NCBI GenBank assembly: GCA_963771175.1
Contig: CAVYSY010000056.1
Coordinates: 1 to 64,000 of the forward strand
Length of the DNA: 64,000 nt
Reading direction: 5' to 3'
From: an uncultured delta proteobacterium
GTDB lineage: Bacteria > Myxococcota > Myxococcia > Myxococcales > Myxococcaceae
Part shown: one piece after another, positions 1 to 64,000 of the stretch
Layout of the letters: each line of letters starts with the position of its first letter
How positions within the stretch are numbered: position 1 is the stretch's first letter
Made by a program: the position numbers and the translations under genes
The notes under the pieces: model-generated
Databases searched by the model: none
What the model was told of the DNA's origin: nothing
Seen by the model: the letters and a program-made list of their open reading frames with translations, nothing else

Positions 1-28
1 CCACCAATTGCTGCTGAGCCACGCCGGC
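1..28 (-). ncRNA. possible 5' end of a further atypical tRNA (cut by window edge or interrupted)
   Basis: Minus strand reads GCCGGCG-TG-GCTC-AGCAGC..., i.e. acceptor 5' strand, positions 8-9, D-stem 5' and a D-loop with the same GCAGC motif as the tRNA at 130-203. The bases that follow (AATTGGTGG) do not close the D-stem. Confidence 0.35.
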
Positions 29-33
29 CTTCG

Positions 34-127
34 AAATGCAAAGTGTAGAATGCAGAATGCAGAGTTCCGGAGCATTCTGCACTCTGCATTCATCACTCTG
101 CACTCTGCATTCATCACTCTGCACTTA
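34..127. repeat. heptamer tandem repeats in inverted arrangement (long hairpin spacer)
   Basis: AAATGCA-AAGTGTA-GAATGCA-GAATGCA-GAGT (34-65) faces GCATTCT-GCACTCT-GCATTCA-TCACTCT-GCACTCT-GCATTCA-TCACTCT-GCACTTA (72-127). An exact 21-bp tandem lies at 79-99/100-120. Confidence 0.9.
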
Positions 128-129
128 AT

Positions 130-203
130 TGGTGGGTCGCCACGGTGCTGCCCCGTGCTCTGCGGTTTAAGAGACCGCTGCATCGCTGCAATGCTTGCAA
201 CCC
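130..203 (-). tRNA. non-canonical tRNA-Lys (anticodon CTT) with encoded CCA
   Basis: Minus strand: GGGTTGC AA GCAT TGCAGCG ATGC A GCGGT CT-CTT-AA ACCGC AGAG CACGG GGCAGCA CCGTG GCGACCC A CCA. All four stems pair (7/4/5/5 bp, one G-U), the anticodon loop is canonical and the discriminator is A73. Confidence 0.88.
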
Positions 204-210
204 AGTCTCG

Positions 211-284
211 GCGACATGAAGGCGGGAGTTGAACCGCCGCGGCCAGGCCTGTGATTTCCTGACCGACACCGGAATTCGCGTCGC
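211..284 (-). ncRNA. tRNA-like structured element (T-arm plus long closing stem, no D-arm)
   Basis: Minus strand GCGACGCGAA...TTCATGTCGC closing stem, internal hairpin CGGTCAGG/CCTGGCCG and a T-arm GGCGG-TTCAACTC-CCGCC. It ends 7 nt before the tRNA-Lys. Confidence 0.5.
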
Positions 285-317
285 GTAAAAATGTGCGGCA
301 GCGGCAATCTCGCGGAT

Positions 318-347
318 GACTGCGGCCTGGACTGCGGCCCCTGCGAC
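318..347. promoter_or_regulatory. direct repeats, candidate regulator site upstream of the RNA cluster
   Basis: GACTGCGGCC at 318-327 and 330-339 (12-bp period), with a degenerate CTGCGAC at 341-347. Confidence 0.3.
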
Positions 348-356
348 TGAGCCTCC

Positions 357-1118
357 TCAACCCCGGCCCTCGGGGCGGGCTCGCAACAGGTAGAAGACGT
401 AGCCGTAGGACGCGCCCCATCGCGCATAGAGGGATATCTCCCGCTCCGTCTCGGCGATGGCGGTGGCGAGGTCCACGTCCTCATGGGCCCGCGCGCGCAG
501 CGACTCGATGCGCGCCAGGAGAGGCCGGTAGTACGCGTCCCACCACGCCGACTCCGGCAGCACGAAGGTGTCCAGCACCTCGAAGCCAGCCTCGCGCGCC
601 GCGGCACTGTTGGACGCGACGGTCCCCATGGACGGGTAGGCCTCGCGCCAGAACGCGGCGGCCTCCTCGGGGGGTGAGTCCGTCAGCCACGTCGCCTCGG
701 TGACAGCCATCAGCCCACCGGGGCGCAGCAGCGGACGCCACCGCCGCAGACCCTCGGCCCAGCCCAGGATGTAGATGGCCCCCTCGGACCAGAGGAGGTC
801 CACGCTCCCGGGCGCCTCCTCGAGAGCACCGAAGTCGGCGCGCCGAATCTGGAGGAGGTGCCTCAGCCCCTGAGCGGCGGCCTCGGCCTCCAACTGAGCG
901 AGGAAGGGCGCGTGCAGGTCCACGGCGGTGATGGGGGTGCCGAGCTCCCGCGCGAGCACGAGCGTCTGTCGCCCGGGGCCACACCCGAGGTCGAGCACTC
1001 GCGGTGAGTCGGGAAGGAGCGGGCGCAAGCGGCGGAGCGCCTCGCGGGTGCAGTCGTCACTGCCAGGTCCCTCGCGGGGCAGGTCCGTGTGGAGCAGAAA
1101 CAAGGCGTCCTCGAGCAT
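357..1118 (-). CDS. class I SAM-dependent methyltransferase
   Basis: VLDLGCGPG motif I; DLLWSEGAIY; LRPGG. Confidence 0.9.
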   Translation of the reverse strand: MLEDALFLLHTDLPREGPGSDDCTREALRRLRPLLPDSPRVLDLGCGPGRQTLVLARELGTPITAVDLHAPFLAQLEAEAAAQGLRHLLQIRRADFGALEEAPGSVDLLWSEGAIYILGWAEGLRRWRPLLRPGGLMAVTEATWLTDSPPEEAAAFWREAYPSMGTVASNSAAAREAGFEVLDTFVLPESAWWDAYYRPLLARIESLRARAHEDVDLATAIAETEREISLYARWGASYGYVFYLLRARPEGRG

Positions 1119-1156
1119 GCGCAAAGCCTACGCCAGGTTCGCCCCGCGCCGCCGTG

Positions 1157-1735
1157 TCAGGCGTGGACCCGGCGCGTCACTCTCCGGATCGCGAGCGAGC
1201 CCGCCATGATGGAGAGGCCACGGCTGAGGATCTCCACGCCCACCAACAGTCCCACCACATACAGGGAGGAAGCGGGGAACTGGGCGAAGATGATGACGCC
1301 CAGCACCACGGACACGATGCCGTAGGCGACGTCCCAGCCCCAGCCGGTATAGCGGTCCGCGATGGAGGTGATGCCGCGGAACAACCCGCTCGCGAAGAAG
1401 TAGCCGGCGATCAGCAGCGTCAGCGCCGCCAGCCCGGCGCCCGGACGCGACCACACCAGCGCGCCCACCACGATGGAGAGGATGCCGCCCAGCAGGAACA
1501 TCAGGAAGGGACCCGTCTTGCGGACCCGGAACGCATGGACGATCTCGAAGATGCCCGCCACCACCAGCATCGCGCCGAAGTAGAAGACCGAGACGACACT
1601 GGTGAAGCCCACCCAGGCCAGCGCCACGATACCGAGCAGGGTTATCAGCAGGCCCATCACGAAGGGACCGCCCCAGAGACTCGACAGGTTCCGTGGGTTG
1701 TTGGGGGATGAATCGACAGTGTCTGGAATGGGCAT
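1157..1735 (-). CDS. HdeD family (DUF308) membrane protein
   Basis: About 192 aa with 6 hydrophobic helices; GxxxxVAGIFEIVHAF and FAQFPASSLYVVGLLVGVE patterns typical of HdeD. Confidence 0.85.
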   Translation of the reverse strand: MPIPDTVDSSPNNPRNLSSLWGGPFVMGLLITLLGIVALAWVGFTSVVSVFYFGAMLVVAGIFEIVHAFRVRKTGPFLMFLLGGILSIVVGALVWSRPGAGLAALTLLIAGYFFASGLFRGITSIADRYTGWGWDVAYGIVSVVLGVIIFAQFPASSLYVVGLLVGVEILSRGLSIMAGSLAIRRVTRRVHA

Positions 1736-1883
1736 GACGGACCTTCCTCGAAGTCGTGCGACGCCTCCTCGAACCTGGGAGTCTCCAGGAGGGCCGGCAA
1801 GGGGAGACGGCACTTCCGGTCCCCCGCTCGCCCGCCAATGGGCCTGTCGACGCGCCCGCACGCCATGGAGCGGGTACCGGGCA

Positions 1884-3304
1884 CTAATGGACGACCATCT
1901 CGGCGTCCCGTGGCGCATGCGCCCTGCCCGAGGGGCCCGGCGGGACACGCCAGGCACCATACGGGGCGATGAGGGCATCCGCCTCGGGCGGGCCCCAGGT
2001 GCCAGGGTCGTACTCGCATAGCGGGGTGGCGCTGCTCACGACGGGGTCCACCACCCGCCAGGCCTCCTCCACCGCCTCCTGGCGCGCGAAGAGCGAGACG
2101 TCGCCGCGCATGGCATCTCCGAGCAGCCGCTCGTAGGGCCTCATCGTTCCCCCGGGCTGCTGGATGGCCACCAACTCCACGTCCTCGCCCACCATGGCTC
2201 CCCCGGGACGCATGGCGCGCGCGCCGATGGAGATGCGCACGTCGGGACCGAGCCGGAAGCGCACGGAGTTGGGCGAGGCCATCGAGGGCTCCTCGAAGAT
2301 GGGGCGGGGCGGGTGGTGCAGCTCCACGAAGACCTCGGTGGCGTCGGTGGGCAGGCACTTGCCCGAGCGGATGAAGATGGGCACGTCCGCCCACCGCCAC
2401 GAGTCGATGAACATCCGCACCGCGGCGATAGGTCTCCACGGTGGAGGTGGGCGAGACGCCGCGCTCGTTCCGATAGCCCCGGAACTGGCCCCGCACCACG
2501 CCGGACGGGTCCAACGAGCGCATGGCCTTGAAGACGCGCGCCTTCTCGTCGCGCAGGGCCTCGGGGTCCGCGCAGAAGGGCGCCTCCATGGTGAGCAGCG
2601 CCGACGACCTGCAGCAGGTGGTTCTGCAGCACGTCGCGAATGGCCCCCACCTCCTCGTAGAAGGCGCCGCGCCCCCGCACGCCGAAGCTCTCGGACAGCG
2701 TCACCTGCACGCTGCGCACGTGCTGCCGGTTCCAGATGGGCTCGAGGAAGACATTGGCGAAGCGGAAGAAGAGCAGGTTCTGCACCGGCTCCTTCCCCAG
2801 GAAGTGGTCGATGCGGAAGATGGCCGACTCGGGCAGGAAGCGGTGCAGCGTCTCGTTGAGCGCGCGCGCCGAGGCCAGGTCCCTCCCGAAGGGCTTCTCC
2901 ACCACCACCCGCGCCTCCCTCAAGCACTGGGAGCGGGCCAGTCCCTCCACCACCGTGCCGAAGAAGCTCGGGGGGATGGCCAGGTAGTGCAGCGGGCGCT
3001 GCGCCCCACCGAGCGCCTCGCCCACGAGGGCGAACGTCTTCGGGTCGCGGTAGTCCCCGTCCACGTAGCGCAGCAACTGGCACAGGCGCTGGAAGGCGGC
3101 TTCGTCCCACGAGCCGTGCGCCTGGATGCTCTCACGCGCCCGCTCGCGGAGCCGCTCCAGCCCCCAGCCCGCCTTGGCCACGCCGATGATGGGCACCGAC
3201 AGCCCTCGGGCCACCAGGGCCTGGAGCGCGGGAAAGATCTGCTTGTACGCGAGGTCCCCGGTGGCGCCGAAGAAGACGAGTGCATCCGAGTGCGGCGTGC
3301 CCAT
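1884..3304 (-). CDS. zwf: glucose-6-phosphate 1-dehydrogenase (2 frameshifts near 2590 and 2430)
   Basis: [46 protein letters not shown] and YERLL motifs spread over three frames. Confidence 0.93.
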
Positions 3305-3307
3305 GAC

Positions 3308-4326
3308 TCACCCGCCTCCCTTCCCTTCTCCGATGACCGCCGAACTGGTAGCGCATGGCGGACAGCAGCCTGTCGGCGAAGTCCCCCTCTCCCGCGGCTG
3401 CTGAAGCGCTGGTAGAGGGCACTGCCGAGCACCGGCGCGGCACGCCCTCGTCGATGGCCGCCGCGTGCGTCCAGCGCCCCTCGCCGGAGTCGGAGACGTC
3501 GGCCGGTGAACCCGGTCAGCTCAGGGCTGCCGCCGCAGCGCATCCGCGGTGAGGTCGAGCAGCCAGGAGGCGATGACGCTGCCACGCCGCCAAGCTCGGC
3601 CACCTCGGGGAGGTCGAACGCATAGCGGTACTCCTCGGGGTTGCGCAGCGGCGTCGTCTCGGCGTCCGAGGTGTGCCGGTGCATGCCCACGTCGGCGTGG
3701 CGCAGGATGTTGAGCCCCTCGGCGTACGCGGCCATGAGGCCGTACTCGATGCCGTTGTGCACCATCTTCACGAAGTGGCCCGCACCGTTCGGCCCGCAGT
3801 GCAGCCAGCCCTGCTCGGCCGGAGTCGGTGGACCCTCGCGCCCGGGCGTCGCGACGCGCCCTCGACACCGGGGCCAGCGCGACGAAGATGGGCTCCAGGC
3901 GGCGCACCGGCGCCTGCTCGCCCCCGATCATCAGGCAGTAGCCGCGCTCGAGCCCCCACACCCCGCCGCTCACGCCGACGTCCACGTAGTGCAGGCCCCG
4001 CTGGCGCAGCTCCGCCGCTCGGCGCAGGTCGTCGTGGTAGTGCGAGTTGCCCCGTCGATGACGGTGTCCCCGGACTGGAGCAGCGGCACCAGCTTCCCGA
4101 GCGTCTCGTCCACGAGGCCCGCGGGCAGCATCATCCACACCAGGCGCGGGACGGGAAGCTGGCGCATCAACTCGTCGAGCGAGAAGGCCCCCACCGCCCC
4201 CTCACCCTGGAGCGCCTCGACGACCTCCCGGCGCACGTCATGGACGACACAGCGGTGTCCCGCCTTCAGCAGCCGGCGCACCATGGCGCCGCCCATCCGG
4301 CCGAGTCCAATCATCCCCAGGTCCAT
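3308..4326 (-). CDS. gnd: 6-phosphogluconate dehydrogenase, short (YqeC-type) form, several frameshifts
   Basis: MDLGMIGLGRMG, DVGVSGGVWGLERGYCLMIGG, KMVHNGIEYGLM and LSAMRYQFGGH across frames. The 3' end is approximate. Confidence 0.9.
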
Positions 4327-4530
4327 TCCCCTCGCTCCTCCCTGGCAGCTCGGCCGGTCTCGCCCCATGGGCGTCCGCTCTCAATCTGTGTACCCGGCGA
4401 GCGGTACGGCAGCACGAGACGTGCGGGAGGCGCTCCGAGGCCCACGTGCCCCCGACATGGGGAGAAGCGGCCGAGCGGCCCGGCTCGCTCGCTTGTCCCA
4501 CGCCGTTCGGAGCCCCACCTTGCAAGGGTC

Positions 4531-6392
4531 ATGTCCCGCCCCCTCGAGGACTACGCCCTCATCGGAGACACCCAGACGGCGGCGCTGGTGGGCCGGGACG
4601 GCTCCATCGACTGGCTGTGCCTGCCCCGCTTCGACTCGGGCGCGTGCTTCGCGGCCCTGCTCGGCGAGCCGGAGCATGGCCGTTGGCTGCTCGCACCGGC
4701 CGGAGCGGCCCCGAGACAGGTGAGGCGGCGCTACCGCCCGGACACCCTCGTGCTGGAGACGGAGTACACCACCGAGGAGGGCGTCGTGCGGCTGGTGGAC
4801 TGCATGCCTCCGCGCGACCGCACCCCGGACGTCATCCGCGTGGTGGAGGGCGTGAAGGGCCGAGTGCCCATGCACCTGGAGCTCGTCATCCGCTTCGATT
4901 ACGGCTCGGTGGTGCCCTGGGTGACGCGGAACGGCTCGGAGCTGCGGGCGGTGGCCGGGCCGGACGCGCTCGCCCTCTACTTCCCGGTGAAGACACACGG
5001 CCAGGGCCTCACCACGGTGGCGGACTTCACCGTGTCCGAGGGCGAGCGCATTCCCTTCGTCCTGCGCTGGCACCCCTCCAACGAGCCGGCGCCCCCACCC
5101 CTGGACGGTCTGGCCGCGGCGGAGGACACCGAGTCCTGGTGGCGCGAGTGGTCGAGCCACTGCGCCTACCAGGGCCTCTGGCACGAGGCCGTCCACACCT
5201 CGCTGATGACGCTCAAGGCCCTCACCTACGCGCCCACCGGTGGCATCGTGGCGGCGGCCACCACGTCGCTGCCCGAGCGGCTCGGCGGCGTGCGCAACTG
5301 GGACTACCGCTTCTGCTGGCTGCGGGATGCCACCTTCACCCTCTACGCCCTGCTGCTCAGCGGCTTCCGCGAGGAGGCCATGGCCTGGCGCGACTGGCTG
5401 CTGCGCTCCGTCGCGGGAGACCCCGCGCAAGCTGCAGATCATGTACGGGGTGGCCGGCGAGCGCCGCCTCACCGAGCTCGAGCTGGACTGGCTGCCGGGG
5501 TACGAGGGCTCGCGGCCGGTGCGCATCGGCAACGCCGCCGTCCACCAGTTCCAGCTCGACGTCTACGGCGAGGTGATGGACGCGCTGCACCAGGCGCAAC
5601 GCAGCGGAATCACCGAGGACCGGCGCGCGTGGAACCTGACTCGGGTGCTGATGGACTTCCTGGAGTCCGGGTGGCGGAAGCCTGACGAGGGGCTCTGGGA
5701 GGTGCGAGGCCCACGGCAGCACTTCACGCACTCGAAGGTGATGGCGTGGGTGGCCTTCGATCGCGCGGTGAAGGCGGTGGAGCGCTTCGGGAAGGAGGGC
5801 CCGGTGGAGCGCTGGCGAGCCATCCGCGACAGCATCCACGAGGAGCTCTGCCAGCGCGGCCTATGACTCGAAGCGCGGCACCTTCACCCAGGCCTACGGC
5901 TCGACGGCCCTGGACGCGAGCATGCTGATGATGCCGCTGGTGGGCTTCCTGCCGCCCACCGACCCGAGGATGGTGGGCACCGTGCACGCCATCGAGCGGG
6001 AATTGATGCGCGACGGCTTCGTGCGGCGCTACCACACCCACGAGACGGAGGACGGGCTGCCCCCGGGCGAGGGAGCCTTCCTGGCCTGCTCCTTCTGGCT
6101 CGCGGACAACTACGTCCTCCAGGCCAGGCTGGACGAGGCGGAGGCGCTCTTCCACCGGCTGCTGGCCCTGCGCAACGACGTGGGGCTACTGGCCGAGGAG
6201 TACGACCCCGTGACGAAGCGGATGCTGGGCAACTTCCCGCAGGCCTTCTCACACGTGGGGCTCATCAACACGGCGTACAACCTCGCCCGGCACCACACCA
6301 GCCCGGCCCTGCACCGGCAGAGTGGCCATGAGGCGGAGGGCGAGCGAGCTGGCCAGGCCGCGTCACGGAGCCGTGTCGGCGGCCACCTTTGA
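4531..6392 (+). CDS. glycoside hydrolase family 15 (trehalase/glucoamylase-like), frameshifts near 5425 and 5860
   Basis: LEDYALIGD, IDWLCLPRFDS, RNWDYRFCWLRDA, QLDVYGE and LLAEE..GNFPQAFSH motifs. Confidence 0.93.
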
Positions 6393-7106
6393 TTCCGACA
6401 ACAGCCGCGGCAGCTCCGCCGCCTGGAAGGACGTCTCCTCCTTCAGCCCGCCTCCGCAGCGCACTCCCCCCACCCGCTCGAGCGTGACGGGGTCGCGCGG
6501 GAAGACGAGGAACCCCACCTCACCGCCAGGACCCCGCTGGAGCACCACGTGTCTCAGCTCGGCCTTCTCCCGCAGCTCCCCGTTCTGGAGCAGCTCCCGC
6601 CCCACCTGCCCATCGGACACGCCCGACCTGGACAAGCTCAGGGCGTACTTGCACACCTCCGTGCTGGCCCACCCCATGCGGAGGGGATTGAACCACCACG
6701 AGCTCTCCACCACCGGCTCGCGGCTCGACGCCAGCCAGCCCACGTGGTGCCCGATGCCCACCGTGGCCATCGTCGCGCTGAAGAGGAGCACGATGAGCGC
6801 CACCAGCGACACGCTCCAGCGCACGGGCCATGGACCCGCGTCCGCGACCTCGGGACGCAACCGCCGCCACAGCCGCCGCAGGAAGAGGTGCGTGCCCACG
6901 CCCAGCACCGCGCCCACCGCCACCGTCTCGGCGATGGCGCCCCAGCGGAACGTCACCTCGGGGAGCACGTCCAGGAGGAACTTCCACCAGCCCACCACGA
7001 GAAGGAAGGGCACCTGGAACATCCACATCTGGCCCGTGGTGAGGAGGAACACCAGCCCGAAGAACGTCACGAACCCCCATCCGAGCACCTTGGACACCCT
7101 GCTCAC
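6363..7106 (-). CDS. hypothetical membrane protein
   Basis: GTG start overlaps the upstream TGA (GTGA); three TM segments followed by a soluble C-terminus. Confidence 0.7.
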   Translation of the reverse strand: MSRVSKVLGWGFVTFFGLVFLLTTGQMWMFQVPFLLVVGWWKFLLDVLPEVTFRWGAIAETVAVGAVLGVGTHLFLRRLWRRLRPEVADAGPWPVRWSVSLVALIVLLFSATMATVGIGHHVGWLASSREPVVESSWWFNPLRMGWASTEVCKYALSLSRSGVSDGQVGRELLQNGELREKAELRHVVLQRGPGGEVGFLVFPRDPVTLERVGGVRCGGGLKEETSFQAAELPRLLSESKVAADTAP

Positions 7107-7822
7107 GGCGTGCCTCCCAGCTCGGCGTGGAGGGCCTCGAGGGGCATCTGGCGGATGTCCCCGTCCGTGAAGAGCACCCACCGCTCGCGGCCGAAGAGGC
7201 CCGGCTCGTAGGCCAGCGGCGCCGCGGGCGCGTCCGCCTTCTGCCCGCTCACATAGATGAAGTGAATGCCCGAGCTGCCCAGCACCCGCCAGCGCTCCTC
7301 GGGGATGCCCGGGGCGAAGTCGCTCGGGGGGAACTCGCGCCCGTGCTCGGCCGCGTAGGCCCATAGCGCCACGCGCAGCTCCTCGAGCCGCTGTCGCCGC
7401 GCCTGGAGCACCAGCTCCTTCTCCGGGGGCAGCACCGTCTCCTTGAGCTTGTAGGTGGTGCCCGTCTTCACCCACGCGCCGGGCGTCATCAGCTCGCGCC
7501 CGCCGGCAATCATCGAGAGCACGAGCTGGAAGCCGAGCCCCCAGAGGAACACCAGCGCCAGCGCCGCCCCGAAGCCGAGCTCGGGCAGCCGGGGCACGTC
7601 CCGCCGCAGCCGGTTCCACAGCGCCCGGACGGCGAGCGTCACCAGAAGGAAGACGAGCAGGAAGAAGGAGATGGCCTGGAAGCGCCGCGAGGCGACTTCC
7701 GTCAGCGTGAAGCTCGGCATCCCGGCCAGCGCGACGGCCGGGGTGAGCAGGAGCAGGACGAAGGGGAGGCGCGCGGGCACGAGCGACAGTCTGCCGCACC
7801 CGAGCCCCGCCCGGCCATCCAC
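7103..7822 (-). CDS. hypothetical membrane protein
   Basis: ORF with signal/TM segments and C-terminal LAYEP...RWVLFTDG. Start uncertain. Confidence 0.7.
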   Translation of the reverse strand: MDGRAGLGCGRLSLVPARLPFVLLLLTPAVALAGMPSFTLTEVASRRFQAISFFLLVFLLVTLAVRALWNRLRRDVPRLPELGFGAALALVFLWGLGFQLVLSMIAGGRELMTPGAWVKTGTTYKLKETVLPPEKELVLQARRQRLEELRVALWAYAAEHGREFPPSDFAPGIPEERWRVLGSSGIHFIYVSGQKADAPAAPLAYEPGLFGRERWVLFTDGDIRQMPLEALHAELGGTP

Positions 7823-7834
7823 CCCCCGCCCGAG

Positions 7835-8365
7835 TCAGACGCGGAAGGGGGCGGAGTGGCCCTCGGGCCAGAGCACCCGGGGCTCCTCGCCCTCACGGAC
7901 GAGGGCGATGAGGGCCCCGTCCACCAGGTCCTCCTCGTCGAGCGCCTCGGCGATGGTGCGCACGGCCACGTCCAGGTCCATCACGTGGCAGAAGACATTC
8001 ATGCGCCCGGGCTGCGTCTCGCCGCCCTCCACCTCGCCGTTGCCCGTCCAGCCCAGGATGTCCGTGAGCAGCTCCTCCACGGCATGGCGCTTCTCGAAGT
8101 CGTGCCCCGTCCCCTTGCCCTGGAGCGCGTACTGGATGACGAGCGGCGCCATCGCCTCCGGGTCCGGCTCGTCATAGCCCGCGTCCACCAGCGACTCGGC
8201 CGCCTGGGCAATGACCATGTCCGGGTCCTCGTCCGCGGGGGCGGGCGTCTCCTGCTCCTCGCCCGTCTCTCCGACGATGCCCGAGTGCACGGTGAGCTTT
8301 CCTTCGTACACCCACGCCTCCCAGTAGCGGAGGGTGTCGCCTTCCTTCTTGTAGAGCTTCAGCAC
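7835..8365 (-). CDS. hypothetical protein with WGR-like N-terminus
   Basis: LKLYKK..LRYWEAW..TVHSGIVGETG; acidic 176-aa ORF with good codon bias. Confidence 0.75.
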   Translation of the reverse strand: MLKLYKKEGDTLRYWEAWVYEGKLTVHSGIVGETGEEQETPAPADEDPDMVIAQAAESLVDAGYDEPDPEAMAPLVIQYALQGKGTGHDFEKRHAVEELLTDILGWTGNGEVEGGETQPGRMNVFCHVMDLDVAVRTIAEALDEEDLVDGALIALVREGEEPRVLWPEGHSAPFRV

Positions 8366-8402
8366 GGGCGCACTCTACACACAGGAGCCTCGCCGGCCCG
8401 AG

Positions 8403-9173
8403 TCAGAAGGCACGGCCCTGTCCACCATCCACCGGCACGGTGGCCCCCGTCACCCAGCGGGCCCGCTCCGAGCACAGGAAGACGACCACGTCGGCCACCT
8501 CCTCGGGCGTGCCGAAGCGGCTCCAGGGCAGCTCCTCGCGCACCATCTTCTCCACCTTCTCCGGCTGGGCCTGCCGCCGCCGGTCCCAGCTCCCCCCGGG
8601 GAAGAGGATGGAGCCCGGCGCCACCCCGTTGACGCGGATGCGGTGGCGCGCCAGGTCGATGGCCATCTCCTTGGTGAGCGCGGTGAGGCCCGCCTTGGCC
8701 GCCGTGTAGGGGGCGCTGGTGCCGTACTCGCGGCCGTAGATGGAGTTGATGTGGACGATGCACCCGCCGCCCCGGGCCTTCATGGCCTCCACCGCGTGCT
8801 GGGAGCACCACACGGCCGACATCAGGTTGCGGTCGAGCACGTCCTTCCACTGCGGCGCGGTGGCCACGTCGAAGGCGCCCGCGCCGCCACTGCCGCCCAC
8901 GTTGTTGACGAGGACGTCCAACGCCCCGAAGGCCCGCACCGCCGCGTCCACCGCCGCCGCCGCGCCCTCCGGGGTGGCCACGTCGCCCGCCACGGTCACC
9001 ACCTCGGCGCCGGAGGCCCGGAGCGCCGCCGCCGTCGCCTCCAGCCCCTCCGCTCCACGCGCGCTCAGACACACCCGCGCGCCCTCCCGCGCCAGCGCCG
9101 TGGCGATGGCCCGACCGATGCCCCGACTGCTGCCCGTGACGAGCGCTGCCCTTCCCGCGAGCTCCAAGTCCAT
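8403..9173 (-). CDS. SDR family oxidoreductase
   Basis: TGSSRGIG, NNVG, YxxxK (YTAAK), RVNGVAPG. Confidence 0.93.
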   Translation of the reverse strand: MDLELAGRAALVTGSSRGIGRAIATALAREGARVCLSARGAEGLEATAAALRASGAEVVTVAGDVATPEGAAAAVDAAVRAFGALDVLVNNVGGSGGAGAFDVATAPQWKDVLDRNLMSAVWCSQHAVEAMKARGGGCIVHINSIYGREYGTSAPYTAAKAGLTALTKEMAIDLARHRIRVNGVAPGSILFPGGSWDRRRQAQPEKVEKMVREELPWSRFGTPEEVADVVVFLCSERARWVTGATVPVDGGQGRAF

Positions 9174-9315
9174 GCGGCCCGTTCTACACCGGGTGGGACA
9201 GGCCAGGGGATGAGCGCCTCCCCGCCCGGCGGCTCCGAATCCTCCTCCCGGGATTGCCCGCCTCGCCGCGACACCCCACGTTTGGCGGCGAGAGGGGGGA
9301 AGAGGAGTGTTCGCC

Positions 9316-9639
9316 ATGGCTCGCGGAAACATCCGCCGCCCCATCTACTTCACCTCCCGCGCGCTCGTGGCGTACGCGGTCGCCTACGCCATCGCCGCGG
9401 TGGGAGTCGTGCTCGGCGCCCTACTCAGATCGGTCCCCTGGCTTGCCTTCGGCATCTGGCTCGCGGCGAGTCTCACCGTGCTCCTCATCGACCAGGCGGT
9501 CGTCGTGAGGACCCCGCGACAGGGACACGCGTCCACCGAGAGCCTCGGCGCGCTCTTCCGGGGCAGTCCCGCGGCGCTCGTCGTCATCGCCGTGATGGCC
9601 GTGGCCGCCCTGGTCGTCTCCCTCGTCGCCCACTGGTAG
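9316..9639 (+). CDS. small membrane protein
   Basis: AGGAG RBS upstream; 3 hydrophobic segments. Confidence 0.6.
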   Translation: MARGNIRRPIYFTSRALVAYAVAYAIAAVGVVLGALLRSVPWLAFGIWLAASLTVLLIDQAVVVRTPRQGHASTESLGALFRGSPAALVVIAVMAVAALVVSLVAHW

Positions 9640-9708
9640 CGAAGACTTTTCGTCACAACCGCATGGGGCCCCATCTGGCTGTGGGCAGAACACAGAACGG
9701 AGCCACAC

Positions 9709-9972
9709 ATGAAGCCCCCTCATTCCAACACCTCGGGTAGCAAGCTCATCGCGACGTACGCCATCGCCTACGTCATCGCCATCGCCGCCATCGTCTCCGA
9801 CATCCATCGAGGTGGCGTGCTCTTCACCCTCATCGGCTTCGCCAGCTCCCTCGCGCTGTCCGTGCTCGTCATCCACCGGATGGCCCGCGCGATGACGCTC
9901 GGCCCAGCCCCGGCGCGACTGGCGCCCGCCCCCGTGGGCGTGTCCTCCGGCCAGCGAAGCGCGGCTGCCTGA
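9709..9972 (+). CDS. small membrane protein
   Basis: GGAG RBS; 2 TM segments similar to those of the preceding ORF. Confidence 0.6.
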   Translation: MKPPHSNTSGSKLIATYAIAYVIAIAAIVSDIHRGGVLFTLIGFASSLALSVLVIHRMARAMTLGPAPARLAPAPVGVSSGQRSAAA

Positions 9973-9988
9973 AGGCCGCTCCCCCCGC

Positions 9989-11229
9989 TCACCTCCCGTC
10001 GAAGGGCGGCACCGGCGGGGGCGGAAGCTGGAAGCCCCGCGGCGTCTCCGGCGGGGGCTGTCCCGCGCCACCGATGCCGCGCTGGCCCTTCCCATCGGGC
10101 ACCGGGATGGGCCGACCCACCTGCTGCTCCACGTTCTCGTTGTTGTTGATGGCGAAGCGGACCAGCGCACGCAGGATGCGGTTGCGCCGCACGTTGCCCA
10201 CGACCTGCCGCAAATCCTCGTACACCGTCGGGTCCTTGATGAGGCCCCCCAGCGAGCCCTCGCCCCTGGCCACCAGGGACGTCACCTGCTTGATGTCCGC
10301 CGCGGCGCTGCTCAGGTCCGCGAACAAGGTGCCCGCGTCCCCGTAGAAGAGCTGATGGATGGCACCGTTGGGGTTGTCCTTCGCGTCCTGGAGCAGGCTC
10401 GCGAGCTGCCCCGCCGCGTCCCCCAGCTCCTCCAGCGCCTTGGCCCCCTCGCCGCCGTAGATGAGCGAGTGCGCCGTCCCGTCCCCGTTCGCCACCTCGT
10501 CGAGCACGGCCTCCACGTGGCCCACGGCCTTCTCCACCCGCAGCGCCGCGCGCGAGGCATTGGCCATCAGCGTCCGGACCTGCCTGCCCGCCTCCTTGTC
10601 ATAGATGAGCGCATGCAGGGCGCCATCGCCCTTCTCCACTTCCTGGAGCAGCATCCTCAGGCTGTGCACGCTGGCCGCGACGTCCTCGGTCAGCTGCGGG
10701 TCCGTGTAGGCCTCCACCGCCTTGCGCACCGTGCGGCTCACCGCCACCGAGTCCTCCAGCACCTGCGCCGCCCCGCGCATGATGGAGGACAGGTCGCCAC
10801 CGGGCGCGCTCGGAATCTCCCCGCCCGGCGGCACGGGATCCGCCTCCGGAGAGCCGATGGTGATGTCCACCGCCTTGTCGCCCAGCACGCCCAGGCTGGC
10901 CAGCCGCGCCACCGAGTCCATCCGGACGCGCTGCGCATGCTCGGCGCTCAGCTTCAGCCGCACCTCCAGCCGCTTCTCCCCGGGCTTGGCGGGAAGCGCA
11001 CCCCGTCCACCTTGCCCACCTCCAGACCGCCCAGCCATACCGGCGACTGGTCGGACAGTCCCTCCACGTTCTCGAAGTAGGTGTGGAACTGCACCTCCTT
11101 CTCGAAGAGGCGCCGCTCCTCCCCGATGAGGAAGATGACGAGGCCCGCGAGTCCCAGGGCCACGGCCACGAAGGCCCCCACCCGCAGCGCCAGGCGCTTG
11201 TCCTGGGACGTGGTCGTGAAGAGGCTCAT
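9989..11229 (-). CDS. mlaD: MlaD/MCE family protein (frameshift near 11000)
   Basis: N-terminal TM, FENVEGL..SPVWLGG.EVGKV, LGVLGDKAVDIT and G.GSLGGLIKDP..Y helical repeats. Confidence 0.88.
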
Positions 11230-12048
11230 GGCGCCACCCCCTCCCGGGGCATCAGTTCATACCGCCGCGCGTCCAGGAAGGCCCGCACCTCGGGCACCGT
11301 GGAGGCCTTCATCTCGTCCGGAGTCCCCACCTGGACGATGCGCCGGTTGGCCAGCATCGCGAGGCGGTCGGACACGGAGAAGGCACTCCCCATGTCATGC
11401 GTCACCACGATGGAGGTGCACCCGAGCTTCTTCTGCATGGAACGAATCATCTGGTTGATGTTCTCGGTGGTGACGGGGTCCAACCCCGTGGTCGGCTCGT
11501 CCCAGAGGATGACCTCCGGGTTGGTGGCGATGGCCCTCGCCAGCCCCACCCGCTTCTTCATGCCGCCGGACAGGTCCGCCGGCCGCATGTGCTCGATGCC
11601 CGGCAGGTCCACCAGCGCGAGCTTCTCCGCCACCCGGGTCCGCAGCTCCTCGGGGGACATGCTCCGGGAAGTGCTCGCGCAGCGGGTAGGCGATGTTCTC
11701 CCCCACCGTCAGCGAGTCGAACAGCGCCGAGCCCTGGAACACCATGGCCACGTGCCTGCGGAGCTCGAAGAAGTCCTCCTCGCGGAAGCCCGTGAGGTCC
11801 TGCCCCTCGAAGAGGATGTGGCCGCCATCCGGCCGCAGCAACCCGATGAGGCACTTGAGCAGCACGCTCTTGCCCGAGCCCGAGCCGCCCATCACCGTGA
11901 GGGTCTCGCCCGCGTACACGGAGAGCCGCAGGTCGTCGAAGACGCGCTTGGGCCCGAAGGACTTCTCCAGGTGCTCGAAGCGGATGAGCTCCTCGCCCTG
12001 CACGGGAGGGCGGAACAGGAGGCGGGGCGTGTCGTGGCGGAAGAGCAT
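11226..12048 (-). CDS. mlaF: MlaF-type ABC transporter ATP-binding protein (frameshift near 11660)
   Basis: GGSGSGKS, FQGSALFDSL, LSGGMKKRVGLARA, DEPTTGLDP. Confidence 0.9.
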
Positions 12049-12049
12049 C

Positions 12050-12898
12050 TCAGAGGTAGAGGGTGAGCTTGGTGATGAAGAAGTCGGCGAGACACACGGT
12101 GACGGAGGTGATGGCCACCGTCTGGGTGGTGGCGCGGCCCACGCCCTCGGTGCCGCCCTCGACGGTGAGCCCCTTGAAGCAGCCCACCAGGCCGACGATT
12201 CCCCCGAAGACGAGCCCCTTGACGACGCCGGAGACGAAGTCGCTGAGCAGCACCGTCTGCAGCGCCTGCTGGAAGAACAGGCGGAAGCCGATGCTGTACT
12301 GCGCCCAGGCCACCAGGGCGCCCGCCAACATGCCGATGACGTCCGCCAGCACGGTGAGCGCGGGCATGAGGAGGAAGCAGGCCAGCACCCGGGGCACCAC
12401 CAGCTTGCGCAGCGGGTCGGCCCCCAGGGCGCGGATGGCGTCCACCTGCTCGGTGACCACCATGGAGCCCAGCTCCGCGGCGATGCCCGAGCCCACGCGC
12501 GCGCCCACGGTGAGGGCGATGAGCACCGGGGACAGCTCGCGGAAGAGGGTGAGCACCACCACCCGGCCCACCGTGTACTGCACGCCGAAGCGCCCGAGGA
12601 AGAAGCCGAACTGCAGGGAGATGACGAGCCCGACGAAGATGGCCGTCAGCAGGGCGATGGGCAGCGAGCGCACCCCCAGCGCCTCCACCTGGTAGACGAG
12701 CGCCGAGGCGGAGAAGGGCCGGCTCACCGCGCGCGTCATCACCTTGCCCGTCATCACCGCGAGGGCGCCCAGCCGCTCCAGCCGCGCGCTCATCCGCACC
12801 AGGAAGGGGCCGACCTCGGGGTTGATGGCGCCGACCGCCGAGGCCTCCACCGGCCGGTGGCCGCGCGAGGGCGGGTGCGGAGTGAGCCCCGTCGTCAT
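12050..12898 (-). CDS. mlaE: MlaE family ABC permease
   Basis: RELSPVL..RVGSGIAAELGSM..TEQVDAIRALG.DP..LVVPR; GVGRATT. Confidence 0.93.
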   Translation of the reverse strand: MTTGLTPHPPSRGHRPVEASAVGAINPEVGPFLVRMSARLERLGALAVMTGKVMTRAVSRPFSASALVYQVEALGVRSLPIALLTAIFVGLVISLQFGFFLGRFGVQYTVGRVVVLTLFRELSPVLIALTVGARVGSGIAAELGSMVVTEQVDAIRALGADPLRKLVVPRVLACFLLMPALTVLADVIGMLAGALVAWAQYSIGFRLFFQQALQTVLLSDFVSGVVKGLVFGGIVGLVGCFKGLTVEGGTEGVGRATTQTVAITSVTVCLADFFITKLTLYL

Positions 12899-13413
12899 GA
12901 CGCGCTCTCCACGTGGAAGCCGTGCACCAGCGACTCGAAGTCCCCCAGGTGCTCCTCGAAGCGGCCGAGCGGCGCCACGTAGCTGAAGTCGTAGACGCAG
13001 GTGTCCTTCTTCAGCACCACGAAGAGCAGCTCCACCGGCACCCCATCCAGCTTGGCCAGGTAGTGCGAACGCAGCGCCTCGCGCTCATCCACCACCACCT
13101 TCCGGGTCTCCACCTCCTGGCGCTCGGTGAAGCCCATGAGGAGGTGGCGGGTGAGGACGTCCAGCGGCGCGTCCTCGTGCCCCTTGCAGGTGGAGTTCAC
13201 CTGCAGGGCATGGCCGGTGTCCTCGACGAACCAGGCCAGGTCATTGCTGGAGACCTTCACGCGCTCCCACGTGGGGGACACCTCGCCCACGCGGTAGCGC
13301 ATCCCAGGCTTGGTGAGCACCTGGTTCTCGAAGCGCACCCCACGGTGACAGCCGGCGGCCGGCACGAGCAGCAAGAGCAGCGGAAGGACGTGGCCAATTG
13401 CTCCCATCCTCAT
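12895..13413 (-). CDS. lipoprotein, first gene of the mla operon
   Basis: Lipobox-like AAGC; stop overlaps the mlaE start. Confidence 0.75.
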   Translation of the reverse strand: MRMGAIGHVLPLLLLLVPAAGCHRGVRFENQVLTKPGMRYRVGEVSPTWERVKVSSNDLAWFVEDTGHALQVNSTCKGHEDAPLDVLTRHLLMGFTERQEVETRKVVVDEREALRSHYLAKLDGVPVELLFVVLKKDTCVYDFSYVAPLGRFEEHLGDFESLVHGFHVESAS

Positions 13414-13603
13414 GGCGCCAGGGTAGGCACCCCCCCCGCGCCCCGTGAGTTGCGGGGGGAATGAAAGGTTGACTCCCCGTCACGCGCCGGGCGATCGGGC
13501 CCGCCAGGCGCTCGCCGTGCCGAGCGTTCCTCCAGTGGTGGACAGATGCGGATGTTAGGGCCTGAACCCTTGCCACTCGACGACTCGGAGGAGGAGGCAG
13601 CTC

Positions 13604-13975
13604 ATGGACGGTGGGTTGGGCCTGTTCGGATTGGGATTGTTCCTGCTGTCGATTGCCCTCCTGTATGCCCGGGAGGCCTTCGGGCTGGCGTGGCTGATGC
13701 TGGCCTGCTCGCTCGTTTCGATGGGCTTCGCCATGTCGGAGTCACCCCGGCGACGGGAGCTGGCGCTCGGCATCGGCGTGGTGTGCATGGTGGCGGCCAT
13801 CGTGAGCCTGGCCACCGGGGTGTCCTGGTGGTGGGTGGTGGCCACGGCGGTGTTCGGCGTGGCGTACCTGGTGCTGTGGGCGGAGTTCCGCTTCCCCTTC
13901 TTCCAGCACGTCCCCCAGGAAGTCGCCGGGCCGCCCCACCACCACGAGCGGCGCTTCCGGCTGCGCCGGCGGTGA
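13604..13975 (+). CDS. hypothetical membrane protein
   Basis: Strong GGAGG RBS; 4 TM segments. Confidence 0.7.
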   Translation: MDGGLGLFGLGLFLLSIALLYAREAFGLAWLMLACSLVSMGFAMSESPRRRELALGIGVVCMVAAIVSLATGVSWWWVVATAVFGVAYLVLWAEFRFPFFQHVPQEVAGPPHHHERRFRLRRR

Positions 13976-13988
13976 GCGCCCCCGCGTG

Positions 13989-14030
13989 AAAAGACGACGG
14001 CCCGCCGTGGGAAGCCACGACGGGCCGCTC
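13989..14030. terminator. hairpin between convergent genes
   Basis: CGGCCCGCCGTGG...CCACGACGGGCCG stem with an A-run on the left side. Confidence 0.5.
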
Positions 14031-14067
14031 TGGAAGAGTCAAGCCTGCGGGGTGGGCCCCCCCGGGA

Positions 14068-14427
14068 CTAGAGCTGGCCCTTCTGCTCGAGCACCCAGAG
14101 GGTGGCGGCCACCAGGTCCGGGCAGTCGTAGACGCGCTGGGCGTCGCTCACCGTGGCCCAGGAGGAGCCGCCCTTGAGAATCCTGCCGTTCTCGATGGTG
14201 GCCTGGGTGCTGCCGCCCACCTCGACGGCGTAGTTGCTCCCGCGCTTGACGGCCTTGCCGCGGGTGCCGCCCCCCTTCTCGATGGTGATGTCCGTGCCCG
14301 AGGTACGCACGGTGTACTGGGTGCTCCCGCCCTTCTCCACCCGGTTGCCGTTGCACTTGTAGTCGGCGGCGAAGGCGGGGGCCGAGAGCAGGGACAGCGC
14401 GGCGAGCAGCATCGACATCTTCTTCAC
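14068..14427 (-). CDS. small secreted beta-repeat protein
   Basis: GGAGA RBS, GTG start, signal peptide ending AFA; repeated [VI]E[KV]GG[SG]T units. Confidence 0.75.
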   Translation of the reverse strand: MKKMSMLLAALSLLSAPAFAADYKCNGNRVEKGGSTQYTVRTSGTDITIEKGGGTRGKAVKRGSNYAVEVGGSTQATIENGRILKGGSSWATVSDAQRVYDCPDLVAATLWVLEQKGQL

Positions 14428-14512
14428 GGAGTTTCTCCAGGAATGGGACGCGGAGTCCCGCATCCCTGGACCCGACCTAGCACCGGGGCCTGACACGGCC
14501 GCTGGAGGACCC

Positions 14513-15700
14513 CTAACGCCGCGAGCGGAAGAACTCGAAGCCACCGCCCCCCGACCAACCGACCTGCTCGGAGATGCCGCCCCGCTCGCCCTCGACGACC
14601 TGCTTGAGGCGGGTGAAGCAGTGGGTGACGGCCTGGCGACCCTCCTCGATGCCCACGTAGCGCCGGCCCATCTTGTGCGCGACGGCGGCCGTGGTCCCCG
14701 AGCCGAGGTACGCATCGAGCACGAGGTCTCCCGGATTCGTGGAGAGGTGGAGGATGCGGTGGATGAGCGCCTCGGGCTTGGGCGTGTCGAAGACGGTGTT
14801 GTCGGGGAAGAGCTGGAGCAGGTGCTTCTTGGCCGAGTCGTTCGTGCCCACCTCGGCCGCGAGCCAGAGCGTCTCCGGAGTGAGCCCCGGTCGCGCCTCG
14901 GACATGAAGCGCTTGAGGCGAGGCACCCCGTTGCCGTCCTTGCCGAACCATACGTTGTGGGCGCGGATCTCCTGCTGCATCCGGCTCTGGCCGTAGACCC
15001 AGCACCGGCCCTTCGGAGGCTCGTGGCGGCACCCGTTGGGAGCGACCAGCACATAGAACTGCGAGGCCGTGCCGTGGCCGGCCTGGACGTTCGCGGACAC
15101 GGACTGCCAGGGGCCGCGAGGATCTCCATCCGGGTTCTTGTACCGGCACAGGAGCTCCGGGGACGGCGCGAGCAGGTTGCGGGCCTGCTGGAAGCGCCGG
15201 GCGTCCTTCGCGTAGACGAGCACGTACTCGTGGTTGTTGGAGAAGACCTTCCGGTTCTCCCGAGTGGTCCGCTGTTGCCACACCACGGTGGAGACGAAGT
15301 TCTCCCGCCCGAGGACCGCATCCGCGGCGACCTTGAGGTAGTGGACCTCGCGATCATCGATGGAAATCCACAGGCTGCCGTCCTCGCGCAGCAGCGGCGC
15401 GAGCTGCTTCAACCGCTCGCCGAGAGTCGCGAGCCACGCCGGGTGGGACAGCGCGTCGTGGTAGTGGGCGTAGCGTTCCTGGTTGTTGTACGGAGGATCG
15501 ATGTAGATGCAGCGAACGGAGCCGCGCAGCGTGGGCGCGAGGCGCGCGAGCACCTTCGAGTTCTCCCCGTGGTAGAGGCAATTTCCCGTGCCGGGCGTGC
15601 CGTAGGAGAATCTGGGCACTCTCACGAATCCGGTCTTCCGGGAGTCGCCAGCGGGGCTGGAAGCCAAGGCGTCTACCTCGCGCACGGAGCCGGAGAACAT
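14513..15700 (-). CDS. site-specific DNA methyltransferase (N6/N4, beta class, type III Mod-like)
   Basis: CIYIDPPYN, ISIDDREVHYLK, FDTPKPEALI.RI and VLDAYLGSGTTAAVAHKMGRRY. Start uncertain. Confidence 0.9.
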   Translation of the reverse strand: MFSGSVREVDALASSPAGDSRKTGFVRVPRFSYGTPGTGNCLYHGENSKVLARLAPTLRGSVRCIYIDPPYNNQERYAHYHDALSHPAWLATLGERLKQLAPLLREDGSLWISIDDREVHYLKVAADAVLGRENFVSTVVWQQRTTRENRKVFSNNHEYVLVYAKDARRFQQARNLLAPSPELLCRYKNPDGDPRGPWQSVSANVQAGHGTASQFYVLVAPNGCRHEPPKGRCWVYGQSRMQQEIRAHNVWFGKDGNGVPRLKRFMSEARPGLTPETLWLAAEVGTNDSAKKHLLQLFPDNTVFDTPKPEALIHRILHLSTNPGDLVLDAYLGSGTTAAVAHKMGRRYVGIEEGRQAVTHCFTRLKQVVEGERGGISEQVGWSGGGGFEFFRSRR

Positions 15701-15765
15701 GACGCTCAGCGGACCGTAGTGGAGAGGTGCCGAGGTGACAAGCCTCGCTGGAGCTGCCCGAAGGC

Positions 15766-16758
15766 ATGACCGTCGACCTGGATGCGCTCCAGATGCAGGT
15801 GGTGGGCAAGGGATGCGCGGGGAGACTGCTTGGCAGGAAGGAGCACCCCTTCGCGGAAGCGCAGGTGACGTGCGATGCCTTCCTCTCCTTCGCGCTCGTC
15901 CAGGCCTCGATGGAAGGCAAGGCGCCGCCCGATGTCCGCGAGCGACTGAAGGCCCTGCTGGCCGACGCGCTCGGTCGGGCCCGCGCGCCGTTCCGCAACA
16001 CGGGCAGTACCCAGGTGGCCGGACACTCGCTACCGCGCAGCGTGCTGTACCGGGGACTCCTGCTGTTGATGCTCGCCGGGATGGAGCGCGCGGGCTACGC
16101 CGATGAGGACACCCGGTCCCTCTTCGACGCGCTCGCGGCGCGGACGGTGGAGGCGTTCTCGCGTCAGCCGCTGCTGCCGAGCTTCGGTACGAGCATCTGG
16201 CCCTGTGACAACTCACTCGCCGCCTCGGGGCTGCTGCTGCACGGGAAGCTGCGGGGCAAGGAGGAGTCCCGCGTCGCGGGCGAGCGGCTCGCCGCGCACC
16301 TGTCGAAGCTCGCGGAATTGCCTGGCGGGTTTCCCACCCAGGTCGATGCGAAGGGACGCATCCTGGAGAAGACACCGCGAGGGAGCGCCCACGGCTGGAC
16401 CGCCGCGTTCCTGGTGATGAGCGGGCACCCGGCCGCGAGGACCTTCGCCGACACGCTGCTGCGCGACTTCTGTGAGCACGTCCCACTCTTCCCGAAGGCC
16501 GCCGCCTGCCGGGAGTGGCCTCGGGGCGTGGAGCGCGGCGCGGACGCGGCGAGCGGCCCCATCATCGGGGGCTACGGCCAGGGTGCGACGGCGCTGGCGA
16601 TCGCCGCCACACGAGCCTCGGAGGAGCTCACCGGGTGGAACGAGGACCTGCGGACCACTGCGGTCCTCGGCGGCATCCAGAGCCATGTCTCACAGCCGGG
16701 GAAGTATCCGCTGGAGACGGCGCTGTACGCGTGGGCCACGGGACTGCGGCCCTGGTAG
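15766..16758 (+). CDS. hypothetical protein resembling linalool dehydratase/isomerase-like (alpha/alpha)6 proteins
   Basis: LLPSF...WPCDN, PRGS and REWPRG...DAASGPII.G...AT segments, recognised by eye. Confidence 0.55.
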   Translation: MTVDLDALQMQVVGKGCAGRLLGRKEHPFAEAQVTCDAFLSFALVQASMEGKAPPDVRERLKALLADALGRARAPFRNTGSTQVAGHSLPRSVLYRGLLLLMLAGMERAGYADEDTRSLFDALAARTVEAFSRQPLLPSFGTSIWPCDNSLAASGLLLHGKLRGKEESRVAGERLAAHLSKLAELPGGFPTQVDAKGRILEKTPRGSAHGWTAAFLVMSGHPAARTFADTLLRDFCEHVPLFPKAAACREWPRGVERGADAASGPIIGGYGQGATALAIAATRASEELTGWNEDLRTTAVLGGIQSHVSQPGKYPLETALYAWATGLRPW

Positions 16759-16780
16759 CCCCCCCGGTCTCATGTTGCGC

Positions 16781-16837
16781 AAACCTGTCCGACTGTCGGA
16801 CAGGTTTTTCGAGAACGAGCCCGGGAGGTCCCCCTCC
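16781..16837. repeat. REP-like palindromic repeat, copy 1
   Basis: AAACCTGTCCGAC-T-GTCGGACAGGTTT (16781-16807) is identical to 45521-45547; similarity continues about 30 bp. Confidence 0.85.
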
Positions 16838-16986
16838 TTACAGCTTCGGAGCGAGACCAGCAGCGAGTGGCCGAGCCCGCGGCGACGAAGCCGAGGTGGA
16901 CCCCGTGGCCCTCAAGTAGGGGCGTGCAGGCGAGCACCCACCCCACCCCATGTCCCCCCGCTCGCCCGGCCTGCTATACCGGGGCC

Positions 16987-18550
16987 ATGGCGTCCAGTCC
17001 CGCGCTCCCCCGCTCCGGGTCCCCGGCCTCCGCTGCATGGCTGGAGGAGCTCGACATCCTCATCCGCGCTCGCTACCCGCTCCTCTACCTCGTGTCGTGG
17101 GAGGAGCACCGGGTCGACACCCTGCTCGCGGACATGGCCCGTGCCCACGGCAAGGCCCTCTACACATGGTCCATCAGCCGCGGCCTGCGCAACGTGGGCT
17201 CCGCCCGGGGCGCCCGCCCTCCCCGAGGAGACGCGCAATCCCATCGACGCCATCGCCGCCATCGAGAAGCTCACCGAGCCCTCGCTGGTCGTCCTCAAGG
17301 ACTTCCATCCGTATCTGGAGGAGAAGTCCGTGGTGCGCGCCCTGCGAGAGCTCGCCCACTACCTCAAGAGCACCTTCACCACCGTCATCCTCCTCTCTCC
17401 CTCGCTCCAAATCCCCATCGAGCTGGAGAAGGAAGTGTCCGTCCTCGACGTCCCGCTGCCCGGCTTCCAGGAGCTGCTCAACCTGCTCAAGGAGATTGTC
17501 GCGGTGGTGCGCCGGGGCAACAAGGCCACCATCGACCTGTCGCGCGAGAACGCCGAGCTGCTCATCAAGGCGGCCCAGGGCCTGACGCTCTCCGAGGCGG
17601 AGAATGCCTTCGCCAAGGCCATCGCCCACGACGGCAAGCTGAGCGCCGAGGACATCAAGCGCGTCCAGGACGAGAAGCGCCAGGTCATCCGCAAGAGCGG
17701 GCTGCTCGAGTACTACCCGCCCGAGGAGGACCTGGGGCACGTGGGAGGCCTGCAGAACCTGAAGCTGTGGCTCAACCGGCGCACCGCCGCCTTCGGGGAG
17801 CGGGCCCGTCAGTTCGGCCTGCCCGAGCCGCGCGGCCTGCTGCTGCTGGGCGTGCAGGGCTGCGGCAAGAGCCTCACCGCCAAGGCCGTCGCCGCGCACT
17901 GGAAGCTGCCCCTGCTACGGCTGGACATGGGCCGCATCTTCAGCGGGCTGGTGGGCTCCTCGGAGGAGAACCTGCGCAAGGCCATCCACATCGCCGAGAG
18001 CATCGCCCCGGTGGTGCTGTGGGTGGACGAGATCGAGAAGGGCCTGTCCGGCGTGGCCTCGTCCAGCTCGGGCGACAGCGGCGTCAGCGCCCGCGTCTTC
18101 GGCACGCTGCTCACCTGGTTGCAGGAGAAGACGGCCCCGGTGTTCGTGGTGGCCACGGCCAACCGCATCGACGGCCTGCCGCCCGAGTTGCTGCGCAAGG
18201 GCCGCTTCGACGAAATCTTCTTCGTCGACCTGCCCGAGGCCGCCGAGCGGCGCGACATCTTCCGCATCCACCTCCAGCGCCGGAAGCGGGACCCGGCCAC
18301 CTATGACCTGAACGCGCTGGCCGAGCTGGCCGCGGACTACAGCGGCGCGGAGATAGAGCAGGCCGTCGTCGCCGGGCTCTACGAGGCCTTCGCCGAGGGC
18401 GTGGAGCTGGGCCAGCCCCACCTCGTGCGCGCCCTCCAGGAGACCTTCCCGCTCGCCGTCACCATGCGGCATGAAATCGAGCGGCTGCGAGAGTGGGCCC
18501 GAGGGCGCACCCGTCCGGCCTCGTCCGGCAGCGGCCCCCGGAAGGAGTAG
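16987..18550 (+). CDS. Ycf46-like AAA ATPase (frameshift near 17215)
   Basis: [36 protein letters not shown] and [20 protein letters not shown]. Confidence 0.92.
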
Positions 18551-18553
18551 ACG

Positions 18554-19276
18554 ATGTCCCCCAAGTTCTCCCGCTTCCTCCATCTCGAGCGCGCGCGCGA
18601 CGAGAAGACGCCTCCCGAGGGACAGGTGCGGCTACAGGACGGCAGCCGCTTCGAGTCGGTGGTGGGACCCGGCGGCGAGGCCCCTTCCTCGGTGGCCGTG
18701 CCCGAGGCGCACGTGGAGCGCTTCAAGCGGCACGGGGAGACCCCGCTGGCGCTCGACACCGAGCACGCGGAGGGACCGCACTTCCCCCGCTGCGTCCGCT
18801 GCGAGGCCGAGAACGGACGCTTCGCCAGCACCTGCTCCACGTGTGGCGCGGACCTCCAGGCGCCCGAGCAGCTCGCGTACAACCAGCAGCGCCGGCAGCA
18901 GCTCGCGCAGACCGAGGCCCGGACCCGCGAGCAGCAGCAAGCCCGCCAGAAGGTCCAGCGAGAGGCCGAGGCCCAGAGTGTCGCGGAGCGTCAGCGGTAC
19001 GTGGAGGAGTTGCATCGAGCGCTCGAGAAGGACCGCCCGCTGCTCAGCCGCTGGCAGCACCTCGCCACCCCATCCTTCGGCGTGGGGCTGCTGCGGCTCA
19101 TCCCCCACCCGCTCGTGCGCTGGAGCGCCCTGGCCTGGGCCATCAGCCTGCCCTTCCTGTTGGTGCGCTTCGGCAACGGGCCCCTCCAACTGGTCGGGAT
19201 GTACCTGGGGGTGCTCACCTTCGTGCTCTTCGTCCCCACCTCACTGTGGACGGCGGGACGCGGCGGGCGCTGGTAG
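18554..19276 (+). CDS. zinc-ribbon, coiled-coil membrane protein
   Basis: CVRC..N...CSTCG, Q-rich coil, 2 C-terminal TM; starts 3 bp after the ATPase stop. Confidence 0.8.
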   Translation: MSPKFSRFLHLERARDEKTPPEGQVRLQDGSRFESVVGPGGEAPSSVAVPEAHVERFKRHGETPLALDTEHAEGPHFPRCVRCEAENGRFASTCSTCGADLQAPEQLAYNQQRRQQLAQTEARTREQQQARQKVQREAEAQSVAERQRYVEELHRALEKDRPLLSRWQHLATPSFGVGLLRLIPHPLVRWSALAWAISLPFLLVRFGNGPLQLVGMYLGVLTFVLFVPTSLWTAGRGGRW

Positions 19277-19338
19277 CTCGCACACGCGGGCCGTCAGGAA
19301 TGTGGGGCCCGCTCCGTCCTCCGCGCGGGGAGGACCTC

Positions 19339-20223
19339 ATGGTGTACGGAGACGAGAAGGCGCGGGAGATGGCCCGCTCGCTGCTGCCCTCGAAGAATCG
19401 GGAGGCGGCACGCCAGAGCCGGGCTCGCACCCACCGCGCCGAGCGCCGCCGGTCGCGCATGAAGACGGCACGGCTCGCGTGGGACCCGGAGTCCTTCGAG
19501 GACTTCGTTGCGCTCGATAGGAACTCGAGTGAGGAGCTCCGCCACATGGTGTGGCGGCGGCGCGGTGGGGACAAGGTCGCCCCGTTCATCCGCTGGGCCA
19601 CCGCCATCGCGCGTCCGCTGCCTCAAGAGACCCGCATGAGCCACATTCGCGCCCTCGTGCCCCGGGGCCTCATCGGCGACCATGCGCTGCAGCACCTCGC
19701 GCACCAGGAGTGCTTCGAGCACCCCAACGAGACCGTGCTGCGAGAAGCCCGGCGGCGTGCCTGGGCCCGGAACCGTCGCTCCGCGTGGCTGAACCGGGGA
19801 GAGCAGGCCGAGCTGCTGCGCGCCCTCCTCCAGGCACCCGATGGGCACCGCACCTTCAACCGCTGGCTCCAGGTGAGTCACGTCCCCCAATACCGGATGG
19901 AGACGCGCCGCCGCCCCTGCTCGTGCGAGCCCGGCTGCACCCTCCTGGAAGCGGTGAACGTCCCCGTGGGCACCACCCGCCCCCGGCTGCTCCTCGGAGT
20001 GCATGACGTGCTGCCGTTCCTCTCCGCTCTATGGGACTCACCCGAGAAGAACGGGTGGAGGAAGAGTCCCCACGCCGACCAGCTCGGGCCCGTGAACGCG
20101 TTCCTCCGGGCCTTCAAGAAGTGCCACGGGGACGTGGTGGCCACGGCGAAGGAGCTGGGGCTCGAATCGCGGGCCTACTGGAAGTCGGTGCCTCCCACCC
20201 TGCGTGTCCCCAGCGACGGATAG
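19339..20223 (+). CDS. basic hypothetical protein
   Basis: GGAGG RBS, start MVYGDEKAREMARSLLPS; Arg-rich, 294 aa. Confidence 0.75.
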   Translation: MVYGDEKAREMARSLLPSKNREAARQSRARTHRAERRRSRMKTARLAWDPESFEDFVALDRNSSEELRHMVWRRRGGDKVAPFIRWATAIARPLPQETRMSHIRALVPRGLIGDHALQHLAHQECFEHPNETVLREARRRAWARNRRSAWLNRGEQAELLRALLQAPDGHRTFNRWLQVSHVPQYRMETRRRPCSCEPGCTLLEAVNVPVGTTRPRLLLGVHDVLPFLSALWDSPEKNGWRKSPHADQLGPVNAFLRAFKKCHGDVVATAKELGLESRAYWKSVPPTLRVPSDG

Positions 20224-20243
20224 GAACACGGGGACGGCGGTTG

Positions 20244-21422
20244 CTACGCGGGCTCGTCCGCCGGTTGGGACTCGGCGGGCTCGCCCTCGGGCTGAAGCAG
20301 GGCCGGTGCGTGGCTCGTCACCGCGCCCGCACGCACGCCCAGCCAGAGCGTGTCCTCCGCCGCGGCCGCTCGCACCAGCGAGGCGTCCGTCGTCGTGAGG
20401 AACACCTGCGCGCCGCTCTCCGCCAGGTAGTTCATCAGGTACGCGTTGCGCTCCGGGTCCAGCTCGCTCGACACGTCGTCCAGCAGCAGCAGCGGCAGGA
20501 AGCCCATCGCCGCCTCGAGGTTCTCGATTTCGGCGATCTTCCACCCCAGCACCAGCGCCCGCTGCTGTCCCTGGCTCGCGTAGGCCCGCGCGCTCCGGCC
20601 GCCCAGCGTCACCGTCACGTCGTCCACGTGCGGACCCACCGAGGTGAAGCGCCGCTCGGTGTCCCGGCGGTAGCGCGCCGCCAGCGCCTCGCGCAGCGAC
20701 ACCGCCAGCGCCGCCTCGTCCGCCACCGCGAAGTCCACGTCACCCAGGTGGGCCGGGTGGTAGCCGTAGGCCGCCGGCTCCGGCGTGCGCCCGATGGACG
20801 CGAACGTCGCCTGGGCCCTCGGCGCCAGCTCCGCCATCAGCGCCCGCCGCCGCACGTACACCCGAGCCCCCGCCTTCGCGAGCGTCTCGTCGTAGGCCTC
20901 CAGGTACGCCGGCTCCACCGGGCCCTCGCGCAGCAGCCGGTTGCGGTTCTTCAGCGCCCGCCCGTACTCGCGGCTCTCGCGCAGGAACGCCGGGAAGCGG
21001 TTGAACACCGCCCGGTCCAGGAAGCCCCGTCGCGCGTCCGGCCCGCCCTTCACCACCTCCAGGTCGTCCGGGGTGAAGGCCACCACCGACACGCCCCCGA
21101 AGTAGTCCTCCAGGCTCGCCGCCTTCTTGCCGTCCACGAAGGCCTGCCGCACGCCTCCGCTCACCTCGACGGAAATCTCCCGCTCCGCCCCCTTGAGCAG
21201 GAAGCGGCCCGTCACCCGCGCGCCCGACGCCCCCCACCGCACGAGCTCCGACAGGCGGCTCGCCCGCAGCGGCTTGAGCGTCGACAGGAAGTAGAGCGCC
21301 TCCAGCAGGTTCGTCTTCCCCTGGCCGTTCTGCCCCACCGCGATGGTCGCGTGCGGGCTCGGCGCCAGGGAGACCTGGCCGAGGTTGCGGAAATCCTGGA
21401 CGTGGAGTGCCAGCAGGCGCAC
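20244..21422 (-). CDS. recF: DNA replication/repair protein RecF
   Basis: FRNL, GQNGQGKTNLLEA, GPHVDD, SQGQQR, LLLDDVSSELD. Confidence 0.96.
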   Translation of the reverse strand: MRLLALHVQDFRNLGQVSLAPSPHATIAVGQNGQGKTNLLEALYFLSTLKPLRASRLSELVRWGASGARVTGRFLLKGAEREISVEVSGGVRQAFVDGKKAASLEDYFGGVSVVAFTPDDLEVVKGGPDARRGFLDRAVFNRFPAFLRESREYGRALKNRNRLLREGPVEPAYLEAYDETLAKAGARVYVRRRALMAELAPRAQATFASIGRTPEPAAYGYHPAHLGDVDFAVADEAALAVSLREALAARYRRDTERRFTSVGPHVDDVTVTLGGRSARAYASQGQQRALVLGWKIAEIENLEAAMGFLPLLLLDDVSSELDPERNAYLMNYLAESGAQVFLTTTDASLVRAAAAEDTLWLGVRAGAVTSHAPALLQPEGEPAESQPADEPA

Positions 21423-21468
21423 GGGAAACGTTCTCCCACCCACGCATGCGAGCGTCCAGGTTAAAGAC

Positions 21469-22686
21469 CTACCCGGACCTCCTCCCCGTGCGAGGCAGCT
21501 CGGCTGCCTCCCGAGCCCGCTGCACCAGTCCGGGCAGCTCCTCCACGTCCTCGCCCTGGCGCCCACCCGGCAACCGGGAGAGCTGCTCCTGCGTGGGGCT
21601 GAAGAAGCGAGCCGGCGTCTGGCCCTGGCCCCGCAACCGGATGAAGAGGCGCAGCGACTCGCGCAACCGCTCCACGTCCGGGCCCGTCTCGGACCTCGCC
21701 CGCTGCGCCGCCGTCCATAGCCGCACCCACGCGGCCTCCTCGTTCCACGGCCCCGCCGGACGCGCGTGCGATAGGGCCGCCAGCTCCGACGCCAGCTCCA
21801 GCAGGCCCGCACGTCCCTCGCTCAGCACCTCCGAGGCCGCCAGCCGGGCCTCCACCGAGGCCTCCCGCGCCACCAGCCACCCCAGCAGCTCCGGCCACTC
21901 GTCCTCGCGGGGCACCACCGGCGACAGACGGGACTCCCACAGCGCCTTGAGCCGCGAGCGCGCCAGGTCCCGCCAGAAGGCCGCGTGCATCAGCAGCTCC
22001 GGACCACTGCGCGGTGGGTTCACCGGCGCGCGCGTCGCCCGCTTCTCCAGGAAGGCCCTCACCCGGCCCGTGGCGTCGAAACGGTCCAGCCGGCCCCAGA
22101 GCGCCTCCAGCGCCTTCTCGGCCAGGGGCAGCGCCCGACGGACCTCGTCCGCCTCCGCCGCGTCGAAGGGCAGCGCGCCCGGAGTGACGGGCCGCTTGAA
22201 GACTCGCTCGAGGATCTCCGCCGCGGCGCAGGCGGCCCGCAGCTCCGGGAGGTTGCGCGGCAGGATTTCCACCGCCTGGGCCCACAGCCGGCGCCCCAGC
22301 AGCGGCCCCGCGTCCAGGACCTCCTCCTCCAACAGCAGCAGGGCCTCCCCGAGGAACGGAGGCTTCTTCTTCGCGATGAGCCGTCGGTCCACCACCTCCG
22401 CCAGCGCCTCGCGCAGCCGCTCCACCTCGGACAGGAGCACCATGGGCGCCGAGTCGCTCGGCCAGCCCTCCGCCTCCGCGCGCCGGAGCACCGCCGCCAG
22501 GGTGGCATCCACCTCCGGCTGGGCCCGCGCCACCTCGCGCAGCAACTCGAGGTTGGCCCGCACCCGGTCCTTCCAGAAGAAGGCGCGCAGCAGCCGCTCC
22601 AGCGCGTGGTAGCGCAGGCGTGTGGCTTCGAGCAGATCCGCGCGGTCTTCGAGCCGCGCTCGCAGGAGGTCGGAAGGGGGGGCCAC
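21469..22686 (-). CDS. hypothetical helical protein upstream of recF
   Basis: 405-aa ORF with host-like codon use, co-oriented with recF. Confidence 0.75.
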   Translation of the reverse strand: MAPPSDLLRARLEDRADLLEATRLRYHALERLLRAFFWKDRVRANLELLREVARAQPEVDATLAAVLRRAEAEGWPSDSAPMVLLSEVERLREALAEVVDRRLIAKKKPPFLGEALLLLEEEVLDAGPLLGRRLWAQAVEILPRNLPELRAACAAAEILERVFKRPVTPGALPFDAAEADEVRRALPLAEKALEALWGRLDRFDATGRVRAFLEKRATRAPVNPPRSGPELLMHAAFWRDLARSRLKALWESRLSPVVPREDEWPELLGWLVAREASVEARLAASEVLSEGRAGLLELASELAALSHARPAGPWNEEAAWVRLWTAAQRARSETGPDVERLRESLRLFIRLRGQGQTPARFFSPTQEQLSRLPGGRQGEDVEELPGLVQRAREAAELPRTGRRSG

Positions 22687-22935
22687 GATGGGCCCACTAT
22701 AAGGAGCCCCGAGCGGGGCGGCAGGCCCCCGGTGGCCATGCCCGAGGGGACGACTCTCTGGGCGATGCGGGCAGGGTCAGAACGATCAGATGCTGGACGT
22801 GAGAGAGTCCATGCCCTAGGACATGGTCCGTTGACGGGCAGACGGACGTCCAATCTTGAAGATTCGACATTGAGGGCAAGTGTCATCTACAGTGTCCCCC
22901 TTGCGCGCCTTGAGGCGAGGACAGGAAAGTAGCCG

Positions 22936-24024
22936 ATGCAGCTTACCCATCTCCACATCCAGAACTTCAAGGGCATCACCGAACTCGACATCTCCCTCTT
23001 GGAGGAGGACACAGATACGACCTCGCCCGCTGACAATGCTGCCTGGGTGACAACGGCTCGGGCAAAACGACGGTGCTGCAGGCGATTGCACTGCGCTGAG
23101 ACTGGCGACCCGGCAGACACCGGACCCACCCAATTGCTCGGGTGGCCTGGATTCCTGGCCGAGCGCGTATCCAGCCAGGGCCCTACCTGCGTCGAACTGG
23201 ACGTGCGCTTCGACCCGGACGAGTTGGAGACCACGCAGGCGCTCTTCCGCCAATGGCTGGAGGCAGGTAGTCCCCGGAGCGACAACTCCCATCGCCGCTC
23301 CTACCGTCTGTCCCAAGTCGAAGCTCGTTTACTCCGATGGTAGCCTTCAATCACCACACGGCCCCGGTGCACTAAGCCAGTTTCTTGGCCGATTCTTCGT
23401 CAGCACGTTGAGCCAGACCCAGGCTCTCGCACGCTCCTACCTCTCAGAGGTGGGCGGAGCCTACTGGTTCGACCAGAACCGGCAATCTGCGTGACCATCA
23501 GCAGCGGGGACCGGCAGGCGCGGATTGCAAAGCAGGGTGTCGCGGGGCTACGTGATTATCTCGTGGTCTGGTGGGGCTTCCGCACGTCACCTCTTCGAAA
23601 GACAGAGGTTTTCGACTACCTCTCTCAGCTTGAGACGCGGTTCGCGGAGCTCTTCCCGGGAACACGATTCGTAGGCATCGCAGCCTCGTCCCGCCATGGC
23701 CAGGTACCAGAGCGTCGCCGATGCCTATTTCCTGCTTGAGCGGAACGGTCGCATCTACGATCTGGCTGGAGATGTCCTCAGGCAGAGCAGGCAGTGTTCC
23801 CGCTGCTCTTCGAGTTCGTGCTCTTCGGCATCGCGCGCTCGGTCGTGCTCATCGACGAGTTGGAGCTACACCTTCATCCTCCTCAGCAGCAGGTGCTCCT
23901 CACGGCACTGCGGCGCATCGGACCCGACTGCCAGTTCATCGTGACGAGCCACTCGCCGTACCTGGAAACGGTGACTCCCGCCGAGAACGAGGTCCGGCTC
24001 TCCGGGGGCCAGCCGTGCCTGTAG
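22936..24024 (+). CDS. ABC-type (AAA_21/AAA_15-like) ATPase, PARIS AriA-like; multiple frameshifts
   Basis: LHIQNFKGI; Walker A GDNGSGKT at 23046-23069 (another frame); signature MSSG; Walker B VLIDELELHLHP; H-loop IVTSHSP. Confidence 0.8.
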
Positions 24025-24839
24025 CTCTCCTTTTCGTCGAGGGCGACCTGGACGCCGAGGTACTCACCCCTCTTCTCGTTACACCGCCGCTGCGCGTAGC
24101 CGTCATGAAAGGCGGCCCCAAGGGCTCACTCCCCCCCAAAGCGCGAGATCGAACGGAAGAAGAACGTGCAGGCCTGTTACCTGCGCGACCGGGACTTCGA
24201 TTTCGACCCTCCGGCGGACCTGAGCTCACCGACCGTGGATCGCCTCGTCGAGACCCGGGGGAATGTCCTCGGCTGGCGCTGGTGCCGTCATGAGCTGGAG
24301 AGCTATCTGCTCGAACCTCGTCTCGTCGCCCAAGCGACCGGCTGGGATGAAGCAGCCTACTCCGCCGAGTTGATGAAGGCAGCGCAGCACATCCATATGT
24401 ACACCGCCGCGCGCTGGGCAGTCGGTATCGCTCGACGAAGCATGCCTCCCACCGCGGAGCTGCCAACCAGGCCGTACGACCTCCAGAACGAAATCAAGCT
24501 CCCGGCGGATTGCGGTGAGGCGACCTGCTTCGCTTGGGCACGAAACCATGTCGAGGCGTTTCGCCAGAAGGTTGAACCCTCGCTGGCCAGCACGACCATC
24601 ACCGCATCCCTCGCCGAGCGAGCGCGACGACTGGCGGCCCTGACGAGCATCGAAGACGTGCTCGTCTGGCACTCGGGCAAGGATCTGCTGGCGCCCTTGA
24701 GCCCTCAATTGCCCGGAGGCCGGAACACAACCCCGTGGCGTTCCGGCGACGGTTACGTGATTGGGTCCGGACCAATCCAGCAGCCGCAGTGGCGCTCTTT
24801 CCTGAATGGCAGGCCTTGCTCAATCAGCTGGGAGCATGA
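24015..24839 (+). CDS. TOPRIM/DUF4435-like protein, PARIS AriB-like; frameshifts near 24160 and 24725
   Basis: LFVEGDLD, LRDRDFD, HELESYL and GKDLL motifs; start overlaps the ATPase stop. Confidence 0.7.
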
Positions 24840-25432
24840 GCTGACTCAGTGAGTCTCATCACCAAGGGGCCAGGATTTCCCCCGAGCTTCAGCTCAATCG
24901 CCTCGAACGGAGCCACGCGAGCCACATCGTCCTCGCCGTAGACCCCCAGCTCTACCCAGCGGCCCCCCACGAGCTCGCTCGCCGTGAGCGTCTGAGCCTC
25001 CAGGTCGACAAACCACAGGTGGCGAATCCCGATGCGCGCGTAGAACGGACGCTTGATGCGCTGGTCGAAGGCGCGTGTGCTCGGGGAGAGAATCTCGCAA
25101 GCCCAGTCGGGAGCATCCGTGAACCGTTCCGCTGGCAACCTGGGGAACCGCTCCCGGCGCCAGCCCGCGAGATCCGGAACGAACTCCGGCGAGCCACCTG
25201 CCTGGACACCTGGCGCGCGCAATATCCACCACTCACCCGCTGCCCCATGACCACGGCTGAACGCGTCATGGAGATTGGCGAGAAGCCCCATCGCCACATG
25301 CGAGAGCCAGGGCGAATGCCAGGGATGCACGTAGAGCGTCCCGTCGATGATTTCCCCACTCACGTTCTCGGGCAGAGCCTCCAGGTCGGCCATGGTGGCG
25401 GGACGAGACAACGGCTGGGCACCGTAACGCAT
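24824..25432 (-). CDS. Uma2 family (PD-(D/E)XK) endonuclease
   Basis: GEIIDG.L, PDLAGWRRER, APDWACEILSPST..D...K..FYA..GI.HLW.VD. True stop may be near 24859 if there is an indel. Confidence 0.88.
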   Translation of the reverse strand: MRYGAQPLSRPATMADLEALPENVSGEIIDGTLYVHPWHSPWLSHVAMGLLANLHDAFSRGHGAAGEWWILRAPGVQAGGSPEFVPDLAGWRRERFPRLPAERFTDAPDWACEILSPSTRAFDQRIKRPFYARIGIRHLWFVDLEAQTLTASELVGGRWVELGVYGEDDVARVAPFEAIELKLGGNPGPLVMRLTESAHAPS

Positions 25433-25528
25433 GAGGTAACCTTGTGCATACCTACCGCAAACGTCAAGCGAGGAGTCGGCCACACGAGAACCGAGAGAAC
25501 GAGCACGCCCGCCTCCTGAAATGTCAGG

Positions 25529-26476
25529 ATGTACCCGATGCCCCCGCGCAAGCTCCCGCGACACCTCGTCTGGCTCGAGTCCTTCGTGGCCGCTGTCGAG
25601 TCCGGCAGCCTGGAAGGCGCCGCCGAGCACCTCGGCGTGGCCCGCTCGGTCGTCAGCGAGCACATCCGCGCCCTCGAGCAGACCCTCGCCAATGGGCAGC
25701 CCCTCCTCGAGCGCGGCCCCGGCCGCCGCCTCCACCTCACCGCCCGCGGCGAGAAGCTCTACGAGGGCACCCAGACGCCCCTGCACCAGCTCGACCTCAA
25801 GCGCCTGCGCGACCTCGCCAGCGCCGACGCCAGCTTGCGCCTCGGCCTCAACACCACCGTCTCCAACTTCCTCCTCGCGGGCATCGCCGGGGACGTGTCC
25901 CAGGCCGGCGTCAAGCTGGAGGTCCGCTTCGGCGGCGCCTTCGAGCTCGTGCGGCAGGTGCAGACGCGCCAGCTCGACCTCGCCGTGGACTTCACCCCGC
26001 TGCCGCCCCACCGCGACGTCGAGGCCGAGTCCCTCCTGCGCCTGCCCTTCGTGGTGCTCGCCGGCCCCGGGAGCGACCTGGCCCTCCGCCACGCCGCGCG
26101 CCGCGCCCTTCACGTTCGAGACCTCGAGGGTCAACCTTTCGTGGACTGGCTGCGCGATGACCCCTACGGCGGCGCCAACAGCGCCCGCTTCGCCACCTAC
26201 GGCGTCACGGTGCGCGAGGTGGCTCGCGTGGAGAGCTTCCTCCACCTCTTCGACGTGCTGCGCGCCTACCCCGCCTGCGCCATCGCTCCCGACCTGCGAC
26301 CCCTGCGCCCCTTCCCCGAGGACCTCACCCTCTGGCCCCTGCGTGAGGAGGCTCCCCAGTTCGTCGAGGTGGTGGCCATGAGGCCCGCGGGCGGCCCCGG
26401 CTCTGACGCGGCGCGGCTCGTCCTCGACGGACTGCGTCAAAGACTCGCATCGAACCGGCGACGAAAAAACGAATAA
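25529..26476 (+). CDS. LysR family transcriptional regulator
   Basis: FVAAVESGSL..AAEHLGVARSVVSEHIRALE HTH; LT..GE.L; substrate-binding domain. Confidence 0.92.
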   Translation: MYPMPPRKLPRHLVWLESFVAAVESGSLEGAAEHLGVARSVVSEHIRALEQTLANGQPLLERGPGRRLHLTARGEKLYEGTQTPLHQLDLKRLRDLASADASLRLGLNTTVSNFLLAGIAGDVSQAGVKLEVRFGGAFELVRQVQTRQLDLAVDFTPLPPHRDVEAESLLRLPFVVLAGPGSDLALRHAARRALHVRDLEGQPFVDWLRDDPYGGANSARFATYGVTVREVARVESFLHLFDVLRAYPACAIAPDLRPLRPFPEDLTLWPLREEAPQFVEVVAMRPAGGPGSDAARLVLDGLRQRLASNRRRKNE

Positions 26477-26546
26477 GACGTCGGTTTTTATCGGATTTCC
26501 GTCGCGCCCCTTCATCCTTACAATTTCAGGAAAGGGAGACGCACCG

Positions 26547-28120
26547 ATGACGCCGACCGAACGGACCATCGCCCGCCTGCCCGCGCATCTGCGGCGCTAC
26601 GTGGTGAGCCAGGACTACGACGCCTACACCCCGAGAGATCAGGCGGTGTGGCGTCACATCCTCTGCCAGCTCCGCAGCCACCTGCGCGACAAGGCCCACC
26701 CGGTCTACCTCGAGGGCCTGGAGGCCACGGGCATCGGGGAGGAGCGCATCCCCAGCCTGGATGAGATGAACGAGAGGCTGTCCAGCTCGGCTGGGCGGCG
26801 GTGGGCGTGCGCGGCTTCATCCCGCCCGCGGTGTTCACCGAGCTGCAGGCGCTGGGCGTGCTGGCCATCGCCGCGGACATCCGCACCCACGAGCACATCG
26901 AGTACACGCCGGCGCCGGACATCGTCCACGAGAGCGCCGGCCACGCGCCCATCATCGCCAACGCGCGCTACGCCGAGTACCTGAAGCGCTGCGGGGAGGT
27001 GGGCTTCAAGGCCATCGCCACGGTGGAGGACGAGGCCGTGTTCGAGGCCATCCGCAACCTGAGCGTGGTGAAGGAGGACCCCACCGCGACGGAGGAGGAG
27101 GTGGCGCACGCGCAGGCGCGCCTCGAGGCCGCCGACCAGAGCCGCCGCTACGTCAGCGAGAGCACCCGCGCCTCGCGGCTCTACTGGTGGACGGCGGAGT
27201 ACGGCCTCGTCGGCGAGCCTGGAGCACCCGCGCCTCTACGGCGCCGGCCTGCTCTCCAGCATCGGCGAGGCGAAGCACTGCCTCACCCCCGAGGTGAAGA
27301 AGCTGCCGCTGAGCGTCCAGTGCGCGGACACCGAGTACGACATCACCCGCATGCAGCCGCAGCTCTTCGTGGCGCGCGACTTCGAGCACCTCTTCGAGGT
27401 GCTGGCCGAGTTCGAGGCCACGCTCGCCTGGAAGCGCGGCGGCGACTACGGCCTGAAGGAGGCCATCAGCGCGCGCACGGTGAACCACCTGGTGCTGGCC
27501 GACGGCCGCGAGATTACGGCGCGCGTGGTGGAGGCCCTTCCCGGGGCTCGCCCGGTGGCCGAGGGACTCGCGCACCGCGCTGGTGCGGCTGGAGGGCCCG
27601 GTGATGGTGTCGCGCGGGGGCAAGGCCGGAGCAAGCCGTGTCCGGGGCTCGGCGCTGGTGGCCTTCGGCAACGGGGAGCTGCCGGAGCGGGGCGCCTTCG
27701 AGCTGGAGCTCGCCAGCGGCCTGAAGCTGCAGGGCTTCGCGGTGGGCGGCGGCGAGGTGCTCAACCTGCGCGGCGAGCTGAACGGCCGCACGGTGGAGCT
27801 GCCGAGCGTGGCGCAGCTCTTCCTGAGCGCGGGGCTGCCCGAGCGTGGCCGGCGGCCCGGCGGACCCGGGCGCATGGGACCACTGGTTCGGCGAGCTCAA
27901 CGCCTTCACCGAGGGCGACGGCGAGGCCCAGGCCCGCGCGAAGAAGGCCACGGCCCTGCACCCGTCGCTCGCGGCGCTCTACCGCGAGGTGCGCACCATG
28001 CGCGAGGCGAAGGCCGTGAAGCCCGAGCGCCTGGAGCAGATCGCCCGCGCCGCCACGGACTTCAAGGACGACTGGCTCCTCAAGACCGAGGTCGCCGAGC
28101 TGAAGCAGGCGCGCGCGTAG
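26547..28120 (+). CDS. phhA: aromatic amino acid hydroxylase (long-type phenylalanine 4-monooxygenase), several frameshifts
   Basis: YTP.PDIVHESAGHAP (Fe His ligands), LYWWTAEYG (Glu ligand), YDITRMQPQLFV; C-terminal DWLL. Confidence 0.88.
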
Positions 28121-28151
28121 GCACGTTCAGCCGCCTCTTCGGGGGCGGTTC

Positions 28152-28186
28152 GGGCCTGAATCCCCCTGGGGGTTCAGGCCCTTTTT
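28152..28186 (+). terminator. intrinsic terminator after phhA
   Basis: GGGCCTGAATCCCC/GGGGTTCAGGCCC stem followed by TTTTT. Confidence 0.8.
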
Positions 28187-28282
28187 CTATTCACGCTTCA
28201 TCGCCCCCCATCGGAACAACCCTTGAGTTACGGGCGGTTACGTCTACAGTCCTCCCTGGCTTTCTATTCAGGTTTCTATTCA
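28184..28282 (+). promoter_or_regulatory. three direct repeats TTTCTATTCA upstream of yjjJ
   Basis: Exact copies at 28184-28193, 28261-28270 and 28273-28282. Confidence 0.6.
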
Positions 28283-29592
28283 TGGCCCCGCTCGAACAGA
28301 TGCTTGGAACGCTCGCTCGTCTGGGCGTCGCACAAGCAAAGGATCTCGCGCGTGAGCTGGCCGTGTCCCAGCCCACGGTGTCTCGGCTGATCGAGGCCGC
28401 GGGCGACCGCGTGTGCCGGATGGGACAGGGGCGCGCCACCCGCTATGCGCGCACGCGTGCCCTCCCAGGCCTGGGGACGAGGCTCCCTGTCTACCGGATC
28501 AGCGAGACGGGGAAGGCCAGACCCCTCGGTGCGCTGCACCTTCTGGACGAAGGCCGCCATTGGGTCGGCGCTCTCGATGGCACCGGGAAGCTCTTCGAGG
28601 GTCTCCCGCCGTTCGCCTCCGACATGAGCCCTCAGGGGTACGTCGGCCGGACGTTCAGCGCGCGCTGCCCCGAGTTGGAGCTGCCCTCGCGACTGGGAGA
28701 TTGGAACGACGATCATCGCCTCATCGCACTGGCGCGCCGTGGCGAGGATTGCGTCGGCGACCTCATCCTTGGTGAAGAGTCCCTGAACCGATGGCTCGCG
28801 AGCACACTCGCACCGGTCGAGCGCACCGCCTACCCGGAGCTCGCCCGCCGCTCCGCCCGGGAGCAGCCGGGCTCCTCCGCCGGAGGAGAACATCCCAAGT
28901 TCCTGACGTACTCGGGAGGCCGGCACGTGCTGGTCAAGTTCGCGAGCGACGATGAGGGCGCGGTGGCACGTCGGTGGAGGGAATTGCTCGTGTGTGAAAG
29001 CCTCGCGCTCCAGGTGGTCCGCGAAGCCGGCATCGACGCGGCCACGGCCCACTGGTTCGACGAGCGCGGCTACCGGTTCCTGGAGGTCGAGCGCTTCGAC
29101 CGGCTCGGAGAGAGAGGCAGGCGGGGAGTGCTCTCGCTCGAGGCCCTGGACAACGAATACATCGGCGACACCGGCCGTGGCGCATCCTGGACGCGTATCG
29201 CCCCGAAGCTCCTGGAGCGGAAGCTCATCAACTCCGAGAACGCACGGCGCATGCGGTGGCTCGATGTCTTCGGACAGCTCATCGGCAACACGGATCGCCA
29301 CTTCGGCAACGTGAGCTTCCTGGAGACGCGGGAAGGCGAGCTTCGTCTCGCGCCCGTCTACGACATGCTCCCGATGATGTTCGCGCCGTCGACCATGACC
29401 GTCGTCGATCGCCCGTTCGAGCCGGTGCCTCCGACCGCGGAGACCCTCGATGTCTGGGCGGACGCGGCGCTCCACGCGCACAGCTTCTGGACCCGCGTCA
29501 TCGACTGCACGGCGCTCGGCGACGACTTCCGGGCACTGGCGAGACAGTGCCGGAGTGGGTTGGACGCGCTCCGAGAGCGGGTACCCCTCTGA
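28282..29592 (+). CDS. yjjJ: HipA-family kinase toxin YjjJ-like with N-terminal HTH
   Basis: LAVSQPTVSR HTH, GSSAGGEHPKF, VERFDR, LIGNTDRHFGN and LAPVYDMLPM. Confidence 0.9.
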   Translation: MAPLEQMLGTLARLGVAQAKDLARELAVSQPTVSRLIEAAGDRVCRMGQGRATRYARTRALPGLGTRLPVYRISETGKARPLGALHLLDEGRHWVGALDGTGKLFEGLPPFASDMSPQGYVGRTFSARCPELELPSRLGDWNDDHRLIALARRGEDCVGDLILGEESLNRWLASTLAPVERTAYPELARRSAREQPGSSAGGEHPKFLTYSGGRHVLVKFASDDEGAVARRWRELLVCESLALQVVREAGIDAATAHWFDERGYRFLEVERFDRLGERGRRGVLSLEALDNEYIGDTGRGASWTRIAPKLLERKLINSENARRMRWLDVFGQLIGNTDRHFGNVSFLETREGELRLAPVYDMLPMMFAPSTMTVVDRPFEPVPPTAETLDVWADAALHAHSFWTRVIDCTALGDDFRALARQCRSGLDALRERVPL

Positions 29593-29632
29593 GCGAGGCC
29601 CAGACCCGAGTTGCTTTCCGTACCACTGCGTC

Positions 29633-31179
29633 GTGCAGGAGTTTCGATTGTCCCCTCGGCATCCACCGCACTTTCACGTCGCCATCGCCGGAAGCGGCTT
29701 CGGCGGCCTCGGGATGGCCATCCGGCTCAAGCAGGAGGGCATCGAGGACTTCGTCATCTTCGAGCGCGCGCAGGACGTCGGCGGCGTCTGGCGTGACAAC
29801 ACGTACCCGGGCTGCGCGTGCGACGTGCAGTCCCACCTCTACTCGTTCTCGTTCGCGCCGAATCCGGGTTGGTCTCGCGCCTACTCGCCCCAGGCCGAGA
29901 TCCACGCCTACCTGCGCGACTGCGCCGACAGGTTCGGCATCCGCCCGCACCTACGCCTCGGCCACACCGTCCTCGACGCTCGCTGGGATGACGACCTGCA
30001 GCGCTGGCACATCGAGACCTCGGAGGGGCCCTTCACGGCGGATGTCTTCGTCTCCGCCGCGGGCGCCCTGAGCGACCCGTCCATTCCCAAGCTGCCGGGC
30101 CTCGAGAAGTTCCAGGGCAAGACGATGCACTCGGCCCGGTGGGACCACAACTACGCCCTCGCCGGACGCAAGGTGGCGGTCATCGGCACCGGCGCCTCCG
30201 CCATCCAGTTCGTTCCTCGCATCCAGCCGGAGGTGGGCAAGCTGGTCCTCTTCCAGCGCACGCCCCCGTGGGTCCTCCCGCGTCGGGACCGCGCGCTCGG
30301 CAAGCGGATGCAGTGGGTGTACCGAGCACGTGCCGGGAGTGCATCGCCTCACCCGCTGGCTCATCTACGCGCTCCGCGAGCTGACGGCGTACGGGTTCCT
30401 GCACCCGTGGCTCCTCCGGCTCATCCAGCGGCTCGCCGTGCGGCACCTGGAGCGGTCCGTTCCCGATCCGACCCTGCGCGCGAAGCTCACGCCCCACTAC
30501 ACGCATGGGCTGCAAGCGCGTCCTCATCTCGGATGACTACCTCGCCTCGCTCAACCACGAGAATGTCGAGCTCGTCACCGAGACGATCCGCGAGGTGCGT
30601 GAGCGCTCCATCGTCACGACGGACGGCACCGAGTACGAAGTCGAGGCGATCATCTTCGGAACCGGCTTCCAGGTGCAGGCACTGCCGATCGCTCACCGCA
30701 TCCGGGGGCGTCACGGGCACACGCTGGCGGAGGCGTGGAGGAGCACCATGACGGCGACGGCGCACCTCGGCACCACGGTGAGCGGATTCCCCAACCTCTT
30801 CCTGCTCCAGGGGCCCAACACCGGACTCGGGCACAGCTCGGTGCTCCTGATGATGGAGAGCCAGCTCGAGCACGTGCTCGGCGCGCTGCGCTATCTCGAG
30901 GGCCGGAACCTGGCCGCGGTGGAGCCGACGCCCGAAGCCCAGGCCGAGTTCGTCCGGTACGTCGACTCCCGGATGAGCGGGACGGTCTGGAAACAGGGCG
31001 GTTGCGCGAGCTGGTACCTCGACTCCACGGGGCGCAACTCCGCCTTGTGGCCGGGGACCATCTCCTCGTTCAAGCGCCGCGTGGAGCACTTCGAGCCCTC
31101 CGAGTACGTCGCCATCACCCGCCACGTCCGTCCCACCAGGGTGAGCCATGCGCGCTGCATGAGGCTCGCCCAGGGCTGA
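29633..31179 (+). CDS. flavin-containing (Baeyer-Villiger type) monooxygenase, frameshifts near 30325 and 30500
   Basis: GSGFGG, GGVWRDNTYPGCACD, FQGKTMHSARW (FxGxxxHxxxW), IGTGASAIQ, GTGF. Confidence 0.92.
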
Positions 31180-31183
31180 AGGC

Positions 31184-31969
31184 TCAGAGTGACGACGGAG
31201 AGAAGTCGGCCTTGGCCACCGGCTTCACGTCTCTGAAGTCGAAGCGCTCCAACGGCCCGTGCGCGTCGTCGATCTCCATGATGACCGGCAGGGCCAGCAC
31301 CGGATCCATGCAGATGCGTGCCCGCGTCGCGTAGAGGTGCTGCCCTCCCTCGGGCGCGGTGAAGGTGATGCAGTAGCGCCCCGCCGCATCGAAGCCCTCG
31401 TCCTTCCGGGTGTATCCGCCGAGGGCCTCACCCTGCTTGAAGCTGTCCTCCAGGACGCCGATGATCGCCGTGAAGGCGAAGTCCATGATGGGGTGGTTCG
31501 TGTCGCCCCGGGTGAGCTCGCTGTTCATGTCGAGCCACATCCCACCGGCGAGACCGAGGAGTCCCGCCTCGCGGACCCGGAGCTCGTTCTTCTTCACCGT
31601 GGAGTCGTAGACCACCCGCCGTCCCTTGGCGGGTCCGTCCAGGATTTCCAACCGCACCGCCCGAGGCGACTGCCGGACCACCAGGTGAATCGTCTGCGGC
31701 TTCAGCAGCTTGCCGGAGACGCGCTCGCGCTTCACCACACGCGACTCATAGGTGCCCATTTGAGAGGCGGCGGCCTTTCCGGCCTCCAGGAGCAAATCGA
31801 CGGGCGTCGTCGCGAACAGCTCCACCAACCTCTCGCGCGAGAGTTCCTTGACCTCGGCGCGCCGCTGCTCCAGCGGGAGCCGCGCGAAGCCTGGAACCGG
31901 GGACGACGAGGGAGCCGGCGTGGTCATCAGCAGGCCCGGCATCAAGAGGGCGAGAAGGACTGGATTCAT
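31184..31969 (-). CDS. DUF1571-like secreted protein
   Basis: Signal peptide; KRERVSGKL, GR.VVY and NHPI.D. Confidence 0.65.
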   Translation of the reverse strand: MNPVLLALLMPGLLMTTPAPSSSPVPGFARLPLEQRRAEVKELSRERLVELFATTPVDLLLEAGKAAASQMGTYESRVVKRERVSGKLLKPQTIHLVVRQSPRAVRLEILDGPAKGRRVVYDSTVKKNELRVREAGLLGLAGGMWLDMNSELTRGDTNHPIMDFAFTAIIGVLEDSFKQGEALGGYTRKDEGFDAAGRYCITFTAPEGGQHLYATRARICMDPVLALPVIMEIDDAHGPLERFDFRDVKPVAKADFSPSSL

Positions 31970-32059
31970 GGCGGGTGTGCTCGGTCGATTGGCGGCCTGG
32001 AGGATACTCGCGTCCGTGCCTTGAGACCGAGTGGGCCCAGCGTTACGGTTCCGGGGCCC

Positions 32060-33124
32060 ATGAACATCCAGAACGACGTCATCGCGACCATCGGGAACAC
32101 GCCGCTCATCAAGCTCCGGCGCGCGTCCGAGGAGACGGGCTGCACCATCCTCGGCAAGGCCGAGTTCCTCAACCCCGGACAGTCCGTGAAGGACCGGGCC
32201 GCCCTCTTCATCATCCGTGACGCCGTCTCCCGCGGACTGCTCCGCCCCGGAGGCATCATCGTCGAGGGCACCGCGGGCAACACCGGCATCGGGCTCGCGC
32301 TCGTGGGCAATGCCCTGGGCTACCGCACCGTCATCGTCATCCCGGAGACCCAGAGCCAGGAGAAGAAGGACATGCTCCGCCTCATGGGCGCCGAGCTCCT
32401 CGAGGTCCCCGCCGTCCCCTACAAGGAGCCCAACAACTACGTGAAGGTGTCCGGCCGCCTCGCCGAGGCGCTCAACGCCCGCGAGCCGAACGGCGCCATC
32501 TGGGCCAACCAGTTCGACAACGTCGCCAACCGTCAGGCCCACCTGGAGACGACCGGCCCCGAAATCTGGGCGCAGACCGAGGGCCGCGTGGATGGTTTCA
32601 TCTGCGCGGTGGGCTCCGGCGGCACGCTGGCGGGCGTGGGCATGGCCCTCAAGGAGCGCAACCCGAACGTCGTCATCGGACTCGCGGACCCGATGGGTGC
32701 CGCGCTCCACGGTTGGTACACGCACGGCGAGCTCAAGTCCGAGGGCTCCTCCATCACCGAGGGCATCGGCCAGGGCCGCATCACCGCCAACCTCATGGGT
32801 GCCCCCGTCGACGCGTCCTTCCAGATTCCCGACGCCGAGGCGCTCCCCATCCTCTTCGACCTGCTCGAGCACGAGGGCCTCTGCCTCGGTGGCTCCAGCG
32901 CCATCAACGTCGCCGGCGCCATCCGCCTCGCCCGGAAGCTGGGGCCGGGGCACACCCTCGTCACCGTGCTGTGCGACTCGGGCAACCGCTACGCGAGCAA
33001 GCTCTTCAACCCGACCTTCCTCCGCTCCAAGGGCCTGCCCGTGCCGCACTGGCTGGAGCGCGGCCCCGAGGCCTCCACGGCGAGCACGCTCCTGCGCGAG
33101 GTGCTCCTCCCCAAGGCGTCCTGA
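32060..33124 (+). CDS. cysK: cysteine synthase A
   Basis: IGNTPLI, KAEFLNPGQSVKDR (PLP Lys), EGTAGNTGI, GSGGT, CDSG.RY.SK. Confidence 0.93.
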   Translation: MNIQNDVIATIGNTPLIKLRRASEETGCTILGKAEFLNPGQSVKDRAALFIIRDAVSRGLLRPGGIIVEGTAGNTGIGLALVGNALGYRTVIVIPETQSQEKKDMLRLMGAELLEVPAVPYKEPNNYVKVSGRLAEALNAREPNGAIWANQFDNVANRQAHLETTGPEIWAQTEGRVDGFICAVGSGGTLAGVGMALKERNPNVVIGLADPMGAALHGWYTHGELKSEGSSITEGIGQGRITANLMGAPVDASFQIPDAEALPILFDLLEHEGLCLGGSSAINVAGAIRLARKLGPGHTLVTVLCDSGNRYASKLFNPTFLRSKGLPVPHWLERGPEASTASTLLREVLLPKAS

Positions 33125-33151
33125 CCCGGAGGCCGCACCGGCCTCCCACCG

Positions 33152-36100
33152 TCACGCCGCCTCGCGCTCGGCCGGAGCGAGCGGCAGCCGCACCCGGAAG
33201 CACGCACCGCGCGCCACGGACTCGTCCAGCTCGAGCGTGCCTCCGTGGTTCTCCGTGATGATCTGCCGGCAGATGGCCAGCCCCAGCCCCGTCCCCTTCC
33301 CCACGTCCTTCGTGGTGAAGAAGGGCTCGAAGATGCGGGCCCGCAGCGCCGGAGGAATCCCCGGGCCGTCATCGGCCACCACGAGCTCGACCATGCCATC
33401 CCGCACGGCCGTGCTCACCCGCACCTCGCCCGCGCCCCCGAGCGCGTCGAGGGCGTTGCGCAGCAGGTTCAGCACCACCTGACCGAGCTGCCCCTTGTGG
33501 AAGGGGAGCCGGGGCACGTCCCCACACTGGACCTCCACCCGCGTGCCCGCGGGATGGGAGCGACGGACCAGCTCGACCGTCTCGAGGACCGTCTGGTTGA
33601 GGTCTCCGAGCTCCAGGCGCGGGCGCTCGCCGCGCAGGAAGGCGCGCAGGTCCGCTTGCGTGGAGCTGATGCGCTCCGCGGCCTGCCGCATCGCATCCAG
33701 CGCATCGGGCATGTCCTGCAGCGTGAAGTCGACGTCCAGCTCCCGCCACAGCCGCTCGAGCTCCCCGGCCTCCTCGGGGTGGGTCGCGAGCCGCTCGCGA
33801 CAATGCTTCAGCAGCTCGGCGAGCTGGTCGAAGTACTCGCGCACCGGAGGCAGGTTGTTGTGGATGGCGGTGAGCGGGTTGTTGATTTCGTGAGAGAGCC
33901 GCGCCATGAACTCCCCCATCGCGGAGAGCTTCTCCGCTTGAATCACCTTCTCGCGGGCCCGGGCGAGCTCGGTGGTGCGGGCCTCCACGAGGCGCTCCAG
34001 CTCGGCGTTCTTGCGCCGCAGGGCCAGGCCCCTCCAGCGCACCACGCCCGCCACGGAGGCCCCCAGGAGCAGCACGCCGAGGACTCGCGCCCACCAGGAG
34101 GTCCACCAGGGCGGATGCACCACCAGGGAGAGCCCGGCCACGGGTCCCCACGGCCCCTCGCCGTTTCGCGCGCGCAGCTCGAGCCGGTAGCGCCCCGGCG
34201 GAAGCGCGCTGTAGCGCACCGAGTGGCCATGGGCGGCGTGCCAGTCGTCCAGCCCCACGAGCCGTACCTCGTGCTCCATGCGGGTCTCGTCGATGAACCC
34301 CAGGTCGGCGAACTGGACCTCCAGCGTCGCTTCGTCGTGGGGGGTCTCGAGGCCCTCCATGGGAGGCCGGGCGGACGAGTGCGCCCCGAGGGTGGTGCTC
34401 AGCAGGGCCACGCGCGGCGGAGCGGCCCGGCCGGTGTAGCGCGCGCTCTCGAAGCGGCCGAGGCCTTCCGAGGTGCCCACCCACACGTCCCCATCGGCCT
34501 CCGCCAGGAAGGAGTTGCCGTTGCAGGAGTCACCCGGAGCCCCCGCGCTCGCGCCAAAGTGGTCGAGCACCCCATCGCCGACGAGGTCTATCCCAGCCCC
34601 CGTCCCCACCCAGAGCCGGCCCGCCGCATCCTCGCCAATCTGGAAGATGACACCGCTGTGGAGCCCCGTACTCAGCTCCAGGTGGACCAGGTCGGAGAGG
34701 TGCCCGTCCCGGTAGGAGAAGCAGCTCAGACCCAGGGGCTCCTTGTAGGACACGCACACGCGGCCATCGCGGCGGGACAGAAGGTAGCGCACACGGTCAT
34801 CCAGCAGGCCCTCGGCGACGCCCAGGCGCTGGAACACGCCCCCCTCCCGCACGTAGAGCCCGTCACCCGCGGCCCACAGCCGCCCGGCCCCGTCCCGGCA
34901 TCACGCTCATGAAGGCCATGCGCGAGCTGGGAGGCAGCACCGGCTCGAAGGTCCACTCAGCCCCCTTGCGGACGCCTCGCAGCAGGCCCGAGGAGCCCGC
35001 CGACCACAGGGTGCCATCGGGCTCCACGACCAGAGCGAAGGTGAAGTGCGCCGGGTAGCCCTCCGCCACGCCGAGCGTCCGCAGCCTGCCACTCCTGGGC
35101 TCGTAGTGGTGCAGCCCGATCGGGTTGCCCGAGGCCCACACGGAGCCCTCCCGGTCCACCACCACGGCCTTGAGTGAGTAACCCTCCAGCCCCGGAATGA
35201 CGACCCAGCCCCCGGGCGTGCCCCGCGCGAGCCCATTGTCGGTGCCCACCCACAGCGACCCATCGGGACCGCGGCTCAACCCCCAGATGACGCTCGAGGG
35301 GAGCCCGGTGGTGGAGTCATGGAGGGTCCAATGGCCGCGCCCCAGCGAGCGGTACACGCCCAGGCTGGCGACCCAGAGCGTCCCCTCCTCGTCCTCCAGC
35401 ACGTCCCCGGCATCCGTGACGCCGGCTCCGGGAGGCCCAGCCGCAGGAGGCCCGCGCGCTCCCCGTCCACCTCGATGAGGCCGCGGTAGGTCGGCACCAG
35501 GAGCTGACCCCTCCGCCCCACGCGCAGCCGGCGCCCCGCCGCCTGGAATCCCTCGACGAGCCGGGTTCTATCCTCGAACGGCGCGCCACTCCGGGGCTGC
35601 ACCACCAGCCAGCCCTCGCCGCTCAGCCACAGGCGACCGTGCCCGTCACGCACGAGGGAGGCGATGGGGTTGCGATACCCGTGCACCTCCAGGCTCCGCC
35701 AAGGCCCTTGTGGCTCCCGACTCAGCAGGCGCGACCCCGAGGCCACCTGGAGCTCGCCCGACACATCCACCCAGAGGGCCCTGGCCACTCCCCCCGGCCA
35801 CCCGGGCGCCAGGAGGAAGTGCCCCGGCTCCGACTCCATGAAGAGGCCCTGGGCGGTCCCCGCCAGCATCCGCTTCTCGGAGTCCAGGCGGAGACTCCAC
35901 ACCTCCGAGGGCACTCCGTTCATCGGCACGGGGACGAAGCGGCTCCCGTCCCAGCGCACCACGCCCGCCTGGGTCGCGAGGAGCAGCCGCCCCCACGCAT
36001 CGAGCGTGACATCGTTCACCACCACCGAGGGCAGGCCGGCCTCCTGCCCGAAGCGCTCGAAGCGCTTGCCGTCGAAGCGGTACACCGCATCGCTGGCGAG

Positions 36101-36280
36101 GGCCCAGACGAACCCCTCCCCGTCCTGCAGAATCCAGGACATGCCGGGGTTCTCGATGCCCGCCTCCGTGCTGTAGCGCCGGAACCCGATGCGCCCTGGA
36201 GGATCTCCACCTCTCGCCTCGCTTCCCACCAGGGCGACGAGGCCCACGGCCAGGAACGCGGCGATCCGATGCAACGACAT
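33152..36280 (-). CDS. sensor histidine kinase with beta-propeller/Y_Y_Y periplasmic domain (frameshifts near 35405 and 34890)
   Basis: Repeated D..G.LWV motifs, YSALPPGRYRLELRA, TM, HEINNP, NLLRNA, DDGPG, FFTTK..GTGLGL. Confidence 0.9.
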
Positions 36281-36348
36281 GACTCCCGAGGCCTCTCTTG
36301 GGAAGGGGGCAACGCAGTGCTCCCTGGGAGTCAGCCTATCACGGACGA

Positions 36349-36386
36349 CAAAAGGGCCGGCCCCTCGACGAGGAGACCGGCCCCTG
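36349..36386 (-). terminator. intrinsic terminator of the lipoprotein gene
   Basis: Minus strand GGGCCGGTCTC...GAGGGGCCGGCCC followed by TTTT. Confidence 0.65.
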
Positions 36387-36414
36387 GTTCAGCACCCGGA
36401 GGTGCCGGGACGAA

Positions 36415-36792
36415 CTACTTGCAGACGTTGGCGCACACGGCCGGGGTCTTGGTCGGGTCGAGGTAGTCGGCGCAGGTGAGCTTCGCGCGCGCGTCCGAGC
36501 AGTCCGAGGCCGCGTCCAGGTTGAACGTCTTGCCCGCGTTCGTCCCGGTGCAGTTCTCGTTGTCCTCCTTGCGCTCCTCACACTTGGAGGCGGCGTACAG
36601 CTTGGTCTTGCACTCCTCCGCGCTGGTGCCGAAGGCGGTCTTGAAGAAGTCGGAGGCCTTGACGTCGGCGGACTGGCACTCGAACTGACGCTCACAGACC
36701 TGGTCCACGCCCGCCTTGCACACGGCCTCGGGGGTGGCGCAACCAACGGCGAACAGGGACAGGGCGGCGGCGCCAAACAGGAACTTGTTCAT
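36415..36792 (-). CDS. Cys-rich lipoprotein
   Basis: AGGAG RBS; lipobox AVGC; about 10 further Cys. Confidence 0.82.
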   Translation of the reverse strand: MNKFLFGAAALSLFAVGCATPEAVCKAGVDQVCERQFECQSADVKASDFFKTAFGTSAEECKTKLYAASKCEERKEDNENCTGTNAGKTFNLDAASDCSDARAKLTCADYLDPTKTPAVCANVCK

Positions 36793-36988
36793 CTGGACTT
36801 CTCCTTGATTGAGGTGACTTCGCTGGGACACCTCGCCGGGCCGACCGCACCCCCCCTCCCAAGGTGGGGACCGTCCGACCGGAGAGTGGCGCCTTATTAC
36901 CAGTCCGTTGCCCTTAAGGCCAACTTTTGCTTTTCAAAACCCTACCTTCCAAATCTGTATGGATTTCCGGGGGGTACGACGTGGTGAG

Positions 36989-38110
36989 TCAAACCCCGCC
37001 CGAGCTCGACGGCTCGGGCGAGAGCACGGGTGCTGGGGCCGGACGCGCGGGAGAGGACCCGGTGCGCCAGCGCCCGTACCGCTTCTTCGCCGGTACCGCG
37101 AGGGCCAGCGACACCGTCAGCACCGTCAGGGCCGCGGCGAGCGCCGGCAGCACGTCCAGCGAGTGCCCCCACCGGCTCGCCAGGCCCGGGAAGGTGGACC
37201 AGCCATACGCGATGGGCAGGTGCACGACGTAGACCCAGAGCGAGGCACGCCCCACCGGACCCAGCAACCCGTCCAGCCGCGAGGGCAGCAGCATCGCCAG
37301 CCCCGCCACCACGCCCAGCAGCCCCAGCCGCCACACCACCAGCGTCGGGTCGCTCACGCGGGGATCTCCCCCCCACAGCGCCATCAGCGACAGGAGCGCC
37401 GTGCCCGTGCCGATCATCACGAGCCACTGCGGCACCCGCTTCACCAGCCCCAGCCCGAGCCCGGTGAAGCCTCCCGCGAAGAAGTACGCCGACCAGGGGA
37501 AGAGCGGGAAGCTGGAGGTCTTCCCCGCGAGCGCCTGCTCCAGCGCCAGGGGCCAGCCGCCGCCCTCCACCGCCGCGCGCACCCACGGGCTCACCAGCGG
37601 AAAGAGGAGCGAGAGCGTCGCCAGCGCGCCCATCCTCGCCACCCGCCCGCGCAGCACCGCCAGCACGCTCGCGCCCAGCAGCAGCGCCCCGGCCACGCCG
37701 TGCAGCGCATCGAAGGCGAGGAAGTGCCGCCACACCACCGGGTCCCCGGCGAACAGCGCCGGCAGCCCCCAACCGGGCCAACGCAACAGGTAGCCCCAGC
37801 CCAACAACAACCCCGCTCGCGGCACGTACCGGCGCAGCACGCTCGCACCCCGGACACCGGTGCGCTGCACGGTGGTCGCGAAGGCCCAACCCGCCACGAA
37901 GAGGAACAGCGGCGCGGTCACGGCCCGCATGGACCAGTACGTCAGCATCCCCGCGCTGTTGCGGGCCACGTCCGACAGCACCGCGTCCAGCGTGTGGCCC
38001 ATCACCATGGCGATGACGGCCACGGCGCGTGCGCGGTCCAGGCCCATGTTGCGCGGGCTCGAGGCCGCCGGAGCGGCCACCGTGGCTCGGGAGGCGTCTG
38101 GGGCAGACAT
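36989..38110 (-). CDS. heparan-alpha-glucosaminide N-acetyltransferase-like (DUF1624) membrane protein
   Basis: LDRARAVAV..M..GH, APLFLFVAG, FPLFPW and SLWVYVVH. Confidence 0.82.
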   Translation of the reverse strand: MSAPDASRATVAAPAASSPRNMGLDRARAVAVIAMVMGHTLDAVLSDVARNSAGMLTYWSMRAVTAPLFLFVAGWAFATTVQRTGVRGASVLRRYVPRAGLLLGWGYLLRWPGWGLPALFAGDPVVWRHFLAFDALHGVAGALLLGASVLAVLRGRVARMGALATLSLLFPLVSPWVRAAVEGGGWPLALEQALAGKTSSFPLFPWSAYFFAGGFTGLGLGLVKRVPQWLVMIGTGTALLSLMALWGGDPRVSDPTLVVWRLGLLGVVAGLAMLLPSRLDGLLGPVGRASLWVYVVHLPIAYGWSTFPGLASRWGHSLDVLPALAAALTVLTVSLALAVPAKKRYGRWRTGSSPARPAPAPVLSPEPSSSGGV

Positions 38111-38135
38111 GGCGCCGCGGAGACGGCCGGAGGAC

Positions 38136-39244
38136 TCAGACGCGCATCGGCATGACCACGGCGGTGAAGCTGCGGTCGCCCGGGGCGTGCAGCACGCCGG
38201 GGCTGTGCTCGTCACCCAGCTCGAAGGCCACCTCGTCCGTGTCCGTCACGCCCAGCACGTCGATGCAGGTAGCGCGCGTTGAAGCCGATGGTGATGGCGG
38301 CGCCCCGGTACGCGATGTCCAGCGCGTCCTTCGCCTCGCCCAGGTCCGGGTTGTTGGCGGTGATGAGGAGCTGGTTCTCCGCCAGGCCGACGCGGACCGC
38401 GTAGCTCTTGTCCGCGCTCAGCAGCGCGATGCGCTTGAGACCCTCGAGCAGGCGCGTCTTGGGCACCAGCACCGCCTTCTCGCCTTCCTTGGGGATGACG
38501 CGCTGGTACTCGGGGAACTGCCCGTCGATGAGCCGCATCACCATCGTCAGGCCCGTCTTCTTGAAGAGCGCCGAGTTCTCCGCGAAGCCCAGGTGGCACT
38601 CCGCGTCCGGCGCCTCGTCCAGCAGGCGCTTGAGCTCCAGCAGGCCCTTGCGCGGGATGATGACGCCGCTCTTGAGCTTGAAGTCCCCGGGCAGCTCGCG
38701 CTCGATGAGCGACAGACGGTGACCGTCCGTGGCCACCATGCGCACCTTGCCCCCCTGCTGCGGCTCGAAGAAGACGCCGTTGAGGATGTAGCGCGTCTCG
38801 TCGGTGGAGATGGCGAACTGCGTCTTCTTGATCATCTCCAGCAGCGTGGCGCCGGTCGATCTGCACCAGCGGCGCGTTCTCCTCGCGCGGCAGCTTCGGG
38901 TACTCCTCGGGCGCGGTGCCGACGATCTTGAAGTGCGCCGAGCCGCTGGTGATCTCCACGTAGTTGTTCGCCAGCTTCTTGAGCGTGACGTGGGCGTCCG
39001 GGAGGTTCTGGACGATGTCGAAGACGTACTTGGCGCTGAGCGTCACCGCGCCGGGCTTGAGGACCTCGGCGGGGTGCTCGGAGACGATGCCGATCTCCAG
39101 GTCGAACGCCGTGACGGTCACCCCCGTCTTCGTGGCCGTGACGAGCACGTTGGCGAGGATGGGCATCGTCGTCTTGCGCTCCACGATGCCCTGGGCGCGG
39201 TAGAGGGCCTTCTTCAGCTCGTCGGCGGCGATGCGGAATTCCAT
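38136..39244 (-). CDS. dnaN: DNA polymerase III beta clamp (frameshifts near 38850 and 38270)
   Basis: KTTMPILANVL, ETRYILNG, VATDGHRL, RLIDGQFPEY, GFNARY; C-terminal VVMPMRV. Confidence 0.95.
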
Positions 39245-39518
39245 CTTCGGGGGTCCTTGAACTACCAGGGGTACGGGAAAGAACGGCGGCCCCTCGGGCC
39301 ACCCTGGCCGGATGTAGCCCGGGGGCACCGGGTCGTCAATGAACGTGACGTCTGCGGTCATGCTGACTCGGCCAGCACTCGGGGAGACGGGCTCTGGACC
39401 TACTCCCCGGCTCCGGGCATACAGGTAGCACATAAACCTACCGACCCAACGAGCGATCGCTGCTTCCGGCCCGCCCCGCACACATAACTAGGGAGGGTCG
39501 AGAGTGGAGGAGGACGCC

Positions 39519-39989
39519 ATGCACGACAGGGTCTACAAGACCGACGACGAGTGGCGACGAGAGCTCACCCCGGAGCAATACCGGGTCATGCGCCAGAAGG
39601 ACACCGAGCCCCCCTTCACCGGGGCCTTCTGGAACTACGACGGCAAGGGCGTCTACTGCTGCGCTGGCTGTGGCAACACGCTCTTCTCCTCGCGGGCGAA
39701 GTTCGACTCGGGCACCGGCTGGCCCAGCTTCCATACCCCCTTGGTGTCGAGCCACCTCCTCCAGCACGAGGACCGCTCGTCCTTCCTGACGGTCCGCACC
39801 GAGGTGGCATGCAGCCGTTGCGGCGCCCACCTCGGCCACGTCTTCGACGACGGCCCTCCCCCCACCGGGCTGCGCTTCCGCATCAACTCGGCGGCCCTGG
39901 CCTTCGAGCCCGAGGAGCAATTCCTGGAGGAGCAACTCCTGGAGCAGGGACTCGGTGGGGAGGGAGTCGGCACCCCCGCCCAGGAATGA
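39519..39989 (+). CDS. msrB: peptide-methionine (R)-S-oxide reductase
   Basis: KFDSGTGWPSF, RTEV.C..CGAHLGHVFDDGP.PTGLR..INS. The usual catalytic Cys of RYCIN reads RFRIN here. Confidence 0.88.
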   Translation: MHDRVYKTDDEWRRELTPEQYRVMRQKDTEPPFTGAFWNYDGKGVYCCAGCGNTLFSSRAKFDSGTGWPSFHTPLVSSHLLQHEDRSSFLTVRTEVACSRCGAHLGHVFDDGPPPTGLRFRINSAALAFEPEEQFLEEQLLEQGLGGEGVGTPAQE

Positions 39990-40070
39990 AGGGAGGCCCG
40001 CCGCGTCGGGATGTAGCATCCCCCCCGGGAGGCGGCGAGACTGCCGCATCCCTTCCCGGAGCCCCGCCCC

Positions 40071-40556
40071 ATGACCCTGCGTCAGCCCCTCCTCACCGCC
40101 GCCCTGGCCTTCGCCCTGCTCGCCGGCTGCAGCCGCAACGCGACCCCCAACCCGACCGCCGAGTCCGGCGGCACGCCTCCCGCCCAGATGGACACTCCCG
40201 TCAACGCCCAACCCGCCGCTGAGACGCCCTCGGGCGGTACCGCCGCCGCCCCCGGCACGCCCACCGAGCGAGGGCCCGCCATCTTCTTCGTGAAGAACAG
40301 CGGCGTGCGCTGCATCACCACCCCCTGCCCCACCTTCTCCGCCACCCGGCCCGACCGGCCCGGCGACGAGCCGCTCCCGGTCCATGAGCTCGACCTCACC
40401 GCGCTCAAGGTCAGCGACGAGAAGCGCGCGGAGCTCGAGCAGGTCACCTTCCACGCCCCCGGCCTCAAGGTGCAGGCCACCGTGGACGTCGTGCCCAACG
40501 CGGGCCCCGCCGGCGCCGCCACCGTGCTGCGCGTCAGCCAGGTGGTCGAGAAGTAG
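40071..40556 (+). CDS. lipoprotein (DUF6748-like C-terminus)
   Basis: Lipobox LAGC; low-complexity linker; GVRCITTPCP. Confidence 0.8.
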   Translation: MTLRQPLLTAALAFALLAGCSRNATPNPTAESGGTPPAQMDTPVNAQPAAETPSGGTAAAPGTPTERGPAIFFVKNSGVRCITTPCPTFSATRPDRPGDEPLPVHELDLTALKVSDEKRAELEQVTFHAPGLKVQATVDVVPNAGPAGAATVLRVSQVVEK

Positions 40557-40702
40557 AGCGCCCCCCTGGCCCCCCGCGGATTCTCGCGTGACAATGGCTG
40601 GCACGCGCAGCCAGAGGGGGTCCGTCTCACCCCCGGCACCTGAAGGGTTGTCAGACTCCCCTGTTACTCCGCGCGTCGCTCCACCCACCGCAGGAGTCCA
40701 GG

Positions 40703-41701
40703 ATGTCCGTCCGACGTACCGCCCTCCGCAGCCTCTCGGTCCTGGGAGTGCTGTGGGGAGGCATGGCCCTCGCCACGCCCCCCGCCCCCCTCACGCCCCG
40801 CACGCCCACCGGCTTCTCCACCGTGGAGCAGCGCCACGTCTACGCGCCTCCCGATGAGGGCAGCTTCGAGATTCCGATGGTCACCGGAGGCGCGGCCGCC
40901 ACCGAGGTCCTCCTAGAGGAGCCGGAGATGTGCCGGCCGGACGCGAAGGCCACCACGCGCATCACCTACTCCAAGAGCCGCAACGAGGTGGTGCTGGAGG
41001 CGGACTTCGACGGGCTGCCCTACCGCATGTCCTTCACGCGCCCGGTGGACGTCTCCACGCCGTACAACCAGTTCCCCGTCTCCGTCCAGGATGGCAAGTG
41101 GCAGTTCTGGTTCGTGGGGCGGATGCTGAACTTCGACACCACGTACTATTACGACGCCACCACGCTGCAGCTCATCGGCAGCGAGTACGAGCTCCCCGGC
41201 GGGCCGCCCCCCAACAGCATCCCGGTGCCCATCGCCACCATGCACATGACCAGCACGCCGCTCTTCGAGGGCACGCCGGATGGCAAGGGACATGCGCGCT
41301 TCGTGTTCCGCTACGACCAGATGCTCGATGAGCAGGGCAAGGGCGGCGTCTACTTCTCGTACCTGCCCTACAACCTGTGCAAGCCGGACGAGCTCGGGCT
41401 CTATTACACGGACGGCGGGCTGCCGGTGTCGCTGGCGATGAACTTCGACCAGGTGTTGCAGAGCATCTGGTCTGGCTACGGCATGGCGATCGCCACCAGC
41501 CTGGAGCCGGACCCCAAGCCCGCGTACCTGCTGAGCCGTGACAACACGATGATCGGCTGGAGCGGCACGTACCCGAACCTGCGACCGAAGGGCTACGAGA
41601 GCAATCCCTTCAACGGCACGCTGACGCTCAAGACGACGTGCGCCACGCGCATCCAGCCGGCCTACCCCCCGGCCTACTACAACCGCTGCGCCGCCCAGTG
41701 A
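40703..41701 (+). CDS. secreted hypothetical protein, partner of the di-heme protein
   Basis: AGGAG RBS, signal peptide ending ALA, 4 Cys; ends 14 bp before the next gene. Confidence 0.8.
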   Translation: MSVRRTALRSLSVLGVLWGGMALATPPAPLTPRTPTGFSTVEQRHVYAPPDEGSFEIPMVTGGAAATEVLLEEPEMCRPDAKATTRITYSKSRNEVVLEADFDGLPYRMSFTRPVDVSTPYNQFPVSVQDGKWQFWFVGRMLNFDTTYYYDATTLQLIGSEYELPGGPPPNSIPVPIATMHMTSTPLFEGTPDGKGHARFVFRYDQMLDEQGKGGVYFSYLPYNLCKPDELGLYYTDGGLPVSLAMNFDQVLQSIWSGYGMAIATSLEPDPKPAYLLSRDNTMIGWSGTYPNLRPKGYESNPFNGTLTLKTTCATRIQPAYPPAYYNRCAAQ

Positions 41702-41715
41702 GCGAGGACGCCACC

Positions 41716-43056
41716 ATGAAGACCGCCATTGCCTCGCGTTCCTCGCCCCTGCGCACGCTGCTGTCCACCGCCCTGCTCGCCGCCACCCCGGCCCTCGCCC
41801 AGGAGCTCGCGCCCGAGGAGACCCTGCTCGCCACGGCCCGCGTCACCGCTCCCGCGGGCGCGCCCCTGCCGGGACTGAGCCCGGAGGAGCTGCGGAAGTT
41901 CCAGGAGGGCAAGGCCCTCTTCGAGCGCGACTTCACCGCGACCGAGGGCCTCGGGCCCCTCTTCAACGCGCAGTCCTGCGCGCTCTGCCACGCCACGCCG
42001 ACCACCGGTGGCAGCGACCCCACCACCGCCGAGAACGTCATCCACTACACCCTGCGCAATGGGGACATGTTCTTCCAGGCGTTCGAGCTCGGCGGCCCGG
42101 TGCAGCAGCGCAAGTCGCTGAAGCAGTTGCCGGGGGGCTCGGCGTGCCAGCTCGAGCCGGATGTGATTCCGCTGAGCAAGCCTGGAATTGGCACCAGCCC
42201 CCGACACACGCCGCCGGTGTTCGGCTTCGGGCTGCTGGACGCGGTGAGCGACGCGGACCTCCGTTCCTGGGAGGGGGCGCAACCGTGGAAGGCCCCGGGG
42301 GTGTACGGCGTGGCCAACTGGGGCGTGGAGATGGAGGGCCTCGGAAAGCTGCGGGCCTTCAGCCTGGATGGCGGGCGCTCGCAGCCCATCGGCGCGCCTC
42401 GGGTGGGCCGCTTCGGCTGGAAGTCGCAGACGCCGACGCTGTTCCAGTTCACCAACGAGCCCTTCAACATCGAGCTGGGGGTGACCACGCCCTTCTGGCC
42501 TCGGGAGAACACGCCGAATGGGGCGCAGCCTCCGCCCGAGTGCCGCATCCCCAACCAGCCCAACGACGTGAACAGCCAGCTGACGCTGCCGCTCTATTAC
42601 TTCCAGGCGTTCCTGGCGGCGCCGGAGCGCGGGCCCCTCTCCCATGACGCGGCGAAGGGCGAGGAGCTCTTCGAGCGGGCGGGCTGCGACGACTGCCACC
42701 GGAAGACGCTGCGGACGGTGAAGGACTACTACGCGCCGTGGCCGGACGGGACGGTGCACCGGGTGGCGGCGCTGAGCGGCAAGGTGCTGCGGCCGTACAG
42801 CGACCTGCTCATCCACGACATGGGCCCGGGGCTGGAGGACCCTCGGCCGATGGGACGGGCCTCGGGACGGATGTGGCGCACCACGCCGCTGTGGGGCCTG
42901 CGGTACAAGACGCGCTACCTGCACGACGGCTCGGCGGACACCGTGGAGGACTCCATCCTCATGCACGGCGGCGAGGGCCAGTGGTCGCGTGACGCGTACG
43001 TGGGGCTCTCGGCCACCGAGAAGCGCCGGCTCCAGGCGTTCCTCGACAGCCTGTGA
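41716..43056 (+). CDS. di-heme oxidoreductase (DHOR family) protein
   Basis: GLGPLFNAQSCALCH, GRFGWK, CDDCH, YSDLLIHDMG, WRTTPLWG, YLHDG, HGGE. Confidence 0.9.
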   Translation: MKTAIASRSSPLRTLLSTALLAATPALAQELAPEETLLATARVTAPAGAPLPGLSPEELRKFQEGKALFERDFTATEGLGPLFNAQSCALCHATPTTGGSDPTTAENVIHYTLRNGDMFFQAFELGGPVQQRKSLKQLPGGSACQLEPDVIPLSKPGIGTSPRHTPPVFGFGLLDAVSDADLRSWEGAQPWKAPGVYGVANWGVEMEGLGKLRAFSLDGGRSQPIGAPRVGRFGWKSQTPTLFQFTNEPFNIELGVTTPFWPRENTPNGAQPPPECRIPNQPNDVNSQLTLPLYYFQAFLAAPERGPLSHDAAKGEELFERAGCDDCHRKTLRTVKDYYAPWPDGTVHRVAALSGKVLRPYSDLLIHDMGPGLEDPRPMGRASGRMWRTTPLWGLRYKTRYLHDGSADTVEDSILMHGGEGQWSRDAYVGLSATEKRRLQAFLDSL

Positions 43057-43101
43057 GATGGGCCCGAGGGCTCACGGAACCCCCGTGGGCCCCGGGACTC
43101 C

Positions 43102-44190
43102 TCAGCGCGGCGCCTCGCACGCCCGCGCCTGCCCGAGGGCACAGGCCCGCTCCCGGAGGGCCCGTGCCTTCTCGGGAGCAACCCCGCCGGCCAGCGTGAG
43201 GCAGTCCACCCCACTGCCCGCGCGACAGCTCTCGTCGAGCAGTGCCTCCGCCTGGGACTCCAGCGTGGAGGACCGCGGCGCATCCGGACTCACCCCCTCG
43301 GCGCCCTCGCGCAGCCACCAGGCGGCACGCAGGCACGCGGCGGGCTCGCCCAGCGCACAGGCCTTCTCCTGGTACGCGAGCGCGCGCGCCGGCTCCTTCG
43401 GCACGCCCTGCCCCAGTTCGTGGGCCTGCCCGAGCTCGACACACGCCGAGGGCTCACCGGCCTCGCACGCGGTGCGGTAGTGCTCCCCCACCTGCTTGTA
43501 GAGAGCGAGCGCCCGGGCCCTGTCCGGGGCCACCCCGCGCCCCGTCAGGTACCGCAGCGCCAGCGCGGAGCAGCCCCCGGGCACTCCGGCCTCACAGGCT
43601 CGCTGCAGGTACACGAGCGCGCGCGAGTCATCCCGCACAGGGACGGGCCCCGCCTCGAACAGGGTGGCGGCCCGGACGCACGCGGCCCCCTCGCCCGACT
43701 GGCAGGCGGCGGTGAGCAACTCCAGGCCACGCCGGACCCGGGCCTCGCCCTCGGCGGCCTCCACTGGCCCGCCCCGTCCCTCCAGGCGCAGCAGGCCCCC
43801 GGAGACACAGGCCTCGGCATCATCGAGCGCACAGGCGACCTCGAGCAGCGGGCGCGCACGGCGAAAGGCGTCCTCGGAGGCGGGCCCCTGGGAGACCCAG
43901 CCCAGCCCGGCACAGCCGAGCCCGTCGTGGGCCTCGCAGGCCTGACGGTAGAGCCGCCCGGCGCGGGGCACGTCGCGCGCGGTGCCCGAGCCGTAGCGCA
44001 GGCGATCCGCGGCCAGGGTGCAGGCACGGGTGTCGCCGGAGGAGCACGCCGCGAGACACCCGCGCCCCGTCGAGCAGGGCGGCCGGGAGGCGTGGACGGG
44101 AGAGGGCGGCGGCGCCACGGGAGCGGTGGCACACGCCACGAGCAGCAGGGACGCGAGGGCGGAGAGCGACGAGGTTCTCGGGGAAGCCAT
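43102..44190 (-). CDS. Sel1-like repeat lipoprotein
   Basis: Lipobox LVAC; repeated Y..AC..G...C..LG.....G.GV..D. Confidence 0.88.
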   Translation of the reverse strand: MASPRTSSLSALASLLLVACATAPVAPPPSPVHASRPPCSTGRGCLAACSSGDTRACTLAADRLRYGSGTARDVPRAGRLYRQACEAHDGLGCAGLGWVSQGPASEDAFRRARPLLEVACALDDAEACVSGGLLRLEGRGGPVEAAEGEARVRRGLELLTAACQSGEGAACVRAATLFEAGPVPVRDDSRALVYLQRACEAGVPGGCSALALRYLTGRGVAPDRARALALYKQVGEHYRTACEAGEPSACVELGQAHELGQGVPKEPARALAYQEKACALGEPAACLRAAWWLREGAEGVSPDAPRSSTLESQAEALLDESCRAGSGVDCLTLAGGVAPEKARALRERACALGQARACEAPR

Positions 44191-44429
44191 GCGCCCGAAC
44201 CCTACGCGACTACTCCCCGCGTTGTTGACGCTCGAGGAGCACCTCCGAGAAGGCGAGCCACCCGACGAGGAACAGGCCCCCCAGCAATCCGACCAGCGTG
44301 CAGATCTCCATGGCCCAGGGTTACCACCGCCCTCCAGGAGGCGTCACCTGCCCGACATTCCCCGCACGGCCCGGCTCCAGGTGAAGTCAGGCTCCAGCCA
44401 GGCGGCGCAAGCGTGCGAATGTTTCCGGC

Positions 44430-45440
44430 ATGAACGCGCCTCCCCCGTCCTCCCGCACCGCCGTCGTCCTGCTCCAGCAGGAAGAAGATGATGTCGGACA
44501 GCTCGGCCCCGCGTTGCGGCGCGCGGGCTTCACCCTGGACGTTCGCCTGCGAGCACCGGACTCCGAGGACGCGGAAGCGGACCTGGTCGTGGTGATGGGC
44601 AGGTCCTCGAGCAGCCAGGAGGCGGAGCGGACCGCTCTCCTGGAGGAGGAGCGGCGGTTGCTGGCACTCCGGTTGGAAGCAGGCCGGCCGAGCCTGGGAA
44701 TCGGAGTGGGTGCACGGTTGCTCGCCGCCGCCGCCGGGGCCCGCGTTCTCCCGGGCGAGAAGGGCCCGGTGCTAGGCGTGCAACCGGTGTCGCTGACGGC
44801 GGAAGGATTGTCGGACCCCCTGTTCGCCGGCTTCGAGGAGATCTTCGACGTGCTGCACTGGCACGACACGACCTTCGAGTCCGTGCCGGGCGCGCAAGTG
44901 CTCGCATCGTCCGCCCGCTACCCCCAGCAGGCCTTCCGCGTGGGCGGCTCCTACGGCGTGCAGTTCCACCCCGAGGTGGACGTGGTCCTGTTGGAGCGCT
45001 GGGTCCGCGCCGCACCGGAGGACGTGGGCCGCGTGAACCTCGGCGCCGAGGAGTTCCTGGTGCGGGAGCGCCCTCGGCTGGAGCGAGTGCAACAGCCGGC
45101 GATGCTGCTGCTGGAGCGGCTGTCCGCTTTCTTCGCGCGGCAGGTGGGAGCGGGAAAGGGCGGAGAGCGCTACCTCTTCACCGTGGAAGCCACCCACCGG
45201 CTGGCGGGCCGGGGCGTGCTGCTCTCCCCCGGCATCCCGCGGCGCTCGCCCATCGTGCGCGTGGGACAGGCCATCTCCCTCAAGTGTCCCGACGGCTCTC
45301 GCGTGGGGGCCACCGTGCGCGGCATGGCCAGCTTCGGGGAGACGGGGAAGGCCATCCCCCTGCTGGTCCAGCTCGACGCGCCGGACGTGGAGGTTCCTCC
45401 CGGCTCGGAGGCCCTCACCACCGAGCCGCTGACGGTCTAG
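44430..45440 (+). CDS. class I glutamine amidotransferase-like domain (Cys absent) fused to a C-terminal beta-barrel
   Basis: HWHD.TF, LASS..YP.QAFR and GVQFHPE; the nucleophile elbow reads LGIGVGA. Confidence 0.85.
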   Translation: MNAPPPSSRTAVVLLQQEEDDVGQLGPALRRAGFTLDVRLRAPDSEDAEADLVVVMGRSSSSQEAERTALLEEERRLLALRLEAGRPSLGIGVGARLLAAAAGARVLPGEKGPVLGVQPVSLTAEGLSDPLFAGFEEIFDVLHWHDTTFESVPGAQVLASSARYPQQAFRVGGSYGVQFHPEVDVVLLERWVRAAPEDVGRVNLGAEEFLVRERPRLERVQQPAMLLLERLSAFFARQVGAGKGGERYLFTVEATHRLAGRGVLLSPGIPRRSPIVRVGQAISLKCPDGSRVGATVRGMASFGETGKAIPLLVQLDAPDVEVPPGSEALTTEPLTV

Positions 45441-45520
45441 GCCCTCCGAAGCAAGTCGTTTCAAGGGTGACGAGCAGCACCAATGCTCCTGAGCCCCCGC
45501 CTCCCGGGCGCACATTTCAG

Positions 45521-45576
45521 AAACCTGTCCGACTGTCGGACAGGTTTTTGAAAACCGCGCCCGGCGGCCCCCCTCC
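45521..45576. repeat. REP-like palindromic repeat, copy 2
   Basis: Same 27-bp palindrome as 16781-16807; lies between convergent genes. Confidence 0.85.
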
Positions 45577-45621
45577 AGCACGGACTTTCTTTGGATGGAT
45601 TGGCGAGCCGCGCGGACACAC

Positions 45622-46557
45622 CTACGCGGCGATCGCCGGCCCTGCCTCATCCACCGGAGCTGGTGCCGCGGCCTGCGCCTCGGCCGCGGCCTTGCGCCGC
45701 AGGTCCTCGGTGGTCTCGCTGTTGCCATCCGGTCGCCAGCCCGGCGGAGCGACGAAGTAGCCCCACACCTCGCGAAGGCTGCGAGCGCTCTTCAGGTCGC
45801 GCAGGAACGGGCCGAACTGGTGGAAGACGATCTTGAACGGGTTGTTCGTCTCCAGCGGGTGCACCAGCCCGTACCGGCAGGGGAGGTCCTCACGCTCGGG
45901 GACATACGTGCCGAAGAGGCGATCGAAGAGGAGGATCACCCCGCCGTAGTTGGCGTCCAGGTAGTCGAGGTTGGCCGCGTGGTGGACGCGATGCGCCGAC
46001 GGCGTGTTGAGGATGCCCTCGAGCGGTCCCAGCTTCGGCACCCAGTCCGCGTGAATCCAGAACTGGTAGCTCAGATTCAGGGTGTACCCGAGGAAGATGG
46101 ACTCGGGGGTAAAGCCAAACAGGGCCAGCGGCGAGAAGATGACGTAGGCGCCCGTAATCTGTGACGTCCAGGCGAGTCGGCCCGAGGCGAGCAGGTTGAG
46201 CTGGTTCGGCGTGTGATGCACCGCGTGCGAGAGCCAGAACCACCGCATGCGGTGACCGGCCCGGTGATACCAGTAGTAGAAGAACTCGACGCCGAAGAAC
46301 AGGGCCACCCAGGACCAGACGCCATGGGACGAGGCCTCGAAGAGTCGGTGCTCGTAGAGCCAGTACGCGCCCGGGAGCGTGACCGCGAGCGGGAGGAGCC
46401 GGGTGAAGCTCCGGCCCACGCTCACTCCGAGGGAGGCCAGGGAAGAACGCCAGCCATACTCGCGCTTGAAGACGAACCTGTAGGCCAGCACCTCCAGAAG
46501 AACCGCCCCCAGGGTAATGACAATCAGGACGTTGTTCAGAGGGCCGAGGGTGTTCAT
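45622..46557 (-). CDS. sterol desaturase/fatty acid hydroxylase family protein
   Basis: His boxes YWYHRAGH, HAVHH, QFWIH, HRVHH; NYGG...FDRLFGT. Confidence 0.92.
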   Translation of the reverse strand: MNTLGPLNNVLIVITLGAVLLEVLAYRFVFKREYGWRSSLASLGVSVGRSFTRLLPLAVTLPGAYWLYEHRLFEASSHGVWSWVALFFGVEFFYYWYHRAGHRMRWFWLSHAVHHTPNQLNLLASGRLAWTSQITGAYVIFSPLALFGFTPESIFLGYTLNLSYQFWIHADWVPKLGPLEGILNTPSAHRVHHAANLDYLDANYGGVILLFDRLFGTYVPEREDLPCRYGLVHPLETNNPFKIVFHQFGPFLRDLKSARSLREVWGYFVAPPGWRPDGNSETTEDLRRKAAAEAQAAAPAPVDEAGPAIAA

Positions 46558-46648
46558 GGAGGAGCCTCGCGCGGCAGTGGAGGCGGTGTCATAGCACCGC
46601 GCCCCGGGGCCACAAGCGACCGCGCGTCGCGGTCGCCGTGACGACTCC

Positions 46649-47907
46649 TCAAATCCGCACGCCGAGCTGCAGGCCGGGCCAGTACTGCACCGTAGTGGTC
46701 TCGTCCAACTGCCGCTGCCGCACCGGCAGCGTGGAGAGGGTGCGCCGGTCCGCGTCGCTCCAGGCGAAGTAGGTGTTGTAGGTGAGCCCGCCGAAGACGG
46801 CGAGGCGCTCGAGGATGTCCACGCCGAGCATCAACCGGCCCTGCGCCAGCAGGTTGGCGTTGTACCCGAAGGGGTCCCTCACGGGGCGCACCGAGCTGCC
46901 CGCCACGTCCCCATCCAGCCAGAGGCGCTGACCCAGTGGCAGGTGCACGCCCAGCCCGAGCCCGAGGCTGAAGCGCTGGAGCCTGTCATCCGGCCCGATG
47001 CCCGCCAGCAGCGTCGTGTAGACGTACTTCCCGCCGAACTTCACCGCGAGATTGGTGAGCTGGATGTCGCTCGCCCAGGCCTCCACGTGGAACTGGCCCT
47101 TCTTCTCGGAGCTGGCCCGCAGGTCCGTCATCACCAGGTCCCCCGGGCCCGCCAGCTCGATGTCATAGGCGGGGTGCTGGGCGCCACCGCGCGCTTCTCG
47201 GTGCGGGCCAGCGTCTCGTGGAAGGCGAACTGGTAGGCCTCGTTGAGGGTGACGCGCCCGTCGTGGGTGGTGTCGGCCGCGCCGCGCAGGCCCGAGACGA
47301 GATGGTGCGTGAAGTACGAGCCGCCCAGCCTGTCGCTCTCCTGCGAGGTCTCGTCCTCGCTGGAGGAGGTGAGGATGGCGTGGCCCTTCACCGTGTTGCC
47401 CGAGTCCACCAGGAAGGCGGGGCGCCGGGCGCCGCCCTTGGCGCGCGCGAAGGCTCCCGAGGCGCAGCTATCCAGCACGGCGATGCGCACGTCCGCGGGC
47501 AGGGCCTCCAGGGCGCGGCGCAGCTCGCCGTAGTCCATCCGCTCGCCCTTGAGCAGCAGGCCCTCCTCGTCCGAGTGCCCCGAGTAGTAGACGAGCACCT
47601 CCACGCGCGAGGCCCCGGAGGCGCGGGCCGCCTGGGTGCGCGCGCGCAATTCCTCGAGCGCCTCCACCAGCCCCGCACGGCCCGTCTCCAGCAGCAGGCG
47701 CCGGTCCGCCGGGGAGACACCGCCCAGCTCCCCCAGCACCTTGTCGAAGGACCGCGCGTCCGAGACGGCGTAGCGCAGGCGCACGCGCTCGGCGCCGCCG
47801 TCATTGACGCCCACGAGCAGGGCCAGCCGGCGCACCGTGGCCGTCTCGGCGAGGGCGGGCGCGGCGACCAGGAGGGACAGCAGGACGAGGGCTCTCGAGG
47901 CGCTCAT
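46649..47907 (-). CDS. caspase (peptidase C14) family protein with C-terminal beta-barrel-like domain; frameshift near 47185
   Basis: Signal peptide; LRYAVSDA; catalytic YYSGHS and VLDSCASG; terminal PGLQLGVRI. Confidence 0.85.
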
Positions 47908-48085
47908 GGTGAGGGCTTCTCCAGCAGGAACGAGGCCTGCGTGTACCGCGATGGCAGGGGCAGTGGGGAGGTGCTCGCATCGGAGCGCATGGCGAGCGGG
48001 CGGGCGGCGGCGGTGACGAGGAAGAAGCGCTCGAAGCCGGGCGCGTCGTCCTGGGCATAGGCGCCGGGAAGGACGTAGCTGGCGA
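47904..48085 (-). pseudogene. 3' remnant of an ActD-like/DUF4384-type gene
   Basis: LPGAYAQDDAPGFERFFLVT...LPLP...QASFLLEK; stop overlaps the caspase ATG; no recognisable N-terminal part. Confidence 0.5.
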
Positions 48086-48266
48086 ACTCGCGACTGGGAA
48101 GCCACCCGACGGGCGACCTCGGCGGGGGGAAACCGCTCCAGCGTGGCGGCGGTCTCGGCCTCGCGCGTGGGACTGGTGAGAAAGCAGCCCACCCTCCACC
48201 ACCTCTCGGAGTCGTGGAGTTGTTGACTTCACATGAACCCGGACACCCTGGCCTTATCAAGAGTAG

Positions 48267-48482
48267 ATGCTCCCGGTTACCGTGACGACCGACACCCTCG
48301 AAGCGCTCCAGCAGGCCTATCCGCGTGCCCAGCTCGCCGGCAACCGCCAGCTGCTGGCCAAAGAGACGTCGACCCTCCTGGCCGGGCACACGCTGAGCCG
48401 GGAGGTCGCCATTACCCGCCTCCGGGACGCGCTGCACAAGACGGGCCTGGGCACCAACAAGGAGGAGGGCCGCCGTGGCTGA
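48267..48482 (+). pseudogene. short ORF, possibly the 3' remnant of a hybrid kinase/receiver gene
   Basis: C-terminal LSREVAITRLRDAL.K.G resembles receiver-domain ends; overlaps the next gene's start. Confidence 0.35.
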
Positions 48483-49614
48483 CCTCACTGTTTCCGCGAC
48501 GATTCTCAACGTCAACGATGACGAGGCGACCCGCGACCTCTCCACGCGCACGCTGCGCATGGCGGGCTACCAGGTGCTGGAGGCGGCCACGGGCGAGGAG
48601 GCCCTGCGGCTGGCCGAGAGCGAGCGCCCGGACGTGGTGGTGCTGGACGTGAATCTGCCGGACATCAGCGGCTACGAGGTGTGCAAACACTTGCGCTCCC
48701 GCCCGGAGACGGCCTCCCTCGCGGTGATGCACACCTCGGCCACCTTCGTCACCCCGGACAAGAAGGTGCGAGGGCTGGAGGGCGGCGCGGACGCCTACCT
48801 CACCAAGCCCTTCGAGGGCGAGGAGCTCATCGCCACGGTGCGCTCGCTGTTGCGCATGCGGCGCGCGGAGCAGGAGCTGCGCCGGCGCGCCGAGTTCCTC
48901 CAGGAGGCGGATCGGCGCAAGGACCTCTTCCTGGCCATGCTGGCGCACGAGCTGCGCAATCCCCTGGCCGCCATCGCCATGGCGGCGGGCATCCTCGAGC
49001 GCCGGGGCTCGGCGGACCCCAAGGACGGGCGCATGGTCTCCATCATCCAGCGCCAGACAAACCACCTGGCGCGGCTGGTGGATGACCTGCTGGACGTGAG
49101 CCGGATTACGCGGGGCAAGGAGGAGCTGCGCCGCGTGCGGGTGGACCTGCGGGGAGTGCTGGAGCAGGTGCTGACGGTATTCCGCCCGCTGGCGGAGGGC
49201 CGCGAGCTGACGCTGGAGTCCTCCCTGCCGACGGTGCCGCTGTGGATGGAGGCGGACCCGACGCGGCTGGAGCAGATCTTCACCAACCTGCTGGACAACG
49301 CGACGAAGTACACGGACGCGGGCGGCGGCATCTCGGTGCGGGTGGAGCTGGAGCAGAGGGACGGGCTGCCGGGCGCGGGGGTGCGGGTGAAGTACACGGG
49401 CATCGGCATCCCCCCGGACGTGCTGCCCTTGGTGTTCGACCTGTTCTCGCGGGCGGACGAGTCCCTGGAGCGCATGCGCGGGGGCCTGGGCATCGGGCTG
49501 ACGCTGGCGCGCAACCTGGTGGCGATGCACGAGGGCCGGGTGGAGGCGCGCAGCGATGGCCCGGACCTGGGCAGCGAGTTCGTGGTGTGGCTGCCGGTGC
49601 TGCCGGAATCGTGA
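48475..49614 (+). CDS. receiver-histidine kinase hybrid
   Basis: ILNVNDD, VVLDVNLPD, KPF; AHELRNPL, NLLDNA.KY, GGLGIGL; G1 box reads KYTGIG. Confidence 0.9.
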   Translation: MADLTVSATILNVNDDEATRDLSTRTLRMAGYQVLEAATGEEALRLAESERPDVVVLDVNLPDISGYEVCKHLRSRPETASLAVMHTSATFVTPDKKVRGLEGGADAYLTKPFEGEELIATVRSLLRMRRAEQELRRRAEFLQEADRRKDLFLAMLAHELRNPLAAIAMAAGILERRGSADPKDGRMVSIIQRQTNHLARLVDDLLDVSRITRGKEELRRVRVDLRGVLEQVLTVFRPLAEGRELTLESSLPTVPLWMEADPTRLEQIFTNLLDNATKYTDAGGGISVRVELEQRDGLPGAGVRVKYTGIGIPPDVLPLVFDLFSRADESLERMRGGLGIGLTLARNLVAMHEGRVEARSDGPDLGSEFVVWLPVLPES

Positions 49615-49786
49615 ACCCGTCTCCGTGTAGCCCACGCACCCGCACCGCATCCACCCGGGGCACCGTCCGAGACCGCCATATGCCCCCACTGCCTTCGAGC
49701 GACGGAGGGGTTGCTCAGGCGCCCGCCGTACCCGTCCTACCCTTCCCGCGTGGCACGAGCCCGGGCGGGGCTACAATACGAGCGAC

Positions 49787-50986
49787 ATGACCACCACCGA
49801 GCACTCACGGCCGGGGCTGCGCCTCCTGGGCAAGGGAGACTACGCGGCAGCGCTCTCCACCTTCGAGACCATCCTCCAATCGCATCCCACGGACATCGCG
49901 AGCTGGTTCGGACTGGCACAGGCGCAGCTCGCGCTGGGCCAGGGCGAGGCCGCGAGGAAGTCCCTCGCGCGCACGTTGGAGCTCGCGCCCGACCACAGTC
50001 CCGCGCAGACGATGATCGCCGCGCTGGAAGATGACGGGAAGAACCCCGAGGTGCTGAAGCGTCTGGCCCGCCTGGCCAGTCCCCCGGGCGCTGGCTTCCT
50101 GGAGCACTACTCCTACGCACAGGCCCTGCTGCGCCGGGGCCAGGACTCCGAGGCGTCCAAGGAGCTGCGCGCGGCACTCGCCATCAACCCCGAGAGCCCG
50201 CAGGCCCTGGTGGACCTGGGGCAGCTCGCCATGCGCCAGGGCCGTGCGGATCGCGCCAGCGAGGCATTCCGTCTGGCGAGCGGACTGGCGCCCCGGGAGT
50301 GGAGGCCCCAGCTCCTGTACTCCCGTGCGCTCATGGCCCTGAACGAGTTCGACATGGCGATGAACGTGCTGACCAGCGCGGTGGCCGGTCACCCGCGCGA
50401 GGTTCCCCTGCTGCAGGCGCTCTACGACTGCGCCCTCATGCTGGGCCGGACCCAGAAGGCCATCGACGTGACGCACACGCTCGAGGAGCTCCAGCCCGGG
50501 GACGCCAACCCCGTGTACCAGCGGGGCGTGGCGCTCATCACCCTGGGCAAGCCGGACGAGGCCGCCGTGGCCCTCGAGGAAGCCATGAAGCGCGCCCCCG
50601 CCGCGCTCGAGCCCCGGTACGCGCTCGCGAAGGTTCGCACGCTGCAGGGCCGGGAGGCGGAAGCGCTCTCGATGCTGGAGGAGCTCCACCGCACCGCGCC
50701 GCGACTCCTGGACCCCGGCCTCGACCTGTCGCGCCTGTACCTGGCGGCGGATCGGTCCGCCGACGCGGAGCGCGTGCTGCGCATGCTGCTGGAGCAGAAC
50801 CCGGACGAGCCCCGGGTGAACCTCAACCTCGCGCTGGCCGCCTTCAAGCAGGGCCGTGGGGCGGAGGCCAGGGATGCGCTCGCGCGCGTCAATGCCCATG
50901 GCAACGCGGAGCTGCGGGAGCAGGCCCGGAAGCTGGAGGCGCGGATTTCGGGCGCCCCCATCCAGCCGCCCTCGGGCCGGGGCTGA
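49787..50986 (+). CDS. tetratricopeptide repeat protein
   Basis: Many 34-aa helical repeats (A...L..AL.L.P). Confidence 0.88.
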   Translation: MTTTEHSRPGLRLLGKGDYAAALSTFETILQSHPTDIASWFGLAQAQLALGQGEAARKSLARTLELAPDHSPAQTMIAALEDDGKNPEVLKRLARLASPPGAGFLEHYSYAQALLRRGQDSEASKELRAALAINPESPQALVDLGQLAMRQGRADRASEAFRLASGLAPREWRPQLLYSRALMALNEFDMAMNVLTSAVAGHPREVPLLQALYDCALMLGRTQKAIDVTHTLEELQPGDANPVYQRGVALITLGKPDEAAVALEEAMKRAPAALEPRYALAKVRTLQGREAEALSMLEELHRTAPRLLDPGLDLSRLYLAADRSADAERVLRMLLEQNPDEPRVNLNLALAAFKQGRGAEARDALARVNAHGNAELREQARKLEARISGAPIQPPSGRG

Positions 50987-51013
50987 GTCACTCCAGGCCG
51001 TGGCGGGGAGTGT

Positions 51014-52537
51014 CTACCCCGCCGCGTTCCCGTGCTGGGCAGTGAGCGTGCGCCGGTCCACCTTGCCGGCGCTGGTGCGCACCAGGGCCTCCAGGAAGCG
51101 GACGGAGCGGGGCTGCTTGTAGCGGGCGAGTCGGCCCTGGCAGAACTCGAGCAGCCTCGCCTCGGTGAGGTCCGCCCCGGGCCGGGCCACCACGAGCGCG
51201 CGAGGCACCTCGCCCCACTTGGGGTCGGGCACGCCAATCACACACACCTCGGCGACCTCGGGGTGCGCGGCGAGCACGTTCTCCACCTCGGAGGGGTAGA
51301 TGTTCTCTCCACCGGAGATGATGAGGTCCTTGCTCCGGCCGACGATGGTGAAGCACCCGTCCGCGTCGCGCCGCGCGAGGTCCCCGGTGTGGAGCCACCC
51401 GCCCGCGAAGGTCTTCGCCGTCTCCTCGGGGCGTCGCCAGTAACCGGCGCACAGGTGCGGCCCGCGCAAGAGCAACTCCCCCTCCTCTCCATCCCCCTCG
51501 ATGCGCGCCTCGATGTGGAAGAGGGGCACGCCGACGGCGCCGGGCTTGCGGCGCGTGTCCTCGGGGGGCAGGCAGAAGTTGTTGGGCCCGGCCTCGGTGA
51601 GGCCATAGCCGGTCTTGAAGTCCACGCCCCGGGCGAAGAAGCGCTCGAAGACGGGGAGCGGGCACGGGGCGCCACCACTGATGACGAGCTTGAGCCGCGA
51701 GAAGTCCACCGAGTCGAAGCGCGGGTGGCGCTGCATCTCGATGAACATGGTGGGCACGCCGAAGAAGAGGTTGATGGCGCCGCGGTGGACGAGCTCGAAG
51801 ACCTGCTCCACGGAGAAGGAGCGGCAGACGATGGTGACACCTCCCACGTAGACGAGGGGCGTGGTGAAGACGTTGAGGCCGCCGGTGTGGAAGAGGGGCG
51901 CGTTGAGGAGCGTGGTGTCGTCGGCGGTGAGGCCCCAACTGATGACGGTGTTGGCGGCGTTCGCGGTGATGGAGCGGTGGGTGAGGATGGCCGCCTTGGG
52001 GGTGCCGGTGCTGCCGCCGGTGTAGCAGAGCACCCAGGGGTCCTCGGGCTCGATGTCCACGGAGGGCAGCGGCGCGTCCGAGAGGGAGTCGCGGCGGCTG
52101 AACGGAATGTCCTCGGAGCGGCGCGCGGGCGAGTCCTCCAGGGGAACGACGTGGCGCACGCTGGAGGCGAGCGAGCGGACGGAGTCGACCTGGGCCTGGA
52201 AGTCGGGGCCGTGGACGAGGACGACGGGCTCGGCGTCGGCGAGGAGGGCGGCGAGCTCGGAGGAGCTGAGGCGCCAGTTGAGGGGCTGGAGGATGGCGCC
52301 GAGCTTGCCGCAGGCGAAGAGGAGATCGAGGAACTCGGTGCAGTTCATCGCGAGCACGGCGACGCGATCGCCGCGCCGGACACCGAGGACGTCCTGGAGG
52401 AGCCGGGCGGTGCGGTTGGCGGAGGCATTCCACTCGCGCCAGGAGATGCGGCGGTCACCGCGGATGGCGTCGATGAGGGCGGTGCGCTCGGGGGCGAGCG
52501 AGGCCCGACGGGCGAGCCAGTCGTGGACGATGGGCAC
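51014..52537 (-). CDS. acyl-CoA synthetase (AMP-binding)
   Basis: YTGGSTGTPK, GYGLTEAGP, WLHTGD, GRSKDLIISGGENIYP, GKVDR. Confidence 0.93.
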   Translation of the reverse strand: MPIVHDWLARRASLAPERTALIDAIRGDRRISWREWNASANRTARLLQDVLGVRRGDRVAVLAMNCTEFLDLLFACGKLGAILQPLNWRLSSSELAALLADAEPVVLVHGPDFQAQVDSVRSLASSVRHVVPLEDSPARRSEDIPFSRRDSLSDAPLPSVDIEPEDPWVLCYTGGSTGTPKAAILTHRSITANAANTVISWGLTADDTTLLNAPLFHTGGLNVFTTPLVYVGGVTIVCRSFSVEQVFELVHRGAINLFFGVPTMFIEMQRHPRFDSVDFSRLKLVISGGAPCPLPVFERFFARGVDFKTGYGLTEAGPNNFCLPPEDTRRKPGAVGVPLFHIEARIEGDGEEGELLLRGPHLCAGYWRRPEETAKTFAGGWLHTGDLARRDADGCFTIVGRSKDLIISGGENIYPSEVENVLAAHPEVAEVCVIGVPDPKWGEVPRALVVARPGADLTEARLLEFCQGRLARYKQPRSVRFLEALVRTSAGKVDRRTLTAQHGNAAG

Positions 52538-52683
52538 GAGTCACTCCGGGATGAGGCGAAAGCGTTTGCGGGTTCGACGGTGAGGCTAGACCGGGACCTC
52601 CAGGGAGGGAACCTGGAAGCCCCCGCCCCACCTCACCGGAAGTCCCTGGCCGCGATGACGCTCCACGTCATACCGTCTCTTCG

Positions 52684-54039
52684 ATGCGAAGCCTCACGCT
52701 CAGCCTCGCCCTGCTGCTGACCACGGCCGCCACGGCCACGCCTCCCACTCGGACCGAGCACTCCCCTGCCCGCTCGAAAGCACTGGAGACGGAGCTGCTG
52801 CGAGCGGTGCGCGAGGTGGGCTTCGACCGGGTGCTGGACTGGAGACACAAGGGCAAGCGCATCGCGCACATGCCGAACGTGGACGTGGCGGTCATCGAAC
52901 TGGACGCGGAGGGGCGCCCGGTGGCGGCGGCGGACGTGCTGGTGTCGAGGGACTACCCGAAGGGCCGGGCGGTGCCCATCGACCCGGAGACGCTGGGGAC
53001 GCGGGCGGTGCGCTTCACGAAGTGGGACCTGGACCGCTGGGACGACAAGAAGGGGTGGGCGGACGCGCCTGCCGAGGACGACCTGGCGCCCGGACGCGCG
53101 AAGGCGCCACTGCGCTTCATGGCGCCCTACCCGGCCTCGCTGTTCAAGATTCTCATCGCCTACCGGGTGATGCGGCTGGTGGACCGGGGCGAGCTGACAC
53201 TGGACACGCCGTACCGCTTCCTCCGGGACACGGAGGACAAGGGCGAGCGCCCGCTGCGGGGCTGGCTGGAGCCGATGATCGTCGAGTCGAACAACACGGC
53301 GACGGAAGCGCTGGTGAAGCTGCTGCACGAGCGGGGGGCGATGGAGGGGCTGAACGCGGAGTTCGCGGCACTCGGACTGCGGACGCTGCAGGTGAACGGG
53401 ACCTCGCCGGTGACGGGGAGGAACTGGCAGCCGGGGAGCCTGCACATGACGGCGTTGGACACGGCGCGGCTGTTCCTGCTCATCGAGGGAGGACCGGGGG
53501 TGCTGTGGAGGACGCCGGAGGGGCGGACGGTGACGGCGGGCGAGCTGTCGGAGCCGGCGCGGCGCTTCCTGAAGAAGCTGCTGGCGGACCAGGGCTACGC
53601 GGAGGGGCTGAGCTCGACGCTGGTGTGCGGAGACCCGAACGCGCGGCCGGGGATACCCACGGCGGTGCCGACGAGGTGGCTGGCGGCGGACGGGACGGCG
53701 ACGGTGGGAGAGACGGCGTTCAAGCGGGACACGCGGCCATGCAACGCGGCGGCGGAGGTGGAGTTCCTGCACAAGACGGGGCAGACGGAGAACTACGGGA
53801 GCGACGCGGGCATCGTGCGAGCGCTGCCGGGCAAGGAGCCGAGGCACTACGTCATCGCGTTCCTGTCGAACCTGGGCTACCGCTACTACGACGAGGGAGT
53901 AGCGGGCACGGCGAACTTCTCGGACGAGGAGAACGGCTTCCCCGGGACGGTGACGGCGATCGGCTTCACGCAGAGCATCGCGGAGCTGGGCCGCCGGGTG
54001 GACGAGGCGATGAAGCAGCGGGGCATCGTGAGGCGGTAG
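52684..54039 (+). CDS. secreted serine hydrolase, class A beta-lactamase-like fold
   Basis: SxxK (ASLFK), SxN (ESNN), KTG; signal peptide. Confidence 0.85.
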   Translation: MRSLTLSLALLLTTAATATPPTRTEHSPARSKALETELLRAVREVGFDRVLDWRHKGKRIAHMPNVDVAVIELDAEGRPVAAADVLVSRDYPKGRAVPIDPETLGTRAVRFTKWDLDRWDDKKGWADAPAEDDLAPGRAKAPLRFMAPYPASLFKILIAYRVMRLVDRGELTLDTPYRFLRDTEDKGERPLRGWLEPMIVESNNTATEALVKLLHERGAMEGLNAEFAALGLRTLQVNGTSPVTGRNWQPGSLHMTALDTARLFLLIEGGPGVLWRTPEGRTVTAGELSEPARRFLKKLLADQGYAEGLSSTLVCGDPNARPGIPTAVPTRWLAADGTATVGETAFKRDTRPCNAAAEVEFLHKTGQTENYGSDAGIVRALPGKEPRHYVIAFLSNLGYRYYDEGVAGTANFSDEENGFPGTVTAIGFTQSIAELGRRVDEAMKQRGIVRR

Positions 54040-54212
54040 CTCCGCCCAGAGAGACTCCCATCCACGGAGCGAGCCCCTCCTCGCCGGCCTCGCTCCTGCT
54101 GTCCTGCCTGGGCATCAAGGATGCAGGGGAGCGCGTGCCGGCCAGGAGCTGCCCACCGCCCAACGTAGACAGCCTCCCTCGCCGGAAGAGCACCGGCAGG
54201 TTCCAGCTCAAC

Positions 54213-54266
54213 ACATGACGTCATGTTGAAACTGGGAGAAAGAGGCTATATTGACGTGACATCAAT
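54213..54266. promoter_or_regulatory. palindromic operators of the TA operon
   Basis: Perfect ACATGACGTCATGT (54213-54226) and imperfect ATTGACGT-G-ACATCAAT (54250-54266) bracket TTGAAA...TATATT. Confidence 0.55.
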
Positions 54267-54555
54267 CCATGAGCCCACCAGGGCATTGGACGCCAACGCA
54301 GCACGCAAGCGCATTTCGGCCCTGCTGAAGGGCGGTCAGCTCCTCTACACCCACCATGCACGAGAGGAGATGGAGAAGGACGACCTCAGGGAGGTCGACG
54401 TGACGAACGTGCTGCGCGGCGGGCACATCACCGAGCCCGCGGAGAAGGAGAAGGGCACCTGGCGATACCGCGTGCATACCAACACCATCTGGGTGGTCGT
54501 GGCGTTTCGGAGCGAAACGGAGTTGGTCGTCGTGACGGTCTGGAGGAAGCGATGA
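54256..54555 (+). CDS. DUF4258 (RelE/BrnT-like) toxin
   Basis: YTHHAREEM..D.L...DV.NVL..G, WRYRV, LVVVTVW. Start uncertain. Confidence 0.8.
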   Translation: MTSIHEPTRALDANAARKRISALLKGGQLLYTHHAREEMEKDDLREVDVTNVLRGGHITEPAEKEKGTWRYRVHTNTIWVVVAFRSETELVVVTVWRKR

Positions 54556-55043
54556 AGTGCTTGCAGTGCGGAGGGAAGATGACGATCCGTGAGGAAACGC
54601 GCCGCGCCTATTCGGGGCTGGAGGGCGTCATCATCGAGGGAGTCCAGATCCGCCACTGCCCAGACTGCGGCGAAGAGGAGGTGGGCTACTCGAACGTCGA
54701 GCAACTCCACGCGCAGCTCGCACTCCAGCTCGCGAGCAAGAAGGCGGCGCTTACACCGAGCGAGATCCGCTTCCTGCGCACCTGGCTGGGCCTTTCGAGT
54801 ACCGACCTCGCGAAACGAATGGGCGTGGCCAAGGAGACGGTGTCCCGCTGGGAGCGGGTCGCCAGGCCGCTCGCCATGGGAGCAACGGCGGAGAGACTGC
54901 TCCGGCTGATGGCGATGCATGAGCAGCCCGTGGAGGAGTACCCACTCGAGCGGCTCGAGCACGTCGCCACCTCGAAACCGACACCGCTCCGCGTGCGCCT
55001 CAAACCGCGCAAGCAGGGCTGGACGGCCGAGGTCACCGCGTAG
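54552..55043 (+). CDS. MqsA-type antitoxin (YgiT zinc finger + XRE HTH)
   Basis: MKCLQCGG...CPDCGE; EIRFLR..LGLS..DLAKRMGV..ETVSRWE; ATGA overlap with the toxin. Confidence 0.9.
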   Translation: MKCLQCGGKMTIREETRRAYSGLEGVIIEGVQIRHCPDCGEEEVGYSNVEQLHAQLALQLASKKAALTPSEIRFLRTWLGLSSTDLAKRMGVAKETVSRWERVARPLAMGATAERLLRLMAMHEQPVEEYPLERLEHVATSKPTPLRVRLKPRKQGWTAEVTA

Positions 55044-55076
55044 CCCAGCATCCGGCGCGAGGCACTCCCCCGCCCC

Positions 55077-56108
55077 TCACGGCACCAGCACGAGCTTGCC
55101 CACGGTGGAGCCGGACTCCAGCGCACGGTGCGCATCGGCGACGCGGTCGAGCGGGAAGCGCGTCACGGGCGGCGCGATGATGCGGCCCTCGTCCACCCAG
55201 GCGAGCAGCCGGCCCATGCTCTCGGTGAGCACCTCGCGCTGCTCGAAGAGGTAGGAGAGGTTGAAGGCCATGACGCTCGCGTTCTCGTTGGTGAGCGAGA
55301 GCGGGTCGAAGCGCGGGGTGCGCAGGAAGTCCGCGGCGAGCTTCACCCAGTTCGGTCTCCCTCCCTGGCGCGGCAGCATGGAGTGGAAGCCGTAGATGAC
55401 GAGCTTGCCGGGCCGGGCGAGGTGCCGGTAGCTCTCGCGCAGCGTGGACACTCCGTTGGCGTCGAGCACCACGTCATAGCCCCGAGGAGCGGCCTGCTCG
55501 GCGGCGCGCCAGAGGTCCTCGCGGCTCTTGTCGATGACGACCTCCGCACCGAGCGTGCGCGCGGTCTCCACCTTGTGGCTGGAACCCACGACGCCCACGG
55601 TGCGGCAGCCGGCGATGCGCCCCAGTTGCAGCAGCGCCCCGCCCACGCCGCCCGCCGCCGAGTGCACGAGCAACGTGTTCCCCGGGCGCGGGTGGGCCAA
55701 TTCGAAGAGGGCGTAGTACGCGGTGAGGAAGACGGTGGGAAAGCCAGCGCCCTGGGCCATGTCGAAGCGCGCGGGCAGGGGGAACACCTGATGGCGAGGC
55801 ACGGCCACATGGGTGGAGTAGCCCCCGAAGCGCGTGACGCCGAGCACCTTCGTGCCCGGAGCCATGTCCGTAACAGCCGAGCCCACCGAGGTGACGGTGC
55901 CGGCGAACTCGAAGCCGGGGGTGATGGGCCAGCCGACGTACTCCTTGGCCGAGGCATACAGCCCCATGCGGATGACACAGTCAGCGTAGTTGACGCCGAT
56001 GGCCTCCGTGGTGACGACCACCTCGTCGGGAGCGGGAGTGGGGTCGGGCTGGGTCTCGAGGGTGAGCCGGTCGTAACCGCCGGCACGGGGGATGACCACC
56101 TTGCGCAT
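55077..56108 (-). CDS. MDR family (VAT-1/quinone reductase-like) oxidoreductase
   Basis: GVNYAD...R.G.Y, PGFEFAG, HSAAGGVG, GKLVL. Confidence 0.9.
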   Translation of the reverse strand: MRKVVIPRAGGYDRLTLETQPDPTPAPDEVVVTTEAIGVNYADCVIRMGLYASAKEYVGWPITPGFEFAGTVTSVGSAVTDMAPGTKVLGVTRFGGYSTHVAVPRHQVFPLPARFDMAQGAGFPTVFLTAYYALFELAHPRPGNTLLVHSAAGGVGGALLQLGRIAGCRTVGVVGSSHKVETARTLGAEVVIDKSREDLWRAAEQAAPRGYDVVLDANGVSTLRESYRHLARPGKLVIYGFHSMLPRQGGRPNWVKLAADFLRTPRFDPLSLTNENASVMAFNLSYLFEQREVLTESMGRLLAWVDEGRIIAPPVTRFPLDRVADAHRALESGSTVGKLVLVP

Positions 56109-56237
56109 GCTCCCCACATACACCCCGGCGAGCCTCATGGCGCGCACCACCCCGAACGTCTATCCTCGGCCCGCCCCTGCGCCCCGGTTCTTCCGAAGTC
56201 GCGATCCCCTCCAGCGGGCCACATTGGGAGTGAATGG

Positions 56238-57521
56238 ATGAAGCTGAAGAGCAGCTACAAGCTCGGCCTGGCCCTGATCCTCTGCTACCTGGTCGCCTGG
56301 CTGGACCGGATGACCATCAGCATGACCCTGCCCTTCATGGCGAAGGACCTGGCGATTGAGCCCGGGCAGCAGGGGATGATCGGCAGCGCCTTCTTCCTGG
56401 GCTACGCGCTGTGCCAGATCCCCGGCGGCCTGCTGGCCGACCGCTTCGGCTCGCGCCGCGTCATCCTCGTGGCCCTGGCCTGGTGGTCGATCTTCACCGC
56501 GCTCACGGGCGCCGTGTCCGACCTCACCGGCATGCTGGTGGTGCGCTTCCTCTTCGGCATCGGCGAGGGCATCTTCCCCGCCGCGGTGTGGAAGGTCATC
56601 GGCCAGTGGTTCTCCAAGAAGAACCGTGCCACGGCCAACGCCCTCATCCTCTCCTCCATCGCGCTGGGGCCGGCCATCACTCCCCTCATCATGCGCCCGC
56701 TGCTGGAGAGCTTCGGCTGGCGCTACAGCTTCTTCGTTCTCGGCGGGGGTGGAGTGCTCTGCCTGGTGGCGGCCTTCCTCACCATCACCAACTCCATCCA
56801 CGAGAACCCGAACGTCTCCCGTGAGGAGCTCGAGGAGTTCGAGCGCGACACGAAGTCCCAGGCCGCCAACGCCGAGCGCTCCCTGGAGCCCGTCGGCTTC
56901 CTCGACCTGCTGCGCTCGCCCATCATCTGGGTGCTCTTCTTCATCGCCCTCGTCTACAACCTCACCATGTATGGCTGGCTGACGTGGCTGCCCACCTACC
57001 TGATGAAGGCGAAGGGGTTGGACCTGAAGAGCATGGCCTGGGCCGCCTCGCTGCCCTTCTGGTTCGGCACCCTGGGCGTCGTGCTGGGCGGGTACGTGTC
57101 GGACCGCTGGTTCCGCGGCCGGCGCAAGTTCCTGGTCTTCGGCTGCATGACGGTGGGAGGCATCTTCCTCTTCCTGTTCACCACCGTCTCCAGCCCCACG
57201 GCGTACACGCTCCTGCAGTGCGCGGCGGCGATCCTCCTCTACATGGCCTCGGGCGCCATCTGGGCCATGCCCATGATTCTCCTCCCGCCCAAGGTGATGG
57301 GCCCCGGCTCGGGCTTCATCAACTCCGGCGGGCAGATTGGCGGCGTGCTCACCAGCTCCCTCATCGGCTACGCCATCCAGCTGCGCGGCAACGACTACTC
57401 GGCCGTGTTCGACGTCATGCTGGGCGCGCTGGTGGTGGCGGCGCTGCTGGTGCTGGTGGGCATCCGCGAGCAGCCGCCCGCCGCGGCGCCCGCCCCGGTG
57501 GCCGCTGGGACGAACTCCTGA
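56238..57521 (+). CDS. MFS transporter (ACS-like)
   Basis: WLDR, GGLLADRFGSRR motif A, RFLFGIGE; about 12 TM. Confidence 0.92.
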   Translation: MKLKSSYKLGLALILCYLVAWLDRMTISMTLPFMAKDLAIEPGQQGMIGSAFFLGYALCQIPGGLLADRFGSRRVILVALAWWSIFTALTGAVSDLTGMLVVRFLFGIGEGIFPAAVWKVIGQWFSKKNRATANALILSSIALGPAITPLIMRPLLESFGWRYSFFVLGGGGVLCLVAAFLTITNSIHENPNVSREELEEFERDTKSQAANAERSLEPVGFLDLLRSPIIWVLFFIALVYNLTMYGWLTWLPTYLMKAKGLDLKSMAWAASLPFWFGTLGVVLGGYVSDRWFRGRRKFLVFGCMTVGGIFLFLFTTVSSPTAYTLLQCAAAILLYMASGAIWAMPMILLPPKVMGPGSGFINSGGQIGGVLTSSLIGYAIQLRGNDYSAVFDVMLGALVVAALLVLVGIREQPPAAAPAPVAAGTNS

Positions 57522-57534
57522 GTTCGACTTCGAT

Positions 57535-58452
57535 TCACGGGCTGCTCAACGGATGCTGAGCACCTGCTGGCACGCCTGGGGCAACAGCCGTGAGGGCTTC
57601 CCCGCGACGCACGAGAATGACGGTCGGCATGCCGCGCACCACCGCACCCGCGAAGTACGCTTCCCTCCGTTCACTCGAGTCGAGCATGCGCAGGTACGCG
57701 CACTCCGTCCTGGCGCCGTCGATGGCGCAGGGAAGGCGCGACTCCATGTAGCTCGCCCGGGGGACGTCCTTGAACGTCAGCATTCCCTCCCGCACGGAGT
57801 CCCGCAGGCGGGAGGCGTCGGGGAGCCGGGTCCAGTCGAGCCGTGAGCCGTCGCTGCACTCAATCCGGCCGCGGCCATGCTCCGCCGTGAGGTTGCACCC
57901 GTCGGGCACGACGAGTTCCCGGCCCGCGAGCGCGGCATCCGATTGCGCCACGGCCACTCCCTCCTCGGGGAGGGCCCTCCACGGTTGAGCCGCGAGCTGC
58001 TCCAGCACCCGCCCACAGAGGGCCTGCAACTCCGGCGTGCCGCGGGCCTTGCAGAGGACCCGCCGCGCCCCCTTCCCTTTCACCGGCACGATGGCGAACA
58101 CCGACGCCTCCTGCGTCTCGGGCGCCTTCGCGCGCAGGTGCAGGAGGCGCACCTTGCGGCCCGCCAGCGTGGACTTCACCGCCTTGAACTTCACTCCCCC
58201 CGCGGCCTGTCTCTGGAAGGTGCGGAGGCTGCGCTGCCATAGCCTCTGGGCGGAGATGCCCGCGTGGTCCGAGCTGATGGCACTGTAGTCACCGCATGCG
58301 TAGCTCCACCCCTCAGCGCCGAACGGCTCCGCCGTACAGCCCGCCAGAAGAGACCGCGGGCCCGCGAGGGCGGACAGTGGGCACACCGCCACGCAGAGCA
58401 AAAGGGCCAGGGCCAGCAGGAGACGGAGCGAAGGGGCGCGAATCAAAGGCAC
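57535..58452 (-). CDS. secreted hypothetical protein
   Basis: Signal peptide; several paired Cys. Confidence 0.65.
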   Translation of the reverse strand: MPLIRAPSLRLLLALALLLCVAVCPLSALAGPRSLLAGCTAEPFGAEGWSYACGDYSAISSDHAGISAQRLWQRSLRTFQRQAAGGVKFKAVKSTLAGRKVRLLHLRAKAPETQEASVFAIVPVKGKGARRVLCKARGTPELQALCGRVLEQLAAQPWRALPEEGVAVAQSDAALAGRELVVPDGCNLTAEHGRGRIECSDGSRLDWTRLPDASRLRDSVREGMLTFKDVPRASYMESRLPCAIDGARTECAYLRMLDSSERREAYFAGAVVRGMPTVILVRRGEALTAVAPGVPAGAQHPLSSP

Positions 58453-58567
58453 TCAGTCTATCAGGACATTGCCGCGAGAGAACGCCGGCCCAGCCCCAGG
58501 CTCGCGTCACCTGCATCACCGGCGCCCCTGACCGCCAGGGGAGGGAGTCGGCTCATGCGTCATCATG

Positions 58568-59878
58568 TCAGTACCCTTCCTCGCGTGCGGGCAGGTGCCG
58601 GTGGGGCCGCGGCATCTGCTCTCGCGGTGGACGCGACTCCTGGGCGGATGCCGGAGGGGACTCGCGGCGAGGGTCCGCCAGCAGTCGCTTCACCCCCAGG
58701 ATGAAGGCGCCCGTGAGGAACAGGTTGAGCGACAGGGACAGCAGGGCCACCGTCATCGCCGTGCCACTGATGCCGTACCCCAGGGACACGACGAGCACCC
58801 CGGCGCCGACCTCGCCTCGGGGAAAGAGACAGATGGAAAGGGCCAGCCGCTCGCGCAGGCTCGCCTTCCGGCGATAGCACAGCGCCGGGAACATCTTTCC
58901 CAGGTTGGACAGGAGGGTCACCGCCAGGACATGGAGGGCGATGAGGCCCCAGCCCGGGCTTCCCCCCGCGACGGCACTGGAGCTCGGCTCGGTCTGCGCC
59001 GCTGCCCCTCCCCCACCCAGGACGGGCATCGACAGACCCACGAGCACCATGAAGCAGCCGGCGACGAGGGTGGCGACGCGCTGCTCGATGGGCGCATCGA
59101 GCCCGGGCAACTCGCCCTCCCGCGCGTCGTCCTCGTGCAGGCCGTGCTCGGGATTGGCGATCATGCAGCCCAGGACGAAGGCGGGCAGGAGGACCTCGAA
59201 ATGGACCGCCGCACCGTGCTCCAGGTACCCCGTTCCCAGGTAGATGAGCTCGGAGACGAGCGTGAGCAGCACCGAATAGCCGAGCACCCAGGGCCAGGTA
59301 TACGGAATGTGCCACCGGTGCAGGTACTTCCACCCCGCCCAGAGGAGCAGGACGCTGAGGGCGATGACCCCCGCGAGCTGCCAGCGAAATCCGACGAGCA
59401 GGACCGTGAGCGGCACCATGAGGAGGATGGTGTCGAGGTCGTCGAAGATGGCGAGGATGCGGGCCTTGTGGAACACCCACGTCGCGCCCAGACCCGCCGC
59501 GGCCAGCATGGAGAAGAGCACCCCGGCACTCGTCGGCGCGGCGAACCGCCCCTGGAGCAGCGCCTCCTTCCACAGGGTGAACTGTCCCCAGAATTCGGGG
59601 GGCGCCAGGACGAAGACGAAGTAGAGCGTGACGAAGAGCCAGGGGAAGGTGGCCGCGGTGGCGGCCACCACGTAGTCCCAGCCGTACTGGCGCATGTTCG
59701 ACTTATCCAGGTCGAACTCCTGCCCGACGTGAATCATGATGAAGGCCAGCCCCACCATGGTGAGCAGCCGGATGACGTACGTCAGCGGCTCGTAGACATC
59801 TGGCCCGACCGCTGGAAGCGCCTGGGAAGCCACCAGTCCTCCCAAGAGGAGGACGGAATAGATGAGAACCTTGCGCAT
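58568..59878 (-). CDS. cation:proton antiporter-like membrane protein
   Basis: About 12 TM; APTSAG, AIFDDLD, PRGEVG motifs. Confidence 0.85.
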   Translation of the reverse strand: MRKVLIYSVLLLGGLVASQALPAVGPDVYEPLTYVIRLLTMVGLAFIMIHVGQEFDLDKSNMRQYGWDYVVAATAATFPWLFVTLYFVFVLAPPEFWGQFTLWKEALLQGRFAAPTSAGVLFSMLAAAGLGATWVFHKARILAIFDDLDTILLMVPLTVLLVGFRWQLAGVIALSVLLLWAGWKYLHRWHIPYTWPWVLGYSVLLTLVSELIYLGTGYLEHGAAVHFEVLLPAFVLGCMIANPEHGLHEDDAREGELPGLDAPIEQRVATLVAGCFMVLVGLSMPVLGGGGAAAQTEPSSSAVAGGSPGWGLIALHVLAVTLLSNLGKMFPALCYRRKASLRERLALSICLFPRGEVGAGVLVVSLGYGISGTAMTVALLSLSLNLFLTGAFILGVKRLLADPRRESPPASAQESRPPREQMPRPHRHLPAREEGY

Positions 59879-60050
59879 TGCCGACCCCCTGTTGACCCCT
59901 CTTGAATGAAGGTAGGGGACAGGTCGGCCCGAATCAGTGCTGCTGCTCCATCCCTTGCCAGTCCGCGGGGCGGGGACCTTTTCATCCCTGGGCTGGCCCC
60001 CTCCTCAGCCCAGGGAGCGGGCAAGTGGGGAGCCCCCTGTCACGAGGGAG

Positions 60051-60692
60051 TCAGAACGACGTGCCGATCCGCAGCAGGTTGAGGTTGAGGTTGAGCACCG
60101 GCCTCGACCCGCGCTTGTCGGAATACTCCCGGGCCATGGGGGTGATGAGGGAGCTGACCCAATCTCCGCTGCAGTTGAGGCAGTAGCCCGCGCTCGCGCC
60201 AATCATCGGCGTGACGTACCAGCCCCCTCCGGAGAACTGCCACCCCAGGTCCAGTCCCACCCGCGCCTCGAAGCTCATGCCACCCTTGAGGCGAATCTCA
60301 TCGTCGGCATAGTCCGGGTCGTAGGCGAAGATCGTCACCAGCTTCGGCTCGATGAACGGACCCGACAACGGCCCGCTGCCGAACGAGAAGACGGGGCCCG
60401 CCGCGACGGACATCCGCCAGTGACGCGCGTCCTCGCGAGCCCAGCTCTTGTCGTAGGCCCACGTGCCCACCACCGGGGTGACCTCGATGGCGAGCGACGT
60501 TTTGTCCGACAGCGGCACATTGGCCCCGAGCGGAAGGTACAGCGCCTGCCCGTAGAGACCGAACAGGAGCGTGCCCACCGGCTGAACCCAGACAGAATAG
60601 CGAGGGTCCGGACTCGCCTCTGACGCGGGTGTCGTGGTGACGGGGACCTCCGGGGATGCGGCGAGAAGCAGGGCAGTGAGGAGTGCGTTCAT
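60051..60692 (-). CDS. putative outer-membrane beta-barrel protein
   Basis: Signal-like N-terminus; alternating strands; ends LRIGTSF with a terminal Phe. Confidence 0.7.
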   Translation of the reverse strand: MNALLTALLLAASPEVPVTTTPASEASPDPRYSVWVQPVGTLLFGLYGQALYLPLGANVPLSDKTSLAIEVTPVVGTWAYDKSWAREDARHWRMSVAAGPVFSFGSGPLSGPFIEPKLVTIFAYDPDYADDEIRLKGGMSFEARVGLDLGWQFSGGGWYVTPMIGASAGYCLNCSGDWVSSLITPMAREYSDKRGSRPVLNLNLNLLRIGTSF

Positions 60693-60749
60693 GCGCGCCG
60701 GTTTCAGCAACGGACGTGCCACGCGGGTCTTCACGCGCGCCAGGAGCCA

Positions 60750-61706
60750 CTAGGCGCTCGGGTCGCCATCCTCATCGAACGGGAGGCCCACGGGCCGCGC
60801 TTCCGGCTCGCTGGCGGCGACAGGAGACGGCTCGCCCTGGACCTGGGCAGGTGCCAGTTCCGCCACGGGAGCCGGAGCCCCCGGCTCGGCGGGAGCAGCG
60901 GTGTGGACCGGGGCGGCCTCGAACGAGTCCACCACCTCGGGAGCCGGAGCCGGCACCTCCTCCGAGACGACCACGGAAGGCTCGGCCGCGAGCTCGGGCA
61001 CGAGGAGGGCGATGTCATCGAGGCTCGCGACGAACGCGTTCGCCCCCGAGTCGTCGAAGTCCGCCCCACCCTCCTCCAGGTTCTCGATGTCCTCGAGGCT
61101 CGCGAAGAACGACTCCGCGCCAGGGTCGCTGTAGGCCTCCTCGGCCTCGTCGACCTCATCGAGCTCCGCCTGCAGCGCGGAGAGCTCCGCCTCCATCCAG
61201 TTCTCATCCACCCCGGGAGCCACCTCGGCCTCGCCCTGCATGGAGGCCGCTGCCTGCTCCACCGCTGCCTGCGCCACCGCGGCCTGCTCCGCGGCGACAC
61301 GCTCCGCCCTGGCGGCCGCCGCATACGCACTCGCCCGGAACAGGTGCGCGAGCGTGACGCCCGGCTTGTCCGCGCCCGCCTCGGCGCCAGCGACTCCCTC
61401 CTGCGCGGCCTCCGTGCCCCCCTTCAGGTCCACGAGCTCCCGCTGGGCGCGCTCGAAGCCATCCACGTTGAGCAGCCTGGCGCGCAGCTCCGCGGTCTCG
61501 CGCTCCTTCGCCGCGCGCTCCGCCTCGAGCTCCTCCAGCTCGGCCTGGTGCTGGGCATTGATGGCGTTGAGGATGTCCTCCTCGGACTTCAGCTCCGCGT
61601 CCTCGGCCCCGATGTGCTTCTCGACGGCCTCGACGCGCCGCTGCCCCTGGATGAGGCCAGGGGTCTGAACGAACGGGTTGAAGCCGCCAATCCTTCGGAT
61701 GCTCAT
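60750..61706 (-). CDS. acidic Ala/Glu-rich hypothetical protein
   Basis: GAGGA RBS; MSIRRIGG start; coiled-coil and low-complexity acidic tail. Confidence 0.7.
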   Translation of the reverse strand: MSIRRIGGFNPFVQTPGLIQGQRRVEAVEKHIGAEDAELKSEEDILNAINAQHQAELEELEAERAAKERETAELRARLLNVDGFERAQRELVDLKGGTEAAQEGVAGAEAGADKPGVTLAHLFRASAYAAAARAERVAAEQAAVAQAAVEQAAASMQGEAEVAPGVDENWMEAELSALQAELDEVDEAEEAYSDPGAESFFASLEDIENLEEGGADFDDSGANAFVASLDDIALLVPELAAEPSVVVSEEVPAPAPEVVDSFEAAPVHTAAPAEPGAPAPVAELAPAQVQGEPSPVAASEPEARPVGLPFDEDGDPSA

Positions 61707-61864
61707 GGACGGGTCCTCGCTGTGCGGGCGCACGGGGGGTGCATCGTCCCATTATTGTCGCAGCGAAGCCCTCCGGGTTGCGAGCCCCCCGAAAAACGTG
61801 ACGGAAGGCGACCCACCCTCGGGGTAGCCTGAGACCCCAACCCACACTCCCCGTCGAGGCCGAC

Positions 61865-63693
61865 ATGTCCGCGTCCAGCCACTACAAGCCCAACCTGCGC
61901 GACCTGCTTTCAACCTCTTCGAGTTCCTGAACATCGGCCGCACCTCGCTGGGCAAGGCGCCCTTCGGGGACTTCGACGAGACGGCGGCGCGGCAGACGCT
62001 GGAGACGTTCGCCCAGGTGGCGACCGAGCAGCTGGCCGCCTCCTTCTCCGAGGCCGACCGCAACCCGCCGAAGTTCGATCCGGCGACGCACGAGGTGACG
62101 CTGCCCCCGGGCGCTCAAGCAGTCGCTCCACGGCCTACTACGAGGCGGGGATGAACCAGCTCGAGCTGCCGGTGCACCTGGGCGGCATGGCGGCGCCGCC
62201 CTCGCTGAACTGGGCCGCCTTCGAGCTGGTGGTGGGCGCCAACCCGCCGCTGTCCTTCTACACGCTGGCCACGCTGATGGCCCGGGTGCTGGACCAGCTG
62301 GGCACGGAGGAGCAGCGCAAGCGCTACCTGCCGCAGATGACCGAGCGCCACTGGGGCGCGACCATGGTCCTCACCGAGCCGGACGCGGGCAGCGACGTGG
62401 GCAACGCCCGGACGCGCGCCAAGCAGCAGTGGAGGGGGACGTCTGGGAGCTCGAGGGCGTGAAGCGCTTCATCACCAACGGGGAGTTCGACGGACCGGAG
62501 AACATCGTGCACCTGGTGCTCGCGCGTCCCGAGGGCGCCGGCCCGGGCACCAAGGGGCTCTCGCTCTTCATCGTCCCCAAGTTCTGGGTGAACGAGGACG
62601 GCAGCCTCGGTGAGCGCAACGGGGTCTACTGCACCAAGCTCGAGAAGAAGATGGGGCTCAAGGGCTCGACCACCGCCGAGCTGACCTTCGGCGACGGGAA
62701 GCCCGCGCGCGGCCTGCTGATGGGCAACGTGCACGACGGCATCCGCCAGATGTTCATGGTCATCGAGCAGGCGCGCATGGCGATCGGCATGAAGAGCATG
62801 TCCACGCTCTCCACCGCCTACCTGAACGCGCTGGAGTTCGCGAAGGAGCGCATCCAGGGCTCGGACCTGATGCAGGCGCGAGGACAAGGCCGCGCCCAAG
62901 GTGGCGATCATCCAGCACCCGGACGTGCGCCGGATGCTGATGCAGCTCAAGTCCCACGCCGAGGGCATGCGCGCGCTCTGCCTCTTCGCCGCGAGCATCC
63001 AGGACCAGGTCGCGCTGCCGCGGCGGACACCGGGCGGAGGAGGCCAAGGAGGTCGACGCGCTCAACGACCTGCTGCTGCCGCTGGTGAAGGGCTACAACT
63101 CGGAGAAGGCCTACGAGCTGCTCGCGGTGGCGCTGCAGGTCTTCGGCGGCAGCGGGTACCTGCAGGACTACCCGATGGAGCAGTACATCCGCGACCAGAA
63201 GATCGACTCGCTCTACGAGGGGACCACGCACATCCAGGCGCAGGACCTCCTGTTCCGCAAGATCGCGCGCGACGGCGGGGCCACGCTGCAGGGCCTGCTG
63301 GGCCGGATCCGCGAGACGGCGGAGGGCACCGAGGGCGGCGAGGCGCTGGCGGCCGAGCGCGCGGCGCTGGGCAAGGCGCTGGGCCAGGCGGAGGCGATGT
63401 TCGGCGCGCTGATGGGCAAGTTCGGCGAGTCGCTCTACCACGTGGGCCTGCAGGGCAACCGCGTGCTGATGGCCACCGCGGAGCTGGTCATCGGCTGGCT
63501 GCTGGTGCGCCACGCGGCGGTCGCGCTGGACCAGGTGAAGGTGAACCCCGGCGACAAGGACTTCTACGAGGGCAAGGTCGCCAGCGCGCGCTACTTCGTG
63601 AAGGAGGTCCTCCCGAACTGGCCCACGCCGCGCAGCAAGGTGGTGCAGGGCTCGGACCTGGCGCTCATGGAGCTGCCGGACGAGGTGTTCTGA
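61865..63693 (+). CDS. acyl-CoA dehydrogenase (several frameshifts)
   Basis: [69 protein letters not shown]. Confidence 0.92.
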
Positions 63694-63823
63694 GTCTCGA
63701 ATTCCGAGAAATCAAAACAGGGCACCTGGGCTCCTGCCCGAATTTCAAGCAAGGGACCGTCTTGCTTCAGGACACCTCCGTCCCCTGGCTCAATCCCGCG
63801 TTCTTCCAGGGGAAACCCGTTGG

Positions 63824-63844
63824 GGTGTCAAGTTTATTGACACC
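63824..63844. promoter_or_regulatory. perfect inverted repeat containing TTGACA
   Basis: GGTGTCAA-GTTTA-TTGACACC in the intergenic region. Confidence 0.5.
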
Positions 63845-64000
63845 TCCCGGCGGGAGCCTGGAGCCGCACCGCTCCAACGAGGCCCCACACGTTCGCGTAA
63901 CCTCCCGGAATCCCTCGGATGTCAGAGCTGGCACGTAGGCTGCTCTGAGCATGGGACGTAACGGACGGGGCGGTTCCCTTCCGCCGTCCGATGTGCCTCG

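Follow-up and report, generated by a model that had tools for sequence, protein, structure and literature searches.

Organization of the locus

The window, by which we mean the whole 64-kb stretch of DNA that was analysed, carries near its left end a 74-nt gene that resembles a tRNA-Lys(CUU) and departs from it at several positions that are otherwise almost invariant. The features defined at this end of the window are the following, each with the evidence on which it rests.

1..9, plus strand: a 9-nt inverted copy of positions 127-135 (inverted repeat, 100%).
10..28, minus strand: the start (19 nt) of a tRNA gene of the long-variable-arm "Thr(CGU/UGU)" type (downstream flanks of relatives).
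35..126, no strand: heptamer tandem repeats with a unit of about GARTGCR on the strand of the gene (TRF and inverted repeats).
130..203, minus strand: the non-canonical tRNA-Lys(CUU)-like gene, 74 nt, with its CCA encoded (sequence, minimum free energy fold and homologs).
207..291, minus strand, core about 285->211: a conserved tRNA-like RNA directly upstream of the Lys gene (alignment of the loci that carry the gene in other genomes, here called member loci).

The upstream RNA is closed by a terminal stem of roughly 10 bp and contains an 8-bp hairpin, whose 11-nt loop includes a conserved UCACAG, as well as a T arm of canonical type (loop UUCAACU); it lacks a CCA. RNAalifold, applied to 20 sequences, gave 23 pairs, 4 of which show double changes; in the window copy, the terminal stem contains a single C.A mismatch and the T loop is longer by one C. 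No Rfam match to this RNA was found in the window (positions 1-700, E<=10) or in the related locus L052. Its assignment as a Y RNA of the Ro60 system was considered and is not supported, because the Y-RNA-like matches of Rfam lie elsewhere (in L052, between the genes for RtcB and Rsr).

On the other side of the gene, the heptamer repeats form a long imperfect palindrome that separates it from the next tRNA gene. TRF reports period 7 with 4.1 copies at 35-63, and both period 7 with 7.7 copies and period 21 with 2.4 copies at 72-125, while positions 34-65 are 84% complementary to positions 95-126. Similar heptamer runs are found downstream of the gene in five related loci (L014, L039, L042, L077 and L087). 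The match of positions 10..28 to the relatives ends after 19 nt (L025, L034, L040, L052, where the gene is a Thr(cgt), L080 and L091), and the segment copied in inverted form at 1..9 consists of the last six bases of the Lys gene (CCACCA) and its 3-nt trailer. This copy suggests a convergent second copy of the gene just to the left of the window, or the joint of an inversion or foldback. Since the Thr-type gene is broken off after 19 nt at this inverted joint, the locus may represent the rearranged edge of a tRNA array of the kind described below for the relatives; alternatively, the array may be mirrored just outside the window.

The array content seen in the window comprises the Lys gene, the upstream tRNA-like RNA and the 19 nt of the next gene at the left edge. 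The rest of the window contains ordinary chromosomal genes, many of them fragmented, and those for G6PD, GH15, 6PGDH, an ABC ATPase and DnaN look frameshifted or broken. No sigma-70-like promoter was found in positions 1-1300 with an E. coli-type consensus, and the same region contains one terminator-like site, far from the gene.

Structure of the tRNA-Lys(CUU)-like gene

Read on the minus strand (203->130), the gene forms a cloverleaf with stems of 7, 4, 5 and 5 bp in which 21 of 21 pairs are intact; the anticodon is CUU, position 73 is A and the CCA is encoded. The acceptor stem of 7 bp, including one U.G pair, is followed by A8 A9, a D arm with a 4-bp stem and the 7-nt loop UGCAGCG, and A26. 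The anticodon arm has a 5-bp stem and the loop CU-CUU-AA (C32 U33 CUU A37 A38), the variable region has 4 nt, and the T arm consists of a 5-bp stem closed by G53:C61 and the loop GGCAGCA (G54 G55 C56 A57 G58 C59 A60). A sequence-only reading of this DNA had proposed an intact cloverleaf with this anticodon loop, A73 and an encoded CCA, without giving a strand; every one of these elements is correct, on the minus strand.

The cloverleaf is also the minimum free energy fold, with -32.6 kcal/mol as compared to -23.7 +/- 3.1 for shuffled sequences (z -2.8; 0/200 shuffles as stable); the plus strand of the same positions is unremarkable (z -0.36; 62/200 shuffles as stable). The sequence has a single exact match in the window, where 0 are expected by chance. 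A chance cloverleaf is ruled out by these fold statistics, by the expectation of 0 matches and by the copies in other genomes.

Compared to a canonical elongator tRNA, the gene has stems of the usual 7/4/5/5 lengths and an anticodon loop of 7 nt in which U33 is present and position 37 is a purine; its sequence also contains the tRNA-Lys identity set, U35, U36 and A73, as in the identity rules of E. coli tRNA-Lys. Instead of U8 and A14 it has A8 and U14; instead of G18 G19 it has A18 G19; and from the canonical T loop (U54 U55 C56 R57 A58) it keeps only C56 and R57, together with G53:C61. The D loop had been described from the sequence as lacking the invariant GG. This GG is indeed absent, but the loop UGCAGCG places A18 G19 at the site of G18 G19, so that the G19:C56 pair is retained, and what the gene has lost is G18 and U55 rather than the whole elbow. 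Few nucleotides in biology are as invariant as these two, the second one in the form of pseudouridine, and tRNA finders depend on both. To our knowledge, a functional T loop with G54/G58 has no precedent.

Standard annotation does not see the gene. ARAGORN reports 0 tRNA genes in the whole 64-kb window and Rfam nothing at gathering score; with the threshold relaxed to E<=10 in positions 1-700, there is still no tRNA match among 15 weak matches to miRNA, snoRNA and sRNA models, 12 of which fall on the neighboring palindrome. In L052, Rfam passes 27 neighboring array tRNAs, and the copy of the gene is the only one that it misses. Since both ARAGORN and Rfam miss it while these 27 neighbors pass Rfam, the Lys(CUU) gene is the most deviant member of the array. 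A covariance model built from the homolog alignment (the window, its variants, an array tRNA-Lys(UUU) and phage tRNA-Lys genes) recovers positions 130-203 with 102 bits (E 1e-26), followed by a site with 12.7 bits; with filters off it finds 130-203 alone, and a second copy or further tRNA-like genes in the window were therefore rejected. A search for Y RNA or YrlA at 130-203 returned no Rfam match, and the terminal helix of the gene is a normal acceptor stem of 7 bp that bears CCA, unlike the Ro60-binding terminal stem of Y RNA and YrlA.

Homologs in reference genomes

The scan of reference genomes used a pattern that fixed 18 bases, namely those of the D stem, A8 A9 and the 5' strand of the acceptor stem, and left every loop free. 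The pattern recovered 87 stretches, of which 42 are loci that carry the element and 45 are chance stretches without a cloverleaf, counting among the latter L009, which contains a broken copy. The 42 loci, which do not include the genome of the window itself, comprise 39 full copies and 3 that are cut off or broken. Among the full copies, 18 of 39 are identical to the window and 19 sequences are distinct, although conservation is overstated by the 18 pattern bases, which are the gene's own, and the pattern is blind to relatives with other acceptor or D stems, including diverged or canonical-looped ones.

G55 is present in 39 of 39 full copies and U55 in none. The T loop is GGCAGCA in 32 (in one of them a base shorter), GGCGGCA in 2, GGUAGCA in 1, AGCAUUA in 2 and UGCGAAU in 2. 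The D loop is UGCAGCG in 31 copies, UGCAGUG in 4, UGCCGCG in 2, UGUAGCG in 1 and UGUAGUGG in 1. The sequence-only reading had reported the GGCAGCA loop, which is thus found as such or in its shorter form in most of the family, and had named canonical loops in the homologs as the result that would speak for read errors or decay; no copy has U55.

The anticodon is CUU in 36 copies and UUU in one. The other two, in L011 and L087, have an 8-bp hairpin with a tetraloop in place of the anticodon arm, and the copy in L030 has C33; because of these three copies, decoding is not kept in every member of the family. A73 is present in 38 of 39 copies, with G in L037. By their labels, 33 of the 42 loci come from Verrucomicrobiota and 4 from other phyla, and 5 are unlabelled. 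Five assemblies contain two copies of the gene on different contigs. The G+C content of the member loci is 53-64%, and that of the window 69.9%.

The window gene and 13 of its variants were aligned with a tRNA-Lys(UUU) from one array and three tRNA-Lys genes from phages, 18 rows in all; L011, L087, L070, L039, L079 and phage RsoM2USA were omitted for differences in length. The cloverleaf and 19:56 are paired in 99.7% of the cells of this alignment, as compared to 31-51% in slid controls. Both sides have changed in 11 of 22 pairs, and none of 500 shuffles does equally well; these double changes come mostly from the four outgroup rows, and the close family shows one-sided G.U changes alone. Over the 56 positions outside the pattern, the mean pairwise identity of the Lys(CUU) gene is 0.966, and that of the other classes of array tRNAs is 0.77-0.96. 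By this comparison the gene is the most conserved member of the array, and it is near-invariant across dozens of species. Taken together, the 39 full copies, 18 of them identical, and the compensatory changes agree with the earlier proposal that the odd loops reflect selection, not decay.

tRNA arrays around the gene in related loci

In the 18 loci that were checked, ARAGORN finds 5-22 tRNAs within +/-10 kb of the gene, and further array genes are missed by this program. The recurring order is Cys, several genes missed by ARAGORN, the Lys(CUU) gene, a long-armed Thr, Arg, three short Leu, a long Ile and, further on, Lys(UUU) and Gln. In one array that was printed out, almost all members have G55, and AG instead of GG. 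To place this in context, tRNAs were parsed from three sets of loci, as listed below.

42 member loci: 436 tRNAs parsed, 426 with G55, 370 with a D loop without GG.
7 phage loci: 107 tRNAs parsed, 0 with G55, 5 with a D loop without GG.
45 unrelated loci: 19 tRNAs parsed, 0 with G55, 0 with a D loop without GG.

The 10 exceptions to G55 in the member loci include canonical GG/UUCGA tRNAs located outside the arrays, which provide an internal control, and another two were mis-registered by the parser. A 2.2-kb piece of an array matched plasmids and phages only in single tRNAs, which on plasmids are ordinary ones.

The tertiary pairs 19:56, 8:14 and 54:58 covary across the arrays. At 19:56, AG occurs with C56, AC with G56 and AU with A56, giving G:C, C:G and U:A pairs. 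At 8:14, U/A is found in 364 tRNAs, A/U in 26, and A/A or U/U in 3, which bears out the reciprocal A8/U14 swap reported from the sequence alone and identifies it as a covarying alternative state. At 54:58, U/A is found in 331 and A/U in 51. The base at position 18 is A in 338 of 393 assignable array tRNAs, a value that is an upper bound, given that the assignment rule prefers A. Position 20 is C in 219 of 393, as compared to 25 of 99 in phage tRNAs, and this frequency allows a C20:G55 pair, which may form in the array tRNAs. The G19:C56 pair and the possible C20:G55 pair fit the earlier suggestion of a compensatory GC contact between the D loop and the T loop. The GGCAGCA type of loop, with G54 and G58, is also found in the array genes for Trp(CCA), Val(GAC) and Pro(CGG).

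A four-pair kissing helix joining the D loop to the T loop (GCAGC with GCAGC) was rejected as a general rule, because the T loops AGCAUUA and UGCGAAU and the GGCGGUA loop of Pro(CGG) do not fit it; the majority form, together with its single-base variants, does fit such a helix, which therefore remains a candidate for that form. A link between base 58 and the base before A18 was set aside, since its counts are suggestive only and come from a scan that over-counts.

The array tRNAs carry acceptor and discriminator identity elements in accordance with their anticodons: G3:U70 in 8 of 10 Ala, G73 in 16 of 16 Asn and 13 of 13 Asp, U73 in 30 of 30 Cys, U1:A72 in 32 of 33 and G73 in 33 of 33 Gln, and A73 in 14 of 15 Lys. 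The CCA is encoded in 412 of 426. Judged by sequence, these matching identity elements and the encoded CCA form the pattern expected of a chargeable set.

Phage relatives

A blastn search of positions 1-360 returned no match among plasmids and a single one among phages, which spans exactly the gene and lies in an unannotated stretch of the tRNA array of Xanthomonas phage X1, called by ARAGORN as tRNA-Lys(UUU). The X1 and window genes have in common the acceptor stem, A8 A9, the D stem, U14, A26 and A73-CCA, and the differences in their anticodon and T stems are compensatory. The tRNA-Lys genes of BUDD, RsoM2USA and Yappy are further relatives from phages; each has A8/U14, and their T loops are AUCGUUA or AUCGAUA, in which 54 and 58 are swapped to A54/U58. 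The D arm of the window gene is also found in tRNA-Thr and tRNA-Trp genes of three other phages (a Vibrio phage, one of Dinoroseobacter and an uncultured huge one), in two cases with the same anticodon stem as well.

All the phage relatives retain G18 G19 and U55. Phage tRNA-Lys genes, as in the Xanthomonas phages X1 and BUDD, are the closest relatives of the gene outside the genomes that carry the element. Since these relatives have A8/U14 together with G18 G19 and U55, A8/U14 is a trait inherited from a phage-type tRNA-Lys lineage, and the loss of G18 and U55 is not.

RNA-repair genes and neighborhood of the arrays

Between the Phe and Cys genes of the arrays lie the genes for an RtcB ligase, recognized by the NCBIfam models of the RtcB family, including TIGR03073, and for a Ro60/Rsr protein with TROVE and vWA domains (NF041674 with 515 bits, under its cut-off of 900). 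In L052, sub-threshold Rfam matches to the Deinococcus Y RNA and to YrlA fall between these two genes. A tblastn search detected RtcB in 21 of 42 member loci, in 15 of them with at least 70% identity to the L052 protein and in 6 with 27-30%; it detected the vWA part of Ro60 in 16 and TROVE in 12 of the 42 loci, many of the member loci counted here being short contigs. None of the three was found in the 64-kb window. RtcB and Rsr are the only array proteins named by NCBIfam, and PADLOC recognized no known defence system in seven proteins encoded in the arrays. The outer flanks vary by locus and abound in mobile and defence genes; they include an integrase, a restriction enzyme with a methylase, AbiEi antitoxins, HNH endonucleases and Fic, and in L011 a DDE transposase is inserted directly downstream of the Lys(CUU) gene. 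The phage lineage of A8/U14, the array-wide G55 with loss of GG and the RNA-repair genes in the arrays of relatives all go beyond what had been read from the sequence of the window.

Proposed function and alternative explanations

Our results point to a gene that belongs to a phage-type tRNA-Lys lineage and, in relatives, to arrays of the L-array type whose tRNAs have a remodelled elbow. We take the gene to be real and under selection, and we read it as encoding a chargeable supernumerary tRNA-Lys(CUU) with such an elbow, a reading to which we assign a probability of about 0.6. RNase P and 3' trimming would cut the RNA from the array transcript; its L shape would be held by A8.U14, G15.G48 and G19:C56; G55 would contact A18, pair with C20, or both; and a G54.G58 pair would stand in for T54.A58. 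LysRS would lysylate the RNA through U35, U36 and A73, and the RNA would read AAG codons.

As to its purpose, we can only speculate that the set provides a supernumerary backup pool of tRNAs, encoded beside repair genes and usable when the canonical tRNAs are damaged or targeted. The trn array of Anabaena, which is turned on under translational stress and is reportedly controlled by TrcR (PMC10272220), would be a precedent for an inducible spare set. TruB and TrmA modify the T loop of tRNAs, and toxins that cleave the T loop exist. A loop without T-Psi-C would have neither Psi55 nor m5U54 and would escape the factors that read this motif, so that the change to G55 could represent an escape from such enzymes or toxins.

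A broader and more tentative proposal, which we regard as less likely than not, is that the arrays encode a complete parallel set of tRNAs with rewritten elbows, forming an insulated second translation pool in soil and freshwater bacteria that are mostly labelled as Verrucomicrobiota. Such a set would be housed in RNA-repair and defence islands, with G55 replacing the near-universal U/Psi55 and with A18, often together with C20, as its partner; the Lys(CUU) gene would be its most extreme and most conserved member. Being proof against TruB and TrmA and unseen by the readers of T-Psi-C, the pool would survive attacks or shutdowns that disable ordinary tRNAs.

The alternative that best survives our results is that the gene encodes a tRNA-shaped RNA with a role outside the ribosome, either as a partner, substrate, decoy or sensor of RtcB, Ro60/Rsr or Y RNA, or as a donor of amino acids to a non-ribosomal transferase. 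Ro60/Rsr, Y-RNA-like genes and RtcB are indeed found in the arrays, a tRNA-like RNA without CCA always lies directly upstream of the Lys gene, and this gene is the only examined array member that both detectors miss and yet the most conserved one. An anticodon-free function is hinted at by L011 and L087, whose otherwise different copies are complete but for the anticodon arm and share the plain hairpin that replaces it, and a non-proteinogenic precedent exists in the cell-wall tRNA-Gly of S. aureus, described in passages of PMC4574755 as lacking G18G19 and U55/C56. The GCAGC cores of the D and T loops could also kiss through four pairs, to which the single-base variants are wobble-compatible, but this extended contact is lost in the AGCAUUA and UGCGAAU variants. 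Further evidence runs against such a role: C32 U33 CUU A37 A38 in most copies and A73 with CCA in nearly all are what decoding and LysRS need; G55 is shared by about 25-30 array tRNAs for most amino acids, with matching identity elements, which resembles a translation set more than a single special RNA; and no gene for an aminoacyl-tRNA transferase was seen beside the gene. On balance we regard a role outside translation as possible but somewhat doubtful.

Far less probable is that the element is a tRNA-like attachment site or the terminal relic of a mobile element, identical among genomes through recent horizontal spread and not through function. The near-identical copies in genomes of 53-70% G+C, the five assemblies with two copies on different contigs, the four bins labelled as other phyla and the inverted 9-nt joint at the left edge of the window would agree with mobility, as would the integrase, transposase and defence genes near some loci, with the DDE transposase of L011 directly adjacent. 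However, the array tRNAs that flank the gene have diverged (identities of 0.77-0.96), and the loci can therefore not be recent copies of a single element; the gene order around the Lys gene is conserved, and no integrase is consistently adjacent to it. A decaying pseudogene, or loops produced by sequencing errors in a low-quality assembly, would suit the frameshifted or fragmented protein genes of the window, the extra C and the mismatch in the upstream RNA and the truncation of the next tRNA gene, but it is largely refuted by the loops of the homologs and is very hard to reconcile with 74 nt identical in 18 copies, the same loops in most of 39, 21 of 21 intact stem pairs and differences from the phage relatives that are compensatory.

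The arrays present a coordinated replacement of U55 and G18 across a whole set of otherwise well-formed tRNAs for multiple amino acids, the most deviant member of which escapes standard annotation. Should these tRNAs be charged and put to use, they would offer structural biologists and tRNA engineers an alternative working elbow (A18/G55, G54/G58 and A8/U14), genome annotation would be overlooking part of the tRNA complement of these bacteria, and the role of supernumerary arrays and their link to RtcB/Ro60 repair and defence islands would become directly testable.

Comparison with known systems

No description of tRNA arrays of the G55 type was found in open-access papers and preprints. Among the nearest known systems are the L-arrays, which, according to passages of PMC8421152, contain up to 43 tRNA genes, occur in seven phyla including Verrucomicrobia, spread horizontally and have rtcB among their neighbors; the same passages report that 23 of 26 tRNAs of the Anabaena array are charged in vivo and that the array is induced by translational stress, and they contain nothing on the T loop, G18 or U55. 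Verrucomicrobia are not mentioned in passages of Tran et al. (PMC4758250). The array on plasmid delta of PCC 7120 and those of the member loci are alike in being dense runs with at least 20 supernumerary tRNA genes, in encoding the CCA, in their "Leu" tRNAs of 75-77 nt without a long variable arm, and in having HNH endonucleases or rtcB-type genes as neighbors; of all this, the window shows the array edge alone. They differ at position 55, which is U in 22 of 24 and G in 1 of 24 tRNAs of the PCC 7120 array and G in 426 of 436 tRNAs of the member loci. G55 was therefore rejected as a general property of L-arrays. When the Anabaena array was checked directly, its sole G55 tRNA proved to be Glu(CUC), which also lacks the GG.

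Bacterial Y RNAs (YrlA) resemble the system in that a tRNA mimic is encoded beside Ro60 and RtcB, as described in passages of PMC4201824. Their terminal stem binds Ro, and they lack an anticodon loop and, for the most part, an acceptor end, whereas the window gene has an acceptor stem, an anticodon loop and CCA.

The phage tRNA-Lys genes are likewise placed in tRNA arrays, and the tRNAs of jumbo phages are accompanied by RtcB-type ligases (passages of PMC7824862). The acceptor stems of X1 and BUDD are identical to that of the window gene; A8 A9, the D stem GCAU/AUGC, U14, A26 and A73 are shared by X1, BUDD, RsoM2USA and Yappy; and the CCA is encoded in X1, BUDD and RsoM2USA, as in the window gene, but not in Yappy. 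The difference lies in the loops: the phage genes, which retain G18 G19 and U55 C56 and have the D loop UAAGGUG and the T loop AUCGUUA, are found by ARAGORN, while the window gene, with A18 and G54 G55...G58, is missed.

The sequence-only reading had aptly compared the gene to the non-proteinogenic tRNA-Gly of Staphylococcus, which serves in cell-wall synthesis and, in the account given in passages of PMC4574755, lacks G18G19 and U55/C56 and is nevertheless charged. Both are cloverleaf RNAs with an altered elbow. No Fem-type transferase was seen near the window gene. The staphylococcal change concerns a few isoacceptors for one amino acid, with U/C at positions 18-19, whereas the window gene retains G19:C56 and the change in the arrays spans a set of tRNAs for multiple amino acids.

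Companion RNA and anticodon-less copies of the Lys gene

The non-canonical tRNA-Lys(CUU)-like gene (Lys gene) is accompanied by a second RNA, and in two of the genome loci (L-numbers) it has lost its anticodon arm:

Window 207-291, minus strand: conserved tRNA-like RNA, found also at L052 9921-10000, among others
L011 10001-10077 and L087 10001-10077: Lys gene copies in which the anticodon arm is replaced

The tRNA-like RNA lies directly upstream of the Lys gene and is conserved in nearly all loci. Its terminal stem comprises about 10 bp, and an 8-bp hairpin carries an 11-nt loop in which UCACAG is conserved. The T arm is canonical, with the loop UUCAACU, and CCA is absent. In four loci (L014, L040, L077, and L080), a proper anticodon-like stem-loop replaces the 3' strand of the hairpin. 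No Rfam family matched this RNA.

In the L011 and L087 copies of the Lys gene, an 8-bp hairpin closed by a CGCU tetraloop, identical in both, stands in place of the whole anticodon arm, although the two copies differ from one another in D loop, T loop, and acceptor stem. This form is a conserved anticodon-less derivative of the Lys gene.

Left edge and protein genes of the window

Window 1-28: next array gene (Thr type) and an inverted joint
Window 35-126: runs of a 7-nt repeat, unit approximately GARTGCR, separating the Lys gene from the tRNA gene that follows it
Window 2144-6392, 11229-11708, 38215-39042, and others: protein genes that look split or truncated

The heptamer repeats, which also occur downstream of the Lys gene in L014, L039, L042, L077, and L087, form a long imperfect palindrome in the window, and it is because of this palindrome that Rfam miRNA models match there weakly. 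Only 19 nt of the Thr-type gene that follows the Lys gene match relatives; beyond them, 9 nt repeat the 3' end and trailer of the Lys gene in inverted orientation. This joint may represent a convergent second copy of the Lys gene, the breakpoint of an inversion, or a foldback introduced in assembly.

Many protein genes of the window appear split or truncated: G6PD is reduced to 57 residues of its C domain, 6PGDH to an NAD-binding fragment, and an ABC ATPase to a fragment, a GH15 glucoamylase-like gene is spread over two frames, and DnaN lacks its N domain. This pattern suggests assembly indel errors or widespread pseudogenes.

Composition and neighbourhood of the arrays

L052 10256-10490, 10081-10168, and 10590-10681, as examples from the member loci (the 42 that carry the Lys gene): Leu, Thr, and Ile array genes with unusual bodies
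L052 6262-6914, between RtcB (4810-5919) and Rsr (7087-8779): sub-threshold Rfam matches to Y RNAs
L036 1755-6023 and 17083-19717, L023 5593-7772, and L011 10266-12062: defence and mobile-element neighbours

R1, a covariance model built from an alignment of Lys gene homologs, detected 228 tRNA-like sites in 43 loci. Parsing L052 9661-9920 by hand revealed further array tRNAs missed by ARAGORN, namely Gly(UCC) with the T loop CGCAAUA, Pro(CGG) with the T loop GGCGGUA, and one long-armed tRNA; the counts given by this program are therefore too low for the arrays. In the member loci, the array "Leu" tRNAs (CAG, UAA, CAA, and GAG) measure 75-77 nt and lack the long variable arm, and the "Thr(CGU/UGU)" and "Ile(UAU)" genes measure 87-94 nt and have long arms. 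Anticodon and body type disagree by the usual class I/II rule.

The three Y RNA matches in L052 are to Deinococcus_Y_RNA (54 bits) and YrlA (33 and 31 bits); the 136-aa ORF that spans 6227-6637 probably does not represent a gene. The arrays of L036, L023, and L011 are neighboured by a BsuBI/PstI-type restriction enzyme with an Eco57I-like methylase, a phage-type integrase, a DDE transposase, AbiEi antitoxin-domain proteins, HNH endonucleases, and a Fic protein, neighbourhoods of defence-island or mobile character.

Comparison with the Anabaena array

L096 3007-3084, Nostoc sp. PCC 7120 plasmid delta: Glu(CUC) tRNA

Short Leu tRNAs like those of the member loci are also present in the Anabaena array (L096). 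Its sole G55 tRNA is Glu(CUC), with the T loop UGCAACU, and the D loop of this tRNA (AAUAAGAUA) also lacks GG; G55 and the missing D-loop GG are thus paired changes, as in the Verrucomicrobiota arrays.
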